Part shown: positions 1 to 64,000 of the stretch, piece after piece | Layout: each line of letters opens with the position of its first letter | How positions within the stretch are numbered: the first letter of the stretch is position 1 | From: Planctomycetota bacterium | GTDB taxonomy: Bacteria > Planctomycetota > UBA11346 | Assembly: GCA_038231435.1 (NCBI GenBank) | Contig: JBBRLJ010000012.1 | Span: 53,899-117,898 of the forward strand | DNA: 64,000 bases | Reading direction: 5' to 3' | Notes under the pieces: generated by a model | Databases searched by the model: none | What the model was told of the DNA's origin: nothing | Seen by the model: only the letters and a program-made list of their open reading frames with translations | Program-made: the position numbers and the translations under genes

Positions 1-133
1 ATGGCGGCATTTGATCGCCGGGGCGCCCCGGCGCCACGGGACAGGCGGCGAGCCCTCACCGATCCTGGCTCTGGTCGCCGTGGGCCGAGCCACGAGGTGC
101 CTGCCCGCTCAGATCCTGGGCCCGGGACGGTGC

Positions 134-871
134 CTAGTGGAGGGACGTGGCCTGGACCGGCGACGGCACGACGACATGGCGCGCAGGGAAGGACAGGTCG
201 AACGGTTCGTCCGGGGCGGGAGCTTGGTAGGTCAGGATGAGTGCGAAGCGGTCTGCGCCGGACTGGTTGGTGAACGAGGCGTGTGGCAGGCGGTCGCCGA
301 AGACGATGGCGCCGCCCTGGGGGACTTCGCACGCCACGTCGTCGGCCTCGCTCCAGGCCGGGTCGCTGATGACGTTGGTGAATTCGCCGTTGGTGCCCGC
401 GCCTCCGCCATTGCTATGTGCCCATTCGCGCAGATGCCCGCCGCGCGCCACGCGCATGCAGCCATTGTCGCGCCGGGCATCGTCCAGCGCGAGCCATACC
501 GACATCTTGGCGCGCGTGCCGCGCCAATACGCCTGGTCGACGTGCCATGGCGTCGCGAAGCGCTTCGCCCCCGACTTGAACACGAACTTGTCGCTCATGA
601 ACATCACGCCATCGGGCATCAGCGGCGCGATCAGCCCGACCAGCCGCGGATCGCCCGCGAGCCGCCTGAAGCGCTCGCTGACCACCGCCACCCCGACCAT
701 CACCGTCGCCTCGGGCCCAGCATGCTCGCGCATCAGCGCCACCGCCTCAGCCTTCAGGTCCTCGCACTCCTTCCGCGTCAGCGCCCCCGTCGCGACCACG
801 TACCCGTCGCGGGCGTAATCCCCCGCGATCATGCGTTTACCATCATCTCCCATCGCGTTGTCGTAGTTCAT
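134..871 (-). CDS. Phytanoyl-CoA dioxygenase (PhyH) family Fe(II)/2-oxoglutarate oxygenase
   Basis: TPWHVDQAYW (HxD), SVWLALDDA..NGCM, LPHASFTNQS..DR motifs; start placed at ATG 871 (853 also possible). Confidence 0.9.
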   Translation of the reverse strand: MNYDNAMGDDGKRMIAGDYARDGYVVATGALTRKECEDLKAEAVALMREHAGPEATVMVGVAVVSERFRRLAGDPRLVGLIAPLMPDGVMFMSDKFVFKSGAKRFATPWHVDQAYWRGTRAKMSVWLALDDARRDNGCMRVARGGHLREWAHSNGGGAGTNGEFTNVISDPAWSEADDVACEVPQGGAIVFGDRLPHASFTNQSGADRFALILTYQAPAPDEPFDLSFPARHVVVPSPVQATSLH

Positions 872-992
872 GATGTCATTGTATAGCCAGGAATAATCGA
901 GATGATTTAGCAAGACAGCCAGTATCAGTTAGCAATTTCCATCACGGATTTCCCTCTTCCCTCTTCTTCGCTTCCCCGCTCCTCCTCCTTCC

Positions 993-1793
993 ATGCCCCA
1001 CCCCATCTCCGCCTCCCCCATCGAGAGCGTCCTGCTGGTCGAACGCATCGAGCCACGTCTCGGTCGGTTCGAGGCCACGTCCCTTCCTGGCCACCTGGTG
1101 CACGTGGTGATGAGCGGCCGGGTGCGCCAGGAGTGTAACGGCCGCGTCTACGATCTCGCCCCGCGCTCCGCCATCTGGTACCACGAGGACGAACTGGTGC
1201 GCGGCGAATGCTTCGAGCCCTGGTCGTTCTATTCGGTCAACTTCATCGCGCCGTCGCTGCCACCGCCGGAATTCGCCGCGCGCTTGGTGCGACCACCATG
1301 GACGCGCACCATCGCCTGCTGCCGCGCGATGCATGCCGCATGGCACGACCACGCGCTGTCCGCCCAGCGACGCGAACTCGAGGTGCATGCGGCGCTCAAT
1401 GGTTTGCTCGCCTGCCTCGCGAGCGTGTCGAGCGCCGAGCCGGTGCGCACGGACGAGCGCTCGCGCCTGTGGTGGTGGCTCGAGACCGAGGTGCGCAAGC
1501 GCCTCGATGAACGCCTCGACATGCCGGCTCTCGCGCGGCTCACCGGCGTCAGCGCGGCGACCATCGAGCGCTCGTGCCGGCACGCGGTGGGATTGCCGCC
1601 GATGCGCCGCCTCAAGCGCCTGCGCTTGAGCCTCGCCAAGGGCCTGCTGGCCCGCGAGGACCTGGGCATCGGCGAGATCGCGAAGCTGGTGGGATACGAC
1701 CGCGTCCACGAATTCTCGCGGGATTACCGCAAATTCTACGGAGTGCCGCCCAGCCACGGGCGGCCCGCGGGGCAGGCGCGCCGGGCCCGCTAG
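993..1793 (+). CDS. AraC family transcriptional regulator
   Basis: N-terminal cupin-like region; C-terminal double HTH (LRLSLAKGLL..IGEIAKLVGY...FSRDYRKFYGVPP); divergent from PhyH. Confidence 0.92.
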   Translation: MPHPISASPIESVLLVERIEPRLGRFEATSLPGHLVHVVMSGRVRQECNGRVYDLAPRSAIWYHEDELVRGECFEPWSFYSVNFIAPSLPPPEFAARLVRPPWTRTIACCRAMHAAWHDHALSAQRRELEVHAALNGLLACLASVSSAEPVRTDERSRLWWWLETEVRKRLDERLDMPALARLTGVSAATIERSCRHAVGLPPMRRLKRLRLSLAKGLLAREDLGIGEIAKLVGYDRVHEFSRDYRKFYGVPPSHGRPAGQARRAR

Positions 1794-1832
1794 CGGTCGA
1801 CGGGTCGGACCACGAGGGGGGCCTCGATCCGA

Positions 1833-2513
1833 TCAACCCTCGAGCGTCCGCTTCGCATCCCGTGGCTTGGCCTTCTCGGCCGCCACTCCCTGGCGCGGAC
1901 ACGCGGTGGCGAACGGGCAGCGCTCGCATCGCGGCGACACCCGCTTGCAGCAATCGCGACCGAGGCGGATGAACTGGTGGCACAGCCGCACCCAGCGATG
2001 CGCGGGGAAGCGGTCGGCGAGCGCGGTCTCGGCGTGGGTCGGATGCTCGGAGGGCGTCCAGCCGAAACGGTGCGCGATGCGCTGGACATGGGTGTCGGCG
2101 GCGATCGCCGGGATGCCGAAGGCGTTGCCGAGCACCACGGCCGCGGTCTTGCGCCCGACACCGGGCAGCGCCGCCAGGTCGGCCATGCTCTGCGGCACCT
2201 TACCGCCATGCAGTCGTACGATTGCGCGCGCGGCCTCGACGATGGCTCGGGCCTTCTGGCGGAAGAGCGGCACCTGTCGCAGCACCGGCTCGAGATCGCG
2301 ATGGTCGACGCCCGCCACCGCCTCAGGGCCGACGAAGTGCTCGGTGAACACCGCCATCACCTTGTTGACCTGCACGTCGTGAGCACGCGCCGACAGGATC
2401 GCCGCCACCAGCAGCTCCCACGGATCCTTCGCGCGCAGCTCGCAGGCGGCGTCGGGATAGAGCCGCTCGAGCGACGTGCCGACGTGTCCGGGATCGAGCA
2501 CGGGCTGGTCCAT
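1833..2513 (-). CDS. nth: Endonuclease III (HhH-GPD DNA glycosylase, 4Fe-4S)
   Basis: ELLVAAILSA, LPGVGRKTA HhH, DTHVQR, C-terminal C-x6-C-x2-C-x5-C; start MDQPV at 2513. Confidence 0.93.
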   Translation of the reverse strand: MDQPVLDPGHVGTSLERLYPDAACELRAKDPWELLVAAILSARAHDVQVNKVMAVFTEHFVGPEAVAGVDHRDLEPVLRQVPLFRQKARAIVEAARAIVRLHGGKVPQSMADLAALPGVGRKTAAVVLGNAFGIPAIAADTHVQRIAHRFGWTPSEHPTHAETALADRFPAHRWVRLCHQFIRLGRDCCKRVSPRCERCPFATACPRQGVAAEKAKPRDAKRTLEG

Positions 2514-2532
2514 GGCCGTCAAATCGCCGTGG

Positions 2533-3060
2533 TCAATTGATGTAGTGCGCGACCCAGCCAGCCGGATCCACGAAGAGCCGGATGGCGGTGATCTTGCGAT
2601 CGGCGCACAGGGTGAAGAGATGGTGGTAGTTCTTGGGCACCGAGATGAAGTCGCCTGGCTGCAGCTCGATGTCGAGCGCTTCGCCCTGCTTACCGTCTTG
2701 GAGAGGGAACACGGTAAAGACGCCGCGGCCCTGCACGCAGAAGCGCACCTCGTCCTCGACGTGCAGGTGCTTCTTGTCGAACTTGGCGAGCATGACGTCG
2801 AGGTTTGGCGTGTCAGGCCACAGGCTGACGACATCGGCGGTGACGTAGCCGCCCTTGGACTTCATGCGGTCGAGCTCGGGCTTGAACGCCTTCAGCACGT
2901 CCTGCTTCTCGGCATCCGACAGGTTGCGACTGCGCAGGCTCTCGGGCAGGCGGTCGACACCCCAGGTCTCGAAGCCGATGCCGATGGTCTCGAGCGCCTT
3001 GGCGACCTGCTTCTGGTCCTTGACGGTCTTCTTCGATTCGCGGTAGGTAAGCACTGCCAT
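2533..3060 (-). CDS. mtnD: Acireductone dioxygenase (methionine salvage)
   Basis: HLHVEDEVRF..G.G.F and GDFISVP..YHH.F...AIRLF..P.GW ARD cupin motifs; SD-like AGGA upstream of ATG 3060. Confidence 0.92.
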   Translation of the reverse strand: MAVLTYRESKKTVKDQKQVAKALETIGIGFETWGVDRLPESLRSRNLSDAEKQDVLKAFKPELDRMKSKGGYVTADVVSLWPDTPNLDVMLAKFDKKHLHVEDEVRFCVQGRGVFTVFPLQDGKQGEALDIELQPGDFISVPKNYHHLFTLCADRKITAIRLFVDPAGWVAHYIN

Positions 3061-3185
3061 GGCTGATGATTCCTGAAGGGATGCGGGTGCGGCCGATTGC
3101 GACGACGAGGGAATCCGAAGCCGGAGTTTCCCGGATGAATGCCGAAGGATGAAGTGTAAACAGCTCTCGGGTGTTTCCACCGGAA

Positions 3186-5336
3186 ATGGATGCCATGCCT
3201 TCGACGGACCCGCCTGGGATCAGGGCCGCACTGCCGGCGCGAGAACCGGAAGATTTCTCCTTGCGCTTCATCGCGGGGATCGGGCCGGCGCGCGCCCAGG
3301 CGCTCGCGGCCGCGGGCTTGCGCACCGCGTGGGACGTGATCCACGCGGTGCCGCGGTTGCTGCCGCCGCCGCCGCCGATGGTCGAGAGCGGGCCGCTCGA
3401 GCCCGGAGCGTTGGCGCGGGTGCGGGCGCGGGTGCTGCGCGTGCGGCCGATCTTCCGCCGCGGCCGCGGCATGTCGGTCGAGGCCATGCTCGAGCGCGCC
3501 GACGGGTACCCGCTCAAGGCGATGTTCTTCAATGCCGGCTGGCTGAAGCGCCATCTGCTGCCGAACGAATGGTACCTGTGGGAGGGCCGCGCCGATGAGA
3601 AGCGCGCGGGGGTGCTGAACCATCCGTCGTTCACGCACATGGCGAGCGGACTCGCGACGCCCGGGCCGGTAGACGAACGGCCGCGCGTGGCGTACCGGCC
3701 GCCAGCCGGGATCTCGGAGCGCGCTTTCGAGCAGCTGGTCGAGAACGTCCTCATCGAGCACGTTCCGCGCCTGGCCGATCCGCTGGGAGAGCTCGCGCCC
3801 GCGGCGTATCAGCTGCTGATCCTCTCGCTGCACCATCCGGCAGACGCCGCCGCGCACGAGCAGGCGGCGCGCGGCCTCGCCCGCCGCGAATTGCGCGCCC
3901 TGGCCTGGCTGCTGCAGTCGCGACGCGCGCGACAGCTGTCGGAGCCCGGACGCGCCTGGACCTGGAGCGACGACATCGATCGGCGCGCGCGCGCCCGCCT
4001 GCCCTTCACCCTCACCGCCGGCCAGGACGAGGCGCTCGCGGCGATCCGCGCCGACATGCGCGCGCCCGAACCGATGTGCCGCCTGCTGCAGGGCGACGTC
4101 GGCAGCGGCAAGACCGCGTTGGCGCTGATCGCGTGCCTGGCGGTGATCGCCGAGGGGGCGCAGGCGCTGATGATGGCGCCGACCGCGATCCTCGCCGAGC
4201 AGCACCACGCGTTCTTCGCCCGCTGCCTGGCCGGTTCGCGCGTGCGCTTGCGTCTGCTCACCGCCGCCAGCACTGCCGTGGAACGCTCCGCGATCATCGC
4301 CGATCTCGCCGCCGGACGTCTCGACGTGCTGATCGGCACGCACGCGCTGCTCGAGGACGACGTGCGGCCGCTGGCGCTGGGCCTGGTGGTGATCGACGAG
4401 CAGCACAAGTTCGGTGTGGCGCAGCGCGCCGCCCTGGTGGCCCATCGCGGCCCTGCCCAGCCGTGGCGGCCGGACCTGCTGCTGCTCACCGCCACGCCGA
4501 TCCCGCGCACCCTGGCGCTGACCGTGTTCGGGGATCTCGCGGTGTCGCGCATCGCCGGCCGGCCGCCGGGACGCGGCGAGGTCACCACCGAATGCCAACG
4601 CCTTGAGGCCACGGCGCAGCTCGATGCGCCGCTGCGCGCGGCGCTCGCATCTGGCGGCCGCGCCTTCGTGATCTGCCCGTTCAAGACCCGGGCCCAGGAG
4701 ACGAGCCAGGACACGGGAGATGACGCCGGCGATGACGTTGCGCGGGCGTGGACGGCCGAGGCGGTGCTGGCCCACATCGCTGGGGTGTTCCCGGGCGAGG
4801 CCGCGCTGGTCCATGGCGATCTCCGAGACGATGAGAAGACCGCGGCGATGCGCGCGTTCGCCACGGGCGTAGCGCGCATCCTGGTGGCGACGACGGTGGT
4901 CGAGGTGGGCATCGACGTGCCCGAGGCCACCCTGCTCGCGGTGCTCGACGCCGAACGCTTCGGCCTCGCCCAGCTGCATCAGCTGCGCGGGCGCATCGGA
5001 CGCGGGCCTGGCGGCGGCCGCTGCATCCTCTTCCACCGCGGCGAACTGCCATCGCCGCGGCTGCTCGCGCTCTCCGCGAGCGATGACGGCCTGGCGATCG
5101 CCGAGGCTGATCTCGCGGCGCGCGGACCGGGCGAGCTGCTCGGCACCGGGCAGCATGGCGCATTCATCCTGCGCGCCGCCGATCTGGCGCGCGATCTCGA
5201 TCTGCTGCAGGATGCGCACGAGGCGGTACGCGCGGCCATCGCCCGTCATGAGCCGATGCCGCCCGGGCTCCGCCCCTTCCTGGCCGACGACCAGCTGCCC
5301 GAGGGCGCGTCGAGCGACCTGCTCGCTGGAGGCTGA
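3186..5336 (+). CDS. recG: ATP-dependent DNA helicase RecG
   Basis: RLLQGDVGSGKT, DEQHKFGVAQR, TATPIPRTLA, AERFGLAQLHQLRGRIGRG, IAEADL..RGPGE; exact start uncertain (3171/3186/3195). Confidence 0.95.
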   Translation: MDAMPSTDPPGIRAALPAREPEDFSLRFIAGIGPARAQALAAAGLRTAWDVIHAVPRLLPPPPPMVESGPLEPGALARVRARVLRVRPIFRRGRGMSVEAMLERADGYPLKAMFFNAGWLKRHLLPNEWYLWEGRADEKRAGVLNHPSFTHMASGLATPGPVDERPRVAYRPPAGISERAFEQLVENVLIEHVPRLADPLGELAPAAYQLLILSLHHPADAAAHEQAARGLARRELRALAWLLQSRRARQLSEPGRAWTWSDDIDRRARARLPFTLTAGQDEALAAIRADMRAPEPMCRLLQGDVGSGKTALALIACLAVIAEGAQALMMAPTAILAEQHHAFFARCLAGSRVRLRLLTAASTAVERSAIIADLAAGRLDVLIGTHALLEDDVRPLALGLVVIDEQHKFGVAQRAALVAHRGPAQPWRPDLLLLTATPIPRTLALTVFGDLAVSRIAGRPPGRGEVTTECQRLEATAQLDAPLRAALASGGRAFVICPFKTRAQETSQDTGDDAGDDVARAWTAEAVLAHIAGVFPGEAALVHGDLRDDEKTAAMRAFATGVARILVATTVVEVGIDVPEATLLAVLDAERFGLAQLHQLRGRIGRGPGGGRCILFHRGELPSPRLLALSASDDGLAIAEADLAARGPGELLGTGQHGAFILRAADLARDLDLLQDAHEAVRAAIARHEPMPPGLRPFLADDQLPEGASSDLLAGG

Positions 5337-5360
5337 AGGGGCGCTCGCTACCATGGTGCC

Positions 5361-6335
5361 ATGGCCACGTGCTACATCTGCTGCCCGGCCTACGCCCTCG
5401 AAGGGCCGCTGAAGAAGACACGCGCCATCGAGGCGATCGAACCCTTCGCCAAGGAATTCGCGCTCGAGATCGTGCCTTCGCCGCTGATGGACCGCCACCT
5501 GGGCACCGGCGCCTGGCTGCCCACCGCCGAACGGCGCGCCGACCTCCGCCGCGCCCTCGAGCACGACGTGGTGTGGGCATGCATGGGCGGCTACGGTTCC
5601 ATCCACCTGGTGGGCGATCTGATGGCGGCGTCGCCGGCCAAGCAGCCGATGATCATCGGCTACAGCGACATCACCGTTCTGCACGCCTGCTGGCGCGCGC
5701 GTGGATGGGGCGAGGGCTGCTACATCGCTCTCCCGCCCGGTCGCCACGGCCGCGCGGGCGAGAGCCTGCTCGCGCTGATGCGCGGCACCTCGTACCGCCG
5801 CTCGGGCGAGATCGACGCCGGCGTGCGCGTACTGCGCTCCGGCAGCGCCAAGGGCCCGTGCATGAGCGCGTGCGTCTCGGTGTTCGCCGGATTGTGCGGC
5901 ACCCCGGCGATGCCGTCGCTGCGCGGCTGCGTGCTGGCGATCGAGGACGTTGACGAGCATCCGTTCCAGCTCGACTACGCGCTGATGCAGCTGTGGCTGT
6001 CGGGCGCGCTCGAGGGCATCGTCGGCCTGATCGGCGGATCGTTCACCCACAAGGAGCGCTCGGACTACCACGGGCCGACCATCGACGAGGTGCTGGCCGA
6101 ATGGGCGCACCGCCTGGGCATTCCGGCGATCTCGCGTCTGCCGTTCGGGCACATCGACGACGGCCTGACCATGCCGTGCGGCCGCGAGGTCGAGCTGTCG
6201 TGCGACGAGCGCGGCGCATGGCAGTTCATCGTCTCCGAGCACCCTGATCCGCCCGCGTGGTCGCGCTCCGGGTCGCCAACAGGGAAGCACGCCTCTCCGG
6301 CACATGCGGCTCCATCCAGGAAGGCATCCACATGA
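5361..6335 (+). CDS. LD-carboxypeptidase (peptidase S66)
   Basis: GGYGS, IIGYSDITVLH (Ser), IEDVDE (Glu), PFGH (His) catalytic triad. Confidence 0.88.
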   Translation: MATCYICCPAYALEGPLKKTRAIEAIEPFAKEFALEIVPSPLMDRHLGTGAWLPTAERRADLRRALEHDVVWACMGGYGSIHLVGDLMAASPAKQPMIIGYSDITVLHACWRARGWGEGCYIALPPGRHGRAGESLLALMRGTSYRRSGEIDAGVRVLRSGSAKGPCMSACVSVFAGLCGTPAMPSLRGCVLAIEDVDEHPFQLDYALMQLWLSGALEGIVGLIGGSFTHKERSDYHGPTIDEVLAEWAHRLGIPAISRLPFGHIDDGLTMPCGREVELSCDERGAWQFIVSEHPDPPAWSRSGSPTGKHASPAHAAPSRKAST

Positions 6336-7489
6336 GCACCTCCGAGGCATCTCTCCTGGCAGGGATCGTCGCGCGCGCGGTCGAGCTCCGCCACGATCTG
6401 CACCGCCATCCAGAGCTGATGTTCGAGGAGCACCGCACCGCGGCCGTGGTGCGCGCGCAGCTCGATCGCATCGGCATCCCGTGGCGCGCCTGCGCGGTCA
6501 CCGGCACGCTCGCCACCCTGGCGCCCTCGGCGACGGGCACGCACATCGCGCTGCGCGCTGACCTCGACGCGCTGCCGCTCACCGAGTGCACCAGCCTCGC
6601 CTACTCCAGCGTGCACGAGGGCAAGATGCACGCCTGCGGCCATGACGGCCACACCGCCAGCCTGGTCGCCGCCGCCGAATGGCTGAAGTCGCGCGAGCGC
6701 GACCTGCCGGGCCCGGTGACCCTGCTCTTCCAGCCGGCGGAAGAGGGCGGCCATGGCGCGAAGCGCATGATCGACGACGGCGCCCTCACCGGCATCGACG
6801 AGATCTACGGCTACCACAACTGGCCGCCGCTGGCATTCGGCAAGGCCGCCTGCGGCCCCGGCCCGGTGCTCGCCGCCAACGGCGAATGGGAGGCCACCAT
6901 CTCGGGCCGCGGCGGTCACGCCGCGCAGCCGCACCAGACCATCGATCCGGTGGTGGCCGGCGCCGCGTTCGTCACGCTGCTGCAGCAGGTGGTGAGCCGC
7001 CAGGTCTCGCCGACCGAGGCCTCGGTGCTGTCGGTCACCTGCTTCCACGCCGGCACCTTCAACAACATCATCCCCGACGAGGCCAAGCTGGTCGGCACGG
7101 TGCGCGCCGCGACCACCCAGCTGCGCGACGAGCTCGCGCGGCGCGCCGAGGCGGTGCTGGTCTCGGCGTGCTCGGTGTCCGGAGCCAAGCCGCATTTCGA
7201 GTTCACGCCCTGCTATCCCGCGACGGTGAACGATCCACGGTGCGCGGCGCGCGCCTGCGCGGCGATCGAGCGCGTGCTCGGACCGGGCAGCGTCGACGCT
7301 GCCGCGCTGCCGGTGATGGTCTCCGAGGACTTCTCCTACTATCTGGAGCAGCGGCCCGGCGCGTACATGCTGTTGGGCGCAGGTGTAGCGGGTCGAGAGC
7401 TCGAGCCGTGCCACAGCCCGCGCTTCGACTACCACGACGGCCTGATCCCGGTGGTGGTGAAGTTGTGGGCGGATCTCGCCGGACTGTGA
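6332..7489 (+). CDS. M20D family amidohydrolase
   Basis: LHRHPEL.FEE..T, LRADLDALP, MHACGHDGH, FQPAEEG, GRGGHAA.P, SEDFS; ATGA overlap with upstream stop. Confidence 0.93.
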   Translation: MSTSEASLLAGIVARAVELRHDLHRHPELMFEEHRTAAVVRAQLDRIGIPWRACAVTGTLATLAPSATGTHIALRADLDALPLTECTSLAYSSVHEGKMHACGHDGHTASLVAAAEWLKSRERDLPGPVTLLFQPAEEGGHGAKRMIDDGALTGIDEIYGYHNWPPLAFGKAACGPGPVLAANGEWEATISGRGGHAAQPHQTIDPVVAGAAFVTLLQQVVSRQVSPTEASVLSVTCFHAGTFNNIIPDEAKLVGTVRAATTQLRDELARRAEAVLVSACSVSGAKPHFEFTPCYPATVNDPRCAARACAAIERVLGPGSVDAAALPVMVSEDFSYYLEQRPGAYMLLGAGVAGRELEPCHSPRFDYHDGLIPVVVKLWADLAGL

Positions 7490-7515
7490 TCATCGATGAT
7501 GATCGTTGATGACCG

Positions 7516-8490
7516 ATGACGACCGAGGACGCACAGGATGCGGAGTGCGGGTTGCGGCACGGTCGAGCATGCCGTGGCATCGGCATGGCCTGGTGCGCTG
7601 TGCTGGGAATGCTAGCGATGCTGGCGTGCGCGGGATGCCGGGACGCGCCAGGTCCCCGGCGTTTGACGCTGGTGGTCCCCGACGGTTACCGCGGCATCGT
7701 GCGCGTGGTCACGGATAACGCTGGTAGCGACGCTCCGATAGTCGACGGCGAGTTCGTGGTCGCGGTACCGCGCAATGGCATGCTGCGATTGAAGCCCCTT
7801 CCACTTAGCGCAACCCAGGGCAAGGATTGGCAGGGAGTCAGGTGCCGCACCGTCAGCGGGGTCGACATCCCATCCGGCGCGGGGCTCGAGGTCGATGGCG
7901 GCGTCCTTCAGAGCGAGGTGGCGTTCTGGCCGCTCGGCCGATTGGTGATCGCATCCGCGACGGACGATGCCCATGACCTGCTGATCGGAACAGTCGTCGA
8001 TCGAGATGAGGCCAAGACCGCGCCTGGGCATTTCGCGCCAGGCGATGTCAACGCGATGAAACGCTATCATGCGTTGAGCGGCATGGGCCGCTCCGCGTAC
8101 GCGCTCGGTGATCTGACGACGGCCGCATCGAGCGCGCGCGAACTGCTCGCATTGGCTGATGAATTCCCCAACGACTGGAACTTCGGTGATGCCGTGCACG
8201 ACGGCAACATGTTGCTGGGCCTGGTGGCGCTGCGCTCAGGAGACATCACGGGTGCGCGCGAGCGCTTGGCCGCCGCCGGCGCGACCCCAGGATCGCCGCA
8301 CTTGGATTCGGCCGGCCCCGACATGACCCTCGCGAAGGAGATGATCGCGTCGGGCGAACGTGAGGCGGTGCTTGCCTATTTCGCCGCTTGCGAGCGCTTC
8401 TGGAAATACGGTTCCGCGCATCTCTTCGCGTGGCGTCAGACGGTCGAAGCCGGAGGCATGCCCGACTTCGGTAGGAACCTCGATCACTGA
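7516..8490 (+). CDS. Putative lipoprotein with C-terminal TPR-like helical domain
   Basis: Lipobox-like LACAGC (alternative start 7585); helical C-terminus (WNFGDAVH...LGLVAL..GD...A...TPGSP); only long ORF filling the gap. Confidence 0.65.
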   Translation: MTTEDAQDAECGLRHGRACRGIGMAWCAVLGMLAMLACAGCRDAPGPRRLTLVVPDGYRGIVRVVTDNAGSDAPIVDGEFVVAVPRNGMLRLKPLPLSATQGKDWQGVRCRTVSGVDIPSGAGLEVDGGVLQSEVAFWPLGRLVIASATDDAHDLLIGTVVDRDEAKTAPGHFAPGDVNAMKRYHALSGMGRSAYALGDLTTAASSARELLALADEFPNDWNFGDAVHDGNMLLGLVALRSGDITGARERLAAAGATPGSPHLDSAGPDMTLAKEMIASGEREAVLAYFAACERFWKYGSAHLFAWRQTVEAGGMPDFGRNLDH

Positions 8491-8547
8491 TCGGCGCATG
8501 TCGGATAGACGGGTGTCCGACGCGCCAAGAGGCCCTACGCTGCACCC

Positions 8548-9570
8548 ATGTCCGAGCCCGATCCGGGAGTTCCACGTGCGGGAAAGCCCGAGGCGTCACC
8601 GGTCGCCCCGGGCGCGGCCCCTTATGAGCAGCTCGCCAACCGCATCGCGCGCGTGCACCGCCACCTGCGCAAATGGGCCCGCCGCACCGACGTCACCTGC
8701 TACCGGCTGTACGAGAAGGATATCGCCGACCAGCCGCTGATCGTGGACTGGTACGATGGCGACGCGGTGGTGTGGGCGTTCGCGCGCACCCGCAACGAGA
8801 CCGCCGAGCAGGAAGCGGCCTGGCTATCCGCCGTCGAGCAGAGCGTGCGTTCAGCGCTGGACCTGGGCGCCGAGCACGTGTTCGTCAAACGACGCGCGCC
8901 CCAGAAGGACCGGCAGTCGGGCGGGCAGTACGAACGCCTCGGCCAGAAGCGTACGGTCAAGAACGTGCGCGAGCAGGGCCTGCTCTTCGAGGTCAACCTC
9001 TCCGACTATCTCGACACCGGCCTGTTCCTCGACCACCGTCCCACGCGCGCGTTGGTGCGCGAACGCGCGGCTGGCAAGGCGGTGCTGAATCTCTTCGCCT
9101 ACACCGGTTCGTTCACCTGCTACGCGCGCGCGGGTGGCGCCACCGCGACCGTTACTGTCGATCTCAGCAACACCTACCTCGACTGGGCGGCGCGCAACCT
9201 GGAGCTCAATGGCTTCACGACCGGCCCGGAACATCGCCTGGAGCGCGCCGACTGCCTGGCGTGGCTCGATCAGGCGCCGCGCGCGACCCAGCGCTTCGAC
9301 CTCATCGTCTGCGATCCGCCGACCTTCTCGAACTCCACCTCGATGCCGAAGCCATTCGCGATCGAGAAGGACCATCCCTGGCTGCTGGCGCGCTGCCGCG
9401 AGCTGCTGAATCCCGGCGGCGAGCTCTACTTCAGCACCAACTTCCGCGGCTTCGACCTGCGTGGCGGGGGCGAGGGCTTCACCATCGAGGATCTCACCGA
9501 GCGCTCGATCCCCGAGGACTTCCGCAATCGCCGCATCCATCGCTGCTTCCGCATGGTGAGATCGGGCTGA
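8548..9570 (+). CDS. Class I SAM-dependent rRNA methyltransferase, stand-alone RlmK-like domain
   Basis: CYRLYEKDI, EVNLSDYLDTGLFLDHR, LNLFAYTGSF, DLSNTYLDWA, DPPTFSNS, IPEDFRNRRIHRC match the C-terminal half of RlmKL. Confidence 0.88.
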   Translation: MSEPDPGVPRAGKPEASPVAPGAAPYEQLANRIARVHRHLRKWARRTDVTCYRLYEKDIADQPLIVDWYDGDAVVWAFARTRNETAEQEAAWLSAVEQSVRSALDLGAEHVFVKRRAPQKDRQSGGQYERLGQKRTVKNVREQGLLFEVNLSDYLDTGLFLDHRPTRALVRERAAGKAVLNLFAYTGSFTCYARAGGATATVTVDLSNTYLDWAARNLELNGFTTGPEHRLERADCLAWLDQAPRATQRFDLIVCDPPTFSNSTSMPKPFAIEKDHPWLLARCRELLNPGGELYFSTNFRGFDLRGGGEGFTIEDLTERSIPEDFRNRRIHRCFRMVRSG

Positions 9571-9635
9571 GCGGCGTGCGACGTGACGCCGAGGAAAGCA
9601 CGTACGCATCGTGGCTGTCCGCTCTCTTCCCCCGA

Positions 9636-9751
9636 CCGCCGAGTCCTGGTGCGTGAACCATGGGCGCAGCCCATCACGCAAACATTTTAGCCAGCAGTGA
9701 CAAAACGAAGGACGACCAGGGCCGTGGGGGTCCGGGGGCATAGCCCCTGAA
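9636..9751 (+). repeat. Structured intergenic repeat, module B plus terminal hairpin (degenerate copy)
   Basis: Aligns with 63909-64000 (+) and 19473-19592 (-): ccgccgagtcctggt..gcgtgaac.atgggcGCAgcccatcacgcaaac...gaaggacgac..ggccgtgggg. Confidence 0.88.
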
Positions 9752-9827
9752 TCAGGCAGCCGCACACCGCACCTTCCCATAAGCACCTCCCATATTGCGC
9801 GCAGGTCGGCAGCGCGAAGCTCGCGCC

Positions 9828-11273
9828 ATGGTCTTGCCAGCGCCGCTCGTGCCGCTGAACGAATCCGCGCTCATCGACGAGGCCGCGGTGGCCCTGGGCC
9901 AGGATCTCGGCGTGCTGATGGAGCGCGCCGGCGAGGCGCTGATGCGCGAGGCGTCGCGGATGGCGCCGACCGGCCGCATCCTGGTGGTATGTGGACCGGG
10001 CAACAACGGCGGCGACGGCTACGTGTGCGCTCGCCTGCTCGCCGAGGCCGGGCGCGAGATCAGCGTGTGGGCGGTGATCGCGCCGCGCAGCCCGCTGTGC
10101 GAGCGCCAGGCGAAGCGGCTGCCGGATACGGTCACGCGCCTCACCGGCGTCCCGTCGGAGACCCCGTCCCTGATCGTCGACGCCATCCTCGGCGCGGGCA
10201 CGCGCGGCCGTCCCCGCGATCCGATCGCGAGCGCGCTGACCGCGCTCAAGGGGCTGAAGTCCCCGGTGCTGGCGTCTGACGTCCCGAGCGGGCTCGGCAC
10301 CGATCTGATGCTGCCCGCGACCCTGACCCTGTGCCTGCAGGTGGCCAAGCTCGAGTTGCTGAAGGTTCCTGGCGTCGGAGAGTTCAAGACGGTCGACATC
10401 GGGGTGCTGCCAGCGGCCTACCAGGATGTCCAACCCAGCTGCATGCGCCGCTTCCCGCCGCTCAAGCGTACCGGCCACAAGGGCACCCACGGCGAGCTGC
10501 TGGTGATCGGCGGCGGCGTCTTCCCCGGCGCGCTCGAGTTCGCCTGCCGCGCGGCGGTGATGACCGGCTGCGACATGGTGCGCGCGTGGACCGCCGAGGG
10601 CCCGAAGCTGCCGCCCGGCATCGTCGTCCACCGCCAGCAGGGCTCGTCGCTCTCTCCCGCGGATCCCGAGCAGCTGACGCCGATGCTGGTGCGCGCGAGC
10701 GCGGTGCTGATCGGGCCGGGAATCGGCCGCGAGGCCGGCTGTCCCGAGGCCGCACAACAGGCGTGCAGCCTGGCGCTCGAGATGGGCGTGCCGGTGATCC
10801 TCGACGCCGACGCGCTCACCGCCTGCGCCGACATGATCCGCGACCTGCCCGAGGGCGACGCGCGCATCCTGCTGACGCCGCACCGCACCGAGGCGCGCAA
10901 CCTGATGGGCGTCGCCGCGACCGAGGAATCCCTGCACGCCTTCGCTCGCCCCGATCGCGTGCTGCTGGCCAAGGCCCCGGTCGATCTGGTCACCGATGGC
11001 TGGCGCTGGCAGCGAAATCCGCGCGGTAATCCACGCATGGCGGTGGGCGGCACCGGCGACATCGTCGCCGGTCTCGCCGCCGGATTCATGGCGCGCGGCG
11101 CGGCGCCCTTCGACGCCGCGCGCATGGCGGTGCTGTGGATCACCACCGCCGCCGACACCCTGTGGCACGAGCAAGGTCCGTGCTACGACTCCGAGTCCGT
11201 GCTCGGGAGACTGCCCGCCGCGCTGCGCTCGTTCCTCGAGCCCCTGGGCATGTGGCCTCCCGTCACTGGGTGA
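9828..11273 (+). CDS. nnr: Bifunctional NAD(P)H-hydrate epimerase/dehydratase
   Basis: LMERAG, CGPGNNGGDG, IVDAILGAG, DVPSG (YjeF-N); HKGTHG, GPGIG, LDADAL, LTPH..E, GGTGD (YjeF-C). Confidence 0.93.
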   Translation: MVLPAPLVPLNESALIDEAAVALGQDLGVLMERAGEALMREASRMAPTGRILVVCGPGNNGGDGYVCARLLAEAGREISVWAVIAPRSPLCERQAKRLPDTVTRLTGVPSETPSLIVDAILGAGTRGRPRDPIASALTALKGLKSPVLASDVPSGLGTDLMLPATLTLCLQVAKLELLKVPGVGEFKTVDIGVLPAAYQDVQPSCMRRFPPLKRTGHKGTHGELLVIGGGVFPGALEFACRAAVMTGCDMVRAWTAEGPKLPPGIVVHRQQGSSLSPADPEQLTPMLVRASAVLIGPGIGREAGCPEAAQQACSLALEMGVPVILDADALTACADMIRDLPEGDARILLTPHRTEARNLMGVAATEESLHAFARPDRVLLAKAPVDLVTDGWRWQRNPRGNPRMAVGGTGDIVAGLAAGFMARGAAPFDAARMAVLWITTAADTLWHEQGPCYDSESVLGRLPAALRSFLEPLGMWPPVTG

Positions 11274-11312
11274 ACGTCCGTCGTCGGACAGCTCGACGAC
11301 CGTGCGATCGGA

Positions 11313-12134
11313 TCACGGCTGTGACTCTTCGCAGCCGGTAGTCGACGACGGACGACGGACAACGGACGATGGACCATCCCCCGTTCTCGCCGTTCCTGCC
11401 CTGAACACGTCCTGGTCCTCTCCATGCCGCCCGGCTTCGAGCTTCATGAGCTTCTGGGCTGCTTCGCCCTTGTGCTCCATCACCCAGGCGTCGTAGCAGC
11501 GGATCTGCTCCTCGGCCGGGAGGTCTCCGGGCAGGTCGGCGGACAGCGCCTCGCCGCGCAGCGCGTAGACCGAGGCCGCCACCGAGACCGAGAGGTTGAG
11601 GCTCTGCGGGAAACCCGCCATCGGGATGAGGAAGTGGCCGTCGGCCTGGCTGCTGGCGGCTGCCGAGACACCTGCGGTCTCATTGCCGAACACCAATGCG
11701 AGCGGCTGGGCCGCCAGGCGCTCGCGCAGGTGCTCGGGGCCGATGGTGGCGCCGGCGGACAGGTCGGTGGCGAAGATCGCGTAGCCCAGCGCGCGCAGTT
11801 CGGCGTAGCACGAAGCGATATCGGGATGCACGTGCAGGTCGACGTAGTGGTGGCTGCCCTGGCTGACGCGGCGGTTGACCTTGAAGGCGTTGCGGCCGGT
11901 GGTGACGAAGACTCTGTGGACGCCGAAGGCATCGCAGGTGCGGATGATCGCGGTGGCGTTGTGCGGATCGTGGCAGTCCTCGACCACGATCGCGAGCCGC
12001 GCGGTGCGGCGCGCCAAGACCTGGCGGTATTTGCGCGCGCGCTCGGGGGTGAGGATGCGATCGATGGGATGCGCCGGGATCGGGCTGGGCAGATCCCCGC
12101 CGAAGGCCGCGCCGACCGAATCAGGTCCGCGCAC
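11313..12134 (-). CDS. TrmH/SpoU family RNA 2'-O-methyltransferase
   Basis: DPHNATAIIRTCDAFG, LVFGNE.AG, IPMAGFPQSLNLSVS SPOUT motifs; start uncertain. Confidence 0.9.
   Translation of the reverse strand: MRGPDSVGAAFGGDLPSPIPAHPIDRILTPERARKYRQVLARRTARLAIVVEDCHDPHNATAIIRTCDAFGVHRVFVTTGRNAFKVNRRVSQGSHHYVDLHVHPDIASCYAELRALGYAIFATDLSAGATIGPEHLRERLAAQPLALVFGNETAGVSAAASSQADGHFLIPMAGFPQSLNLSVSVAASVYALRGEALSADLPGDLPAEEQIRCYDAWVMEHKGEAAQKLMKLEAGRHGEDQDVFRAGTARTGDGPSSVVRRPSSTTGCEESQP
11344..11374 (+). repeat. 7-bp tandem array (GACGACG-type)
   Basis: gacgacg gacgacg gacaacg gacgatg gac; same unit recurs at 34367-34384. Confidence 0.8.
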
Positions 12135-12196
12135 GGCTGCTCCAGGTGTCGGTGTCCCACGGGAAGCGGTGCCGCGCGGGAGCGATCACCGACGGC

Positions 12197-12505
12197 TCAC
12201 TCACAGACGACCTTGCCGTCCTCGACGCGCACCTCGACGCGCTTGAGCGCATCGCCGTGGCAGGGGCCCGAGAAGCATTCGCCGGTGTCGGCCTTGAAGG
12301 CGGCGCCATGGAGCGAGCAGCGCAGCTCGTTCGGGCCGCTCTTGCATCGCCCATCTCCCCAATCGAGCCCGACGCCGACGTGGGGGCACGAGTTGCGGTA
12401 GGCATGGACGGTGCCCTGCTCGATCACCAGGATGACCTCGAAGCCGCTCGGGTGCTTCACGGTGATCTGATCGAAGTCCAACGACGGATGCAGCACGATG
12501 GCCAT
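12197..12505 (-). CDS. Rieske 2Fe-2S ferredoxin
   Basis: CPH..G and CSLHGA.F...G.C..GP Rieske motifs. Confidence 0.92.
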   Translation of the reverse strand: MAIVLHPSLDFDQITVKHPSGFEVILVIEQGTVHAYRNSCPHVGVGLDWGDGRCKSGPNELRCSLHGAAFKADTGECFSGPCHGDALKRVEVRVEDGKVVCE

Positions 12506-12663
12506 GTCCGATGGTAGCGCCCGCGGGACGGCGTCGAGGCTGGCCCCGCTGCTGCCCGGCTGCTGCCCATCGGAGGGGCGCCTGTGGGAACTGCTGCCAT
12601 CGGAGCTTTGCAATCGTTCCAGCACCGCGATAAACGGCCTCCCCCATCGTGCCGAGGTACTCC

Positions 12664-13506
12664 ATGCGCTCATCTTCCATCTGCGCCGCACTCACCGCAT
12701 TCGCGCTGGCTACCGCCTGCAGTTCGCGCGACGCGGGTCTCAACCTGATGTCGCCGCAGGAGGAGAACACCATGGGCACGCAGGCCTACGCCGAGGCGAA
12801 GACCAAAGAGAAGCCCTGCGCCGATGCCGCCACCGTGGCCTTCGTGAACCGCGTCGCGCAGCGGCTCGAGAAGGTCGCGACCCCGATGGAACCGAAGGGC
12901 GGCGATTTTGCGTGGGAGGTGTCGGTGTTCGAGTCCGACACGGTGAACGCCTGGTGCCTGCCCGGCGGCAAGATCGCGGTCTACACCGGCATCCTGCCGT
13001 ACGTCGAGAACGAGGCCGCCCTGGCCGCGGTGCTCGGGCACGAGATCACCCACGCGCTGAAGCGCCACGGCGGCCAGCGCATGACCGATAACGCCATCGC
13101 CGGTGTCGTCGGCCAGGGGCTCGGCGCATTCCTGCAGGCCAAGGGCGTGAATCCGACCACCGGTAACGTGGCGATGGCGGCCTTCGGGGCCGGCGCGCAG
13201 ATCGGCGTGATGCTGCCGTTCAGCCGCGGCCAGGAGACCGAAGCCGACGAGGTCGGCCTGCAGCTGATGGCGCGCGCCGGCTACGACCCCCAGGAGGCGG
13301 TGAAATTCTGGGACCGCTTCGCCAAGCTCGGCAACGGGGGCACGCCCGGATTCCTCAGCGACCATCCACAGTCCGCCGACCGTTCGGCGAATCTGCAGAA
13401 GCATCTGCCCGAAGCGCAGCAGCTCTACCAGGCCGCGCCCGAGAAGCACGGTGCCGGCGAGCAGGTGCCGCCCGCTTTCCGCCAGATGAAGGCCCCAGCG
13501 AAGTGA
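12664..13506 (+). CDS. M48 family zinc metallopeptidase lipoprotein
   Basis: Lipobox LATAC; NAWCLPGGKI.VYTG, LGHEITH, FSR.QE.EAD..G, GYDP, LSDHP. Confidence 0.92.
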   Translation: MRSSSICAALTAFALATACSSRDAGLNLMSPQEENTMGTQAYAEAKTKEKPCADAATVAFVNRVAQRLEKVATPMEPKGGDFAWEVSVFESDTVNAWCLPGGKIAVYTGILPYVENEAALAAVLGHEITHALKRHGGQRMTDNAIAGVVGQGLGAFLQAKGVNPTTGNVAMAAFGAGAQIGVMLPFSRGQETEADEVGLQLMARAGYDPQEAVKFWDRFAKLGNGGTPGFLSDHPQSADRSANLQKHLPEAQQLYQAAPEKHGAGEQVPPAFRQMKAPAK

Positions 13507-13539
13507 CGCGCTGGCCTGTCGGCCGCTGATCCTTGTCCG

Positions 13540-13581
13540 TCGTCGCTCTCCGCTCTCCGCTTTCTGCGTTGAGCTTTCCGC
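13540..13581 (+). repeat. 7-bp degenerate tandem array (TYTCYGC-type)
   Basis: tcgtcgc tctccgc tctccgc tttctgc gttgagc tttccgc between convergent genes. Confidence 0.7.
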
Positions 13582-13590
13582 TCCGTGTCC

Positions 13591-13983
13591 TCAGTGCCCA
13601 GCGGGCGCAGGCACCGGCGCGGCCTTCGGCGCATCCACCTTCGCGTCCGTTCCCGGCTTGGCAGCGGCCCCCGGTGCCGTGGCGGACTTCGCGGCAGCGG
13701 ACTCGGCCGCGTCGAGCTTGGCCAGGTACGTCGCGGGGTCCTTCTTGAAGTCGTCGATGCAGCCCTTGCAGCAGAAGCGCACCTCGCGTCCCTCGTGGTC
13801 GTAGACGACCGCGTCACCCATGTCGGCGCCGAGCTTGTCGCCCGAGACCACGCAGGTGTCGAGCGGATACGGCTTGGCGACCTTGGCGGGCGCAGGTTCG
13901 ACCGGCGCCGGCTTCTCGACGGCGAGCAGGGGCAGGAACGAGGCGGCCGCGAACAGCGCGACGGCGAGCAGGGGGGTGCGCAT
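13591..13983 (-). CDS. Secreted YHS/TRASH-like putative metal-binding protein
   Basis: Signal peptide; YPLDTCVVSGDKLG..MG...FCCKGC...F.KDP..YL.KL. Confidence 0.8.
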   Translation of the reverse strand: MRTPLLAVALFAAASFLPLLAVEKPAPVEPAPAKVAKPYPLDTCVVSGDKLGADMGDAVVYDHEGREVRFCCKGCIDDFKKDPATYLAKLDAAESAAAKSATAPGAAAKPGTDAKVDAPKAAPVPAPAGH

Positions 13984-14135
13984 GATGTGGGCTCCAATAG
14001 GCGTGGCGGTCTACAGGAAAAGGTAGCCACGCGGGGCCTTGTTCCAGACCGGCATCGCGTCGATCGCGAGGAATACGGCGTAGAAGACGCCCCACAGTAG
14101 GTGGCTGGCCGCGCCCTCACGATAGGATCCATGCG

Positions 14136-15290
<1,155 letters not shown>

Positions 15291-15495
15291 CGGCAGTGGT
15301 CGTACTTAGATCATAGCAGTAATTGCGGCACCTCGATCGGAATCGGCGCCGCACACAGGCTCGGCGATCGACCCATTGGCACAGGCACAAGATAAGTTAA
15401 ATCAATGTTTTATATTGTATTTAATGCGCGTTCTACGGCCCGTTGCCAATCGTCAATCTATCGGCATTTGTTCTCGTACCTGATGAAGAACCGAT

Positions 15496-16332
15496 ATGGT
15501 CTTTGCCCCCGCGCCGTACGATCGGCGGCAAGGTCCCTGGAGGTGTCTCATCCGAGATTCAATCCGTTCGGTAGCCAGGATGGTCGTCCTGGCGTTGCTC
15601 GCGGTCGCTCCCTTGGAGCGTCTCGGCGGGAGCCCGCCGGGAGCCGAGAATCGGACGTACCTGCTCAAGCCGACTCAGGACGATCCCGCCAGCGATCTGC
15701 CGATGTGGGATCCGAACATCCATAGCGACATCGCCCTCGAGCAGCCGCTGGCCGATCCGGCCATGCAACCATCGCCTCAATCGCTCCCATCGAATGGGCC
15801 GGCGTTATTGGCCGACCTGCTTCCCACGGTACCCGCGCCGATGCCGTCGTGGCTCGCCACCTGGGACGGCCGCTCGCCCGCTACCCATCCCTCCCTCGCG
15901 GCGGACCTGAGCAAGCAGTCGCCGGACGCCTACGCCGACTGGCTGCGCTCGATCCTTCCAGAGGGTTGCACGGTCCGCCGCCAGTGGGCCATGGTCACCG
16001 CCTACTGCCCGTGCGCCATCTGCTGCGACGAGCGCACCGGCCGCACCGCCACGGGTCGGCGCACCGACATCCACCCGTACGGCGTCGCTTCCGACTTCAA
16101 CCTGCTGCGCCGTGGCACCAAGCTGCACGTGCCCGGTTACCTCACCGAGTCCACTGTCGGCGGCATCTGGCCGGTCGACGACACCGGCGGCGCGCTGCGT
16201 CGCTCGCATGCCCGCGGCGTGCTGCACATCGACGTGCGCTTCGTCTCCCACGATTGGGCCGAACGCTGGGGCACCCGGAAGATGTGGATCTACGTCGTCA
16301 GCGGGCCGGTACAGGTCAACGAGGCGCCCTGA
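15496..16332 (+). CDS. 3D (Asp-Asp-Asp) domain protein, putative cell-wall lytic transglycosylase-like
   Basis: VTAYCPCAICC...TATG...GVASD...GTKL.VPGY...DDTGGA...IDV; hydrophobic N-terminal segment; start uncertain. Confidence 0.8.
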   Translation: MVFAPAPYDRRQGPWRCLIRDSIRSVARMVVLALLAVAPLERLGGSPPGAENRTYLLKPTQDDPASDLPMWDPNIHSDIALEQPLADPAMQPSPQSLPSNGPALLADLLPTVPAPMPSWLATWDGRSPATHPSLAADLSKQSPDAYADWLRSILPEGCTVRRQWAMVTAYCPCAICCDERTGRTATGRRTDIHPYGVASDFNLLRRGTKLHVPGYLTESTVGGIWPVDDTGGALRRSHARGVLHIDVRFVSHDWAERWGTRKMWIYVVSGPVQVNEAP

Positions 16333-16369
16333 GCCCGGCTGTCAGCTGGACCCAGGGCGCCCAGCCGCT

Positions 16370-16798
16370 TCAGGTCCTTGGCAGCGAATCGGCGATCGGC
16401 GTGGTCGACAGGTAGGCGATGACTGCTGCGACGTAACACGACAGACCGCCGACCACCAGCAGCAGCTCCCAGACGAACCATGCGGTCTTGCGGTTGCGGT
16501 AGGCAATGATCGCCGCCAGCTCCTCGTGCGGATTCGCGCCGATGAACTGGGTCAGCCAGCGGATGCGCAGCGATCCGACCAACGCCGCGACCACGCCCAT
16601 CAGCACCAGCACCAGTCCGCAGATCATCGCCGCGCGAGCGAAGGCTCCGCTCACGGCGATCCTTGGCCCAGAGAAACCGGTGATGGTCAGGGTGAGGGTG
16701 GCGAGCGTCAGCAACAGCTGGGTGCGCGATTGGATCACCGCGAACTGGGCGCTGAGCGCCTTCATCGCCGACGTGGGCGAGCCATGGAGCTCGAGCAT
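16370..16798 (-). CDS. Hypothetical three-TM membrane protein
   Basis: Three hydrophobic stretches, GC-rich third codon positions; start uncertain. Confidence 0.65.
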   Translation of the reverse strand: MLELHGSPTSAMKALSAQFAVIQSRTQLLLTLATLTLTITGFSGPRIAVSGAFARAAMICGLVLVLMGVVAALVGSLRIRWLTQFIGANPHEELAAIIAYRNRKTAWFVWELLLVVGGLSCYVAAVIAYLSTTPIADSLPRT

Positions 16799-16913
16799 GT
16801 GGGCGGCTTCGTCGCTCGGTGGGTGGATGCGGTGCACGCCCGATGCTAGCCGGTGCCCGGGCCGCGGCCAAGCCCGCGTCTTGTCATCCGGCGGATGACG
16901 CAAACATGCGCGC

Positions 16914-19265
16914 ATGCAAAGTACCCGGCTCCTTCCGTTGGTCCCGATGCCGCGTTCGGTGGCCATGGGCGAGGGACGGTACGTGATCGGGGATGCGGCG
17001 TGGCGCACGCATCCGTACGCGCTCGCGCGCTCGTCGATCGCGCACAAGCTCGCCCAGCTCTCGGCAGAGCTGCAAGGTGACGAGAAGATCCCGGAATACT
17101 CGGTGCGGGTCGGGGAACCGGCGAGCGAGGCTCCGCTGGTTTCGCGTCGCGGCGGCTATGGGTTGGCGATCAGCGCGCGCGGCTTGTCATTGCGCGGAGC
17201 TGATGCCGACGGCCTGTTCTGGGGGCTGGTCACCTGCGAGCGGCTCCTACTCGAGAGCGGCGGCAAGAGCCTGCCCGAGCTGGTGATCAGCGACTGGCCC
17301 GAGATCGCCGTGCGCATCCACCACGACGACGTCTCGCGCAAGCAGGTATCGCGCCTGGCTGACTTCAAGCGCATCGTGCGCTTGCTGTCCTCCTTCAAGA
17401 TCAGCCACTACACGCTCTACCTCGAGGACATGCTGCACCTGAAATCGTTTCCCGACATCGGCGAGGGCCGCGGCAAGCTGACGCCCGACGAGGTCGCCGC
17501 GATCGTCCGTGAGGGCGAGCTGCACAACGTCGAGGTGTTCCCGACCTTCCAGCTCATCGGCCATCAGGAGAACCTGCTGGCGCTGCCGAAATACGCGCAT
17601 CTCGGCCGCGCCGTGTTCCAGAGCATGAGCAGCCTCGACCCGGCCAAGCCCGAGGTGCGCGAGTTCCTGATCCGCGCGATCGACGACGTCTGCGCGCTGT
17701 TCCCGTCCAAGCTCTTCGGCATGGGCTTCGACGAGACCCAGGGCGTGGACCGGCAGACCTTCGTGGCCCACGCCAATTGGTGCGCCGAGCAGCTCGCCAA
17801 GCGCGGCAAGACTCCGCTGATGTGGGCCGACATGATCTACAACCATTTCGGCTGCGAGACGCTGCAGCTGCTGCATCCGTCGATCGTCCCGATCAATTGG
17901 ACCTACGAGCCGTCGCTGCCGGTGCCGCACCAGCGCGAGCTCGAAGCCCAGGGCCGTCCGGTGTGGGGCTACGCGGGCTACAACAACTGGTGTGCGTTCA
18001 TGCCCGACTTCGAGCGCGCGAAGGACTACCTATCGACCTGGGCGAAGCAGCTCGAGGGCCGGTCCGACGCTGCGCTCGCCGCGTCGATGTGGGGCGACGA
18101 CGGCTACGAGAACAGCCGCGACCTGTGCTGGAACCTGTTCGCCTACTTCGCCGAGGCGTCGTGGTCGGGACCGGATGCCGACCGAGCATCGTTCGAGCGG
18201 CGCTTCCAGCGCGCCTTCTACGGCGCCGAGCTGCCCGAGCTCGAGCACATGCTGGGTTCACTGGCCAGCCGCCTGTCGCATCCTCCGGGCTGGTACTGGC
18301 GGCTGCACCGCCGCAACGCCAACGCGCTCTTCAGGCTCGCCACCGCGGAGCCTGCGATCGCCGACCAGATGCGAGCCGACGAGCAGGTGCTCGAGGCCGC
18401 GCTGACATCGCTCGGCGCCTCCCGCGCCGCTGCGCGTCGCGAGGCCGAGCACCTCGATCACGTCGCGGTCGGGCTCGAGCGCCTGCTGTCGGTGACGAGG
18501 CGCATGGCCTTCGCGCATCGGCATCTCGCCAATGCTGACCCAGTCGCGCGCGCGCGCGACGGCATGGCGCTCGCCGACGAGCTCATCGCCGTGCGCGACC
18601 GTTACCGCGACGTCTGGCTGCGCCACAACAAGTCCGAGAACGTCGAGGTGTCGCTCGCGGTTTTCGATCGCGTCGCCGACAGCTTCCGCGCCCTCGCGGC
18701 ATCGTCTGCGCGCATGGGTGACAACGCGACGTTCGCGCCGATGGATCTCGGCGAGCGCGCCGACACCTGCTTTCTGGACATCGCCGGGATCCCGATCGGG
18801 ATCGGCGCAGCGCACGGCGTCCCATTCCGCTTTGCCGGCATCGACCGTACCCACGCCAAGCTCGCCGGCTCCAACAAGGTCGTGGGGCTCGGTTTCGAGC
18901 CCGCGTCCCTGCGCGATCTCCATCTCGTCGTCACGGCACCCAAGCCCGCTGACGAACAGCCCATGCCCGCACTGCGAGTGGAACTGTCCTTGCGCGGAAA
19001 GAGCGTGTTCAGCGAGGACCTGTCGCTGATCACCCACTTGTGCGATTGGTGGGCACCGATGGGCGAGCACATGTGGGCGGGCGGCGGTTACACATATGTC
19101 GACCGTTCACGTGTCACCTCGGCGTTCGCGCCCGACTCCTACTACGGACTGATGGACGTCCACGGTTTCGCCATCCCCGAGGGCGTGGTCGCGGACCGGC
19201 TCACACTCACGTCACTCATCGGTGCAGAGATCAACGTCTTCGCGGTGACCCTGGAAAGGCGCTGA
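16914..19265 (+). CDS. Glycoside hydrolase family 20-like (hexosaminidase-type) with C-terminal extension
   Basis: GH20b domain (GLFWGLVT..L...I.DWP), D.SR, Y.ED, FQLIGH, G.DE catalytic pair, WGDDG. Confidence 0.82.
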   Translation: MQSTRLLPLVPMPRSVAMGEGRYVIGDAAWRTHPYALARSSIAHKLAQLSAELQGDEKIPEYSVRVGEPASEAPLVSRRGGYGLAISARGLSLRGADADGLFWGLVTCERLLLESGGKSLPELVISDWPEIAVRIHHDDVSRKQVSRLADFKRIVRLLSSFKISHYTLYLEDMLHLKSFPDIGEGRGKLTPDEVAAIVREGELHNVEVFPTFQLIGHQENLLALPKYAHLGRAVFQSMSSLDPAKPEVREFLIRAIDDVCALFPSKLFGMGFDETQGVDRQTFVAHANWCAEQLAKRGKTPLMWADMIYNHFGCETLQLLHPSIVPINWTYEPSLPVPHQRELEAQGRPVWGYAGYNNWCAFMPDFERAKDYLSTWAKQLEGRSDAALAASMWGDDGYENSRDLCWNLFAYFAEASWSGPDADRASFERRFQRAFYGAELPELEHMLGSLASRLSHPPGWYWRLHRRNANALFRLATAEPAIADQMRADEQVLEAALTSLGASRAAARREAEHLDHVAVGLERLLSVTRRMAFAHRHLANADPVARARDGMALADELIAVRDRYRDVWLRHNKSENVEVSLAVFDRVADSFRALAASSARMGDNATFAPMDLGERADTCFLDIAGIPIGIGAAHGVPFRFAGIDRTHAKLAGSNKVVGLGFEPASLRDLHLVVTAPKPADEQPMPALRVELSLRGKSVFSEDLSLITHLCDWWAPMGEHMWAGGGYTYVDRSRVTSAFAPDSYYGLMDVHGFAIPEGVVADRLTLTSLIGAEINVFAVTLERR

Positions 19266-19336
19266 CGCAAACGCACCGCGCATCCCCGCGTGATGTCCGG
19301 AGCCTGAACGATGGATCATGCCCTCCTCTCCATCTC

Positions 19337-19764
19337 GGGGGCCCCATCGCTGGCGATGGAGCGGGCGCCGAGGGGCGGTCGGCGGATACCATCGGCGCAG
19401 CCGATCCGCCGACGATGTCGTAGCGCAGCGGAGACATCGAGCCCCGACAAAGCCCGTGGGGTAGGCCTTGGTGTTTCGGGGGCGTTGCCCCCGGACCCCA
19501 CGGCCTTTGTCGTCCTTCTTTTTGTCCCTGCGGGCCAAAAAGTTTGCGTGATGGGCTACGCCCATTGTTCACGCAAACCAGGACTCGGCGGCCGAGCGGC
19601 TGCGCCGCCTAAATCCGGAGCGCAGCGACCGGGCGCCGAGGGGCGGTCGGCGGATACCATCGGCGTAGCCGATCCGCCGACGATGTCGTAGCGCAGCGTA
19701 GACATCGAGCCCCGACAAAGCCCGTGGGGTAGGCCCACCGGGCCGTAGGGGCGAAGCCCCTGAA
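19337..19764. repeat. Composite structured repeat: hairpin D + A(+), inverted B, A(+) + terminal hairpin
   Basis: A copies 19363-19467 and 19631-19735 are 105 nt with 2 mismatches; B reversed at about 19496-19592; GTAGgggcGAAgcccctgaa at 19745-19764. Confidence 0.95.
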
Positions 19765-19775
19765 TGAAACCAAGC

Positions 19776-22700
19776 TCAGGCCACCACGACGTAGCTGATC
19801 GAGGACATCTCCAGCCTCGCCCCGGCCAGCGCCGCGCTCAGCGCTCCGGCCTGGCGCTCCTCGTCCAGCGCCTCGGCCTGCGCGCGCAGCGTCTCGGCGT
19901 GGCTCGGGCCCAGGGCCGCTTCCGCCGCCGCCGCCTGGCCTCTCGCCACCGCCACGCTCTCGGCGAATCCCGCCTCGAGACGCGCCAGCTGCGCGTCTCG
20001 CATCGCCGGCAGGCTGGCTTCCGCATGGCGTATCGCCGCGGCGCCAGCGAGACGCACGCGGTCCTGCCAGCGGGTCACCTGGTCGAGCGGACCCGCGACC
20101 ATCGGCCGGGCCCAGGCGTCGCGGCTCGCGCCCTGGCTGATGGTCGTGTCGCCGTTGCGGACGTCGAAGCCCGGAGCCAGGAGCGCGAGCGCCTCGGGAT
20201 CGGTCTCGACGGCGCCGTCGCCGCGCACGCACACGCTGATGCGCGACGGCGGCGCGATCAGGAACAGGCGGCGCAGGCTCTCGAGGCGCAGCTCGGCGGC
20301 GAGCACCGCGCCGAGATCGTAGCCGAGCGCGAACACCACGCGCACGCCTTCCCAGGCGGCGACGCCGCGCGCGGCCTTGCGCCGCCACGCCTGGGCCGCG
20401 CACCAGCGCGCGCCGGCGGCGTCGTCGAGAGTGCGGTCGACCAGGCCGTTGCCGACCGCGAAGAACGCCAGCTCCGGACGGCTGAGCGCGAGCTGGCGGT
20501 CGAGGGTACCGTGATCCGGCTTGTCGTTGTGGCGTGCGCGCAGGTGGAAGAGCTTGTGTGATTCATCGTCTCGGCGGGCGCTTCCGCCCATGCCGCGCAG
20601 CCAGCGCAGCACGGCCTCGACCGGCGCCTGCGCGGTGTCTATCGCCTGCGCGAGCTTGGCGGCCTCGGCGAAGACGCCGGTCTCCTGCTGGAAGAGCTCC
20701 TCCTCGCGGCGGTCGGCGGTGGCGCGCTCGCGGGCCACGATCCCAGCGAGCTCGGGCTCGATCGCGCGCAGCGCCTCGGCGCCAGCGGCCAGGGTCGCGG
20801 CGAGCGAACGCGCCTCGATCGCATCGGTGACGAATTCGAGCCCAGACGACGGCCCGGTGAACACCCCCACCGCGCGTTCGAGGATATCCGCCCAGGCCGC
20901 GTCCACGCACTCGGGGGAGTCGCCGGCGATCACCCAGCTGGGCACGTCGCCGTCGCGCCCGATGCGGTCGACGCGCCCGATGCGCTGCTCGACCCCGGCG
21001 ATCGACCAGGGCAGATCGTGGTGCGCCACCACCGAGACGAACTGGAAGTTGCGGCCTTCGCCGCCGAGCGGATCGCAGACCATCGCCCAGCAGCGCGCGT
21101 CGTCGCGGAAGCGGCGCGCGGCCTCCTCGCGCGCGACGGTGTCCTGGTGCGCGCCGAAAGTCTCGATCGCGTGCTCGCCGAAGGTCTCGATGAGGGCCTG
21201 CTCGAGCGGCGCGACGGTCAGGCCGTGGTTGGTGAAGATCAGCACCTTCTCTTGCGGATGCTCGATCCAGAATTCCTCGAGCCGCTTGATCAGGGCCTTG
21301 TCGCGCGACGGCACCTTCTTGCCCCACGCCGCGGCGGCGGCGCGCAATGCCTCGAGCGCCGGCGTCTCGTCGGGATTGTCGCAATGGCAGGCGGCGCTGA
21401 CCGCGACGTGGGCGGTGATCTCGTTCTCGGACAGGTCGTTGCGCAGCACCTGCGATAACGTCTCGCCCGTGAGCGCGCGGTCGCGGTACTCGGCGAATTC
21501 CTCGGGATCGGCCAAGACCGTGGCGCGCATGGCCAGCAGGCGTTCGAGCACCCGCGGGTGCGCGCCCACCGCCAATTCGACCTGCAGCAGCCAGTGCGCG
21601 AGGCGGGGTGGGATCTCCCGAGGCCCGGTTCCGCCTGCTTGCGCTTCAGCGGCTTCGGTCGACGCAGCGGCTTCGGCAAGCTTGGGTTTGCGCTTCTTCT
21701 TGCCGCCAGCGGCGGGACTACCGCCAGCGGCGGAATTGCCGCCTACAGTGGAATCGCCATCTGCTGCGGCGCTGTCAGTCGGGGCGACGTCCATGGCTGT
21801 GACAGCCCCCGCGTACGGCGACATCAGCGCCGCGCGGTATGCGGCGAACTGCTCGCGCACCGACGCTTCAGCCTTGTCGAGGGTGTAGCCGACGCGCTCG
21901 ACGGTGCGCACGGCCATGGTCAGGCCGGCGACGCCGGTGGCCTGCGAGAGCCGGGCGAGCACGTGACGGCGGTGGCGGACGATGCGGTGATCGAGCTGGT
22001 GGTGCTCGCGCACATGGGCCATGACCGATGCCCGCGCCGCTTCCAGCGCGGAGTCGTCGCCCGCCGCGGACAGCGCCTCGGCGCGGGCGGCGAGCAGGGG
22101 GTCGGCGCCGAGCAGTGCCTTCCACGCCGGAGCCAGCGCGCGCAGGCCATCAACCGTGGCGTCGCGAGTGCGGCCGAGCAGTTCGACGACGCGGTCGTGG
22201 GCGGCGAGCTTGGCGGCGAAGCCTTCGTGATCGTCGACGCGGTACACCTGCGGCTGCAGAAGCGCCAGCAGCGCGAGGTACGCGTCCGGATGCTGGCGGG
22301 CGGGCGTCGCCGAGAGCAGCAGTACGTGCGGGCTGTGGCGGCTGAGCAGCGAGACGCGCTTGTAGAGCACGCCATGCGGCTGCATGCGGTGGCACTCGTC
22401 CACCACCAACAGGTCCCATTGCGACTGCGCGACGCGCAGCGCGCCCTTGTTGTCGAGTTCCTCGAGCGCGCGGTTCGAGGCGATGACGAACTGCTCGTCC
22501 TTCCAGGGATTGCCCGGATGGGTCTGCAGGCGTTCGCTGTCGAGCATCAGGAAGGGGCGGCCGCCGAACTTGACGAACAACTCGAGGAACCATTGGCTGA
22601 CCAGCGCGCCGGGCACCACCACCAGCACGCGCAGGGTCGGCTGCATCGCCAGCAGCGACTGCATGACCAATCCCGCCTCGATGGTCTTGCCGAGTCCGAC

Positions 22701-23291
22701 CTCGTCGGCGAGCAGGAAGCGGATCTGGCGATCGGCGAGCACACGCCGAGCCGTTAGCAGCTGGTGCGGCAGGGGGCGCACGCGCGCGCCGGCGAGCGAG
22801 ACCACGCCGCCGGTTCCCGACCACGCCGAGTCGCGCCAGGCGAGCAGCTCCTCGCGCGCGCTGAAGATCGGCGGGCCCCAGGGCTCGGGCGGCGATCGCG
22901 TGCCATGTGCCGGGCGCAGGTCGTGGAAGGTCGCGGTGGCGAGTTGCTCGAGCGGATCCGAGGGGATCGTCACCGACGCGATGGCGTCCTCGCGAATCCG
23001 CGTCTCGACGCCGTCCTCGTAGCGCACGCCATAGACCAGCAGACCGCTGGTAGCGTCGCGCTGGATCCCCTGCGGCAGGATGTGCGCCGCGCGTGGCGCG
23101 GCGCCGGAGACCGCCACCGTCACGCGGGTGCCGGGCAGCAGCGCGTAGCGCGATACCTGGCGGCTCTCCTGCGTCTTGACCGCGCCGGTGGTGAGGAAGC
23201 GGATGGTGGAGTTGCCGCCCTGTTCGGCGGTCAAGCGCGCGACACCCTCGGATTGCAGTTCGGGAATCGCGACCAGGGCTCCGACGGGCAT
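19776..23291 (-). CDS. SNF2-family ATPase, RapA/HepA-like
   Basis: LPHQL, LLADEVGLGKTIEAG, VDECH, LLSATP, GGEGRNFQF, DLPW...EQRIGR.DRIG. Confidence 0.88.
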   Translation of the reverse strand: MPVGALVAIPELQSEGVARLTAEQGGNSTIRFLTTGAVKTQESRQVSRYALLPGTRVTVAVSGAAPRAAHILPQGIQRDATSGLLVYGVRYEDGVETRIREDAIASVTIPSDPLEQLATATFHDLRPAHGTRSPPEPWGPPIFSAREELLAWRDSAWSGTGGVVSLAGARVRPLPHQLLTARRVLADRQIRFLLADEVGLGKTIEAGLVMQSLLAMQPTLRVLVVVPGALVSQWFLELFVKFGGRPFLMLDSERLQTHPGNPWKDEQFVIASNRALEELDNKGALRVAQSQWDLLVVDECHRMQPHGVLYKRVSLLSRHSPHVLLLSATPARQHPDAYLALLALLQPQVYRVDDHEGFAAKLAAHDRVVELLGRTRDATVDGLRALAPAWKALLGADPLLAARAEALSAAGDDSALEAARASVMAHVREHHQLDHRIVRHRRHVLARLSQATGVAGLTMAVRTVERVGYTLDKAEASVREQFAAYRAALMSPYAGAVTAMDVAPTDSAAADGDSTVGGNSAAGGSPAAGGKKKRKPKLAEAAASTEAAEAQAGGTGPREIPPRLAHWLLQVELAVGAHPRVLERLLAMRATVLADPEEFAEYRDRALTGETLSQVLRNDLSENEITAHVAVSAACHCDNPDETPALEALRAAAAAWGKKVPSRDKALIKRLEEFWIEHPQEKVLIFTNHGLTVAPLEQALIETFGEHAIETFGAHQDTVAREEAARRFRDDARCWAMVCDPLGGEGRNFQFVSVVAHHDLPWSIAGVEQRIGRVDRIGRDGDVPSWVIAGDSPECVDAAWADILERAVGVFTGPSSGLEFVTDAIEARSLAATLAAGAEALRAIEPELAGIVARERATADRREEELFQQETGVFAEAAKLAQAIDTAQAPVEAVLRWLRGMGGSARRDDESHKLFHLRARHNDKPDHGTLDRQLALSRPELAFFAVGNGLVDRTLDDAAGARWCAAQAWRRKAARGVAAWEGVRVVFALGYDLGAVLAAELRLESLRRLFLIAPPSRISVCVRGDGAVETDPEALALLAPGFDVRNGDTTISQGASRDAWARPMVAGPLDQVTRWQDRVRLAGAAAIRHAEASLPAMRDAQLARLEAGFAESVAVARGQAAAAEAALGPSHAETLRAQAEALDEERQAGALSAALAGARLEMSSISYVVVA

Positions 23292-23318
23292 CGCGGGAGC
23301 TTAGATGGAGAGGTGAGA

Positions 23319-23447
23319 AGCGGAAAGCGGAAAGCTCAGAGGGAGCGGAGAGCAGAGAGTAGAGAGTAGAGAGCGGAACGTCGCATGGCCGTTCGTCGTT
23401 CCCTGTCGACTTGTTGCTGTGCGCTCTCGGCTCTCTGCTCTTTGCCT
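23319..23447. repeat. Inverted pair of 7-bp degenerate arrays (AGYRGAR / YTCYGCT)
   Basis: agcggaa agcggaa ... agcggag agcagag agtagag agtagag agcggaa, then tgcgctc tcggctc tctgctc. Confidence 0.78.
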
Positions 23448-23455
23448 CATCAACA

Positions 23456-24157
23456 TCAAGGCCGCCATCCCCGCAGCTTGCGCACCGCGTCGCGATGCCC
23501 GTTGGCCTCGGCGAGATCGAGGGCGGTCTTGCCGTCGGCGGAGCGCACCGCGGGATCGGCACGATGGCGCTCGAGCACTTCGAGCATGGGCAGATCACCG
23601 CGTGCGGCGGCGTAGTGGAGCGGCGCGTAACCGCAGACTTCGTTCGGATCCGCGCCCTGCGACAGGAAGAAGGCGACGCCATCGAGTCTGCCGGCGAATG
23701 CCGAGGCGTGCAGCGGGGTGTTGGCGAGGCCGTTGCGCGAGCGCAGGCGGATGTCGGCACCCCCCGCCACCAGGGCCGCGCGCATGTCATCGTCGCCGGC
23801 CAGGTGCAGCGCCGTCCAACCATCGCCCGAGTAGGCGTTCGCGGCGGCTTCGTCGCCGGTGAGCGCCAGCACCCGTTCCAGATCGCCGACCGCGGCCGCC
23901 TCGACCACGTCGAGCTCGACGCCGCTATCGAGCAGCACCCCGAGCACACGGCGGTGGTCGTCGGTGACCTTGGCCGGATCCGCGAAGTGGATCGTGTAGT
24001 ACGCTTTGAGGATCGCCGAGGCGCCAGCGTCGAAGCCGTCCTTCACGCGTGCCCGTGCCAGGGCGGGATCACGCGCGAGCAGCTCCTTCACCGTGGTGAG
24101 ATCCCCTGCCGCGATGGCCGAAATCATGCGCTGCCCGTCATCGTCGTCCTGGCCCAT
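23456..24157 (-). CDS. Ankyrin repeat protein
   Basis: DGWTALHLA, NTPLHASA, YAPLHYAA..G, DGKTALDLA. Confidence 0.9.
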   Translation of the reverse strand: MGQDDDDGQRMISAIAAGDLTTVKELLARDPALARARVKDGFDAGASAILKAYYTIHFADPAKVTDDHRRVLGVLLDSGVELDVVEAAAVGDLERVLALTGDEAAANAYSGDGWTALHLAGDDDMRAALVAGGADIRLRSRNGLANTPLHASAFAGRLDGVAFFLSQGADPNEVCGYAPLHYAAARGDLPMLEVLERHRADPAVRSADGKTALDLAEANGHRDAVRKLRGWRP

Positions 24158-24300
24158 CGGTCGCTCCTGGTCATGGCGCGTGCGCGCGCATGCGAGTGGA
24201 TGGATACTGGCTGATCGGCACGCGTAAACGGAAAGGCGTGGCGCTGGCCGGAGGGGCGCTTTGCGGTGGCCCGCTCGTCGCCATGCTGCGATCCCCGACC

Positions 24301-25299
24301 ATGGACGTCACGACCAGCGATGATGGAGACCGGAGGAAGACAGGTTCGCGTAAGCATCGGCGGGCCTACGCGGCCCTGGTGGTCGGCGCGCTCGGCATCG
24401 GGGTGGCGCCGTTGTTCGTGCGCTGGATCCACCAGGACTACCACGTGGGTCCGACGGCGATCGCGTTCTGGCGCATGGTGTTCGCGCTGCCGGTGTTCGC
24501 AGTGGTACTGGGTCTGCGCAGAGGCCGGTCGATCCCCGTCAACGCCGCCGATCTTGACGCCGTGCATGTCCTCGATCATGCCGCCGTGGAAGCGCCCGCT
24601 ATCCAGACCGCCGGCACCGTCGATCCGAGCCGGGCGTGGGTGGCCGCGGCGGGGATCTTTTTCGCCGCGGATCTCGCGATGTGGCACTGGTCTTTGATCG
24701 AGACCTCGATCGCCAACGCCACGCTGCTCGGCAATCTCGCTCCGGTCTTCGTGGCCGCGGGGGCGGCGGCGCTCTTCGCTCAGCCGTGCAGCCGTTGGTT
24801 TGCCATCGCCCTGGCATTCACCGTGCTGGGCGGGGCGTGCCTGGTCGCGTCCAGCGCCGATCTCGGACGCGAACATCTCCAGGGCGATGGACTGGCGCTC
24901 GGATCCGCCGTCATGTACGCCGCCTACATCTTGACGGTTTCGCGCCTGCGCCGGCGCTTCGAGGCGATGGCGATCATGACCTGGTCTGGAACCGTCGCGA
25001 TGGCGGTGTTCCTGGCGATCGCACTTATCGCTGGCGATTCCTTCCGCCCCACAGCTGGCGGCGGATGGCTGGCGTTGCTGGCGTTCGCGCTGGTGTCGCA
25101 GGTGCTGGGACAGGGCCTGGTCGTCTATGCGCTGGACGTGGTATCCGCGCCATTCACCTCGGTGATGCTGCTGATCCAGCCGGTGCTCGCGACCCTGCTC
25201 GCCTGGCCGCTCTTCGGTGAGCCGATCGGTTCGCTGCAGGCGGTGGGCGCGGTAGTGGTCCTCGCGGCCATCGTGCTGGCGAAGCGATCATCGCCATGA
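24301..25299 (+). CDS. DMT/EamA family transporter
   Basis: About 10 TM; IAFWRM, TSIANATLLGNLAPVFV, GD.LAL, LIQPV.A..LAW.LFGE; start uncertain. Confidence 0.88.
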   Translation: MDVTTSDDGDRRKTGSRKHRRAYAALVVGALGIGVAPLFVRWIHQDYHVGPTAIAFWRMVFALPVFAVVLGLRRGRSIPVNAADLDAVHVLDHAAVEAPAIQTAGTVDPSRAWVAAAGIFFAADLAMWHWSLIETSIANATLLGNLAPVFVAAGAAALFAQPCSRWFAIALAFTVLGGACLVASSADLGREHLQGDGLALGSAVMYAAYILTVSRLRRRFEAMAIMTWSGTVAMAVFLAIALIAGDSFRPTAGGGWLALLAFALVSQVLGQGLVVYALDVVSAPFTSVMLLIQPVLATLLAWPLFGEPIGSLQAVGAVVVLAAIVLAKRSSP

Positions 25300-26277
25300 T
25301 CACCGCCTGATCTGCTGCACCTGAGCCGCCGTGAGCGTTGGCTCGGACCTCGGCTTCGACAAGATGATCGCCGCGACCGCGATGACGATGAGCGCGCCGG
25401 CGCCCAGCATCATCGGCGTCACCTGTTCGTCCTTCATCGCCCAACCGAGCAGCACCGCCACCGCGGGATTGACGAACGCGTAGGTCGCGACCTTCGCCGG
25501 CGCCACCCAGCGCAGCAGGAACATGAAGGCGCAGAAGCCGACGATCGCGCCGATCACCACCAGGTAGACCAGCGCAAGCAGCGAGCGCAGGCTGACCTGA
25601 GACGGCTCGAATCCCGCCGGTTCACCGGTGACGATCGACAGCATCAGCAGTGCGATGCCCCCGCAGATCATCTGCAGGGCCGAGGACATCCACGGCGACT
25701 CCGGCAGCGGCAGCCCCTTCGAGCTCAGCGAGCCGATGGACCAGCAGAGCGCCGAGACCAGCACCACCATCGAGCCGACCACCACGTGCGCGCGCTCGAT
25801 CACCGCCGCGCCCGACGTCGCAGACGCGGCGGGCGCCGACATCAGCAGGAGCGCGACGCCGCCCAGCCCTATCGCCAGGCCCGCAGCCTGCATTGGCCGG
25901 GGAGCCGCCGATTTTCCCATGCTCCAGGGGATCACCGTCATCCACATCGGCGTGGTTGCGACGATCAGCGCTGCCGTGCCGGATGGCACCCAGCGCTCGG
26001 CCCATGACACCAGGCCATTGCCGCCGACGAACAGCAAGGTGCCGACGATGGTGGCCGAGCGCAGCTGCGTGCGATCAGGCGCCGGCTCGCCGCGCAGGCG
26101 CATGATGGCATAGAGGATGCCACCGGCGACGAGGAAGCGCGCGGTGGCCATCAGGAACGGCGGCATGGTCTCGATGGCGATCGCGATGCCGAGGTACGTG
26201 CTGCCCCACACCACGTAGAGCGCGAGGAAGGCGAAGACGATGGCGGCCGTCGAGGGCCGGCGTGCGGAGGGGGGCAT
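25300..26277 (-). CDS. EamA family transporter (YedA-like)
   Basis: LYVVWGSTYLGI, PPFLM..ARFL.AG, GNGLV.WAE..VPSG.AAL, TYAFVNPAVAV.LG. Confidence 0.9.
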   Translation of the reverse strand: MPPSARRPSTAAIVFAFLALYVVWGSTYLGIAIAIETMPPFLMATARFLVAGGILYAIMRLRGEPAPDRTQLRSATIVGTLLFVGGNGLVSWAERWVPSGTAALIVATTPMWMTVIPWSMGKSAAPRPMQAAGLAIGLGGVALLLMSAPAASATSGAAVIERAHVVVGSMVVLVSALCWSIGSLSSKGLPLPESPWMSSALQMICGGIALLMLSIVTGEPAGFEPSQVSLRSLLALVYLVVIGAIVGFCAFMFLLRWVAPAKVATYAFVNPAVAVLLGWAMKDEQVTPMMLGAGALIVIAVAAIILSKPRSEPTLTAAQVQQIRR

Positions 26278-26577
26278 GGGATGTTCGTTGATGTCCGTTG
26301 GCGAAAGGGAGATGGTCGCGCGAGCGGCGACCCTCAAGGCGATTCGGGATTAGAGCGTAGCTCGTACCCGAATTCGCGCGCAACGGTCCGGATACCCGAG
26401 GTCGATAATCCCCCGAAGCCCGTGCATCCCGCCGCATCTCATCCATCGCACCATAGCCGCCGCCCACGCGATCCCGAAGGCGCCGATCGGGCGCTCCTGA
26501 TTCGTCTCGATGTGGGGAACGAGCGGCATGACTGAAGTCTCACAAAAGTGTCGCGCCAGGCAAGGAGCCGCGGGCGT

Positions 26578-26837
26578 GTAGAGGCCTCCGCCCCTACGGC
26601 CTGCGGCCCGGGGGCGGAGCCCCCGAAACAAATACAGCTAGAGGACTCCACTGCCCGCAGGACGCAGCCCCTGAAAATTCACGCACTCGGGGGCCCCATC
26701 GCCCGCGATGGGGCGGACGCCGAGGGGCGGTCGGCGGATACAATCGGCGTAGCCGATCCGCCGACGATGTCGTAGCGCAGCGTAGACATCGAGCCCCGAC
26801 AAAGGCCGTGGGGGCCCGGGGGCGGAGCCCCCGAAAC
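26578..26837 (+). repeat. Composite structured repeat: terminal hairpins, hairpin D, module A with B-type tail
   Basis: Module A at 26718-26812 nearly identical to 19634-19729; gggggcGGAgcccccgaaac tail present twice; abuts the PhyH stop codon. Confidence 0.93.
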
Positions 26838-27634
26838 TAAAAGAGCTTGGGATTGCGCGGCGTCGCGATCGGCTCGCCGATCACCGCCCCCGGCATCCAT
26901 CCCAGGTCGGCCTCTTGGTTGACGCTAGCCGGCTTCGCCAGGCGCATGCCGTCCTCGAAGTAGATGACGGTCATGACCGCGCGCGGCCGCTCGGTGCGGT
27001 TTGGCCCAGCGCGGTGGAAGGTCCAGCCGCTATGGAAGCTGACCTCGCCGAGCGCGAACGCCGAGACCTCGACGGGGAGATCCTTGAGCGTCTTGGCGAG
27101 CACGCGCTCGCTCTCGTCGCCGATCACCAGGTTGCGGCCGAAATCAGCGCGGTGGCTGGTGACCGAGAACTCGAGCGGGCCCATCTCGAGGGGCACGGCC
27201 TGGAAGGGCGCCCACACCGTGCAGCAGTTGTTGTTGCCGAGTGGCCAATACGCCTGGTCGGCATGCCACGGCGTGAAACCGCCACCGGGCTCCTTGTAGA
27301 GGGCTTGATCGTGGTACATGCGTACGCCGGCCACGCCCATCAGTTCGGCGGCGATGCGCGCGAGGCGCTTCGAGAACACGAATTCGCGCGCGGTCTGGTC
27401 GCGCTCCCAGAGGTTCATGACCTGCAGGAATGCCTTGCCGTAGGTGTCGCGCGCTTCGATCGGTCGCTTGTCGCCGAGCTCACGCACCAGAGCGCTGATG
27501 CGCGAACCGTAGTGCTCGAGGAGGTTCGCGCCGAGCACGTCGCGGAGCTTGATGAAGCCCTGCTCGTGGAAACTGGCGATCTGCTCGCGGCTCAGCGGAT
27601 AGTGGGTGTCCAGATCGTGCAGCAAGGCGGGCAT
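26837..27634 (-). CDS. PhyH family dioxygenase
   Basis: VRMYHDQALYKEPGGG.TPWHADQ.YWP, FH.GWTFHRAG.N...R. Confidence 0.92.
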   Translation of the reverse strand: MPALLHDLDTHYPLSREQIASFHEQGFIKLRDVLGANLLEHYGSRISALVRELGDKRPIEARDTYGKAFLQVMNLWERDQTAREFVFSKRLARIAAELMGVAGVRMYHDQALYKEPGGGFTPWHADQAYWPLGNNNCCTVWAPFQAVPLEMGPLEFSVTSHRADFGRNLVIGDESERVLAKTLKDLPVEVSAFALGEVSFHSGWTFHRAGPNRTERPRAVMTVIYFEDGMRLAKPASVNQEADLGWMPGAVIGEPIATPRNPKLF

Positions 27635-27739
27635 GGGCGGCTCCTGGAATAGTCTACCCCGGTTGGCCCGTGCTGGCCACTACCCCTCAGTCAACCGCGA
27701 CAGGTACGATGTTGCCATGCAGCCGAGCCGCAGTCGCGA

Positions 27740-27975
27740 ACCGGAGCAAGCGTTCCAGGTTCCACGAGCTCATATCGGTCGGCACGGGAGCGAACTTCCC
27801 GTGCAAGGGCGCGGTTGTCCCCACCTTCGAATTCTCCTGGCATGAGCATCCCGGGATCGAATTGACGTTGACCGTAGAGCGGCGCGGCACGCGCCATGAC
27901 GGTGACGCGGTCGGGGGAATTCGCCGCGGGCTTCTTCACCTGATCGGCTCGGACTCTGCGCATACCGGCAAGCAC
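27740..27975 (+). pseudogene. Decayed N-terminal cupin fragment of an AraC regulator
   Basis: FEFSWHEHPGIELTL...GTRH.GD.V...L.LIGSD.AH resembles the AraC sensor motif WHxHPExELT...G.R.VGD...DLxLIG.xLPH; no HTH follows; divergent from PhyH. Confidence 0.6.
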
Positions 27976-28103
27976 CGCGCCGGCTCCCGGGCGGACCGCG
28001 CATTCGATCTTTGCCGAGTATCGGAGGGCTGCGCAAGGATGGTGGGGTCAACGGTATTCCACTTGTTGTTCAACCGAGTTGAATATAAATCATACCAGTT
28101 GAC

Positions 28104-29036
28104 ATGAGCGATCAGACCACCGTCCGAAGCCTCACCAACGTCCTGGGCAAACGCTCGGTGCGTATGGCCATGCTGAACACCATGGCGGACCTCGACGTCA
28201 ATGCCTCGATCGCGCGCCAGGCGTCGTGGGGCATCAGGGACCTCGACCTCAAGGACGGCATCTTCGGCAAGGCGGTGCTCGACCTCGACGACACGGAGGC
28301 GGCCGCCGTCATCGCTTCGGCCAGGGATCACGGCATGACCGTCCATTGCCTGTCTACGTCCCTGTTCTTCGACGATGTCGAGCTTGGCGAGGAACGATTC
28401 CGCATGCACCATCTGGCGCGGATCGATCGTGCTATCGCCATTGCCCGCATCATGCGGCCGCGGTTGGTGCGGCTGCTCGCCGCGCGTTCTTCGCGACCGC
28501 GGCCACTAGGCGAGAACGCGATCGAGCGCCTGGACCGCGACCATCCATGGCTGGTGGGGATGTACGCCGAGGCCATCGATCGACTGCACGCGGCCGGGTT
28601 CGGTTCCACCATCGAGAACGAGGTCCACGGCTGCGTACTATCGACGCCAGACGAAGTGCTGGCGTTGTTCGCCAGGCTCGGTCGTCGCGACCGACTGTGC
28701 TTCACCTGGGACGTGCAGAACCTGTGGGAGCAGGGGACTTTTCCCACCGTGGCAGTGTATGAGCGGCTGCGACCGCTGATCGGGTACTACCATCTCAAGG
28801 GCGGTCGTAGTGAATCCGTCGGAGATGGCGCCGGCGAGCCACTGGTGTGGAATTGCGGGCTCGCTGATGCGTCATGGCCGGTGATCGAGCTCACGCAGCG
28901 CGTGGCGAGAGATGGAGTGAGTCCGGTGATGTGTCTGAATCCGTCGCATGGGAAGCGGATCGATGGCTACGATTACGCCGATGCGGCGTGGCGGGATCTG
29001 GTGTACCTGAGGGGGGCTGTCGCTGAGATCGGGTGA
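28104..29036 (+). CDS. Xylose-isomerase-like TIM barrel (sugar phosphate isomerase/epimerase family)
   Basis: IENE, WD..N, YYHLKG motifs; start may be 28143 region. Confidence 0.78.
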   Translation: MSDQTTVRSLTNVLGKRSVRMAMLNTMADLDVNASIARQASWGIRDLDLKDGIFGKAVLDLDDTEAAAVIASARDHGMTVHCLSTSLFFDDVELGEERFRMHHLARIDRAIAIARIMRPRLVRLLAARSSRPRPLGENAIERLDRDHPWLVGMYAEAIDRLHAAGFGSTIENEVHGCVLSTPDEVLALFARLGRRDRLCFTWDVQNLWEQGTFPTVAVYERLRPLIGYYHLKGGRSESVGDGAGEPLVWNCGLADASWPVIELTQRVARDGVSPVMCLNPSHGKRIDGYDYADAAWRDLVYLRGAVAEIG

Positions 29037-29047
29037 GAGGAGGAGAA

Positions 29048-29103
29048 AAGCGGGAGTCGAGAAGCAGAAAGCACAAAGCGGCGAGCGGCGAGCGGCGAGC
29101 GAG
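29048..29103 (+). repeat. 7-bp degenerate tandem array (RAGCRRN)
   Basis: aagcggg agtcgag aagcaga aagcaca aagcggc gagcggc gagcggc gagcgag between convergent genes. Confidence 0.75.
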
Positions 29104-29130
29104 CATTTACGGTAGTAGACAGAATCCTCG

Positions 29131-30402
29131 TCAGGCGTGGCGCAGGGCTTCGACTGGCTGCATGCGGGCGGCCTTGACCGCCGGGGATAGCCCCGCGACC
29201 ACGCCCACCACCATCGAGATGCCGACTGAGAGCATCACCGACCACGGCGTGATCAGGATCGGCCAGCCAGCGAGTTCGTTCACCAGCGCTGCTCCGACCA
29301 GGCCGACGAGGATGCCGACCAGCCCGCCGACCATCGCCATGACCACGGTTTCGACCAGGAACTGGTTGCGGATGTCGCTGCGGCGCGCGCCCACGGCGCG
29401 ACGGATGCCGATCTCGCGCGTGCGTTCGAGCACGTTTGCGAGCATGATGTTCATGATGCCGATGCCACCCACCAGCAGTGAGATGCTGGCAATCGAAAAC
29501 ATCACGATCGCGAAGATGGTCTGGGTGCGGCGCTGCTGTTCGAGCAGTTCGAGCGGTACCACCACTTCGATATCGCCGCGTTCATGGGTTCGCCCGAGCA
29601 CCTTGCGCACCAGTGCGCCCGCGGTGAGCACGTCCGCCGTTCCGGCGAATCGCATCACCAGCTGGGCGATCTCGAGCCGCGACACCTGATAGGACCCGGC
29701 TTCGTACTCGACGCTGAGCAGCCCAAAGTAGGTCTTCGCGCTGGTCTCGGGGATGAAGATGGTGCGATTGAGATCCTCGGCTCCCAGCCCGCCGATGCCG
29801 GCGGTACGCTTGTTCTCGAGCACCCCGACCACGCGCAGCCACTGCCCGGAGATCTGCACATCCTTGCCGAGCGGATCCTGGAGCCGGAAGAGGTCGCGCG
29901 CGACCTCGGCGCCCAGCACCGCCACCGGCAGCAGCCGCTCCATGTCGAGCTGGCAGATGAATCTCCCCGAGGCGATGGATAGGTGCGCGGCCGCCGCGTA
30001 GAGCGGTTCGGTGGCGATGATGCGCGTCTCGATCTCGCGCGATCCGTTGAATACCTTCTGTCGCACCTGTCGGGTGGCCACGTTCTCGATCATGTCCGGC
30101 ACCACTCGCGCAAGGTGCTGGCGGTCCTTGAAGGTCAGGCCGTAGGCGAGCACGTTGGAGGTGTCGTTCTTATCATCCTTGGTCTTGGGCTTCACAGTGG
30201 GGCGCACGCTCTTCACCAGCACCCGGTCCATGCCCATCTGCTGGATCGCGCCGAGCGCCTCGGAGCGCGCTCCCTCGCTGATCGCTAGCATGGCGATGAC
30301 CGCGCCGACGCCGAAGACCATGCCGAGCATGGTCAGCAGCGAGCGCAGCTTGTGGTGGGCGAGGCCGACGAGCGAGGTCGCGAGCAGCGGAGGCAGGATC
30401 AC
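29131..30402 (-). CDS. MacB/FtsX-like ABC transporter permease
   Basis: KLRSLLTMLGMVFGVGAVIAM, SLLVGGIGIMNIML..V.ERTREIGIRRAVGA, PA.KAA...PVEALR; GTG overlaps the ATPase stop. Confidence 0.93.
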   Translation of the reverse strand: MILPPLLATSLVGLAHHKLRSLLTMLGMVFGVGAVIAMLAISEGARSEALGAIQQMGMDRVLVKSVRPTVKPKTKDDKNDTSNVLAYGLTFKDRQHLARVVPDMIENVATRQVRQKVFNGSREIETRIIATEPLYAAAAHLSIASGRFICQLDMERLLPVAVLGAEVARDLFRLQDPLGKDVQISGQWLRVVGVLENKRTAGIGGLGAEDLNRTIFIPETSAKTYFGLLSVEYEAGSYQVSRLEIAQLVMRFAGTADVLTAGALVRKVLGRTHERGDIEVVVPLELLEQQRRTQTIFAIVMFSIASISLLVGGIGIMNIMLANVLERTREIGIRRAVGARRSDIRNQFLVETVVMAMVGGLVGILVGLVGAALVNELAGWPILITPWSVMLSVGISMVVGVVAGLSPAVKAARMQPVEALRHA

Positions 30403-31163
30403 GATCCGGCCTCGGCCTGATCCCTGGCCTGCGATGCGACCAGCGATCCGTCGAGCATCCGCACCACCCGCTGCGCCTTGGCGGCGACACCGTGATCGTG
30501 GGTGACCATGATCACGGTGAGACCCAGCGCATTGAGCTCCTGGAAAAGTCCAATGATCTCGGCGCCGGTTCGGCTGTCGAGATTGCCGGTGGGCTCGTCG
30601 GCGACCAGCAGCGACGGCTCGCACACCAGCGCTCGCGCGATGGCGCCGCGCTGCATCTCGCCGCCCGACATCTGCGCCGGGTGATGGGTGACCCGGTCCT
30701 TCAGTCCGACTCGTTCGAGCGCGGCGAGCGCCCGGCGGCGGCGTTCGGCCGCGCCCACGCCGAGATAGAGCATCGGCAGCTCGACGTTCTCGGTCACGGT
30801 CATCTGCGGGATCAGGTTGAAGAACTGGAAGACGAATCCGACCTGGCGGCCGCGCAGCCGGGCGAGCCGATCGTCGTCGAGACCCGAGACCTCCTCGCCG
30901 GCGAGCTTGTAGCTGCCGCCGTCTGGGCGGTCGAGGCAGCCGATGATGTGCATCAGCGTGGTCTTGCCGGAACCCGAGGGGCCCATCAGCGCCACGAATT
31001 CACCGCGTGCGATGCCGAGATCGATGCCCTTGAGCACCGGCAGTTCACGCGCGCCGAGGCGATAGGTGCGGCGGATGTCCACGAGCTCTACGATAGGCGC
31101 GCCGGTGGCCGTCGCGGCTGCCATCGCAGGGGTCATTCCAGTGGAGCCCAGGTGTCCGGTCAT
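30399..31163 (-). CDS. ABC transporter ATP-binding protein (MacB/LolD-like)
   Basis: GPSGSGKTT, GFVFQFFNL, MSGGEMQR, ADEPTGNLDS, VTHD. Confidence 0.95.
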   Translation of the reverse strand: MTGHLGSTGMTPAMAAATATGAPIVELVDIRRTYRLGARELPVLKGIDLGIARGEFVALMGPSGSGKTTLMHIIGCLDRPDGGSYKLAGEEVSGLDDDRLARLRGRQVGFVFQFFNLIPQMTVTENVELPMLYLGVGAAERRRRALAALERVGLKDRVTHHPAQMSGGEMQRGAIARALVCEPSLLVADEPTGNLDSRTGAEIIGLFQELNALGLTVIMVTHDHGVAAKAQRVVRMLDGSLVASQARDQAEAGS

Positions 31164-32680
31164 TTCGCCGGCGTTGCGCCCGCACCCGGCGTGGCGGCGG
31201 AGGATTCTCCGGAAGCCTTGTCGTCCTTGGCGCCGGGATCGATCGAGAGCATCACCACCGTCTCGCCGGCCTGCAAACCAGCCGTGATCACCACGTGGTC
31301 ATCGTTGCTCCGCCCGAGAGTGATGGGGCGCTTCGCGACCGAGCCCCGGGTCTCCACGTAGCAGAAGTGTTCGTCACCTTTGCTCGAGACCATGTCGACC
31401 GGGATATGCAGGACCTTTTCCAGGTGGCCGACCAGGACCTCGACCTTGGTCGACATGCCGGGACGGAACGCGGTGCCTACGGTGTCCCCCAGGCTGCAGG
31501 TGGTCATGTACTGCTTGCCTTCGCCCTGCCTCCGCCAATCCGTCGACGCGGTCGGGGCGATCTTGAGCAGCGCTCCGACGAACACCTTGCCGTCGATGCC
31601 TTCGACGCGCGTGGTCACGCGCTGGCCCTCGGCGATCCTCGAGATGTCGACCTCGTTCACCCCGAATTCCGCAACCATGTCGGTGAGGTCGGGTAGGGTC
31701 ATCATCGGCTGGTTCTGGTAGATGTCCGCGCCGACCTGCAAGCGGTTGCCGTAGTTGTAGTTTTCGTTGCCCGAGCCGTAGACCACCAGCCCGTCGTTGG
31801 TGGCGAGCACGATCAGCGACTGCTTCTTGTCGGTGAGATCCGCGAGACGGGTCTCCATCTGCGTGAGGATGCTCTGCTGCTTCTGGATCTCGGCCTCCTT
31901 CTGCGCGTGCAGGGTCTCCATCTGCTGGGCGATGCGCTGCTTCGCGAGCGATGCATTGTCCACTTCGGCGTCGTGCTTGGATTTCTCGGTGGGATACTCG
32001 TACTGCTGGAAGATCTCGAGTTCGCGCGTCTTGTGGGTCACGGCCAGGGCCTTCTCGCGCGCCTCGAGCTCGGCGACACGCATTTCGGTGCCGGTGACGA
32101 AGCCCTTCTCGAGCAGCATGGGCATGCGCTGGGATTTCTCCTTTGAATCGGTGAGCTCGGACGACGCCTTCTCGAGCGCCAGGCGCAGGTCCTGCTCCTG
32201 CAAGGGGGCCTTGCCCTTCTCGTACTGCTCGAGCGCCATGCCCGCGGTGATCAGGGCGCGCTCGGCGTCTGCGGTTTGCTTCTGCGCGTCGAGCTCCTGC
32301 AGCTTGAGCTCGCGCCTGGCGTTCTCGAGCGCGCGTTCGGCGTTCTCCTTCTCCTGCTGGGTCTGGGTGAACTGGTTGTCCAGATCCTTGTTCTCCAGCT
32401 CGATGAGCTTGTCGCCCTTCTTGACCGTCGTGCCTTCGGCGATCAGCCACACCGCCTTGCCGTTCACCTTGCACTCGATGAAGATCGGCTTCTGCGATTT
32501 GAGTGAGCCGTGCTCGGTGATGACCACGTCGAGGTCCGACACCGTCGCCTGGTAGCGGGCGAGCACGGTGCCGCTGCCGATCGCGTTCTTGCCGCAGCCC
32601 GCCATCGCCACCGCCATCGAGGCGGATGCGGCCACGGCGACCGCGAACGCCATCATGGACGGGATCCGGCCGAGGATCAC
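31160..32680 (-). CDS. Efflux periplasmic adaptor (membrane fusion protein) with long coiled coil
   Basis: Lipobox-like MAGC; EG..VKKGD.LIEL lipoyl half; long helical hairpin; VNEVDI..I..GQ; RPGMS..V; GL..GE.V. Confidence 0.88.
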   Translation of the reverse strand: MILGRIPSMMAFAVAVAASASMAVAMAGCGKNAIGSGTVLARYQATVSDLDVVITEHGSLKSQKPIFIECKVNGKAVWLIAEGTTVKKGDKLIELENKDLDNQFTQTQQEKENAERALENARRELKLQELDAQKQTADAERALITAGMALEQYEKGKAPLQEQDLRLALEKASSELTDSKEKSQRMPMLLEKGFVTGTEMRVAELEAREKALAVTHKTRELEIFQQYEYPTEKSKHDAEVDNASLAKQRIAQQMETLHAQKEAEIQKQQSILTQMETRLADLTDKKQSLIVLATNDGLVVYGSGNENYNYGNRLQVGADIYQNQPMMTLPDLTDMVAEFGVNEVDISRIAEGQRVTTRVEGIDGKVFVGALLKIAPTASTDWRRQGEGKQYMTTCSLGDTVGTAFRPGMSTKVEVLVGHLEKVLHIPVDMVSSKGDEHFCYVETRGSVAKRPITLGRSNDDHVVITAGLQAGETVVMLSIDPGAKDDKASGESSAATPGAGATPAK

Positions 32681-34212
32681 GGCAGCACTCCCACCGTGGT
32701 CGCGTATTCCGGCGCGGCGTCGGACCACGCGCCCGCGTCGCTCACCATCAATGTCCCGGTGTCGTGGCGCAGCTGCAGTTCGGCGCTGCGGTAACTGACG
32801 ATCGCGCCGAACCACGCGTTCTCGCCCTGTCGCACCTCGTTCTGCGCCTCGACGATGTCGAGGTTGGAGATCAGGCCGGCCTTGAAGTCGAGGAAGGCCT
32901 TTTCGGCGCGATTGCGCGTCTGGGTGCGGTTGCGCTCCTGGATGAGCAGCGAAGCCTCGGCCGAGCGCAAGTTGCGGATGGCTTCGAGCACTTGGCGGAT
33001 GATCGATTGCTTCTGGGCCTCGAGTGCGCGGCTGGCCTGGATCCTGGCGATCATCGCCTGCTCGTACGACAGCTCTTCGCCACGGCGGTTGAACGGGATC
33101 TGCAGGGTCATGCCGACGGTGTAGCTGGGATCGCCCGCTACCGGACTGTGCCAGTCGGAAGCCGGCGCGCCTCCGTAGCCGACGCTGGCGTTGAGATCGA
33201 GCTGGGGTAGCAAGGCCCGGCGCGACAAGGTGAGCGCGCGCTGCGCGTCCGCGACCCGGTCATCGGTGGTCATCAGGTCGAGTCGGTGCGTCATTGCCGT
33301 GGCGATGGCGCGCTTCGCGTCCACCTCGAGCTTCGGGCCCGAGGGCGGAGCGGTGTCGATGGCCAGGCGTTCGTCGACCGGGAGGTTGAGATCGAACTTG
33401 AAGGCGTCGAGCGCCGCGTTGAACGCCGCCTCGGCGTCCACCAGCGATTGGCGAGCGGCGAGCAGCGCCACCTCGGCGCGGAAGACGTCATTGGCGTTGG
33501 ATTTGCCGATCGACATCAGGGCGCGCGATTGCTCGTAGAGGAATTCGGAGCGGCCGACACCCATGCGCGCCTGCTCGAGCGCGTGCTGCTGGCCCTGCAG
33601 GGACCAGAACGTGCGACTGATGCCGAGCGTCAGCTCCTCGCGGTACTGTTCGTAGCCACGCATGCTGTAGATGTAGCTGCGCTCGGCCGAGGTCAGGCCC
33701 TCGCGCCAGACCAGCGAGCCGGCATTGCGCAGCAGCGGTTGCAGGAGCGAGGCGCTCGAGGACGTGGTCTTGGTTTCGGCCGCGCCTGGCGCGTGCGAGA
33801 CCTGGGCGGTGGTGCTGACGCTGGCGGTGCCGCCGGTCGGCAGGGTCTGGCTCGCGCCGAGGGTGGCGGTCTCGGCATCGCTCGGCGCGGAGTTGCCGCG
33901 TCCGGACATGCTGGCGCCGAGCGTACCGGTCGGCTGCGGACCATAACTCGCGCGGGCGTTGCGCAGGGTCATGGCGAGGAGCTTCAGCTCCTCGTCGCGC
34001 GACTGCTTCTCGCGTCCCTGGGTGTGGGCGTAGCGCAGCGCGTCGGCGAGCGTCAGGATCTGCGCGCCCGATGGATTGTCGATCGCCGCGGCGGCGTCCT
34101 CGGCCTCTGGCGGCCCCATGACTGGCGGTAGCTCGGCCGCGCTGCCGCTTGCGCAGGCGAAGGCGCACGCGAGCGAGATGACGGCGAGGAGGTGCAAGCG
34201 GTAGCGGTGCAT
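32677..34212 (-). CDS. TolC family outer membrane efflux protein
   Basis: Signal peptide; QPLLR, LLPQLDL.AS...G.TLQIPF, FKAGL.S..D...AQ; first gene of the exporter operon. Confidence 0.87.
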   Translation of the reverse strand: MHRYRLHLLAVISLACAFACASGSAAELPPVMGPPEAEDAAAAIDNPSGAQILTLADALRYAHTQGREKQSRDEELKLLAMTLRNARASYGPQPTGTLGASMSGRGNSAPSDAETATLGASQTLPTGGTASVSTTAQVSHAPGAAETKTTSSSASLLQPLLRNAGSLVWREGLTSAERSYIYSMRGYEQYREELTLGISRTFWSLQGQQHALEQARMGVGRSEFLYEQSRALMSIGKSNANDVFRAEVALLAARQSLVDAEAAFNAALDAFKFDLNLPVDERLAIDTAPPSGPKLEVDAKRAIATAMTHRLDLMTTDDRVADAQRALTLSRRALLPQLDLNASVGYGGAPASDWHSPVAGDPSYTVGMTLQIPFNRRGEELSYEQAMIARIQASRALEAQKQSIIRQVLEAIRNLRSAEASLLIQERNRTQTRNRAEKAFLDFKAGLISNLDIVEAQNEVRQGENAWFGAIVSYRSAELQLRHDTGTLMVSDAGAWSDAAPEYATTVGVLP

Positions 34213-34392
34213 GGGCGAGCGCAGGGAATACGCGCGACGCGGAACATCGTTGTGGGGATGGTCGGCGGTTAGCGCTGGTCGCTCGACTCGCCGGCGGTGT
34301 GGCAATCACCCGGGGACAGCCCGTCGTCGACGGCAGGACAGCAGGCTTTCATCCAGGTCGGCTATCGACGACGGACGACAGACGCGCTGTCC

Positions 34393-35682
34393 TCAGTGCC
34401 TGCCGATCAGTTCCGCGGCTGACTTCGCGGCCTTGCGCACTTCGAGATCGTCACGTTCGTTCTTCGCCACGCCCTGCAGGCTGGTCAGTGCCGGTGTCGC
34501 CACCTCGGCCATGAGCATGAACGCGGTGCAGGCGCCGATGCGCGCGCGCTTGTCGTCGGTCTTGGTCTCGAGCACCTGTTCGAGCACCGGGATCGAGCGC
34601 GCCGGCTCCGCGGCCACCGACAGCGCCTTCATCGCTTCAGCCCGGGTCTCGGGATCGGCGGCCGGATCGGCGGTCAGCGTGATCAGGCGGTCGACCACCT
34701 CGGGGAGTTTGCGCCTATGGAAGAACACGGCCGCGCACGCGCCCTTGGTGGCGTCGGCGTTGCCGCCGTCGAGAGCCTCGCGGACCGCCTTGGCGACGCC
34801 ATCGTCCCAGGCGCCGAGCGCAGCGAGGGTCGCGAGCGCCTGGCCCTGGACCTTGGGCGATTCCGCGGTGGTCTGCTTGCGCGCGGCCGTCACCGCCGCG
34901 TCCTTGCCCGCGCCGACGGCGCGAGCGAGCGCCGCCAGCGCCCCGACCGCGACCTCGTCCTCCGAATCCTCGCTGGCGAAGGCTGCCGGATCGACCAGTT
35001 CGACGGGGAGATTGTCGAAGCAGCGGCACATCAGGTGCAAGGCCTCGACGCGCACCTTGGCGTCAGGGCTGTGCGAGAGCTTGGCCAGCATGGCCAAGTC
35101 GCCGGACGCCTCGCGTCGGTAGTCGGCGTCGCTCTCGCAACGCTTGCGCGAGACCTGCACGGCGTTCTCGCGGGTCTGCAGCTCCTCGCTGTCGAGGGCT
35201 GTGAGCAGCTGCTTCGCGGTCAGCTGACCGGCCTGCGCGAGGCCTTTCTGGCTGGCGCTGCTCTCGCGGAACTTGCGGATCTCTTCGAGCGTCGCGCGCG
35301 CGAGCTTGCGCACCTTCTCATCCGGATCGGCCATCATCTTCTCGATGCGCTGCACCTGCTCTCCGCTCAGGTGCACCGGCGGCTTGATGGCGTTCAGCAC
35401 ATTCTGCTTGAGGCCCGCGTCGGCATTGTCGAGCAGGGGCATGAGATCCGGCAGGGCGGCTTCGACGGCGGCCGGACCGATGTCCACGATGCGTTGCAGC
35501 GGCGAGGCCTTGAGCAGGGGATCCCGCGAGGCGCGCAGATCGGCGAGCTGCTTGTCCAGGCTGCGCTGCTGCGCGGCGCTCAGCGCCGGGGCGGGGGCGG
35601 CATCGACGGCCCATGCAGCCGGGCCCGTGGCGGCCACCGAGACCACCGAAGCCGCGAGCAGGAGAGCTACGAGTGGGCGCAT
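34393..35682 (-). CDS. Secreted HEAT-repeat protein
   Basis: Signal peptide MRPLVALLLAAS; repeated D.D..VR..A..AL units; GGAGG SD upstream. Confidence 0.8.
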   Translation of the reverse strand: MRPLVALLLAASVVSVAATGPAAWAVDAAPAPALSAAQQRSLDKQLADLRASRDPLLKASPLQRIVDIGPAAVEAALPDLMPLLDNADAGLKQNVLNAIKPPVHLSGEQVQRIEKMMADPDEKVRKLARATLEEIRKFRESSASQKGLAQAGQLTAKQLLTALDSEELQTRENAVQVSRKRCESDADYRREASGDLAMLAKLSHSPDAKVRVEALHLMCRCFDNLPVELVDPAAFASEDSEDEVAVGALAALARAVGAGKDAAVTAARKQTTAESPKVQGQALATLAALGAWDDGVAKAVREALDGGNADATKGACAAVFFHRRKLPEVVDRLITLTADPAADPETRAEAMKALSVAAEPARSIPVLEQVLETKTDDKRARIGACTAFMLMAEVATPALTSLQGVAKNERDDLEVRKAAKSAAELIGRH

Positions 35683-35779
35683 GGATCCTCCACCATATGG
35701 TAGACCCAGGGGACGCCGGCCACAGCCGCAAGACCCTCCGAAATGGACCTCCGGGTGCGCCGCTGTATCATCTGCAAGG

Positions 35780-37432
35780 ATGTCCTCCCCGCTCGGAACC
35801 CTCCCTGCATGGTGTCGCCAGCTCGTGCTCTGCGGCTGCCTGGGCTTGTCGGGCGCCGTGGCTGCGCCGCTCGCCAGGTGCGCTGATTCCGATACCGGCG
35901 CGGCAGCGTTCGGACTACCGGCGCTCTCTTCTGAGACTTCTGAGCTCCCTACAGAGAAGACTGCTGAGAATACGTCGTCGCTCTCGGCTCTGGAGGCCCA
36001 GTTGGCTTCAGATCTCGCCCATCCTCGCGATCTGTCGCGTGCCGCGCATCGCGCCTTGCTGCTCAAAGCCGCCAATGCCGGCTCGGCCATCGCCGCGGTA
36101 CGGCTGTGCTCGCTCGGGTGGTTCGATGCGATGCGCCGCGTCGAGGTCGAACGTCCCGCCCTCGCCGCGTGGAACGGTGCCGAGGCGGCCGTCGCCGGCT
36201 GGCGCCTCGGTCGACTCCATGATGAACTGTGGATCAACCGGCTCGAGGCCCTGCCCGGGCTCGGCGCCGAGATGCGCGCTGACGAGCAAGTGGCGGCGGC
36301 CGAGGATCTGCTCGCCGACGCCGAGCCCGATCCGGCGGCGCTGCTCGACGCCGCCTACGTGCTCGCGGCCAATGGCGACGATGGCGAGGTTCGCGCGCGT
36401 GCTCTCGCGGCGCGCGCGGGCGTCAGGCTGCGAGCCGACGGTTTCGCTGGCGACGACCTGCTGCTGATCGAGGGGCGCGGCGAGCTGCTCATCGATTGCC
36501 AGGACTACCTGGAACAAGCCGATTGGGCTGGCACCGAGGCGCTGTTCGCGGCCGAGGCCGGCGCGCGGGCGGCACGCGGGGATCGCGTCGGTGAGGCCAT
36601 CGCGTTGCGCTTGAGCGCGCAGGCCGCGTCGGGAGCCGGCGATGCCGAGCGCGCGCGCGCATCGATGGAACGCGCGGCGGCGCTGTTTGCAGACGCGGCC
36701 GACTACGCCCGGCGCGGCCGCTGCCTGCACCTACTGGGCGAATGGTGTCAACCGTCAGCCGATACGCGCGGCGATCGCGCCCGCGCCATCCGTCTGTTCC
36801 GCGCGGCGGCCGCCAGCTGCCAGCGCGCCCAGGACTGGGAGGGTGCCGGAGCGAGCCTGTCGGCATTGGGCTGGTGCCTCTATCCGGACATGCCCGAGCA
36901 GGGCGCGGGACGGATCGAGGGCCCACCCGAGCTGCCCGACGATGTCGACTGGGGGCTTGCCGCCGCGACCTTCGCGGCGGCCGCCGGAGCGCATGGGCTG
37001 GACGGGGATATCGAGGCCCAGGCGCGCGATTACCACTGCCAGGGCCTGTGCCTGGATCCCACCTTCAACACCATGGGCTCGCCGCTGTTCTCGATCCCGG
37101 TGTTCATGGCCGCCGAATCCGACTTCGCGCGCACCGCCGACGTCTCGACCAGGGCTTGGAACCTGTGCGTGCTCGGTGAGACGCGACGCGATGCCGGTGA
37201 TCGAGATGGCGCGCGCGAATCGCTGCGCTCCGCCGCCGAGCTGGCCCTGCAGGAGAACGAGGAGGATCTGCTCGCGCGCATCGGCGACGACCTATCCGCG
37301 CTCCCGGGTGCCGCGCCGGCGGAGACCGCGCAGCTGCATGCGCGCGATCCGCGGGATCCGCTCGCGGATCCGGCCGATCCCTCCGTCCCCGCGGGTGTAC
37401 CCGCCGATGGTCAGCTGAAGTCGCGCCGGTAG
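35780..37432 (+). CDS. Hypothetical secreted TPR-like helical repeat protein
   Basis: Hydrophobic N-terminus; repeated (A/G)D..G.A..L..LG units; start uncertain. Confidence 0.6.
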   Translation: MSSPLGTLPAWCRQLVLCGCLGLSGAVAAPLARCADSDTGAAAFGLPALSSETSELPTEKTAENTSSLSALEAQLASDLAHPRDLSRAAHRALLLKAANAGSAIAAVRLCSLGWFDAMRRVEVERPALAAWNGAEAAVAGWRLGRLHDELWINRLEALPGLGAEMRADEQVAAAEDLLADAEPDPAALLDAAYVLAANGDDGEVRARALAARAGVRLRADGFAGDDLLLIEGRGELLIDCQDYLEQADWAGTEALFAAEAGARAARGDRVGEAIALRLSAQAASGAGDAERARASMERAAALFADAADYARRGRCLHLLGEWCQPSADTRGDRARAIRLFRAAAASCQRAQDWEGAGASLSALGWCLYPDMPEQGAGRIEGPPELPDDVDWGLAAATFAAAAGAHGLDGDIEAQARDYHCQGLCLDPTFNTMGSPLFSIPVFMAAESDFARTADVSTRAWNLCVLGETRRDAGDRDGARESLRSAAELALQENEEDLLARIGDDLSALPGAAPAETAQLHARDPRDPLADPADPSVPAGVPADGQLKSRR

Positions 37433-38226
37433 CGCGCCGGGCTCAGGCCGGTGACGAGCTTGAACTGGCGATTGAAGAAATATTCGTCGCAATAGCCGAG
37501 GCGCTCGGCGATCGTCGCCAAGGGCGCTCCATCCTCGGTGAGCATCTGCCGCGCGCGCTCGATGCGCTTGAGCTGTCGGTAGCGCGCGGGCGGCATGCCC
37601 ATCTCGCGAGCGAAGAATTTACGGAAGCGCTCGTAGCCCATGCCGAGCCCTTTCGCGACGCGTTCGAGATCGAGTGGGCGATCGAGCGCGTCGGCCAGCC
37701 GCGCGCAGGCCTGCGCGACCAATCCCGCCTCGGGACGCTGCGCGCGGTCGAGACGCATGACCTCGGCGCACAGCAAGTGGGCGCGCGCGACCAAGCTCGG
37801 TGAATCGCGCACGTCCCCGGATCCAAAGCCCGCGTGGATCGAATCGAAGCCGTCCATCAGGCGCTGATCCAGGCCGGGATGGACGACGGGGCGGTCGCGG
37901 TCGAGCACGCCTTCGTGCTCCAGCTGCTGGAACACCCCACCGCGGAACACCAGCCACACCTCGACCCACAACGGCTGGTCGCCGCTGTAGTAGCTGTGCG
38001 GTTTGCCTGGGAACAGCACCAGCACGTCGCCGGCGCCGATGCGCCGTTCGGGGGTGGTGTCGTCGCGGTAGTAGCCGCCGCCGTCGAGCAGGTAGACGAG
38101 CGCGTGGGCGCCCAGGTCGCGATCCCAGGTGCCGGTGCCCTTGGCCTTGTCGAGATAGCCGCAGCCCACGATCTCCGAACGCCGCGAGGGTGTCTGGAGC
38201 CTCAGCTCGAGGGGTGTGGGGGCCAT
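37411..38226 (-). CDS. AraC family transcriptional regulator
   Basis: Cupin (GDVLVLFPG.PHSY...W.EVW..F.G) plus HTH (IAERLGYCDEYFFNRQFK..TGLSP..YR). Confidence 0.92.
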   Translation of the reverse strand: MAPTPLELRLQTPSRRSEIVGCGYLDKAKGTGTWDRDLGAHALVYLLDGGGYYRDDTTPERRIGAGDVLVLFPGKPHSYYSGDQPLWVEVWLVFRGGVFQQLEHEGVLDRDRPVVHPGLDQRLMDGFDSIHAGFGSGDVRDSPSLVARAHLLCAEVMRLDRAQRPEAGLVAQACARLADALDRPLDLERVAKGLGMGYERFRKFFAREMGMPPARYRQLKRIERARQMLTEDGAPLATIAERLGYCDEYFFNRQFKLVTGLSPARYRRDFS

Positions 38227-38293
38227 GGAGGGATCATACCACCATACCATAAAACACAAAAGGCCATGCCAATTCATCCATTGGTTATGCCAA

Positions 38294-38326
38294 ATCACTG
38301 ATCCAATACCGGTATAAATCAGTGAT
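38294..38326. promoter_or_regulatory. Near-perfect 33-bp palindrome in the divergent AraC/PhyH promoter region
   Basis: ATCACTGAT-cca-ATACCGGTAT-aa-ATCAGTGAT in an AT-rich spacer. Confidence 0.5.
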
Positions 38327-38374
38327 CTCGCTAACATCGCGCATTGCCGGACCCTTCCACCGAGGAAACCATCC

Positions 38375-39292
38375 ATGATCAGTTCCGCCACCACCGTGCG
38401 CTTCGCCGAGCGCGACCTGGAGCTTGGCGGCAAGTACCTGGGCGAGCTGCGCGAATCCAACGACGTGCTCGACGATCCCGAGGCGCTGCGCCAGCGCATG
38501 GCCGCCGACGGGTACCTGCTGGTGCGCGGCCTGCACGATCCAGCCGCGGTGGCGGCCGCCCGCCGCGAACTCTTCACCGAGTTCGCCAAGACCGGCGCCT
38601 TCGATCCCTCGTTCCCGGTCCTGGATGGGATCATCAATCCGAAGCCCGAGGCGCAGGCGCCGGGATTCGTGGGCGGCGCCGATCTCACCCGCGGCAAGGC
38701 CTTCCTCGATCTGGTCGAGGGCCGTCCAGTGATGGATTTCTTCTCCCGCTTCCTCGGCGAGCCCGCACTGACCTTCGACTTCAAGTGGATGCGCTTCATC
38801 GGCAACGGCCAGTACACCGGAGCCCATTTCGACAATGTCTACATGGGCCGCGGCAGCGCGCGCCTGTACACGGTATGGACACCGATCGGCGACGTCACCA
38901 TGGACATGGGCCCGCTCGCCATCCATGTCGGCTCGAGTACCTCGGCGTCGTTTGCCCGCGTCCGCGAGACCTACGGTCAGATGGACGTCGATCGCGATCG
39001 CGTCGACGGCTGGTTCTCGAACGACCCGGTCGAGATCGTCGACCGCTTCGGCGGCCGCTGGGCCACGGGCGAGTTTCGCGCTGGCGACGCGCTGATCTTC
39101 GGCATGTACACCATGCACGCGTCGCTCACCAACGTCTCCAATCGCTTCCGGCTCACCTCGGACACCCGTTACCAGCCCGCCGCAGAGCCCACCGACGAGC
39201 GCTGGGTCGGCGAGAAGCCGAAAGCGCACTACGGCTGGCATGCCGGCCCCCAGGTGCCGATGGCGCAGAAACGTCAGGAGTGGGGGATCTAG
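38375..39292 (+). CDS. PhyH family dioxygenase (tandem paralog 1)
   Basis: DGYLLVRG, FKWMR, TGAHFD.VYMGRG, VWTP.GD, HASL.N...R...DTRYQ. Confidence 0.9.
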   Translation: MISSATTVRFAERDLELGGKYLGELRESNDVLDDPEALRQRMAADGYLLVRGLHDPAAVAAARRELFTEFAKTGAFDPSFPVLDGIINPKPEAQAPGFVGGADLTRGKAFLDLVEGRPVMDFFSRFLGEPALTFDFKWMRFIGNGQYTGAHFDNVYMGRGSARLYTVWTPIGDVTMDMGPLAIHVGSSTSASFARVRETYGQMDVDRDRVDGWFSNDPVEIVDRFGGRWATGEFRAGDALIFGMYTMHASLTNVSNRFRLTSDTRYQPAAEPTDERWVGEKPKAHYGWHAGPQVPMAQKRQEWGI

Positions 39293-39341
39293 TGATGAGG
39301 GTAAGGGGAGGAACTCTGAAATTAACCCCGCCCTGCCCGCT

Positions 39342-39442
39342 CCTTCCGGGGGGGCAGCGCGGAGCGCGATGTTGGGGGGATCGCGAAGCGATCTCAGATG
39401 CCCTTTGGGGCATCTGCCGTCCGCAGGAAGTAGCCCCCCAAC
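39342..39442 (+). repeat. Structured intergenic repeat, module C
   Basis: 39363-39442 matches the reverse complement of 60049-60128 with 2 mismatches; closing stem gttgggggg/ccccccaac with three internal hairpins. Confidence 0.93.
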
Positions 39443-39452
39443 CGAAAGCCCC

Positions 39453-40352
39453 ATGACCACCGTCACCTTCGGCAAACACCAGTGCGAGATCGGAGGGCCG
39501 CAGCTGGGGATGCTGCGCGAGTCCAACGATCTGCGCGATGATTTCGCGGCGTTGCGCTCGCGGCTCGATGAGGACGGGTATCTGCTGATCCGCGGGCTGT
39601 ACGATCCGGCGGATGTGCTCGCGGCGCGGCGCGAGATCCTGGCGCAGGCGCATGGCTATCTCGAGCCGGGGAGCGATCCGATGGAGGCCGTGATCAATCG
39701 CGCGCCGCCGAAGGATCTGCCGTTCATCAGCCATGGCTCGCCGACCACGCGCGGGCCGGCATTCTTGTCGCTGGTCGAGGGTCCGCGAGTGATGCGTTTC
39801 TTCGCTGGGCTGTTCGCGGAACCGGCGACCACCTTCGATTTCAAGTGGCTGCGTCTGACCTGGAAGGGACAGACCACCGGCGCGCACTTCGACAACAGCT
39901 ACATGGGCCGCGGCAGTCCGCGCGTGCACACGGTGTGGTCGCCGCTCGGCGACATCTCGTACGATCACGGTCCGCTGGCGATCGTCCCCGGTTCCCACCG
40001 CGCTCCCGGCTACGCCCACCTGCGCGAGACCCTCGGTCTGATGGACGTCGATCGCGATCGCGTGCGAGGCGATTTCAGCGATGACGCCCTCGAGTTCACC
40101 AACCGCTTCGGCGGCCGCTGGGCGACGAGCGAGTTCAAGGCCGGCGACGCCATCATCTTCGGCATGTTCACGCTGCACGCGTCGCTGACCAACGTCTCAG
40201 ACCGCTTCCGCCTGTCGTCGGACACCCGCTACCAACCGGCGAGCGAACCCGCCGACGAGCGCTGGGTCGGCGAGAAGCCGAAGGGCCATTACGCCTGGTT
40301 CGCGGGCGAGGGCGTGGAGATGGCGAAGAAGAAGAAGGAGTGGGGCTTTTAG
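39453..40352 (+). CDS. PhyH family dioxygenase (tandem paralog 2)
   Basis: Same motifs as 38375..39292 along the whole length (TGAHFD, DERWVGEKPK, EWG). Confidence 0.9.
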   Translation: MTTVTFGKHQCEIGGPQLGMLRESNDLRDDFAALRSRLDEDGYLLIRGLYDPADVLAARREILAQAHGYLEPGSDPMEAVINRAPPKDLPFISHGSPTTRGPAFLSLVEGPRVMRFFAGLFAEPATTFDFKWLRLTWKGQTTGAHFDNSYMGRGSPRVHTVWSPLGDISYDHGPLAIVPGSHRAPGYAHLRETLGLMDVDRDRVRGDFSDDALEFTNRFGGRWATSEFKAGDAIIFGMFTLHASLTNVSDRFRLSSDTRYQPASEPADERWVGEKPKGHYAWFAGEGVEMAKKKKEWGF

Positions 40353-40410
40353 TTGGGGGGCTACGGCCCCCCAACATCGGCCTCCGGCCTGCCCCCCAGG
40401 AAGAAACGGG
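40352..40410 (-). repeat. Internally deleted module C (closing stem and tail only)
   Basis: gttggggggctac-gg-ccccccaacatcg...ctgcccccc.ggaagaaac.gg shared with 60049-60180. Confidence 0.8.
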
Positions 40411-40444
40411 TTGGGTGAGGTAGGGGGCCAGACTGCGGCGTCCT

Positions 40445-40507
40445 TCTTCAGTCTTCAGTCTTCAGTCTTCAGTCTTCAGTCTTCCGTCTTCCGTCTTCCC
40501 TCTTCCC
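40445..40507 (+). repeat. 7-bp tandem array (TCTTCAG)5(TCTTCCG)2(TCTTCCC)2
   Basis: Read directly from the sequence. Confidence 0.95.
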
Positions 40508-40541
40508 CTTCTTCGTCCTCCCGCGCGGGTAGCATGGGGGC

Positions 40542-41426
40542 ATGGCTTCACGCGGGCGCGCGTATGCGGACAATGCGCCGGGGTCGTTCTTCGTCGATGA
40601 TACGTGCATCGACTGCGATACCTGCCGGCAGGTCGCGCCGCTGAGCTTTGTCGATGCGGGCGGGCACTCGGTGGTGGCGGTGCAGCCGGTCGACGACGAG
40701 GCGGTGCGGCAGGCGGCGCGGGCGGTGGTGTGCTGCCCAACCAATTCGATCGGTACCGCGGAGCGTTCGGCAACGCGCGCGGCGATCGGAGAGTTCCCGC
40801 TGCCTATTGCCGGCGGCGTGCACTATTGCGGCTTCAACGCCGAGTCCTCGTTCGGGGCGAACAGCTACTTCATCCAGCGTGCCGATGGCAATTGGCTGGT
40901 CGATGCGCCGCGGTGGATGCCGGCGCTCGCCGATGCCTTCGCCGCGCGCGGCGGCCTCGCTGGGATCTTCCTGACCCACCGCGACGATGTCGCGGACGCG
41001 GCGAGGTACGCGGAGCGCTTCGGCGCGCGCCGCGTCATCCATCGTCGTGATGAGTCGGCCGCGCCCGGGGCGGAGGTCCTGCTCGAGGGCGAGGACGCGC
41101 GCGAACTCGCGCCGGGGTTGGTCGCGGTGCCCACGCCGGGGCATACCGCCGGGCATTGCGTGCTGCACGTCGACGACGAGTTCCTCTTCACCGGCGATCA
41201 TCTGTGGTGGAGCCGCAAGCAGGGCCGCCTGGTGGCGTCGCGATCGGTGTGCTGGCATTCGTGGCCAGAACAGACGCGCTCGGTCGAACGCCTGCGCGAG
41301 CTGCGCTTCTCGTGGATCCTTCCCGGGCACGGCCAGCGGGCGCACGCGGCTCCCGAACGCATGCGCGATGGCGTAGCCGCGCTCGCGCTGCGGATGCGCG
41401 CCGAATCAGCCGGAGACGATTGGTGA
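40542..41426 (+). CDS. Ferredoxin-fused MBL-fold metallo-hydrolase
   Basis: CIDCDTCR...CP ferredoxin; LTHRDD, TPGHT.GH, FTGDH, LPGHG. Confidence 0.88.
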   Translation: MASRGRAYADNAPGSFFVDDTCIDCDTCRQVAPLSFVDAGGHSVVAVQPVDDEAVRQAARAVVCCPTNSIGTAERSATRAAIGEFPLPIAGGVHYCGFNAESSFGANSYFIQRADGNWLVDAPRWMPALADAFAARGGLAGIFLTHRDDVADAARYAERFGARRVIHRRDESAAPGAEVLLEGEDARELAPGLVAVPTPGHTAGHCVLHVDDEFLFTGDHLWWSRKQGRLVASRSVCWHSWPEQTRSVERLRELRFSWILPGHGQRAHAAPERMRDGVAALALRMRAESAGDDW

Positions 41427-41495
41427 AGGACTGACAACGATGACGTTCTCCCGGTCCGGTCCGGATTGGGCACCGGAGTGCTCGCCCCCGCCACG

Positions 41496-41538
41496 TTGAC
41501 GGGTGGGCCGCGCTCCTAGTATTAAACGAACGTATGAA
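41496..41538 (+). promoter_or_regulatory. Putative sigma70 promoter and imperfect palindromic operator over the TetR start codon
   Basis: TTGACG (41496) ... TAGTATTAA; TTAAACG-AA-CGTATGAA resembles the PsrA-type AAAC-N-GTTT palindrome. Confidence 0.5.
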
Positions 41539-42259
41539 AAAAAGACTCATCGCCCGCTCCGCCGACACCCGCGTGCGCATCCTCGACGCGTCCGAATCCT
41601 TGTTCGCCGACCGCGGCATCGAGGGCACGTCGATGCGCGCGATCACCTCGATCGCCAAGGTGAATCTGGCGGCGGTGAACTACCACTTTGGCTCGAAGGA
41701 GGGCCTGATCGTGGCGGTCTACGCGCGTCGCCTGGCCCCGGTGAACATGGAGCGGCTCGCCCTGCTCGATGTGGTCGAGAAGAAGGGGGCGGCGACGCTC
41801 GAGGACATCATGTTGGCGTACGTCGGGCCGGTGATGCGCCTGATCCATGATCAGGAACGCGGGGGCGAGATCTTCATGCGCTTGCTGGGCCGGGCTTTAT
41901 ACGAGCCGGGGGCCTATCTGAACCAGCTCTTCCGCGAAGAGATGGAACCGGTCCTCAACCGCTTCACCGCCGCCCTGCAGCGGTGCCTGCCCTTGTCGGC
42001 CGAGGAGCTCTTCTGGCGCATGCACTTCGCTGGCGGTGCCCTGTCGTATACGCTCGCTCAGATCCATCGCCTGGAGCTGATGTCCAAGGGCATCTGCGAT
42101 GCGAAGGACGTGGATGGGGTCATCAACCGACTCGTCGAGTTCATCGCCTCGGGCATGCAGGGCAGTGGCTACGCCAAGCGCGCGGGCAAGCGCAAGGATG
42201 CCCGGCTCGCGGCCGCCAAGCGGCGAGATGTGGGCCAGGCCGGGCAAGTGGGAGCATGA
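41534..42259 (+). CDS. TetR family regulator (PsrA-like)
   Basis: TR.RILDA.E.LFA..G...TS.RAIT..A.VN.AAVNYHFGSKEGL; LFWRMHF..GAL. Confidence 0.9.
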   Translation: MKKRLIARSADTRVRILDASESLFADRGIEGTSMRAITSIAKVNLAAVNYHFGSKEGLIVAVYARRLAPVNMERLALLDVVEKKGAATLEDIMLAYVGPVMRLIHDQERGGEIFMRLLGRALYEPGAYLNQLFREEMEPVLNRFTAALQRCLPLSAEELFWRMHFAGGALSYTLAQIHRLELMSKGICDAKDVDGVINRLVEFIASGMQGSGYAKRAGKRKDARLAAAKRRDVGQAGQVGA

Positions 42260-42437
42260 AACGACCATTTTGGCAGAGCGGTCATTAAACTCTCATCATA
42301 GTAGACTGACTGGACCGGCCCTGTGAGGCCATTCACCTCGAAAAGGTCTGGACTGAGGCTTGAAATGCCAAGGATCAGAACTCCACTCCGGCCGAATGCA
42401 TCAAGTTCCCTGATCCAACGCCGGTAACGAGGTTCCC

Positions 42438-44153
42438 ATGCTGCAACGTGCCCCCACCGGTGGCGAGATGGTCATCCGCTGCCTCGAGCGCGAAGGCGTC
42501 GAGCTGCTGTTCGGGTACTCGGGCGGCGCGGCCATGCCGATCTTCGACGCCCTGGTCGACAGCAAGGTCAAGCTCATCCTCGTTCGCCACGAGCAGGGCG
42601 CCACGCACATGGCCGATGGCTACGCGCGCGCCACCGGCAAGCCCGGCGTGGTGCTGGTCACCTCGGGCCCTGGCGCCACCAACTGCGTCACCGGTCTCTT
42701 GACCGCGATGATGGACTCGGTGCCGATGATCGTGCTCACCGGCCAGACCATCACCTCGATGCTCGGCAAGGACGCGTTCCAGGAAGCCGACGTCACCGGC
42801 ATCACCTATCCGGTGGTCAAGCACAGCTACCTGGTGCGCAACGCCGCCGACATCCCACGCGTGATGAAGGAGGCGTTCCACATCGCCTCCACCGGGCGCC
42901 CGGGTCCGGTGCTGATCGACCTGCCCAAGGACATCACCCAGGGCCCGTGCACCGCGAGCTTCGTCGACAAGGTCAGCCTTCCCGGCTACCACGTTCCCGG
43001 CAAGGCCGACCCGGCGCTGCTCAAGAAGGCCGCGGCGCTGATCGCCAAGAGCCGCAAGCCGGTGCTCTACGTCGGCCATGGCGCGGTCATCTCCGGCGCG
43101 GGCCCAGCGATCATGCAGTTCGCCGAGAAGCTCAACGCGCCGATCGTCAATACGCTGCTCGGCAAGGGCGCGTGTCCAGAGGATCACGCGCTGCACCTCG
43201 GCATGCTCGGCATGCACGGCACCGCCTATGCCAACAAGGCGGTCGCCAACTGCGACATGATCATGGCCATCGGCGCGCGCTGGGACGACCGCATCACCGG
43301 CAAGCTCAGCGAGTTCTGCAAGGACGCGACCAAGATCCACGTCGACATCGACGTCGCCGAGTTCAACAAGGTCGTGCGGCCGGACGTCTCGATCGCGGGC
43401 GACGCGCGCCAGGTCATGGAGGACCTGGTGCCGATGGCGCAGAAGCTCGATAGCGGCGACTGGCTGAAGCAGATCGCGGCGTGGCGGAAGCAGTTCCCGC
43501 TCAAGTACGCCAAGAAAGGCGGCTTGCGCGCGCAATACGTGCTCGACCGGCTCGACAAGCTCGGCGGCCGCGACTGCATCATCACCACCGACGTCGGCCA
43601 GCATCAGATGTGGGCCGCGCAGTTCTGCCGCACCACCAAGAACCGCCACTGGCTGTCCTCGGGCGGTGCTGGCACCATGGGCTTCGGCTTTCCCGCGGCC
43701 ATCGGCGCGGCGTACGCGATGCCCGGCAAGAAGGTGTGGGCGATCTGCGGCGATGGCGGCTTCCAGATGACCCTCGCCGAGCTCGCCACCGCCGCGCTCT
43801 CGAAGCTGCCAGTGAAGGTCCTGATCATCAACAACAGCTACCTGGGCATGATCCGCCAGTGGCAGGAGCTGTTCTTCGACAACCGCATCTCAGGCGCCGA
43901 TCTGGTCGGCAATCCGGACTTCGTGAAACTAGCGCAGGCCTACGGCGTCAAGGCGTGGCGGGTCAAGCGCGCTGGAGACGTCGACAAGGTGTTGAAGCAA
44001 GCGATGGCCTACAACGAGGGTCCGTGCCTGGTCGAGGCCGAGGTGGTCAAGGAGGACAACGTCTTCCCGATGATCCCCGCCGGCGCCTCGCTGCACGATA
44101 TGATCATCGAGAAGCCGAAGACGAAGATGGAGAAGCCTTCGGGCAGTACCTGA
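42438..44153 (+). CDS. ilvB: Acetolactate synthase large subunit
   Basis: RHEQGA.HMADGYARATG, TSGPGATN, GMLGMHG, TDVGQHQMW, GDGGFQM...NN, VFPMIP. Confidence 0.97.
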   Translation: MLQRAPTGGEMVIRCLEREGVELLFGYSGGAAMPIFDALVDSKVKLILVRHEQGATHMADGYARATGKPGVVLVTSGPGATNCVTGLLTAMMDSVPMIVLTGQTITSMLGKDAFQEADVTGITYPVVKHSYLVRNAADIPRVMKEAFHIASTGRPGPVLIDLPKDITQGPCTASFVDKVSLPGYHVPGKADPALLKKAAALIAKSRKPVLYVGHGAVISGAGPAIMQFAEKLNAPIVNTLLGKGACPEDHALHLGMLGMHGTAYANKAVANCDMIMAIGARWDDRITGKLSEFCKDATKIHVDIDVAEFNKVVRPDVSIAGDARQVMEDLVPMAQKLDSGDWLKQIAAWRKQFPLKYAKKGGLRAQYVLDRLDKLGGRDCIITTDVGQHQMWAAQFCRTTKNRHWLSSGGAGTMGFGFPAAIGAAYAMPGKKVWAICGDGGFQMTLAELATAALSKLPVKVLIINNSYLGMIRQWQELFFDNRISGADLVGNPDFVKLAQAYGVKAWRVKRAGDVDKVLKQAMAYNEGPCLVEAEVVKEDNVFPMIPAGASLHDMIIEKPKTKMEKPSGST

Positions 44154-44154
44154 A

Positions 44155-44249
44155 GGCGGCGTGCGGAGTACGGTGTGCGGCGAAGTCGCACACGGACGCT
44201 CTCGTCGCCGCACCTCGCACCCCGCATCCTGCATCCCGCATCCCGCACC
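44155..44249. repeat. Inverted pair of 7-bp arrays (TGCGGNG / CCGCAYC)
   Basis: ggcggcg tgcggag tacggtg tgcggcg, then ccgcacc tcgcacc ccgcatc ctgcatc ccgcatc ccgcacc. Confidence 0.85.
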
Positions 44250-44266
44250 TTCACCTTGGAACACAC

Positions 44267-44872
44267 ATGGCCACTTCGTCCTCATCCCGCGGCGCCGCCT
44301 TCGAGCTCGACCCGGGCAAGCCCGTGCGCCGGAACCCGATCACCGAGGCGCCGATCCAGCCGCTGCACACCATCTCGCTGCTGGTGCGCAACAAGCCTGG
44401 AGTGCTGGTGCGCGTCTCGTTGGTGTTCTCGCGCCGCGGCTACAACATCGAATCGCTGGTGGTCAGCCCGGCGATCGCCGCAGCCGACGTCGAGGGAGAG
44501 CCATCGGGAGAGTTCTCGCGCATGACCATCACGTGCTCGGGCGACCCCGACACTCTCGAGCAGATCATCAAGCAGCTCGAGAAGCTCATCGATGTCGTGC
44601 ACGCCCTGGACCACACCGGTCAGGCGGTAATCGAGAGCGAGCTCGCGTTGGTGAAGATCGAGATCGGCCTCAAGGACCGCACCGAGATCCTGCAGATCGT
44701 CGAGCACTACCGGGCCAAGGTCGTCGACTATGGCGCGGACTCGATGATCCTGCGCGTCGAAGGTGAAAGCGACAAGATCGATGCCTGCATCGACCTGCTC
44801 AAGCCCTTCGAGATCGTCGAACTGGTGCGCTCGGGCAAGATCCTCATGGTCCGCGGCCTCGCGACCACCTGA
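44267..44872 (+). CDS. ilvN: Acetolactate synthase small regulatory subunit
   Basis: ISLLVRNKPGVL.RVS.VFSRRGYNIESL, EQIIKQLEKLIDV, ELVRSG; follows ilvB. Confidence 0.95.
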   Translation: MATSSSSRGAAFELDPGKPVRRNPITEAPIQPLHTISLLVRNKPGVLVRVSLVFSRRGYNIESLVVSPAIAAADVEGEPSGEFSRMTITCSGDPDTLEQIIKQLEKLIDVVHALDHTGQAVIESELALVKIEIGLKDRTEILQIVEHYRAKVVDYGADSMILRVEGESDKIDACIDLLKPFEIVELVRSGKILMVRGLATT

Positions 44873-44938
44873 TCCACGACTGCGGAATTCATTCGTCCAT
44901 CTCTGAAGCGAGAATGGCCGCAGCCATCACCAATCGAG

Positions 44939-46861
44939 CTACCAGTCGAAACTGGCCATGGTGGCATTCGCGGGGCCCTGGCGCGCCGCCTTCGGTTCGC
45001 GCTGGACGACGCATGAGCCGAGCGGCCGGAGCGCGGCGGCGTTCTCGAGGCGGCGGCAGCCGGCGATCACCACGCGTTCGAGCGGTAGGTCGGCGATGCC
45101 ATCGAGGCTGACCAGGCGCGCGCAATCCTCGAGATCGAGTTGGCGGAGCCGGGTGCCGCGCAGCGCCAACAGATCTCCACGCAGCGCCGCGCAGCCTGAG
45201 CAGTCGAGCGCCTCGAGCGGCATCCCTTGCAGGCCGTCCAGGCTCGCGAGCCGCGAACAGCCCGCGAACGATAGGTTCTGGAGCGGCATGCCGCGCAGCT
45301 GCACTGGCGGGCCCTGCAGCGATGCGCAGCCGGAGCAGTCGAGCCGTTCGAGCGGCATGCCCTGGATGCCGTTCAGGCTGGCGATGCCCGTACAGCCGGC
45401 GAGCGTCAGCGAGCGCAGGCGCATGCCGGTGAGCGCCGACAGGTCGCCGCGCAGCTGGCGGCAGCCCGACAGGTCGAGGCGGGTGGCGGGAACGCCGATC
45501 AACGGGGTCAGATCGGCGATGCCCTGATCGGTGGCGACGATGTCGAGCTCGCCATTCGCCTGCGCGGTGACCGTGCACGGGAAGCCGGCGGCGCTCAGCG
45601 CGCTCTGCCAGTGCGGGGCGGTATCCGACGGCTGCTTCTGCGAAGGTTGCCCGTTCGCCCGCGGCGACGCCGCGACGCCGGTGGGTGTCCACAGCGAGAA
45701 GGTCAGGCCGATCATCAAGGCTGCGGCGCCGGCGATCATCGCGCGGCGCCGCCATCGGGGGCGCCCCTTGGATGCTTGCGGCGCCATGCGCTCGGTGGGC
45801 ATGGTCGAGCGGGCTGGCGGGCGCGAGGCGGCGAGGCGCACCGATGGCGCGCGGATCAGCGGCTCCGCTCCGCGGGCGACGGTCTCGAGATCCGCCAGCA
45901 TGTCCTCGGCGGTCTGGTACCGAGCGGTCGGATCCTTCGCCATGGCCTTCGTGATCACCCCGGCGAGCCCGCTCGAGAGCTTGTCCTGGTGGTCGCGTAC
46001 ATCCGGAATCGGATCGTTCAGCACCGACACCAGCACGCCCCACGGGCTGGTCGCGACGTACGGAGCGCCGCCGGTGACCATGGCGAACAGGCTGGCGCCG
46101 AGCGCGTAGATGTCCGCGCGGCCGTCGAGCCCCTGCTCGCCGCGCACCTGTTCTGGTGCCATGAACGCCGGCGTGCCCACCGGCGTTCCGGTGCGCGTCA
46201 GGTGCTCGGCGTTGTTGTAGCGCGCCAGGCCGAGATCGCCGAGCTTGGCGCTGCCGTCCATGGTGATGTAGATGTTCGCGGGCTTGACGTCGCGGTGGAC
46301 CACGCCGGCGCGGTGCAGCGCAACGAGCCCGCGGCAGCAGTCGATCGCGATGCGGATCGCCGTCGCTTCATCGAGGCGCCCGCCGTTGCGCATGGCTAGC
46401 CGGCAGGCGTCGCCGCCGCTGATGAGCTCGAGCACCATGTAGAGATGCCCATCCGCCTGGGCGACGTCGAAGCAGCCTACCACGTTCGGATGGGTGACTG
46501 AGCCGGCGGCGCGCGCCTCGCGCACGAAGCGCTCGCAGAAGCCGCGATCGTTCGCCTGCTGCGGGGCGATGATCTTGAGCGCCACCTCGCGCTGCATCGA
46601 TTCCTGGAAGGCCCGATACACGACGCCCATCCCGCCTTCGCCGAGGCGATGGCTGATCCTGAATCCAGGGATGCGCGGATGGGGGTTCTCCTCGCCGACG
46701 ACCTGCAAGCGGAAGGGGCCGGCGTCCAGATTCGGCTGCTCCACCTTGGGATGCAGGGTCTTGGAGGCGAGCGGAGTCGAGTCGTCCCCGGCGTGGTCGT
46801 CGTTGGCCATTTCCGCACCTGTCCAATCGGCCAATCGGCCCGTCGATGTTCCCGTGTCCAT
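44939..46861 (-). CDS. Hanks-type Ser/Thr kinase with TM segment and C-terminal leucine-rich repeats
   Basis: LGEGGMGVVY, VALK, HRDVKPAN, DLGLA, GTPAFMAPEQ; TM; L.GMPL..LD.SGC..L repeats. Confidence 0.92.
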   Translation of the reverse strand: MDTGTSTGRLADWTGAEMANDDHAGDDSTPLASKTLHPKVEQPNLDAGPFRLQVVGEENPHPRIPGFRISHRLGEGGMGVVYRAFQESMQREVALKIIAPQQANDRGFCERFVREARAAGSVTHPNVVGCFDVAQADGHLYMVLELISGGDACRLAMRNGGRLDEATAIRIAIDCCRGLVALHRAGVVHRDVKPANIYITMDGSAKLGDLGLARYNNAEHLTRTGTPVGTPAFMAPEQVRGEQGLDGRADIYALGASLFAMVTGGAPYVATSPWGVLVSVLNDPIPDVRDHQDKLSSGLAGVITKAMAKDPTARYQTAEDMLADLETVARGAEPLIRAPSVRLAASRPPARSTMPTERMAPQASKGRPRWRRRAMIAGAAALMIGLTFSLWTPTGVAASPRANGQPSQKQPSDTAPHWQSALSAAGFPCTVTAQANGELDIVATDQGIADLTPLIGVPATRLDLSGCRQLRGDLSALTGMRLRSLTLAGCTGIASLNGIQGMPLERLDCSGCASLQGPPVQLRGMPLQNLSFAGCSRLASLDGLQGMPLEALDCSGCAALRGDLLALRGTRLRQLDLEDCARLVSLDGIADLPLERVVIAGCRRLENAAALRPLGSCVVQREPKAARQGPANATMASFDW

Positions 46862-47122
46862 GATCCGTGCGGCTCATGCACGGCCGCGTTTTCCACTCGA
46901 GACCCGGTCCGAGCCTAGGTGGACCAGCTTTCCATGGCAATCGTCGCCGCCACAACCTTGGTGATCGAGATCCTCGATCTGGCCACCGGCGGCGCGGACT
47001 CGTGCTACATGTACAGGCCCGCACGAGACAAGCGCTTAGCGTTCCCATGTCGCGGAAACTAGCCCCCGACGCGAGGCGGTTTTATGGGGTATAGTTCTGA
47101 GGATCGAGAAACGGAGCAATCC

Positions 47123-47914
47123 ATGCGATGGTTCATCCCTGTCCTTGCCGCCGTTCTCGCGCTCGCCGGCGCGTCCGCATCAGCTGAGGAGCTAGATGTC
47201 CTGACCCTGATGTCGGGCCGCGTGGTCGAGGGGCATTACAACGACAAGACCCATACCCTGACCTTCGGCGGGAAGATCTCAGGCGGCATTCAGATCGATC
47301 CAGCCGACATCGCCAAGCATGAGACCAAGACCATCGCCGACGAGAAGGCGCCGCCAGCGCCAGCTCCGGTGTCGGCAGCGCCCGCGGCAGGCGTGGCCGG
47401 CGGGGACCCGCAGCTGGCAAAGAAGATCACCACCGCGAACGCCATCAAGCGCAGCCAGATGCAGAGGGAGCTCGCGAGCTCGATCGATTACCAGAAGCTC
47501 TACGAGAATTCGCTCACCAAGTTGCAGGCCGAGCAGGTCGATCTGCCGAAGAAGGTGCAGGCCCTGCAGCCGCGCATCGATCGTGCGCGCACGGATTACG
47601 AGAGCGCCCAGTCCCGGTACACCTATGTGCAGCAGGACTACGACTACTGGAACGGCCACTACCACAGCGGTTCGTACGCCGGTTCCTCGGTCGGTGATGC
47701 GCGTCAGCAGCGCGACCGCGCGCAGCAGGCGTTGCGCTCCCTCCAGGACGAGGAATCGAAGGCGCAGAAACGCCTCGACACGATCTCGAAGGAACTCGTG
47801 GACACTCAGGCCAAGCTCGCGACTTCCATCGAGAAGCAGGCCAAGCTGAAGGAGAGCCTCGAGAAGCTCGAGGCGGCCGATGCCGCGGGTAAGCTCGGCG
47901 GAGCCGCGCCCTGA
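47123..47914 (+). CDS. Secreted coiled-coil protein of unknown function
   Basis: Signal peptide MRWFIPVLAAVLALAGASASA; GGAG SD; long heptad-rich helices. Confidence 0.8.
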   Translation: MRWFIPVLAAVLALAGASASAEELDVLTLMSGRVVEGHYNDKTHTLTFGGKISGGIQIDPADIAKHETKTIADEKAPPAPAPVSAAPAAGVAGGDPQLAKKITTANAIKRSQMQRELASSIDYQKLYENSLTKLQAEQVDLPKKVQALQPRIDRARTDYESAQSRYTYVQQDYDYWNGHYHSGSYAGSSVGDARQQRDRAQQALRSLQDEESKAQKRLDTISKELVDTQAKLATSIEKQAKLKESLEKLEAADAAGKLGGAAP

Positions 47915-47936
47915 GCGGGGTCGAGGGGATCGGCCG

Positions 47937-48164
47937 CTAGCCGATCGTTTCGACCTTCGCTTCGTGTCCCTGCACGTTCATCACGCCCGCGAGGGTGAGC
48001 TCGCGCGCCGCCTCGGGCCTCAGCTCGACCTCGGCGTCGGTGTCGCTCATCGAGATGGTGCCGATGGCGTTCTTCGAGACCTTCGCGGCCTTGCAGACGA
48101 ATTTGCGCAGCGTACGCAGCGAGACCCCCGAGGTGCGTCCGATGAGGATGCGCACCTTCACCAT
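47937..48164 (-). CDS. DbpA-type RNA-binding domain (separate ORF or frameshifted tail of the DEAD-box helicase)
   Basis: VRILIGRTSGV....L..FV...A.V....IG.I.M.....VEL pattern; GC-rich third positions; ATG overlaps the helicase stop (ATGGTGA). Confidence 0.65.
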   Translation of the reverse strand: MVKVRILIGRTSGVSLRTLRKFVCKAAKVSKNAIGTISMSDTDAEVELRPEAARELTLAGVMNVQGHEAKVETIG

Positions 48165-50284
48165 CGGGATCTGCGCTTTCGGCTGCCACGGCTGCCCGGG
48201 TCCGGGGGCGTGGTTTTCTTGCTGTCGGACTTGCCATCCGACTTGCCATCGGGTGAGGCGAGTGCCGCGCTGTCGCCGTGCTTCGGCTCGGCCGGTCTCG
48301 CCTGCACGTGGGGCTTGGCGTCGACGGGGGCCTTCACCGACGCGTGCGCGGCCGGTTCGGTCGCGCGCGAGTCGCCTGGTGCAGCGGGCGCCACATACGG
48401 CGGTTTCGCGGGGACTGGCGGTCGCGCCGGAGCCGGTGGCCTCGGAGCGACTGGTGCAGCGGGCATGCTCGGCTGCTGCGCAGGGGGTGTGTACGCGGGT
48501 GGCCGCGCCGGGACCGGTGGCGCTGGAGGGCGAACGATCGGTGCGGGCTGACCCGCCGGAGCTGTCGGAGCCGCCGGCGCTTTCACCTGAGCCGGGGTCG
48601 GCGCGGCAGCCACGACTGGGAGCACGAACTGCGGACGTGGCGTGACCGTTGGCTGCGGGCGGTGATCGTCGCCGCGCGGGCCGTCGTTGCCGCGGGCGCC
48701 GGGAGCAGCGCGAGCATCGAGCCGGACCGGGATGCGTCGGCCGCGATAGTGCAGGGTCGCGCCGAGCACGCGCTCGGAGACCGCGGCCGCCACCGCGAGG
48801 GTGGTGTGGCGCGGATACATGCGCAGCTTGCCGAGCTGCGCATTGTTGATCTCGGCGCCACGGCAGACCATCGCGATGATCGAGGCCGGGGTGACGCCGT
48901 CGTCCTGGCCGACGCCCATGAACAGCTCGACCGAGCCGCCCTGGCGGGCATCGATGCGTGCCCCCGGCGCCGGGCGCGCAGGTTCGGGGGCGGCGTCGGG
49001 CACCAGGCGGTGGACGATGGCCGCGAGCACGGCCTCGGCGCCGCTGGCCGCGACCAGTTCGGCGAACTCCGTGGGCAGCGACAGATTCTCGCCGAGGCTC
49101 TCGGCGACGCGCACCGCCAGCCGGCGGCGGCGGGCTCCGATGATCTCCGAGGCGCTCGGCACTTCGGCCTGGGTGGGGCGGCTGCCGGCCGACTGCGCGA
49201 GGCGCATGAAGCGCATACGCTCGGACATGGCGATGACCGTCCACGCCTCGCCCAGCGCGCCCGCGCGCGCGGTGCGTCCGATGCGGTGGGTGTACGAAGC
49301 AGCGCCCACCGGCAGGCCGAGATTGAACACGTGGCTGACGCCCTGCACGTCGAGGCCGCGCGCGGCCACGTCGGTCGCGACCAGCACCGGCATCTTGCCT
49401 TGCCGGAAGCGCGACAGCACGCGCTCGCGCGCATCTTGCTGCAGATCACCCGAGATGCCGCCGGCATCGATCGATGCCAGCGCGAGCGCCTGGCAGACCT
49501 CATCAACAGCGAGGCGCGTGCGCGTGAACACCAGCGCGCGCGCCGGTTCGAGCACCTGCAGCAGGCGCACCAGGGCCGCGAGCTCGTGGCCGCGATGGGT
49601 GAGCACGAATTTCTGCGGCACGTGGCCGGACGCCTGGCGGGTGTCGAGGCGGACCTCGCGCGGCTTGTCCAGCCAGCGCTCGACCGCGTCCTCGACCGAC
49701 GGCGGAAAGGTGGCGCTGAAGAACCAGCGCGCGACGCCCTCGCCGAGATCCTTGACCAGCGTCTCGAGCTCGTCCTTGAAACCCATGTCGAGCATCTGGT
49801 CGGCTTCGTCGAGCACCAAGATCTCGGCGTCGGCGACCAGCCGCTTCTGCTGGAGCATGTCGCACATGCGCCCCGGCGTGCCGACGATCAATGGCGGCTT
49901 GCGCTGGAGATCGCGCTGCTGCTGCCACGACGGCGCGCCGCCGATCAGCGTCGCCACGGTGCCGGCGCCGAGGATGGCCTCGGCCTCGCGCGCGACCTGG
50001 CCGGCGAGCTCGCGCGTCGGGCACACCACCCAGGCGCGCTTGCACTCGCCCGCGGCGAAGGCGGTCGCGAGCGGCAGCAGGAAGGCCATGGTCTTGCCGG
50101 AACCGGTGCGGGCCTGGGCCAGCAGGTCTCCGCCCTTGGAGCCGATGCCGGCCAACGCCAATGGGATCACCGCCGCCTGCACCGGCGTGGGCGAGGTGAT
50201 CGAGCGTGCGGCGAGGTGGGCGACGAGCGCCTCGGGCAGGCCGAGTTCGGAGAAGGTGGGCACGGGCGGGGGGGTGGTCGGCAT
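48158..50284 (-). CDS. DEAD-box RNA helicase with DbpA RNA-binding domain (DeaD/CsdA-like)
   Basis: F.ELGL, PT.VQ, ARTGSGKT, PTRELA, TPGR, DEAD, SAT, ARGLD, HRIGRTAR; Pro/Ala-rich tail; start 50284 or 50299. Confidence 0.93.
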   Translation of the reverse strand: MPTTPPPVPTFSELGLPEALVAHLAARSITSPTPVQAAVIPLALAGIGSKGGDLLAQARTGSGKTMAFLLPLATAFAAGECKRAWVVCPTRELAGQVAREAEAILGAGTVATLIGGAPSWQQQRDLQRKPPLIVGTPGRMCDMLQQKRLVADAEILVLDEADQMLDMGFKDELETLVKDLGEGVARWFFSATFPPSVEDAVERWLDKPREVRLDTRQASGHVPQKFVLTHRGHELAALVRLLQVLEPARALVFTRTRLAVDEVCQALALASIDAGGISGDLQQDARERVLSRFRQGKMPVLVATDVAARGLDVQGVSHVFNLGLPVGAASYTHRIGRTARAGALGEAWTVIAMSERMRFMRLAQSAGSRPTQAEVPSASEIIGARRRRLAVRVAESLGENLSLPTEFAELVAASGAEAVLAAIVHRLVPDAAPEPARPAPGARIDARQGGSVELFMGVGQDDGVTPASIIAMVCRGAEINNAQLGKLRMYPRHTTLAVAAAVSERVLGATLHYRGRRIPVRLDARAAPGARGNDGPRGDDHRPQPTVTPRPQFVLPVVAAAPTPAQVKAPAAPTAPAGQPAPIVRPPAPPVPARPPAYTPPAQQPSMPAAPVAPRPPAPARPPVPAKPPYVAPAAPGDSRATEPAAHASVKAPVDAKPHVQARPAEPKHGDSAALASPDGKSDGKSDSKKTTPPDPGSRGSRKRRSRW

Positions 50285-50559
50285 GGGGGGCAAGACCATA
50301 GGACCTCCCCACCGCGATATAAGGGGATAATCCGTCCTGAACCATGCAGGCGCTGTCATCGGACGGGCTTGGGTCCGCCGGCTGACCCACGGGGAGCGAG
50401 CCTGCGGAGCCCATGGTGATGATCGGGCGATCCTGGTGTATGCTCCCCTACTCCGTGCCCACCGCCGTCCTCTCCTTTGGCCTCCATGCGAGCCTCGATG
50501 CGGGTCTCGCTGCCGGTCTGCCCCTTGTCGGCCCCGTCGGTCCGCGCTCAAATGCCTCC

Positions 50560-51348
50560 ATGGCCGTAGCCGCCCTGACGCGCATGACCTTCGCTGATAG
50601 CATCCGCCAGCCGGTGACCTGGTTGATGACCGGCATCTCCCTCTCGCTGCTGGCGGTGAGCTACGCCTTCGGACTGTTCAACTTCGAAGCCATGGATCGC
50701 CTGCGCATGCTGGCGACGGCGGGAGTGGCGGTCGCCGTGATCAATGGCCTGTTCCTGGCGGTGGTGCTCGCGACCCAGAGCGTCCACGAGGAACTGGTGT
50801 CGCGCACCGCGCTGACGTTGTTCGCGAAGCCGCTCGGGCGCGGCGAATTCCTCGTCGGCAAGGCGCTGGGCGTGTGGCTGACCGTCGCGGTCTCTGGCGT
50901 GGTCATCGCCGCCGGACACGCGCTGGTCCTACTCTACGCGCTGCACACGGGTTTCGAAGACGGCCACGACGACGGTCACAACCACGGCATGTTCGATCCG
51001 GACATGCACGCGCCCTGGGCGGCGATCGCTTCGGCGCATGGCCTCGCCCTGGGGCACTCCGCGGTCCTGGCCTGCATCGGCGCGGTGCTGGCGCTGCGCA
51101 TCGGGTTGGTCGCCAACATCCTCGTCTGCTTCGCGATCTTCGTAGGCGGCCACCTGCTCGCGGGCGCCGGCACCATGGGCGGCCTGGTCATCCCGGGCCT
51201 GGCACTGTTCAATATCGACGACTGCATCCAGCTCGAACTGCCGATATCAGGGCCCTACCTGGCCATGACAGCCCTTTACACGGCATGGTTCTGTGCAGGC
51301 TGGTTGTTCATCGGACTCGCGGTGTTCAAGCGTCAGGACATTCCCTAG
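50560..51348 (+). CDS. ABC-2 type transporter permease-like membrane protein
   Basis: EE..SRTA.TLF.KPL.R.EFLVGK..G; C-terminal FKRQDI; multiple TM. Confidence 0.78.
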   Translation: MAVAALTRMTFADSIRQPVTWLMTGISLSLLAVSYAFGLFNFEAMDRLRMLATAGVAVAVINGLFLAVVLATQSVHEELVSRTALTLFAKPLGRGEFLVGKALGVWLTVAVSGVVIAAGHALVLLYALHTGFEDGHDDGHNHGMFDPDMHAPWAAIASAHGLALGHSAVLACIGAVLALRIGLVANILVCFAIFVGGHLLAGAGTMGGLVIPGLALFNIDDCIQLELPISGPYLAMTALYTAWFCAGWLFIGLAVFKRQDIP

Positions 51349-51378
51349 GCTCGCGCCAGGGACGGAAAGGCTCAGTCA

Positions 51379-52110
51379 GTGCGCTACGCATTGCTCGGCG
51401 ACATCCATGGCAACACCGAGGCGCTCACCGCGTGCCTCGATGCGATCAAGGCTCAGAACATCGAGAAGGTGATCTGTCTTGGCGACATCGTCGGCTACGG
51501 AGCCGAACCGGTGAAGTGCCTGGAGATGATCCGCGACCTCAAGTGCGACGTGATCGCCGGCAATCACGACTGGGCCGCGGTCGGCAAGCTCTCGATCGAC
51601 TGCTTCAACGCCTACGCCAAGGCGGCGGCGATCTGGACGCGCGACCAGCTGACCAACGAGCAGAAGGAATGGCTCGCCAACCTGCCGCTGACGCTCACCT
51701 ATGAGCACTGCGCGGTGGCCCACGGCACCTTCCACCAGCCCGAAGCCTTCAACTACATCCAGACCGTCTTCGACGCCCAGCAGAGCTTCGAGGCCCTGAA
51801 GAAGATGGGCGCGCGGTTGGGCTTCCTCGGCCACAGCCACGTGCCGGTCGGTTTCTTCGACACTGATCCGATCACCTACACGCTCGATCCCGAGATGCCG
51901 GTCGACGAGGACCTGGCGATCATCGTCAACGCCGGCTCGGTTGGCCAGCCGCGCGACGAGAACAACCGCGCCAGCTTCGCGGTCTACGATTCGGCGACCA
52001 ACATGGTCAACATCAACCGCGTCGAATACGACATCGAGGCGGCCGCGACCAAGATCCGCGGCGTCGGCCTGCCGGAAATCCTGGCCGCACGCCTCTACCA
52101 GGGCAAGTAG
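51379..52110 (+). CDS. Calcineurin-like metallophosphoesterase
   Basis: DIHGN, LGDIVGYG, GNHD, HG, GHSH, NAGSVGQPRD. Confidence 0.93.
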   Translation: MRYALLGDIHGNTEALTACLDAIKAQNIEKVICLGDIVGYGAEPVKCLEMIRDLKCDVIAGNHDWAAVGKLSIDCFNAYAKAAAIWTRDQLTNEQKEWLANLPLTLTYEHCAVAHGTFHQPEAFNYIQTVFDAQQSFEALKKMGARLGFLGHSHVPVGFFDTDPITYTLDPEMPVDEDLAIIVNAGSVGQPRDENNRASFAVYDSATNMVNINRVEYDIEAAATKIRGVGLPEILAARLYQGK

Positions 52111-52173
52111 CCCCCGCCGACGGCCCAGCGACGTCCCGCGCGTCCCGCGCTCGTGCGCGCCGCCAACCGGCAT

Positions 52174-52791
52174 ATGCTGCCGCTCATGACGCGTCCGCGC
52201 ATCAAGTTCTGCGGACTCACCCGCATCGAGGACGTCCGCGCGGCGATCGCTCTGGGCGTCGATGCCATCGGCCTCAATCTCGCGCGCGGTCCGCGCAAGC
52301 TCGAGCCGGCGCGCGCCGCCGAGCTCGCCCGCGCAGTGCCGCCGCTGGTCGTGGCGGTGGCGCTGTTCGTCGATGCCGACGAGTCGACCATCCTCGAGGC
52401 GATGCGCGTCACGCGCTGCCAGGCCGCGCAGCTGCATGGGTCCGAGCCGCCCGAGCTTGCCGAGCGCCTGCGCGCGCGCTTCCCGGTCATCAAGGCCTTC
52501 GCGATCACCGACGCCGCGAGCCTGGCCGCCGTGCGCGGTTATCCCGCCGACGCCTACCTGCTCGATTCCCCCGGCGGCGGCAGCGGACGCGCCTGGGACC
52601 ATCGATTGATCGACGAGGCCCGTCTGGACAGGCCGATCGTGCTCGCCGGCGGCCTGACGCCGGCGACGTTGGCGGCGGCCTGCGCGTCCCGGCCGTGGGC
52701 GGTCGACGTGTCGAGTGGGATCGAGTCTGCTCCCGGCATCAAGGATGGGGCGAAGATGGCGGCGTTCGTGGCGGCGGCGCAGGCGCTCTAG
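52174..52791 (+). CDS. trpF: Phosphoribosylanthranilate isomerase
   Basis: IKFCGLTR.ED, QLHGSE, LLD..GGSG..W, LAGGL.P, VDVSSGIE..PGIKD; start 52174 or 52186. Confidence 0.95.
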   Translation: MLPLMTRPRIKFCGLTRIEDVRAAIALGVDAIGLNLARGPRKLEPARAAELARAVPPLVVAVALFVDADESTILEAMRVTRCQAAQLHGSEPPELAERLRARFPVIKAFAITDAASLAAVRGYPADAYLLDSPGGGSGRAWDHRLIDEARLDRPIVLAGGLTPATLAAACASRPWAVDVSSGIESAPGIKDGAKMAAFVAAAQAL

Positions 52792-52855
52792 GCTCTCGTC
52801 GAGCTTCGATAGGAGGGCGTCGTCGCTTCCGACAGCTTCCTGCCGTGTCCGCTAG

Positions 52856-54832
52856 CTATTGCTGCTTGGCGCCCGCCAGCGCGTTGCCCACGTCCTTGTG
52901 CAGCATCTTCAGCTGCTTGTCCATCTCCTCGATCGGCTGCTTGGTCGCGCCGAGCGGCGGAACCCATTTGGGATTCTTCAGCCAGCCGCTGACGTCGGCC
53001 TGGGCCTTCTCGATGAAATCGTTGTTCGCCTGCAGCTTCTCTTTGCCGTCGCTGACGCGCGTGAGCTTGCTGTTGGTCGCGTACCAGGTGCCGATGGCGG
53101 CGACGCGGTCAGATTCGACATGGTCCTCGGCCAGCCACTTCTTCCATGCATCAGCGCTGTCGCCATTCGCCTTCACGACGTCCGCGCGTCCGTAGGTCTG
53201 GCCGACCAACGACTTGATCGCGTCGACGCATTCGTGGTCGCCGACCGCGGCGAGCTTGTCGAGCGCCGCGCGCAGGCTGGGCAGTTCGACGATTGGCACC
53301 AACTTGAGCGCGCCCGCCGCCACCAGCCGTTTGCTCTTGTCTGGCAGCACCGCGCTCAGCTTCTGCACCACCTCGTCGGACAGCGCCTTGGCGGCATCGC
53401 TGCCCTTGAGCATGAAGTCCTTGCCCAGGCATTCGCTCATGAAGCTGGCGTCGCAGCCGGGCAGGGAGAGCACGTTCAGCTCAGGGGTGAGCGCCAGCAG
53501 ATCGTCGATGGCGGGCGAGAGCGCCAGGCGCTTGACCGCCTTGAGCGCGCCGACGAGTTCCTCGGGCGGAGTGGACTTGACCAGCAGGGGCTTGAACTTG
53601 GCGGCGAGGGATGCGCGCTTGCCGTCGTTGCTCGCGGTATCCGGCAGGCTGCCGTGCTCGCCGAGGCACTCGAGCGCCCAGATGCGCAGCTCGCGGTTGT
53701 CGCTGAAGGCGAGATCGAGCATCTTCTCGAGCTGGCCCGATGAGCTCTTCGCCACCGCATCCTTGAGCTTGGCGTTGCCTAAGGCGCGGTCGCGGTTGCC
53801 GCCGACGAACAGCGCGATGCCGTAGCCGACCGACTCCATGCTCAGGAGTTTCGACAAGCCTTCGAACGCCGCGGTGAGGCGCGCGTCCGAGATGCCGGAG
53901 GTCGAGGCGATGGTGCCGAGGGTGGCGACGGCGTCCTCGTGGCCGGCGCGGGCGATCAGGTTGATGGCGGCGACACCGACCTCGTCTGGCTGCTGGGTGT
54001 CGACCGCCCATTCGGCCAGTGCGGTGGGCAGGCGTTCGCCCGAGTTCTTCTCGCGGTCATAGATCTCGGTGGCCGAGGCGAGCGCGGCGGCGCGCTGCGC
54101 CGGGGTGACGTTCGAGCGGTCGGCGATCGAGGTCAGCTGGCCGAGCAGTCCAGCCTTCTCGGCGAGGTGGATCTGCACCTCGACGGGGCCGTGGCCGGCG
54201 ATGATCACGTCCTTCACCCGGTGCGGATCGGATCCGACCATGCCCAGGTAATCATCGGCGGCCTTGAGCGCGGCGTCCATCTTGGTCGCGTCGCCCTTCG
54301 CGGCGTCCATCGCCGAGATCTTGCGGCCGAGGTTGAAGGGGCCCCATGAGAACGCCGCGATCGCGCCGAGCACCACCACGCCGATGACGATGTACATCGC
54401 GCGGCTGCTCTTGCCCTTGGCGCTGGTGCGGCGGCTGGACTTCGACACGTCCTTGCGCTGGCTGGCGGTCGCCGGATTGCGGCTGGACGAGGGAGCACGC
54501 ATGGTGCGCGAGGCCGATTCGGATTTCGCGGCCTTGAGCCGCGACGACGATGGCGGCTTCGCGGCACCCTGCGCGGGGATGCGCTGCGAGGACGGTGCCT
54601 TGGCTGGAGCGGTCGCCTGGGGGGCCGGGACGTTGGCCGATGTCGGCGGCTTGGCCGTGCCCTGCGCGGGGATGCGCGTCGACGAGGGGGCTTTCGGCTG
54701 AGTGGCCGGCTGGACCGGCTGCTTCGGAGCCGGCGCCGGCGCGGGGGCCGGCTTGACCGCCTCGATGCGTTGCGACGGCGGCTTCAGGTCCTTGGCGGTG
54801 GCGCGCTGCGACGGCGGCTGCTCCTGCTTCAT
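52856..54832 (-). CDS. Single-pass membrane protein: low-complexity basic N-terminus, helical (HEAT-like) C-terminal region
   Basis: PSS.RIPAQG repeats; TM MYIVIGVVVLGAIAAF; strong GC3 bias; start uncertain. Confidence 0.75.
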   Translation of the reverse strand: MKQEQPPSQRATAKDLKPPSQRIEAVKPAPAPAPAPKQPVQPATQPKAPSSTRIPAQGTAKPPTSANVPAPQATAPAKAPSSQRIPAQGAAKPPSSSRLKAAKSESASRTMRAPSSSRNPATASQRKDVSKSSRRTSAKGKSSRAMYIVIGVVVLGAIAAFSWGPFNLGRKISAMDAAKGDATKMDAALKAADDYLGMVGSDPHRVKDVIIAGHGPVEVQIHLAEKAGLLGQLTSIADRSNVTPAQRAAALASATEIYDREKNSGERLPTALAEWAVDTQQPDEVGVAAINLIARAGHEDAVATLGTIASTSGISDARLTAAFEGLSKLLSMESVGYGIALFVGGNRDRALGNAKLKDAVAKSSSGQLEKMLDLAFSDNRELRIWALECLGEHGSLPDTASNDGKRASLAAKFKPLLVKSTPPEELVGALKAVKRLALSPAIDDLLALTPELNVLSLPGCDASFMSECLGKDFMLKGSDAAKALSDEVVQKLSAVLPDKSKRLVAAGALKLVPIVELPSLRAALDKLAAVGDHECVDAIKSLVGQTYGRADVVKANGDSADAWKKWLAEDHVESDRVAAIGTWYATNSKLTRVSDGKEKLQANNDFIEKAQADVSGWLKNPKWVPPLGATKQPIEEMDKQLKMLHKDVGNALAGAKQQ

Positions 54833-55141
54833 AGCCTCGGTGGTGCGGCGCTTGCCCGCCGAGCCGTTGGCGGCCGAATAACGTGACGACGACGGCGAGC
54901 GGCGCGGTGTGACCATGGGCGGCATGGTAGGCCCCGCCTCGGGCGCGTGATCGCGAGGTGCGGGCGTGACCGTGGCCTGTGTGCCTCTGAAGCCACCGGG
55001 TGGCCCGTGTCATCGTAGAGGGGCAGTCGTGGACTCCCCGGCGGGCTTACACCCACACCTCTTACGCTAGACGCCCACGACCTGGCGCGAGACGCGCATG
55101 GCTGCCGGCGCTCGGGAAGGGTGATCGGAGCGCAAGGACAC

Positions 55142-55978
55142 CTAGGCCTTCCAGAATTCCTCGACCAGGTAGGTGCCGACGCCGATCGCGTGCGCCGGTT
55201 CCTTGAGATCCTCGATCATGCCGGGATTGCCGCAGGTCATGAACGCGGTCTCGTCCGGCTTCACCAGTTCGCGCAGCGCGGCCTTGTCGACGCCCTCGGG
55301 CAACGCCACCACGCGACCCTCGGGGATCGGCTGGTCGAGGACGTGGCGGACCACCTCGTTGACCCGGCCCTTGGCGATAGCCGGGGTCCAGCCGCGGGCC
55401 GGGTCAGGACGTGACGAGGTGCAGATGAAGGTGAAGTCGAAGCCGTCCTTCTTGGCCGCGGCGTAGCCCTCGAGCTCGGGACGGTAGCCGAACTCGTCCG
55501 CATAGGCAGCGCCGTAGAAGAGGATGATGCGGAACGGGCAGTGCACGCCGCTCTGGTGCAGCTTCCACAACGTGCGCACGTGGCCGACGAACGGCGCCAG
55601 CCCGGTGCCGGTGGCCACCATCACCACGGTGCGCTTGTTGGCGGCCTTGAGCGTGAACTTGCCCTTGGGGCTGAGGTAGAAGAACTTCGCGCCGGGTTCC
55701 TGTGCGAAGATGGTCGGGGTCAGCTTGCCGTTGTCGACCAGCGCGATGTAGAACTCGAGCACGCCTTCGTCCAGTGGGCTGCCGGCGATCGAGTACGCGC
55801 GCGGGACGAAGCCGTGGGCGGCGGTGTCGAGCCCGAGCGTGGTGTATTGGCCGGCCTGGTACCACCAGCGCGCGCCGTTGTCGGGCTTGAGCTTGAACAC
55901 GCCCAGACGGCCGCCGGCGAAGACGTTCTTTTCGACCAGCGTCGCGGTCTGCATCTTCTTCTTCAGCGCGTCCGACAT
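55142..55978 (-). CDS. fpr: Ferredoxin--NADP+ reductase
   Basis: AGQY.TLG, RAYSI, GKLTP, MVATGTGLAPF, CGNPGMI, terminal EEFW. Confidence 0.88.
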   Translation of the reverse strand: MSDALKKKMQTATLVEKNVFAGGRLGVFKLKPDNGARWWYQAGQYTTLGLDTAAHGFVPRAYSIAGSPLDEGVLEFYIALVDNGKLTPTIFAQEPGAKFFYLSPKGKFTLKAANKRTVVMVATGTGLAPFVGHVRTLWKLHQSGVHCPFRIILFYGAAYADEFGYRPELEGYAAAKKDGFDFTFICTSSRPDPARGWTPAIAKGRVNEVVRHVLDQPIPEGRVVALPEGVDKAALRELVKPDETAFMTCGNPGMIEDLKEPAHAIGVGTYLVEEFWKA

Positions 55979-56107
55979 GGTCCCTTGCCCTCGGAAGCGC
56001 ATCCTTGGCGGTCGCCGGGGTTTGCAACGCCGCGTCGGCGCATGCCCGGTATGTCGGATGCGATTCGCGGTGGGTCGACCGCGTGCCGTCGACCGGCCAC
56101 CGGCGGC

Positions 56108-58105
56108 TCAGGGCTGAGCGGCCTCGCGCACCCACACCTGCATGTCCCCTGGCTCGCGGTTCTCCCAGGCGAAGTAGGGGATGGCGGTGAAGGCCTGCTC
56201 CACGAAGCGTGGGACGGGAACCGCCGCAGGTTCCGCGCTGACGCGGTAGAGGGCGGGATCGCCGTCTTCGACCGCGCGCAGCGCGCTGCCTTCGATGACA
56301 GTGACGCCGTCGAAGAGCTCGTGGGCGCGGCGCGGCGTCAGGGTGGAGGACGGCGGCAGACGCAGACCGTCGAGGTCGGCTCCGTTGTCGACGCCCTCCA
56401 GGCAGTACACCAGCGGTCCTCGCGTCAGGGCGACCCGGCCCTCGTCGGCCGAGACGCGGGGATGAGCGCGTACCCGCGTCACCGGCATCTCGAGGTCGAC
56501 GCGCACGGTGTCGCCAGCCCGCCATTCGCGTTCGATCGCCGCGTAACCGCGCTCGACGCGCGGGTCGTGCGCCGTGCCATTCACGGTGACGGTCATGCGT
56601 GGCGCCCACGACGGCTTGCGCAGCTTGAGGACGAAGGTCGCGGTGGCCGACGGGAGCACCTCGATATCGACTGTCCCCGACCACGGGAAGTCGGTGCGTT
56701 GGCGGATGACGACATCCCGCGCCGCTGCTCTGCCGCACTCGTCGTGAGCAGCGATGCGCAGGGTAGCCTCGCCCTGCACGTACAGGTGAACCATGGCTTC
56801 GGCGCCTTCGCCATACGCGTAGCCGCCGAGCGAGGCCATCAGGCGAGCCACATTCGGCGGGCAGCAGGCACATCCGAACCACGGCTTGCGACGGTGTGCG
56901 CCGCGGCTGGCCAGGGGGTTCTCGTAGAAGAACTTGGTGCCGTCGAGCGACACGCCGGCAAGCACGTTGTTGTACAGCGAGCGCTCGATGGCGTCGGCGT
57001 AGCGGCCATCACCGTCCAACGCGAGCATGCGCGAGCTGAAGAACACGAAGGCAATGGCGGCGCAGGTCTCGCAGTAGGCGCTCTCGTTCGGCAGGTCGTA
57101 GTCGGCGGTGAAGCCTTCGTTGTGCCGCGACGAGCCGAAGCCGCCGGTCACGTACATCAGCCTAGTGGTGGCGTGCTCCCACAGCTGCTCGCACGCGACG
57201 CGCAACGACGCGTCCGCGCAGGCCAGCGCCTGATCGGCCATCGCTGCGTACAGGTACATCGCCCGCACCGCGTGGCCGGTCGCTTGGCTCTGCTCGCGCA
57301 CCGGCTGGTGGGCCTGATAGTACGAGGGCGGAGCCCAGTTCTTGGCCGGATCCTCGTTGCGGCGCAGCGCTTCGGCCGCGAAGTACGACGGCTGCTGGCC
57401 ACGCTCATCGACGAAGTATCGGCTGAGCTCCAGGTAGCGGCTCTCGCCGGTGGCGCGCCACAGGCGCATCAGCGCGAGTTCGATCTCGGGGTGCCCGCAG
57501 TATCCACGCAGCTGTCCTGCGCCGGTGCCGAAGGTGCGCGCGATGTGGTCGGCGTAGCGGCACATGACGTCGAGCAGCGTGCGCTTGCCGGTCGCGGCGT
57601 GGTGGGCGACCGCCGCCTCGACCAGGTGGCCGGCGCAGTACAGCTCATGGCTGTCGCGCAGGTTGCTCCAGCGGCTCCCGGGTCGGACCAGTTGGAAGTA
57701 GGTATTCAGGTAGCCGTCGGGCTGCTGCGCGGCCGCGATCGCGCTGATGATCCCGTCGAGCTCGCGCTCGAGCGCGGCATCGGGATGGGTGGCCAGGCTG
57801 TAGCTCGCGGCCTCGATGAACTTGGCGACGTCAGAATCCCAGAACTCGTGAGGTTGGTTCGGCATGCCCTGTTTCCAGACCATGCTGAAAGCGGCGATGC
57901 GGCCGGTCTCGCGGCATTGCGCGAGGTTTGCCGGGATCGCCTGCTCGCGGTTGACGCGCATGCGCGGCGACCAGAACGCGTCGTCGACGCGAACGCGGGT
58001 GAACGGCACGGCCGAGCGGATGCCGGCAAAGGTGCCGCTGGTGGGCGTGGGGATGGGCGCGGGGGTGGCGGACTCGGTAGTCGCGGGGGCGGTCATGGGA
58101 AGCAC
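56108..58105 (-). CDS. Glycoside hydrolase family 127 (beta-L-arabinofuranosidase HypBA1-like)
   Basis: DSDVAKFIEA, HELYCAGH, GHPEIELAL, GHAVRAMY, YCETCA, FFYENPL, WFGCACCPPN, RGPLVYC. Confidence 0.93.
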   Translation of the reverse strand: MLPMTAPATTESATPAPIPTPTSGTFAGIRSAVPFTRVRVDDAFWSPRMRVNREQAIPANLAQCRETGRIAAFSMVWKQGMPNQPHEFWDSDVAKFIEAASYSLATHPDAALERELDGIISAIAAAQQPDGYLNTYFQLVRPGSRWSNLRDSHELYCAGHLVEAAVAHHAATGKRTLLDVMCRYADHIARTFGTGAGQLRGYCGHPEIELALMRLWRATGESRYLELSRYFVDERGQQPSYFAAEALRRNEDPAKNWAPPSYYQAHQPVREQSQATGHAVRAMYLYAAMADQALACADASLRVACEQLWEHATTRLMYVTGGFGSSRHNEGFTADYDLPNESAYCETCAAIAFVFFSSRMLALDGDGRYADAIERSLYNNVLAGVSLDGTKFFYENPLASRGAHRRKPWFGCACCPPNVARLMASLGGYAYGEGAEAMVHLYVQGEATLRIAAHDECGRAAARDVVIRQRTDFPWSGTVDIEVLPSATATFVLKLRKPSWAPRMTVTVNGTAHDPRVERGYAAIEREWRAGDTVRVDLEMPVTRVRAHPRVSADEGRVALTRGPLVYCLEGVDNGADLDGLRLPPSSTLTPRRAHELFDGVTVIEGSALRAVEDGDPALYRVSAEPAAVPVPRFVEQAFTAIPYFAWENREPGDMQVWVREAAQP

Positions 58106-58218
58106 GGGAATCTCCTGGAGGGGGACGATTCCGTCATGCTACGCATCAGGCGTTCACGATGCTAGGAGCGCCTGGTCCATAAAAGGAACGCGATTCCGAC
58201 TTGCCCCGGGCGGCGCTA

Positions 58219-59127
58219 TCAGCCCAGCCAGCGGTACGACAGGGTCCACGACGCGGTCTCGCCATGCACCCAGGCGCGCGCGAGCTTCGGCTCGACCGAG
58301 AACACGCGCGCCGTGGCGAACATCACCGCATGGTCGAGCGGCCGGTCGAGCTGGAGCGCCATGCGTCCTCCGCCGGCTTTCGTGTCGAGGTGCACGACCA
58401 GCGCGCCGCGCTCGCCCCACAGGCCGGTGGCGACGGCACGGCCCTGCGGAACTCCGGACATGCGCCAACGTCCGTCCTCGGATCGGGCCATCGGACCAGT
58501 GAGCGTGGGCCCGACCTGATTCCCCGGCTGTGCGCCATCTCCTGGGAACGTGATCGCGGTGGCGTCGATGCCGTCGTGGGCGAAGAACGGATGGGCGAAC
58601 CAGGTGACCGGATGCGTGAGCCAGCTCTCGATGCGCAGCGTCAGGGTGGTGGTGGAATCGAGCCCGTCCTCGCGCAGCGCGACGCGACGGCAAAGGGTGT
58701 AGCCGTAGGGCTTGCCGTTCTCGAGCAGGACGTCATCGCTGGCGCGCATGGTGACCGCGTCCTCGGCCTGCTCGGTGATCTCCCAGTCGAGCGTGCCGAC
58801 CAGCGGCTGGTGTGCGACGGCCTCGCGCGGGCTGTTGGCGCTGCGGCGCAGGCGGCCGGCGCCGATGCGCAGGTACTCCTCGTTCATCGGCGTCGCGCCC
58901 CAGCCCAGCGAGTTCTCGAAGGTCTCCGGCAGACCCTCGCCATCGAAGCGATCCCACGGAGCGCCGACCCGGCCGGTGAGACAACGGTCCTTCAGCCACA
59001 ACGCGCGCACATAGCCACCGTGCACGTAGCGCGCGCCGAGCGTCAGCGGATCCGCGCGCGGATCGTAGACCTCGGCGCGCCACGCGCCGCGCGCGAGCGT
59101 GATGATGGGCAGGGCGGGATTCGACAT
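58219..59127 (-). CDS. Hypothetical protein, possible galactose-mutarotase-like fold
   Basis: Beta-rich; WFAHPFF resembles the aldose epimerase H-x-(Y/F)-F motif; directly upstream of GH127. Confidence 0.6.
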   Translation of the reverse strand: MSNPALPIITLARGAWRAEVYDPRADPLTLGARYVHGGYVRALWLKDRCLTGRVGAPWDRFDGEGLPETFENSLGWGATPMNEEYLRIGAGRLRRSANSPREAVAHQPLVGTLDWEITEQAEDAVTMRASDDVLLENGKPYGYTLCRRVALREDGLDSTTTLTLRIESWLTHPVTWFAHPFFAHDGIDATAITFPGDGAQPGNQVGPTLTGPMARSEDGRWRMSGVPQGRAVATGLWGERGALVVHLDTKAGGGRMALQLDRPLDHAVMFATARVFSVEPKLARAWVHGETASWTLSYRWLG

Positions 59128-59153
59128 GGTGGCGCTCGCGGTCGAGATCGGCG

Positions 59154-60002
59154 TTACGGCGATGAATTCCGGGCGGCATGTGGCGGCGATCCGGCCTTGC
59201 CCGTGCGCCAGCGTGCGAGCGCGGTGGCGCGCAGGCCGGTGTACCAGCGATCGAGGGCATCGCGATGCGTCAGGGTCGTCGTCATCAGTCCGTCGGCGCG
59301 CGTCGCGACGCGCAGGCCGCGCGCGTCCCAGGCGCCGCTGTCGAGGTAGCGATCCGCGGCGGCGGTGTTGCAGAACACGAGCGGCGTCGCGGTCTCGGCC
59401 GCGCGCGCCGCGCACAGCGCGGGGATCACCGCGCCCTTGGTTCCCGGATCGGGATCCGGGCCGGCCATGTGCGCGATGGCGAGATGGGCGTCGGCCCCGG
59501 CCTCGGCGAGGGACATCCACACGTCAGGGAAGCGCAGATCATAGCAGATGGCGATGCCCAGGCGCCAGCCGGCGAAAGAGACCACGCAGCCCTGGCCGCC
59601 GGGTGCGAAATGGGCGACATCGGTCGGCGTCAGGCACTGCTTGGCGTAGCGCTGGGCAGGGATCGCGCCGCCGCACAGCGCGTCGTTGGTGCAGCGGCCG
59701 CCGGATCCGAGGGTTCCGTTCGAGATCGTGCCGAGCACCAGCAGCAGGCCAAGGCCGCGGGCGATATCCTGGAGCTCGGCCTCGCGCGCCGCAACCAGCC
59801 GCCAATCGAGGTCCACGGTGTCATCACGCGCGGCGCTCGGGTATCCGGTGAGGGCGCACTCGGGGGTCAGCAGCACGCGCGCGCCGTCCGCGGCCGCACG
59901 CGCGAGCGCTACGGCAATGGCGTTGGCGTTGGCGCGCACGTCCGCTGTCGCGGTGAAGGCCATGGCGGCGACCGGCAACGGGTCGTGCAGGCGTTCGGGC
60001 AT
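59154..60002 (-). CDS. Carbon-nitrogen hydrolase (nitrilase superfamily)
   Basis: PECALTGY (Glu), YAK..L (Lys), ICYDLRFP (Cys). Confidence 0.9.
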
Positions 60003-60048
60003 GGCGTGGATCGTGGCAGCGCGGTGACGGGGGCAACGCCATCTCTTA

Positions 60049-60180
60049 GTTGGGGGGCTACTTCCTACGGACGGCAGATGCCGCAAAGGGCATCTGAGAT
60101 CGCTTCGCGATCCCCCCAACATCGCGCTGCCCCTAGCGACCGGGGCCTTACGCCGCCGCTGCCCCCCGGGAAGAAACAGG
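60049..60180 (-). repeat. Structured intergenic repeat, module C
   Basis: Reverse complement of 39342-39442 with an extra segment of about 27 nt in the tail. Confidence 0.93.
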
Positions 60181-60284
60181 AAGTGAGGGTTTCAGGAGCA
60201 GGCACCATTGCCGCTTCTCTACTCCATACGGACTGGGGGCGGACTCCCCTTGCCCGGCGCACCGATCCCCCATCCTCGCCGGCG

Positions 60285-61724
60285 ATGCCCGCACGCACCG
60301 ATTCCTACGACAGCCCGCTCGCCACGCGCTACGCCTCGCGCGAGATGGCGGCGCTGTTTTCCGACGACCGTAAATTCCAGACCTGGCGCAAGCTGTGGAT
60401 CGAGCTGGCGCGCGCCGAGCAGCGCCTGGGCCTGCCGATCACCGACGCGCAGCTCGCCGAGATGGAGGCGCACGTCGTCGACATCGACTACGACATGGCG
60501 CGTCGCGAAGAGAAGAAGCGCCGCCACGACGTGATGGCCCACGTCCACACCTTCGGCCACGTCGCCCCATCGGCCGCGCCCATCATCCATCTCGGCGCCA
60601 CCAGCTGCTACGTTACCGACAACACCGATCTGATCGTCATGCGCGACGGCTTGGGCCTGCTCTGCGACAAGCTGGCGCGCGTGATCGACCGCCTCGCCCG
60701 TTTCGCAGCCAAGCACAAGGATCTGCCGACCCTGGGCTTCACCCATTTCCAGGCCGCGCAGCTGACCACCGTCGGCAAGCGCGCCTGCCTGTGGCTGCAG
60801 GATCTGGTCATCGACCTCACCCGTCTCGAGCGCGCGCGTGGCGATCTGCGCTTCCGCGGCGTGAAGGGCACCACCGGCACCCAGGCGAGCTTCCTCTCGC
60901 TCTTCGGCGGCGATCACGAGAAAGTCGAGGAGCTCGACCGCCTGGTGACGCGTGCGTTCGGCTTCCCCTCGGCGTTCATCGTCACTGGTCAGACCTACAG
61001 CCGCAAGATCGACGCTGACATCGTCGCCGCGCTGGCCTCGCTCGGCGCCACCGTGCACAAGATGGGCACCGACCTGCGCCTGCTCGCCCACCTCAAGGAG
61101 GTCGAGGAGCCGTTCGAGGAGGACCAGATCGGTTCGAGCGCCATGGCCTACAAGCGCAATCCGATGCGCTCCGAACGCGCCTGCTCGATCGGGCGCCACC
61201 TGATGACGTTGGTGAACGACGCCTACCAGACCCACGCGGTGCAGTGGATGGAGCGCACCTTGGACGACAGCGCAGCGCGGCGGGTGTTCATCCCCGAGGC
61301 GTTCCTCTCGGCCGACGCGGTGCTGACCATCCTGCAGAATGTCTGCGAGGGCCTGGTGGTGTACCCGCAGGTGGTCGCCCGGCACATCCGCGACGAGCTG
61401 CCGTTCATGGCCACCGAGAACATCATCATGGCGATGGTCGCCGCCGGCGGCAGCCGCCAGGACTGCCACGAGCGCATCCGCGTGCTCAGCCACCAGGCTG
61501 CGGCTCGCGTGAAGCAGGAAGGCCTCGACAACGATCTCATCGCGCGCGTGCGCGCGGACGCGTACTTCGCGCCGATCCATGCCAAGCTCGACGGCATCAT
61601 GGATCCGGCGACCTTCATCGGCCGCGCCCCGCAGCAGGTCGATCGCTTCCTCGCCGAGGAGGTCCGTCCGGCCATCGCCGCATACCGCGATCGCCTCGGC
61701 GGCACCAGCCAGCTGAGCGTCTGA
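60285..61724 (+). CDS. purB: Adenylosuccinate lyase
   Basis: [50 protein letters not shown]. Confidence 0.96.
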
Positions 61725-62119
61725 TGCGCACGCTTCTCGTCCTCGCCGCAGCGCTGCTCGCGGCTGGATGTGGCGGTACGCGCCTGCGCGTGGTCGATTC
61801 CAGTACCGGCTACGCCGTGGGGCGCGCCAGCGTGGTGGCGCAGGATGCCGCCGGTCGCACGCGCCAGCTCGCGGTGTCGAACCATGCCGGCCAGGCCGAG
61901 ATACGGCTGCCCGAGCGCACCTCGTTCATCTACGTGCGCGCCGAGGGCTACCAGACCTGGGGACGCAGCGCGCGCTGGCTGGTCGAACAGTCGGGAACCG
62001 TGACGGTCGAGCTCAAGCCCGCCTGGCTGGGAGCCTTCATGGACGGCGGCGTCAAACCTGCCACCGGCGATGCCGCGTATGTCGTCCCCAAACCCTGCCA
62101 CTGCCACACCGCCCGCTGA
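61724..62119 (+). CDS. Small lipoprotein, carboxypeptidase-regulatory-like beta-sandwich
   Basis: Lipobox LAAGC; VVD..TG..V..A.V...SN..G...V.AEGY; TGATG overlap with purB. Confidence 0.72.
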   Translation: MRTLLVLAAALLAAGCGGTRLRVVDSSTGYAVGRASVVAQDAAGRTRQLAVSNHAGQAEIRLPERTSFIYVRAEGYQTWGRSARWLVEQSGTVTVELKPAWLGAFMDGGVKPATGDAAYVVPKPCHCHTAR

Positions 62120-63710
62120 GGCGTCGGATCCGACCGTGCGACTGAGCGCGCGTTCGGCAGTTCCGACGGAGCCGGGTATCGCGGGCGATGCCGTCGTCGC
62201 CGAGCCCGCACGCCCGTGGCTGCCGTGGCTCGCGCTCGGCATGATGCTCGGCTGCATGGCCCCGGGCGCGGCAGCGCTCGCGGTCGGCGCCGGCTCGGCG
62301 ATGTCCTGGTGGTGGTGCTGTGGCGTGCCGCTGGCGCTCGCGGCCGCGTGGTTCGAGGCGCCGATCCCGCGCTGGGAGCGAGCCCGCCTGCCGCTGGCGT
62401 CGCGCGTGTTGGCGCTCGCCGCGGCGGCGCTCCTGGGCGGGGCGCTCGCCGAGCGCGCCGGCGCGGGCCCAGGCGCCGACCCCGCCGCGTCGGCGCCGCG
62501 CCTGATGGAGCTCGAGGGAACGGTCACCACGCTCGGGCGCCTCGGCTACCACCAGTGGGCGACGCTGTCGCCGTCGCGGATGCTGCTCCCGACCGACGCG
62601 CCGCTGCCGCGCCGACTGTCAGTCGACGTCGAGGACGCACTGCCCGGCCTGGTGGTGGGCGACCTGGTGCGGGTGCGCGGAGAATGGCAGCGCGGCTCGC
62701 GCGGCGAGAGCATCGACGCGGTGGGCGTCGAGCGCCTGGTGATCCGCGAGAACGGCCCCCGGGGTTGGGCGTGGCGGGCGCTGGATCGCGTGCAGGGCCA
62801 CCGCGCCCTCGCCGAGTCGCTGCTGATCGGCCAGGGCAGCCCGCCCGAGCTCATGGATTTCCGTCGATCCGGGCTGATGCACGTGCTCGCGGTCAGCGGC
62901 ATGCACCTGGTGATCGCGGTGATGCTGGCGTCGTGGCTGATGCGCCTGGTGGGACTCGGCTGGTGGCCGCGGCAGCTGGCGCTGGTGGCGCTGGTGGCGG
63001 GCTACACGTGGCTCACCGCCGCGTCGCCGGCGACCATGCGCGCATTAGCGATGGAACTGAGCGTGATCGCCATGGGCGTGATGGCGCGCGAGCCGCATCG
63101 CTTCGCGGCGATGAGCCTGTCGGTGATCGTGCTGCTGGTGATGGATCCGCTCTATGCCACCGACATCGGCTTCCAGCTCTCGATCGTGGCGGTCGCGGGC
63201 ATCATCACCCTGGGCATGGATCTCGCCCGCCTGCGCGAGCGTGCGCTGCCGCTCGCGGCCTGGCCGCTCGACCGGCCAGCCTGGCGCGGGCTGCTGTGGT
63301 GCGGGCGCAGCGCGTGCGACGGCTTCGCGATCGGGATCAGCGCGACGCTCGCCACCGCGCCCATCATCGCCTGGCACTTCTGCACCGCGTATCCGTGGTC
63401 GGCGCTGGCGACCCTGTTCGCATCGCCGCCCGCGACCGGCGCGCTGTGGCTCGGGCTCCCATGCCTGGGCCTCGATGGATTGTTTCCGAACGGTCCTTGG
63501 GAAGGCCTCTACGCCGGACTCGAGGCGAGCCTGCACGCGCTGGCGGTGGTGGTGTCATGGGCCGCGACCTGGCCCGGAGCGATGCTGAGCGTAGGCGTGC
63601 CGTCGCTGGCGATGGTGATGCTGTGGCCGCTGCTGTTCATCTCGCTGCGCGACGCCCGCGACCTGGCGCTGCGCGTGGCGGCCGTGTGTGCCTTGCTGCT
63701 GCTCTGGTGA
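62070..63710 (+). CDS. comEC: ComEC/Rec2 competence membrane protein (no C-terminal MBL domain)
   Basis: FRRSGL.HVLAVSGMH, P..RA..M, DIGFQLS..AV.GI, T.PI..WHF; start uncertain. Confidence 0.88.
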   Translation: MPRMSSPNPATATPPAEASDPTVRLSARSAVPTEPGIAGDAVVAEPARPWLPWLALGMMLGCMAPGAAALAVGAGSAMSWWWCCGVPLALAAAWFEAPIPRWERARLPLASRVLALAAAALLGGALAERAGAGPGADPAASAPRLMELEGTVTTLGRLGYHQWATLSPSRMLLPTDAPLPRRLSVDVEDALPGLVVGDLVRVRGEWQRGSRGESIDAVGVERLVIRENGPRGWAWRALDRVQGHRALAESLLIGQGSPPELMDFRRSGLMHVLAVSGMHLVIAVMLASWLMRLVGLGWWPRQLALVALVAGYTWLTAASPATMRALAMELSVIAMGVMAREPHRFAAMSLSVIVLLVMDPLYATDIGFQLSIVAVAGIITLGMDLARLRERALPLAAWPLDRPAWRGLLWCGRSACDGFAIGISATLATAPIIAWHFCTAYPWSALATLFASPPATGALWLGLPCLGLDGLFPNGPWEGLYAGLEASLHALAVVVSWAATWPGAMLSVGVPSLAMVMLWPLLFISLRDARDLALRVAAVCALLLLW

Positions 63711-63719
63711 GATTTTTTT

Positions 63720-64000
63720 TTCAGGGGCTTCGCCCCTACGGCCCTGGCGGGCCTACCCCACGGGCTTTGTCGGGGCTCGGTTTCTCCGCTTCGCTACGAA
63801 ACCGTCGGCGGATCGGCTTCTCCGATTGTATCCGCCGACCGCCCCTCGGCGCCCGCCCCATCGCTGGGCGATGGGGCCCCCGTCCAATCGGGCGGCCCAG
63901 CCGCCCGGCCGCCGAGTCCTGGTTTGCGTGAACAATGGGCGCAGCCCATCACGCAAACTTTCTGGCCGCCTGGCGGACAGAAAGAAGGACGACAAAGGCC
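63720..64000. repeat. Composite structured repeat: terminal hairpin + A(-), hairpin D, B(+); runs off the window
   Basis: 63720-63854 is the reverse complement of 19631-19764 with substitutions; 63907-64000 is the reverse complement of 19502-19593. Confidence 0.95.

Follow-up and report, generated by a model that had tools for sequence, protein, structure and literature searches.

Does the interval 19337..19764 of the window, the whole 64,000-nt stretch of planctomycete DNA analyzed here, hold two repeat families or one, and by what means does such a repeat spread? The sequence-only reading had described two families of different sequence, A with four copies and B with three, sharing one three-way-junction fold, and had suggested a non-autonomous mobile unit or a structured substrate for a trans-acting protein. 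Both sequences and their stems are present exactly as first written. With a covariance model trained on 82 copies, both A-like and B-like, exactly seven strong matches were obtained in the window, the same four A and three B copies, at 58.6–104.6 bits (five of the seven had belonged to the training set), and the next-best match scored 16 bits. The motif GACAAAGSCCGTGGGG, with up to two mismatches, was matched six times against 0.04 expected, and 34 of the 60 paired positions are identical between the A copy at 19363 and the B copy at 63907. A and B are the poles of one continuum that includes hybrids; the common fold claimed at first, and the suggestion of one structurally selected element family, were borne out.

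The repeat is about 160 nt long and reaches up to a few hundred copies per genome within one bacterial family. In the genome of the window (G000; other G-numbers denote genomes compared and L-numbers loci compared), a permissive pattern found at least 195 cores, approximately 120 A-like and 75 B-like, in 136 clusters, and profile searches gave about 300 matches with fragments counted in. Head-to-head pairs joined A to B in 18 cases, compared with 2 A-A and 4 B-B pairs. None of the 136 clusters overlapped a called gene by more than 40 nt (gene calls were from our own codon model, and the tail sets used below were defined by regular expressions). The cores are therefore intergenic, as first claimed, but the A-rich tail can cover the last codons of a gene, as at 26837–26839. 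Of 24 same-family genomes, 14 contained the core pattern, and 2 of 16 genomes from elsewhere had a single occurrence apiece, which is the level of the reversed control; the tail pattern was present in 29 of 47 same-family genomes. The covariance model matched 4 of 6 genomes of the family and none of 144 others in a phylum sample. True matches in GTDB were mostly from Planctomycetota, after 11 chance pattern matches and L099, which is identical to a stretch of G000, had been dropped from a set of 80 loci. A CGCCGA...GACAAAG look-alike in L213, L241 and L253 was also dropped, as it scored only 20.5 bits and had no tail. A conserved Oscillospiraceae sequence (L044, L102 and L122) fits the search pattern three times and not the model, and is possibly a separate repeat. 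In L048, L080, L104 and L112, compared to G000, elements lie at synteny breaks or beside a 3.4-kb gap, possibly reflecting element-linked rearrangements.

Features of the window that bear on the repeat, with covariance-model matches where they were obtained
Feature	Coordinates	Strand	Core (model match)	Details
B copy, degenerate	9627..9753	+	9634-9729	between methyltransferase and YjeF/NnrD genes
A copy 1	19335..19467	+	19363-19461	5' hairpin 19335-19362; three-way junction
A copy 1, stem P0	19363-65/19453-55	+		internal loop CGCCGA 19366-71, GACAAAG 19446-52
B copy	19468..19612	-	19496-19593	5' hairpin ~19595-19612; terminal hairpin 19478-19492
A copy 2, complete	19615..19775	+	19631-19729	5' hairpin; A-rich end
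SNF2-type helicase gene	19776..23291	-		TGA 19776-19778, 15 nt from terminal hairpin of A copy 2
Hybrid, A core with B-type tail	26687..26843	+	26715-26813	
Family C copy	39325..39459	+		~60-nt branched insert in terminal hairpin loop; limits approximate
Family C copy	40346..40440	-		body unlike A/B, tail plan alike; 5' limit approximate
Family C copy	60040..60200	-		loop insert as in 39325..39459; limits approximate
A copy	63711..63882	-	63756-63854	
B copy	63889..64000	+	63907-64000	head-to-head with A copy; cut by window end

Read 5′ to 3′ along its G/A-rich strand, the A/B unit is 150–175 nt long and consists of an optional 5′ hairpin, stem P0 (3 bp and a near-invariant C-G), the internal loop GCCGA/GACAAA, stem P1 and a three-way junction with the linkers G and GA, which carries P2a, an A-rich bulge and P2b with a GNA cap, and then P3. 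The 3′ part is made up of a G-run, an optional inner hairpin (in A), a terminal hairpin of G-run, triloop and C-run, and an A-rich end of 9–11 nt. The unit as first outlined was too small, for it lacked the 5′ hairpin and the 3′ tail. The motifs CGCCGA and GACAAAG are conserved as the sequence-only reading had stated, but they are not free ends; they form an internal loop closed by a further covarying stem, P0. That reading included neither this stem nor the tail; it also lacked a sister family, C, and the location of the fixed 3′ end at stop codons and tRNA ends.

The three copies of the interval 19337..19764 illustrate how units are joined. The tail of A copy 1 ends at 19467, where the tail of the B copy joins it, so that its terminal hairpin is missing, and the 10-nt A-rich end of the B copy (19468–19477) is fused into it. 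The B end has thus replaced the terminal hairpin of A copy 1, and the identical A/B tail junction recurs elsewhere in G000 (C23:77075). A copy 2, head-to-head with the B copy, has two GTAG-preceded hairpins ending at 19760. The TAG of a convergent PhyH-family gene (26837–26839) lies within the A-rich end of the hybrid copy, 4 nt from the hairpin, and the tail of the A copy at 63711..63882 abuts the TGA of a ComEC-family gene (63708–63710), 13 nt from the hairpin. The interval 38375–40352 holds a tandem pair of PhyH-family paralogues spaced by 1060 nt, with a family C copy flanking each. Short intergenic tandem repeats of 6–7 nt are present at 40440–40480, at the end of G000 contig C2 and in a relative (L124).

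The stems are maintained by covariation. In an alignment fitted to the model, double changes affected 754 of 3231 cells, 95.3% paired, and were found in all five helices; an unfitted MAFFT alignment gave 477 double-change cells, 89.8% paired. The observed covariation exceeded that of all 500 shuffles and of all slid controls, in agreement with the earlier claim of one structurally constrained family. Since these controls leave relatedness in, the counting was repeated along a minimum spanning tree, which gave 257 double and 176 single changes (144 to a mismatch, some of which stem from a register shift in B, and 32 to G-T). An AT-rich relative has kept P0, the internal loop and the tail, with P2 reduced to a simple hairpin.

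Covariation of this kind might be a by-product of template-switch correction of quasi-palindromes, acting on an ordinary repeat whose fold has no role. Such templated correction predicts an excess of double over single changes, and the stems are almost purely Watson–Crick. However, the long-range stems P0 and P1 covary across 80–90 nt, and CGCCGA, GACAAAG, GA and the bulge adenines are invariant across genera and in the AT-rich relative. Furthermore, the G-A mismatch motifs of P3 (GXA/GYA in 59, tandem GA in 40 and single G-A in 38 of 255 copies) have been retained in 137 copies and not corrected. We regard this explanation as very unlikely.

The folded molecule is likely single-stranded DNA, as judged from GNA triloops and the near absence of G-T pairs. 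Among the 256 distinct copies retained by the structure parser from 278, the P2b loop is C-GNA-G in 238, and G-T pairs occupy 63 of 7221 stem cells. Genome-wide, GNA or ANA loops with an A-rich 3′ side were found in 206 cases and their complements in 1. DNA mini-hairpins melt at 76.5°C, compared with 39°C for RNA GCGAAAGC, bind SSB poorly and are found at replication origins, according to passages of PMC13037366. The alternative that the repeat is a structured RNA, either a 3′-UTR stabilizer or an antisense RNA held at stop codons by host selection on termination or mRNA decay, would also fit the covariation; the hairpin lies mostly within the ribosome footprint of the stop, and known REPs are concentrated at ORF 3′ ends and are argued in part of PMC3733652 to act as RNA. 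We consider it unlikely nonetheless. G-U is nearly absent and the loops are of the DNA type, the strand that bears the GNA loops and A-rich end is antisense to the neighboring gene (the gene on the 3′ side points toward the element in 81 of 99 cases), insertion sites vary among genomes, and Rfam holds no match. Against a single-stranded DNA mobile element, on the other hand, counts the replication-strand bias, which is weak and not clear (99 versus 79); a lagging-strand HUH reaction might give such a bias.

The repeat is polar. Of 203 HMM matches away from contig ends, 190 reach the last bin of the model and their starts are spread, so the 3′ end is fixed and the 5′ end is variable. Among 253 tails facing a gene or tRNA end, 223 lie within 17 nt of it when tail remnants are trimmed (A 85/106, B 76/78, C 62/69) and 167 when they are not (64, 59 and 44, respectively), compared to 6–21% under random placement; the 5′ side is equally close to a gene in about 5 of 40 cases. 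In family C the distance is exactly 9 nt in 37 of 69 cases and 2 nt in 15. Clusters occupy 30 convergent, 37 codirectional and 5 divergent gaps, versus 160, 801 and 470 for other gaps. When 70 evaluable tails of relatives were put through a crude ORF test, 28 proved to be within 17 nt of a stop and 12 farther away, and no stop was found for 30. ARAGORN genes are abutted in 5 of 57 cases in G000, with or without an encoded CCA, and tRNAs are abutted in four other loci of relatives. Large tRNA gene arrays in L156 (13 genes), L172 and L119 contain element copies, and L193 (G006:C7:176305-178228) holds a long tandem array of near-identical copies with a period of about 149 nt near a tRNA gene.

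The neighboring gene often takes its stop and last codon from the tail. Of 64 genes that a tail overlaps (distance of 6 nt or less), 40 have a last codon ending in T, compared with 10 of 77 at 9 nt or more and 379 of 4012 overall (9%); T-ending last codons under the overlap imply that the tail is part of the element and lies over the end of the gene. Among 21 ortholog pairs, five filled genes retain the last residue but encode it by a T-ending synonym, and three or more are shorter by 4–11 residues, whereas orthologs without the element have a C-ending synonym or are a few residues longer; frr shows the same shift to a T-ending synonym. In 20 of the 21 pairs G000 has no element, the exception being an identical sequence. 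The changes probably ran toward the gene ends that the element covers. AGC was considered as a target motif and rejected, as NGC last codons made up 13% versus 15%. REPs in general lie less than 20 bp from ORF ends (PMC3733652, in part), so host selection could contribute here as well. An element-driven ratchet, as opposed to host selection, is favored by the varied donors of the remnants, by the overwriting of last codons and by the exactness of the joints at tRNAs.

Family C shows the same tail on another body. Its 96 tails in G000 end in AAC-H-R-A-N-AG, followed by C or T in 90%, and its pattern matched 89 times in G000 and twice in 40 relatives. In the copy at 40346..40440 the tail consists of a G-run, GCAG and a GNA hairpin, a G6/C6 hairpin ending at 40355 and the 9-nt end. 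The ends of A/B are blurrier than those of C, as 56 A and 35 B tails have no AG end. At least three bodies are found on the shared tail, namely A/B, C and one in G187. The body in G187 (L320:2186-2270) is one long hairpin on a tail of G-run, GNA hairpin and A-rich end, downstream of a group II intron; the start of L320 carries a second remnant like group II DV. The tail was considered as part of the intron and rejected, since it falls outside it.

A fixed 3′ end, a variable 5′ end, a variable A-rich tail and exact joints at tRNA CCA ends would also be expected of a SINE-like retroelement, an RNA with an A-rich tail that is reverse-transcribed at T-rich 3′ ends. We give this explanation scarcely any credence. 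Reverse transcriptase genes were found in 33 of 47 relatives but not in the many-copy carriers G000, G002, G020, G190 and G191, the C tail has invariant positions, joints are also made at tRNA genes without encoded CCA, and there is no target duplication: the longest word shared by the flanks averaged 4.02, against 3.80 ± 0.14 in shuffled controls (maximum 4.23; n = 44).

On balance, we lean toward A/B being one covarying branched repeat with a fixed 3′ and a variable 5′ end, likely single-stranded DNA and likely non-autonomous, that is moved in trans by a putative, probably HUH-type, ssDNA strand-transfer enzyme. First, the G/A-rich strand would fold when exposed, its GNA mini-hairpins resisting SSB. 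Second, the enzyme would bind the terminal G-run/GNA/C-run hairpin and cut on its 3′ side at a distance of 9–11 nt; in family C, as in many copies of A/B, the cut would follow AG. Third, the cut end would be joined before a pyrimidine, often near a resident copy's terminal hairpin and with matching orientation. Fourth, recombination between the two direct repeats would collapse them; with the new end upstream, either a remnant of the end or a tandem array would be left, and with the new end downstream, the intervening DNA would be deleted. Finally, such rounds would ratchet the end forward until it met an indispensable stop codon, a tRNA 3′ end or a last codon that can be re-encoded, and copies with the 3′ end facing a promoter would be purged, giving the orientation bias. 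The branched core probably serves as a further module, for protein binding or priming, and would persist because copies that keep it intact are better at spreading. Direct targeting of stops is unlikely, given that no sequence is common to stop codons and tRNA ends and that many of the joints fall within the last codons of genes; a selection-limited ratchet fits the gene-end placement.

Several observations bear on these steps. Stacked C ends are identical at variable sites in 2 of 26 pairs, versus 3.2 expected for unrelated copies, and being as different as unrelated copies they are not local duplications. Junction microhomology amounts to a few bases only, and one site in G000 (C17:3506) holds an uncollapsed partial and full copy. 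We infer that other copies inserted repeatedly near the resident terminal hairpin, followed by direct-repeat collapse. Among the matches listed from Logan contigs, no joint skipped an element, and among the sequencing runs listed, none with the repeat was an RNA run. Relatives showed no clean empty site of the kind the sequence-only reading had proposed to look for, their intergenic alignments being too diverged to read or to reveal deleted DNA. TnpA-REP cleaves and strand-transfers single-stranded BIMEs (PMC3333891, in part), and by analogy an HUH enzyme would most likely be the catalyst.

Compared to REP/BIME/REPIN elements with their RAYTs, the repeat has several features in common: hundreds of intergenic copies, inverted heterodimers and tandem arrays; a position near ORF 3′ ends, where REPs lie within 20 bp and can supply stops (PMC3733652, in part); and GTAG before both A tail hairpins in G000 (145 and 147 of 150 A tails, a figure partly built into the search pattern). 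The differences are as follows. A REP is one 20–40-bp hairpin, whereas this repeat spans 150–175 nt with at least five helices. B has no tag before the terminal hairpin, GTAG being found in none of the eight commonest B motifs (85 of 95). GCAG in 96 of 96 C tails is there by construction, and relatives show GCGG, GTGG and GCAG variants. The stop that the repeat supplies is encoded by the A-rich tail in reverse complement and not by a GTAG end. None of 31 Y1 loci was a directly flanked RAYT. By size, fold and flanked RAYT, and apparently by the tag in B, the repeat is not a member of REP/BIME. In REP/BIME elements cleavage takes place at C|T on the tagged strand; the junctions of family C are AG|Y when the folded strand is read, with CT on the opposite one. 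The fold is not REP/BIME-like, but the behavior is more so than had been thought.

Other systems match in part. IS200/IS605 elements end about 10 nt 3′ of a hairpin, and PATEs are their non-autonomous derivatives. The repeat resembles their right ends in its subterminal hairpin and fixed 3′ end, and likewise has no terminal inverted repeats or target duplication; the cleavage logic underlying this comparison is set out in part of PMC6006769. Unlike them, it has no fixed left end or conserved target tetranucleotide (a weak A/T/C bias is seen upstream) and it has a large branched core; no TnpB was found in G000, nor any autonomous partner with the same ends. Bacterial MITEs such as ERIC, RUP, Correia, CIR and YPAL are also small, non-coding, structured and often 3′ of genes, but the majority of them carry terminal inverted repeats, TA ends and target duplications (PMC2229807, in part), none of which were seen in the repeat. 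By the tests run, the repeat belongs neither to the MITEs nor to an Rfam family nor to the retroelements. IS91 has one fixed and one variable end and forms tandem multimers. The repeat shares with IS91 and Helitrons the fixed end with a nearby hairpin, the variable other end and the tandem multimers, but Y2 transposases were found in 10 of 47 relatives, mostly low-copy carriers or non-carriers, and none is flanked by the repeat. The Helitron 3′ hairpin is described in part of PMC4778049.

Single-strand origins and primosome assembly sites raise a further alternative, that the core is a single-strand replication signal (sso-, ssi- or primosome-assembly-like, or an ssDNA site bound by sigma70) spread by host restart or priming proteins or by transient rolling-circle replicons, with no dedicated transposase. 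The GNA mini-hairpins and tandem G-A motifs of the repeat are also present in ColE1 and F (GA-GC-GNA-GC-GA and G4C-GNA-GC3), with two matches in ColE1 and one in the stretch of F, at sites that we take to be primosome assembly sites. In addition, the bulge hexamer resembles a −10 box (A2 in 251, A5 in 253, T6 in 252 and T1 in 182 of 256 copies), five of eight divergent G019 copies carry TAnnnT in a hairpin loop, and a G6C-GCA-GC6 hairpin is present in the Rep region of G000. However, the model had no match in ColE1, G4, 22 kb of F (45–67 kb) or the Rep region (best E, 0.15), and the repeat is chromosomal, multi-copy and without a match in the plasmids, phages and viral contigs searched. Only 6 bp lie downstream of the hexamer, too short for a normal bubble, and priming alone leaves the precise end joining unexplained. 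The repeat shares building blocks with the ColE1 and F signals, not structure, and this alternative, which deserves some weight, is improbable.

The search for a mobilizing enzyme must be read with the completeness of G000 (88%) in mind, as mobile genes are often unassembled and this bears on every gene absence there. Its candidates are one Pfam Y1 gene with a partial second copy, a family-wide Y1-like gene that looks inactive, and one PF23343 Rep; none of them is flanked by the repeat. TnpB, RT, IS110 and Rep_trans were not found in G000, and Y2 and Rep_1 gave no match in searches whose controls were equally silent. Across 31 Y1 loci scanned for the repeat by motif (20 of them also with the model), none was directly flanked, so the proposed check for adjacent RAYT/TnpA-REP genes came back negative; the mobile unit moved by a trans-acting protein, which the sequence-only reading had put forward, is still the best reading. 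The sole Y1 locus with a copy, L032, has it 1 kb off beyond another gene, and its Y1 has inverted repeats of its own. Y1 genes of relatives are flanked by their own repeats: in L014-L019 (G018, G006, G022, G005, G020 and G004), short Y1 genes have multi-copy palindromic repeats unrelated to A/B. No repeat copy was present at 12 Y2 and 12 RT loci of relatives, and inspection by eye of 17 genes with repeats on both sides revealed no recognizable mobile-element enzyme.

Two of the candidates have features of their own. The Y1-transposase-like gene G000:C25:40497-41336(+) (L180) is single-copy, with 35–64% identical orthologs in most genera of the family, and repeat copies lie about 2 kb from it in G000, G002 and G019. 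Judged from its sequence it is likely a domesticated, inactive HUH protein; it was rejected as mobilizer, having neither the HUH histidines nor the catalytic tyrosine, and a search of the high-copy genus g2 yielded no close orthologs. The gene G000:C43:18435-19481(-) (L179:2436-3482) encodes a rolling-circle HUH Rep (PF23343) with the G6C-GCA-GC6 hairpin in its 5′ part; alongside it are a structured upstream region rich in GNA, a divergent HTH repressor and cargo genes of low GC content. It was not found in the 47 relatives or in viral contigs.

The repeat has no counterpart among the catalogs searched. Comparison with Rfam, as first proposed, gave no gathering-level match in the window or in 12 related loci, tRNAs aside (best E, 1.7 on 19250–19800). 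Two patterns had no match in viral contigs, and BLASTN against phages and plasmids gave no match covering more than 22%. No paper describing the repeat turned up in the literature searches; the supplements of PMC3733652, PMC5737381 and PMC6429828 could hold related motifs. Collectively, the branched ssDNA repeat with its polar, gene-end-rewriting spread is real, strongly constrained and apparently undescribed.

These findings have several implications. First, natural ssDNA structures beyond a hairpin are rare in the record (PMC5737381, in part), and hundreds of covarying copies define the constraints of this complex ssDNA fold. Second, the sharp 3′ end offers a cleaner view than REPs do of why repeats end at stop codons. 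Third, the shared tail on at least three bodies indicates that the missing enzyme may tolerate varied cargo. Fourth, the repeats break assemblies, as 81 of the 195 cores in G000 lie within 300 nt of a contig end. Tentatively, and with clearly less confidence, the repeat may represent a new class of bacterial ssDNA selfish element, in which a branched fold rides on a shared hairpin-plus-tail mobility end and would be moved by an enzyme outside Y1, Y2, Rep and RT or by host replication-restart proteins, and whose one-way ratchet would trim intergenic DNA and, in hundreds of genes of the host, rewrite stop codons and final residues.
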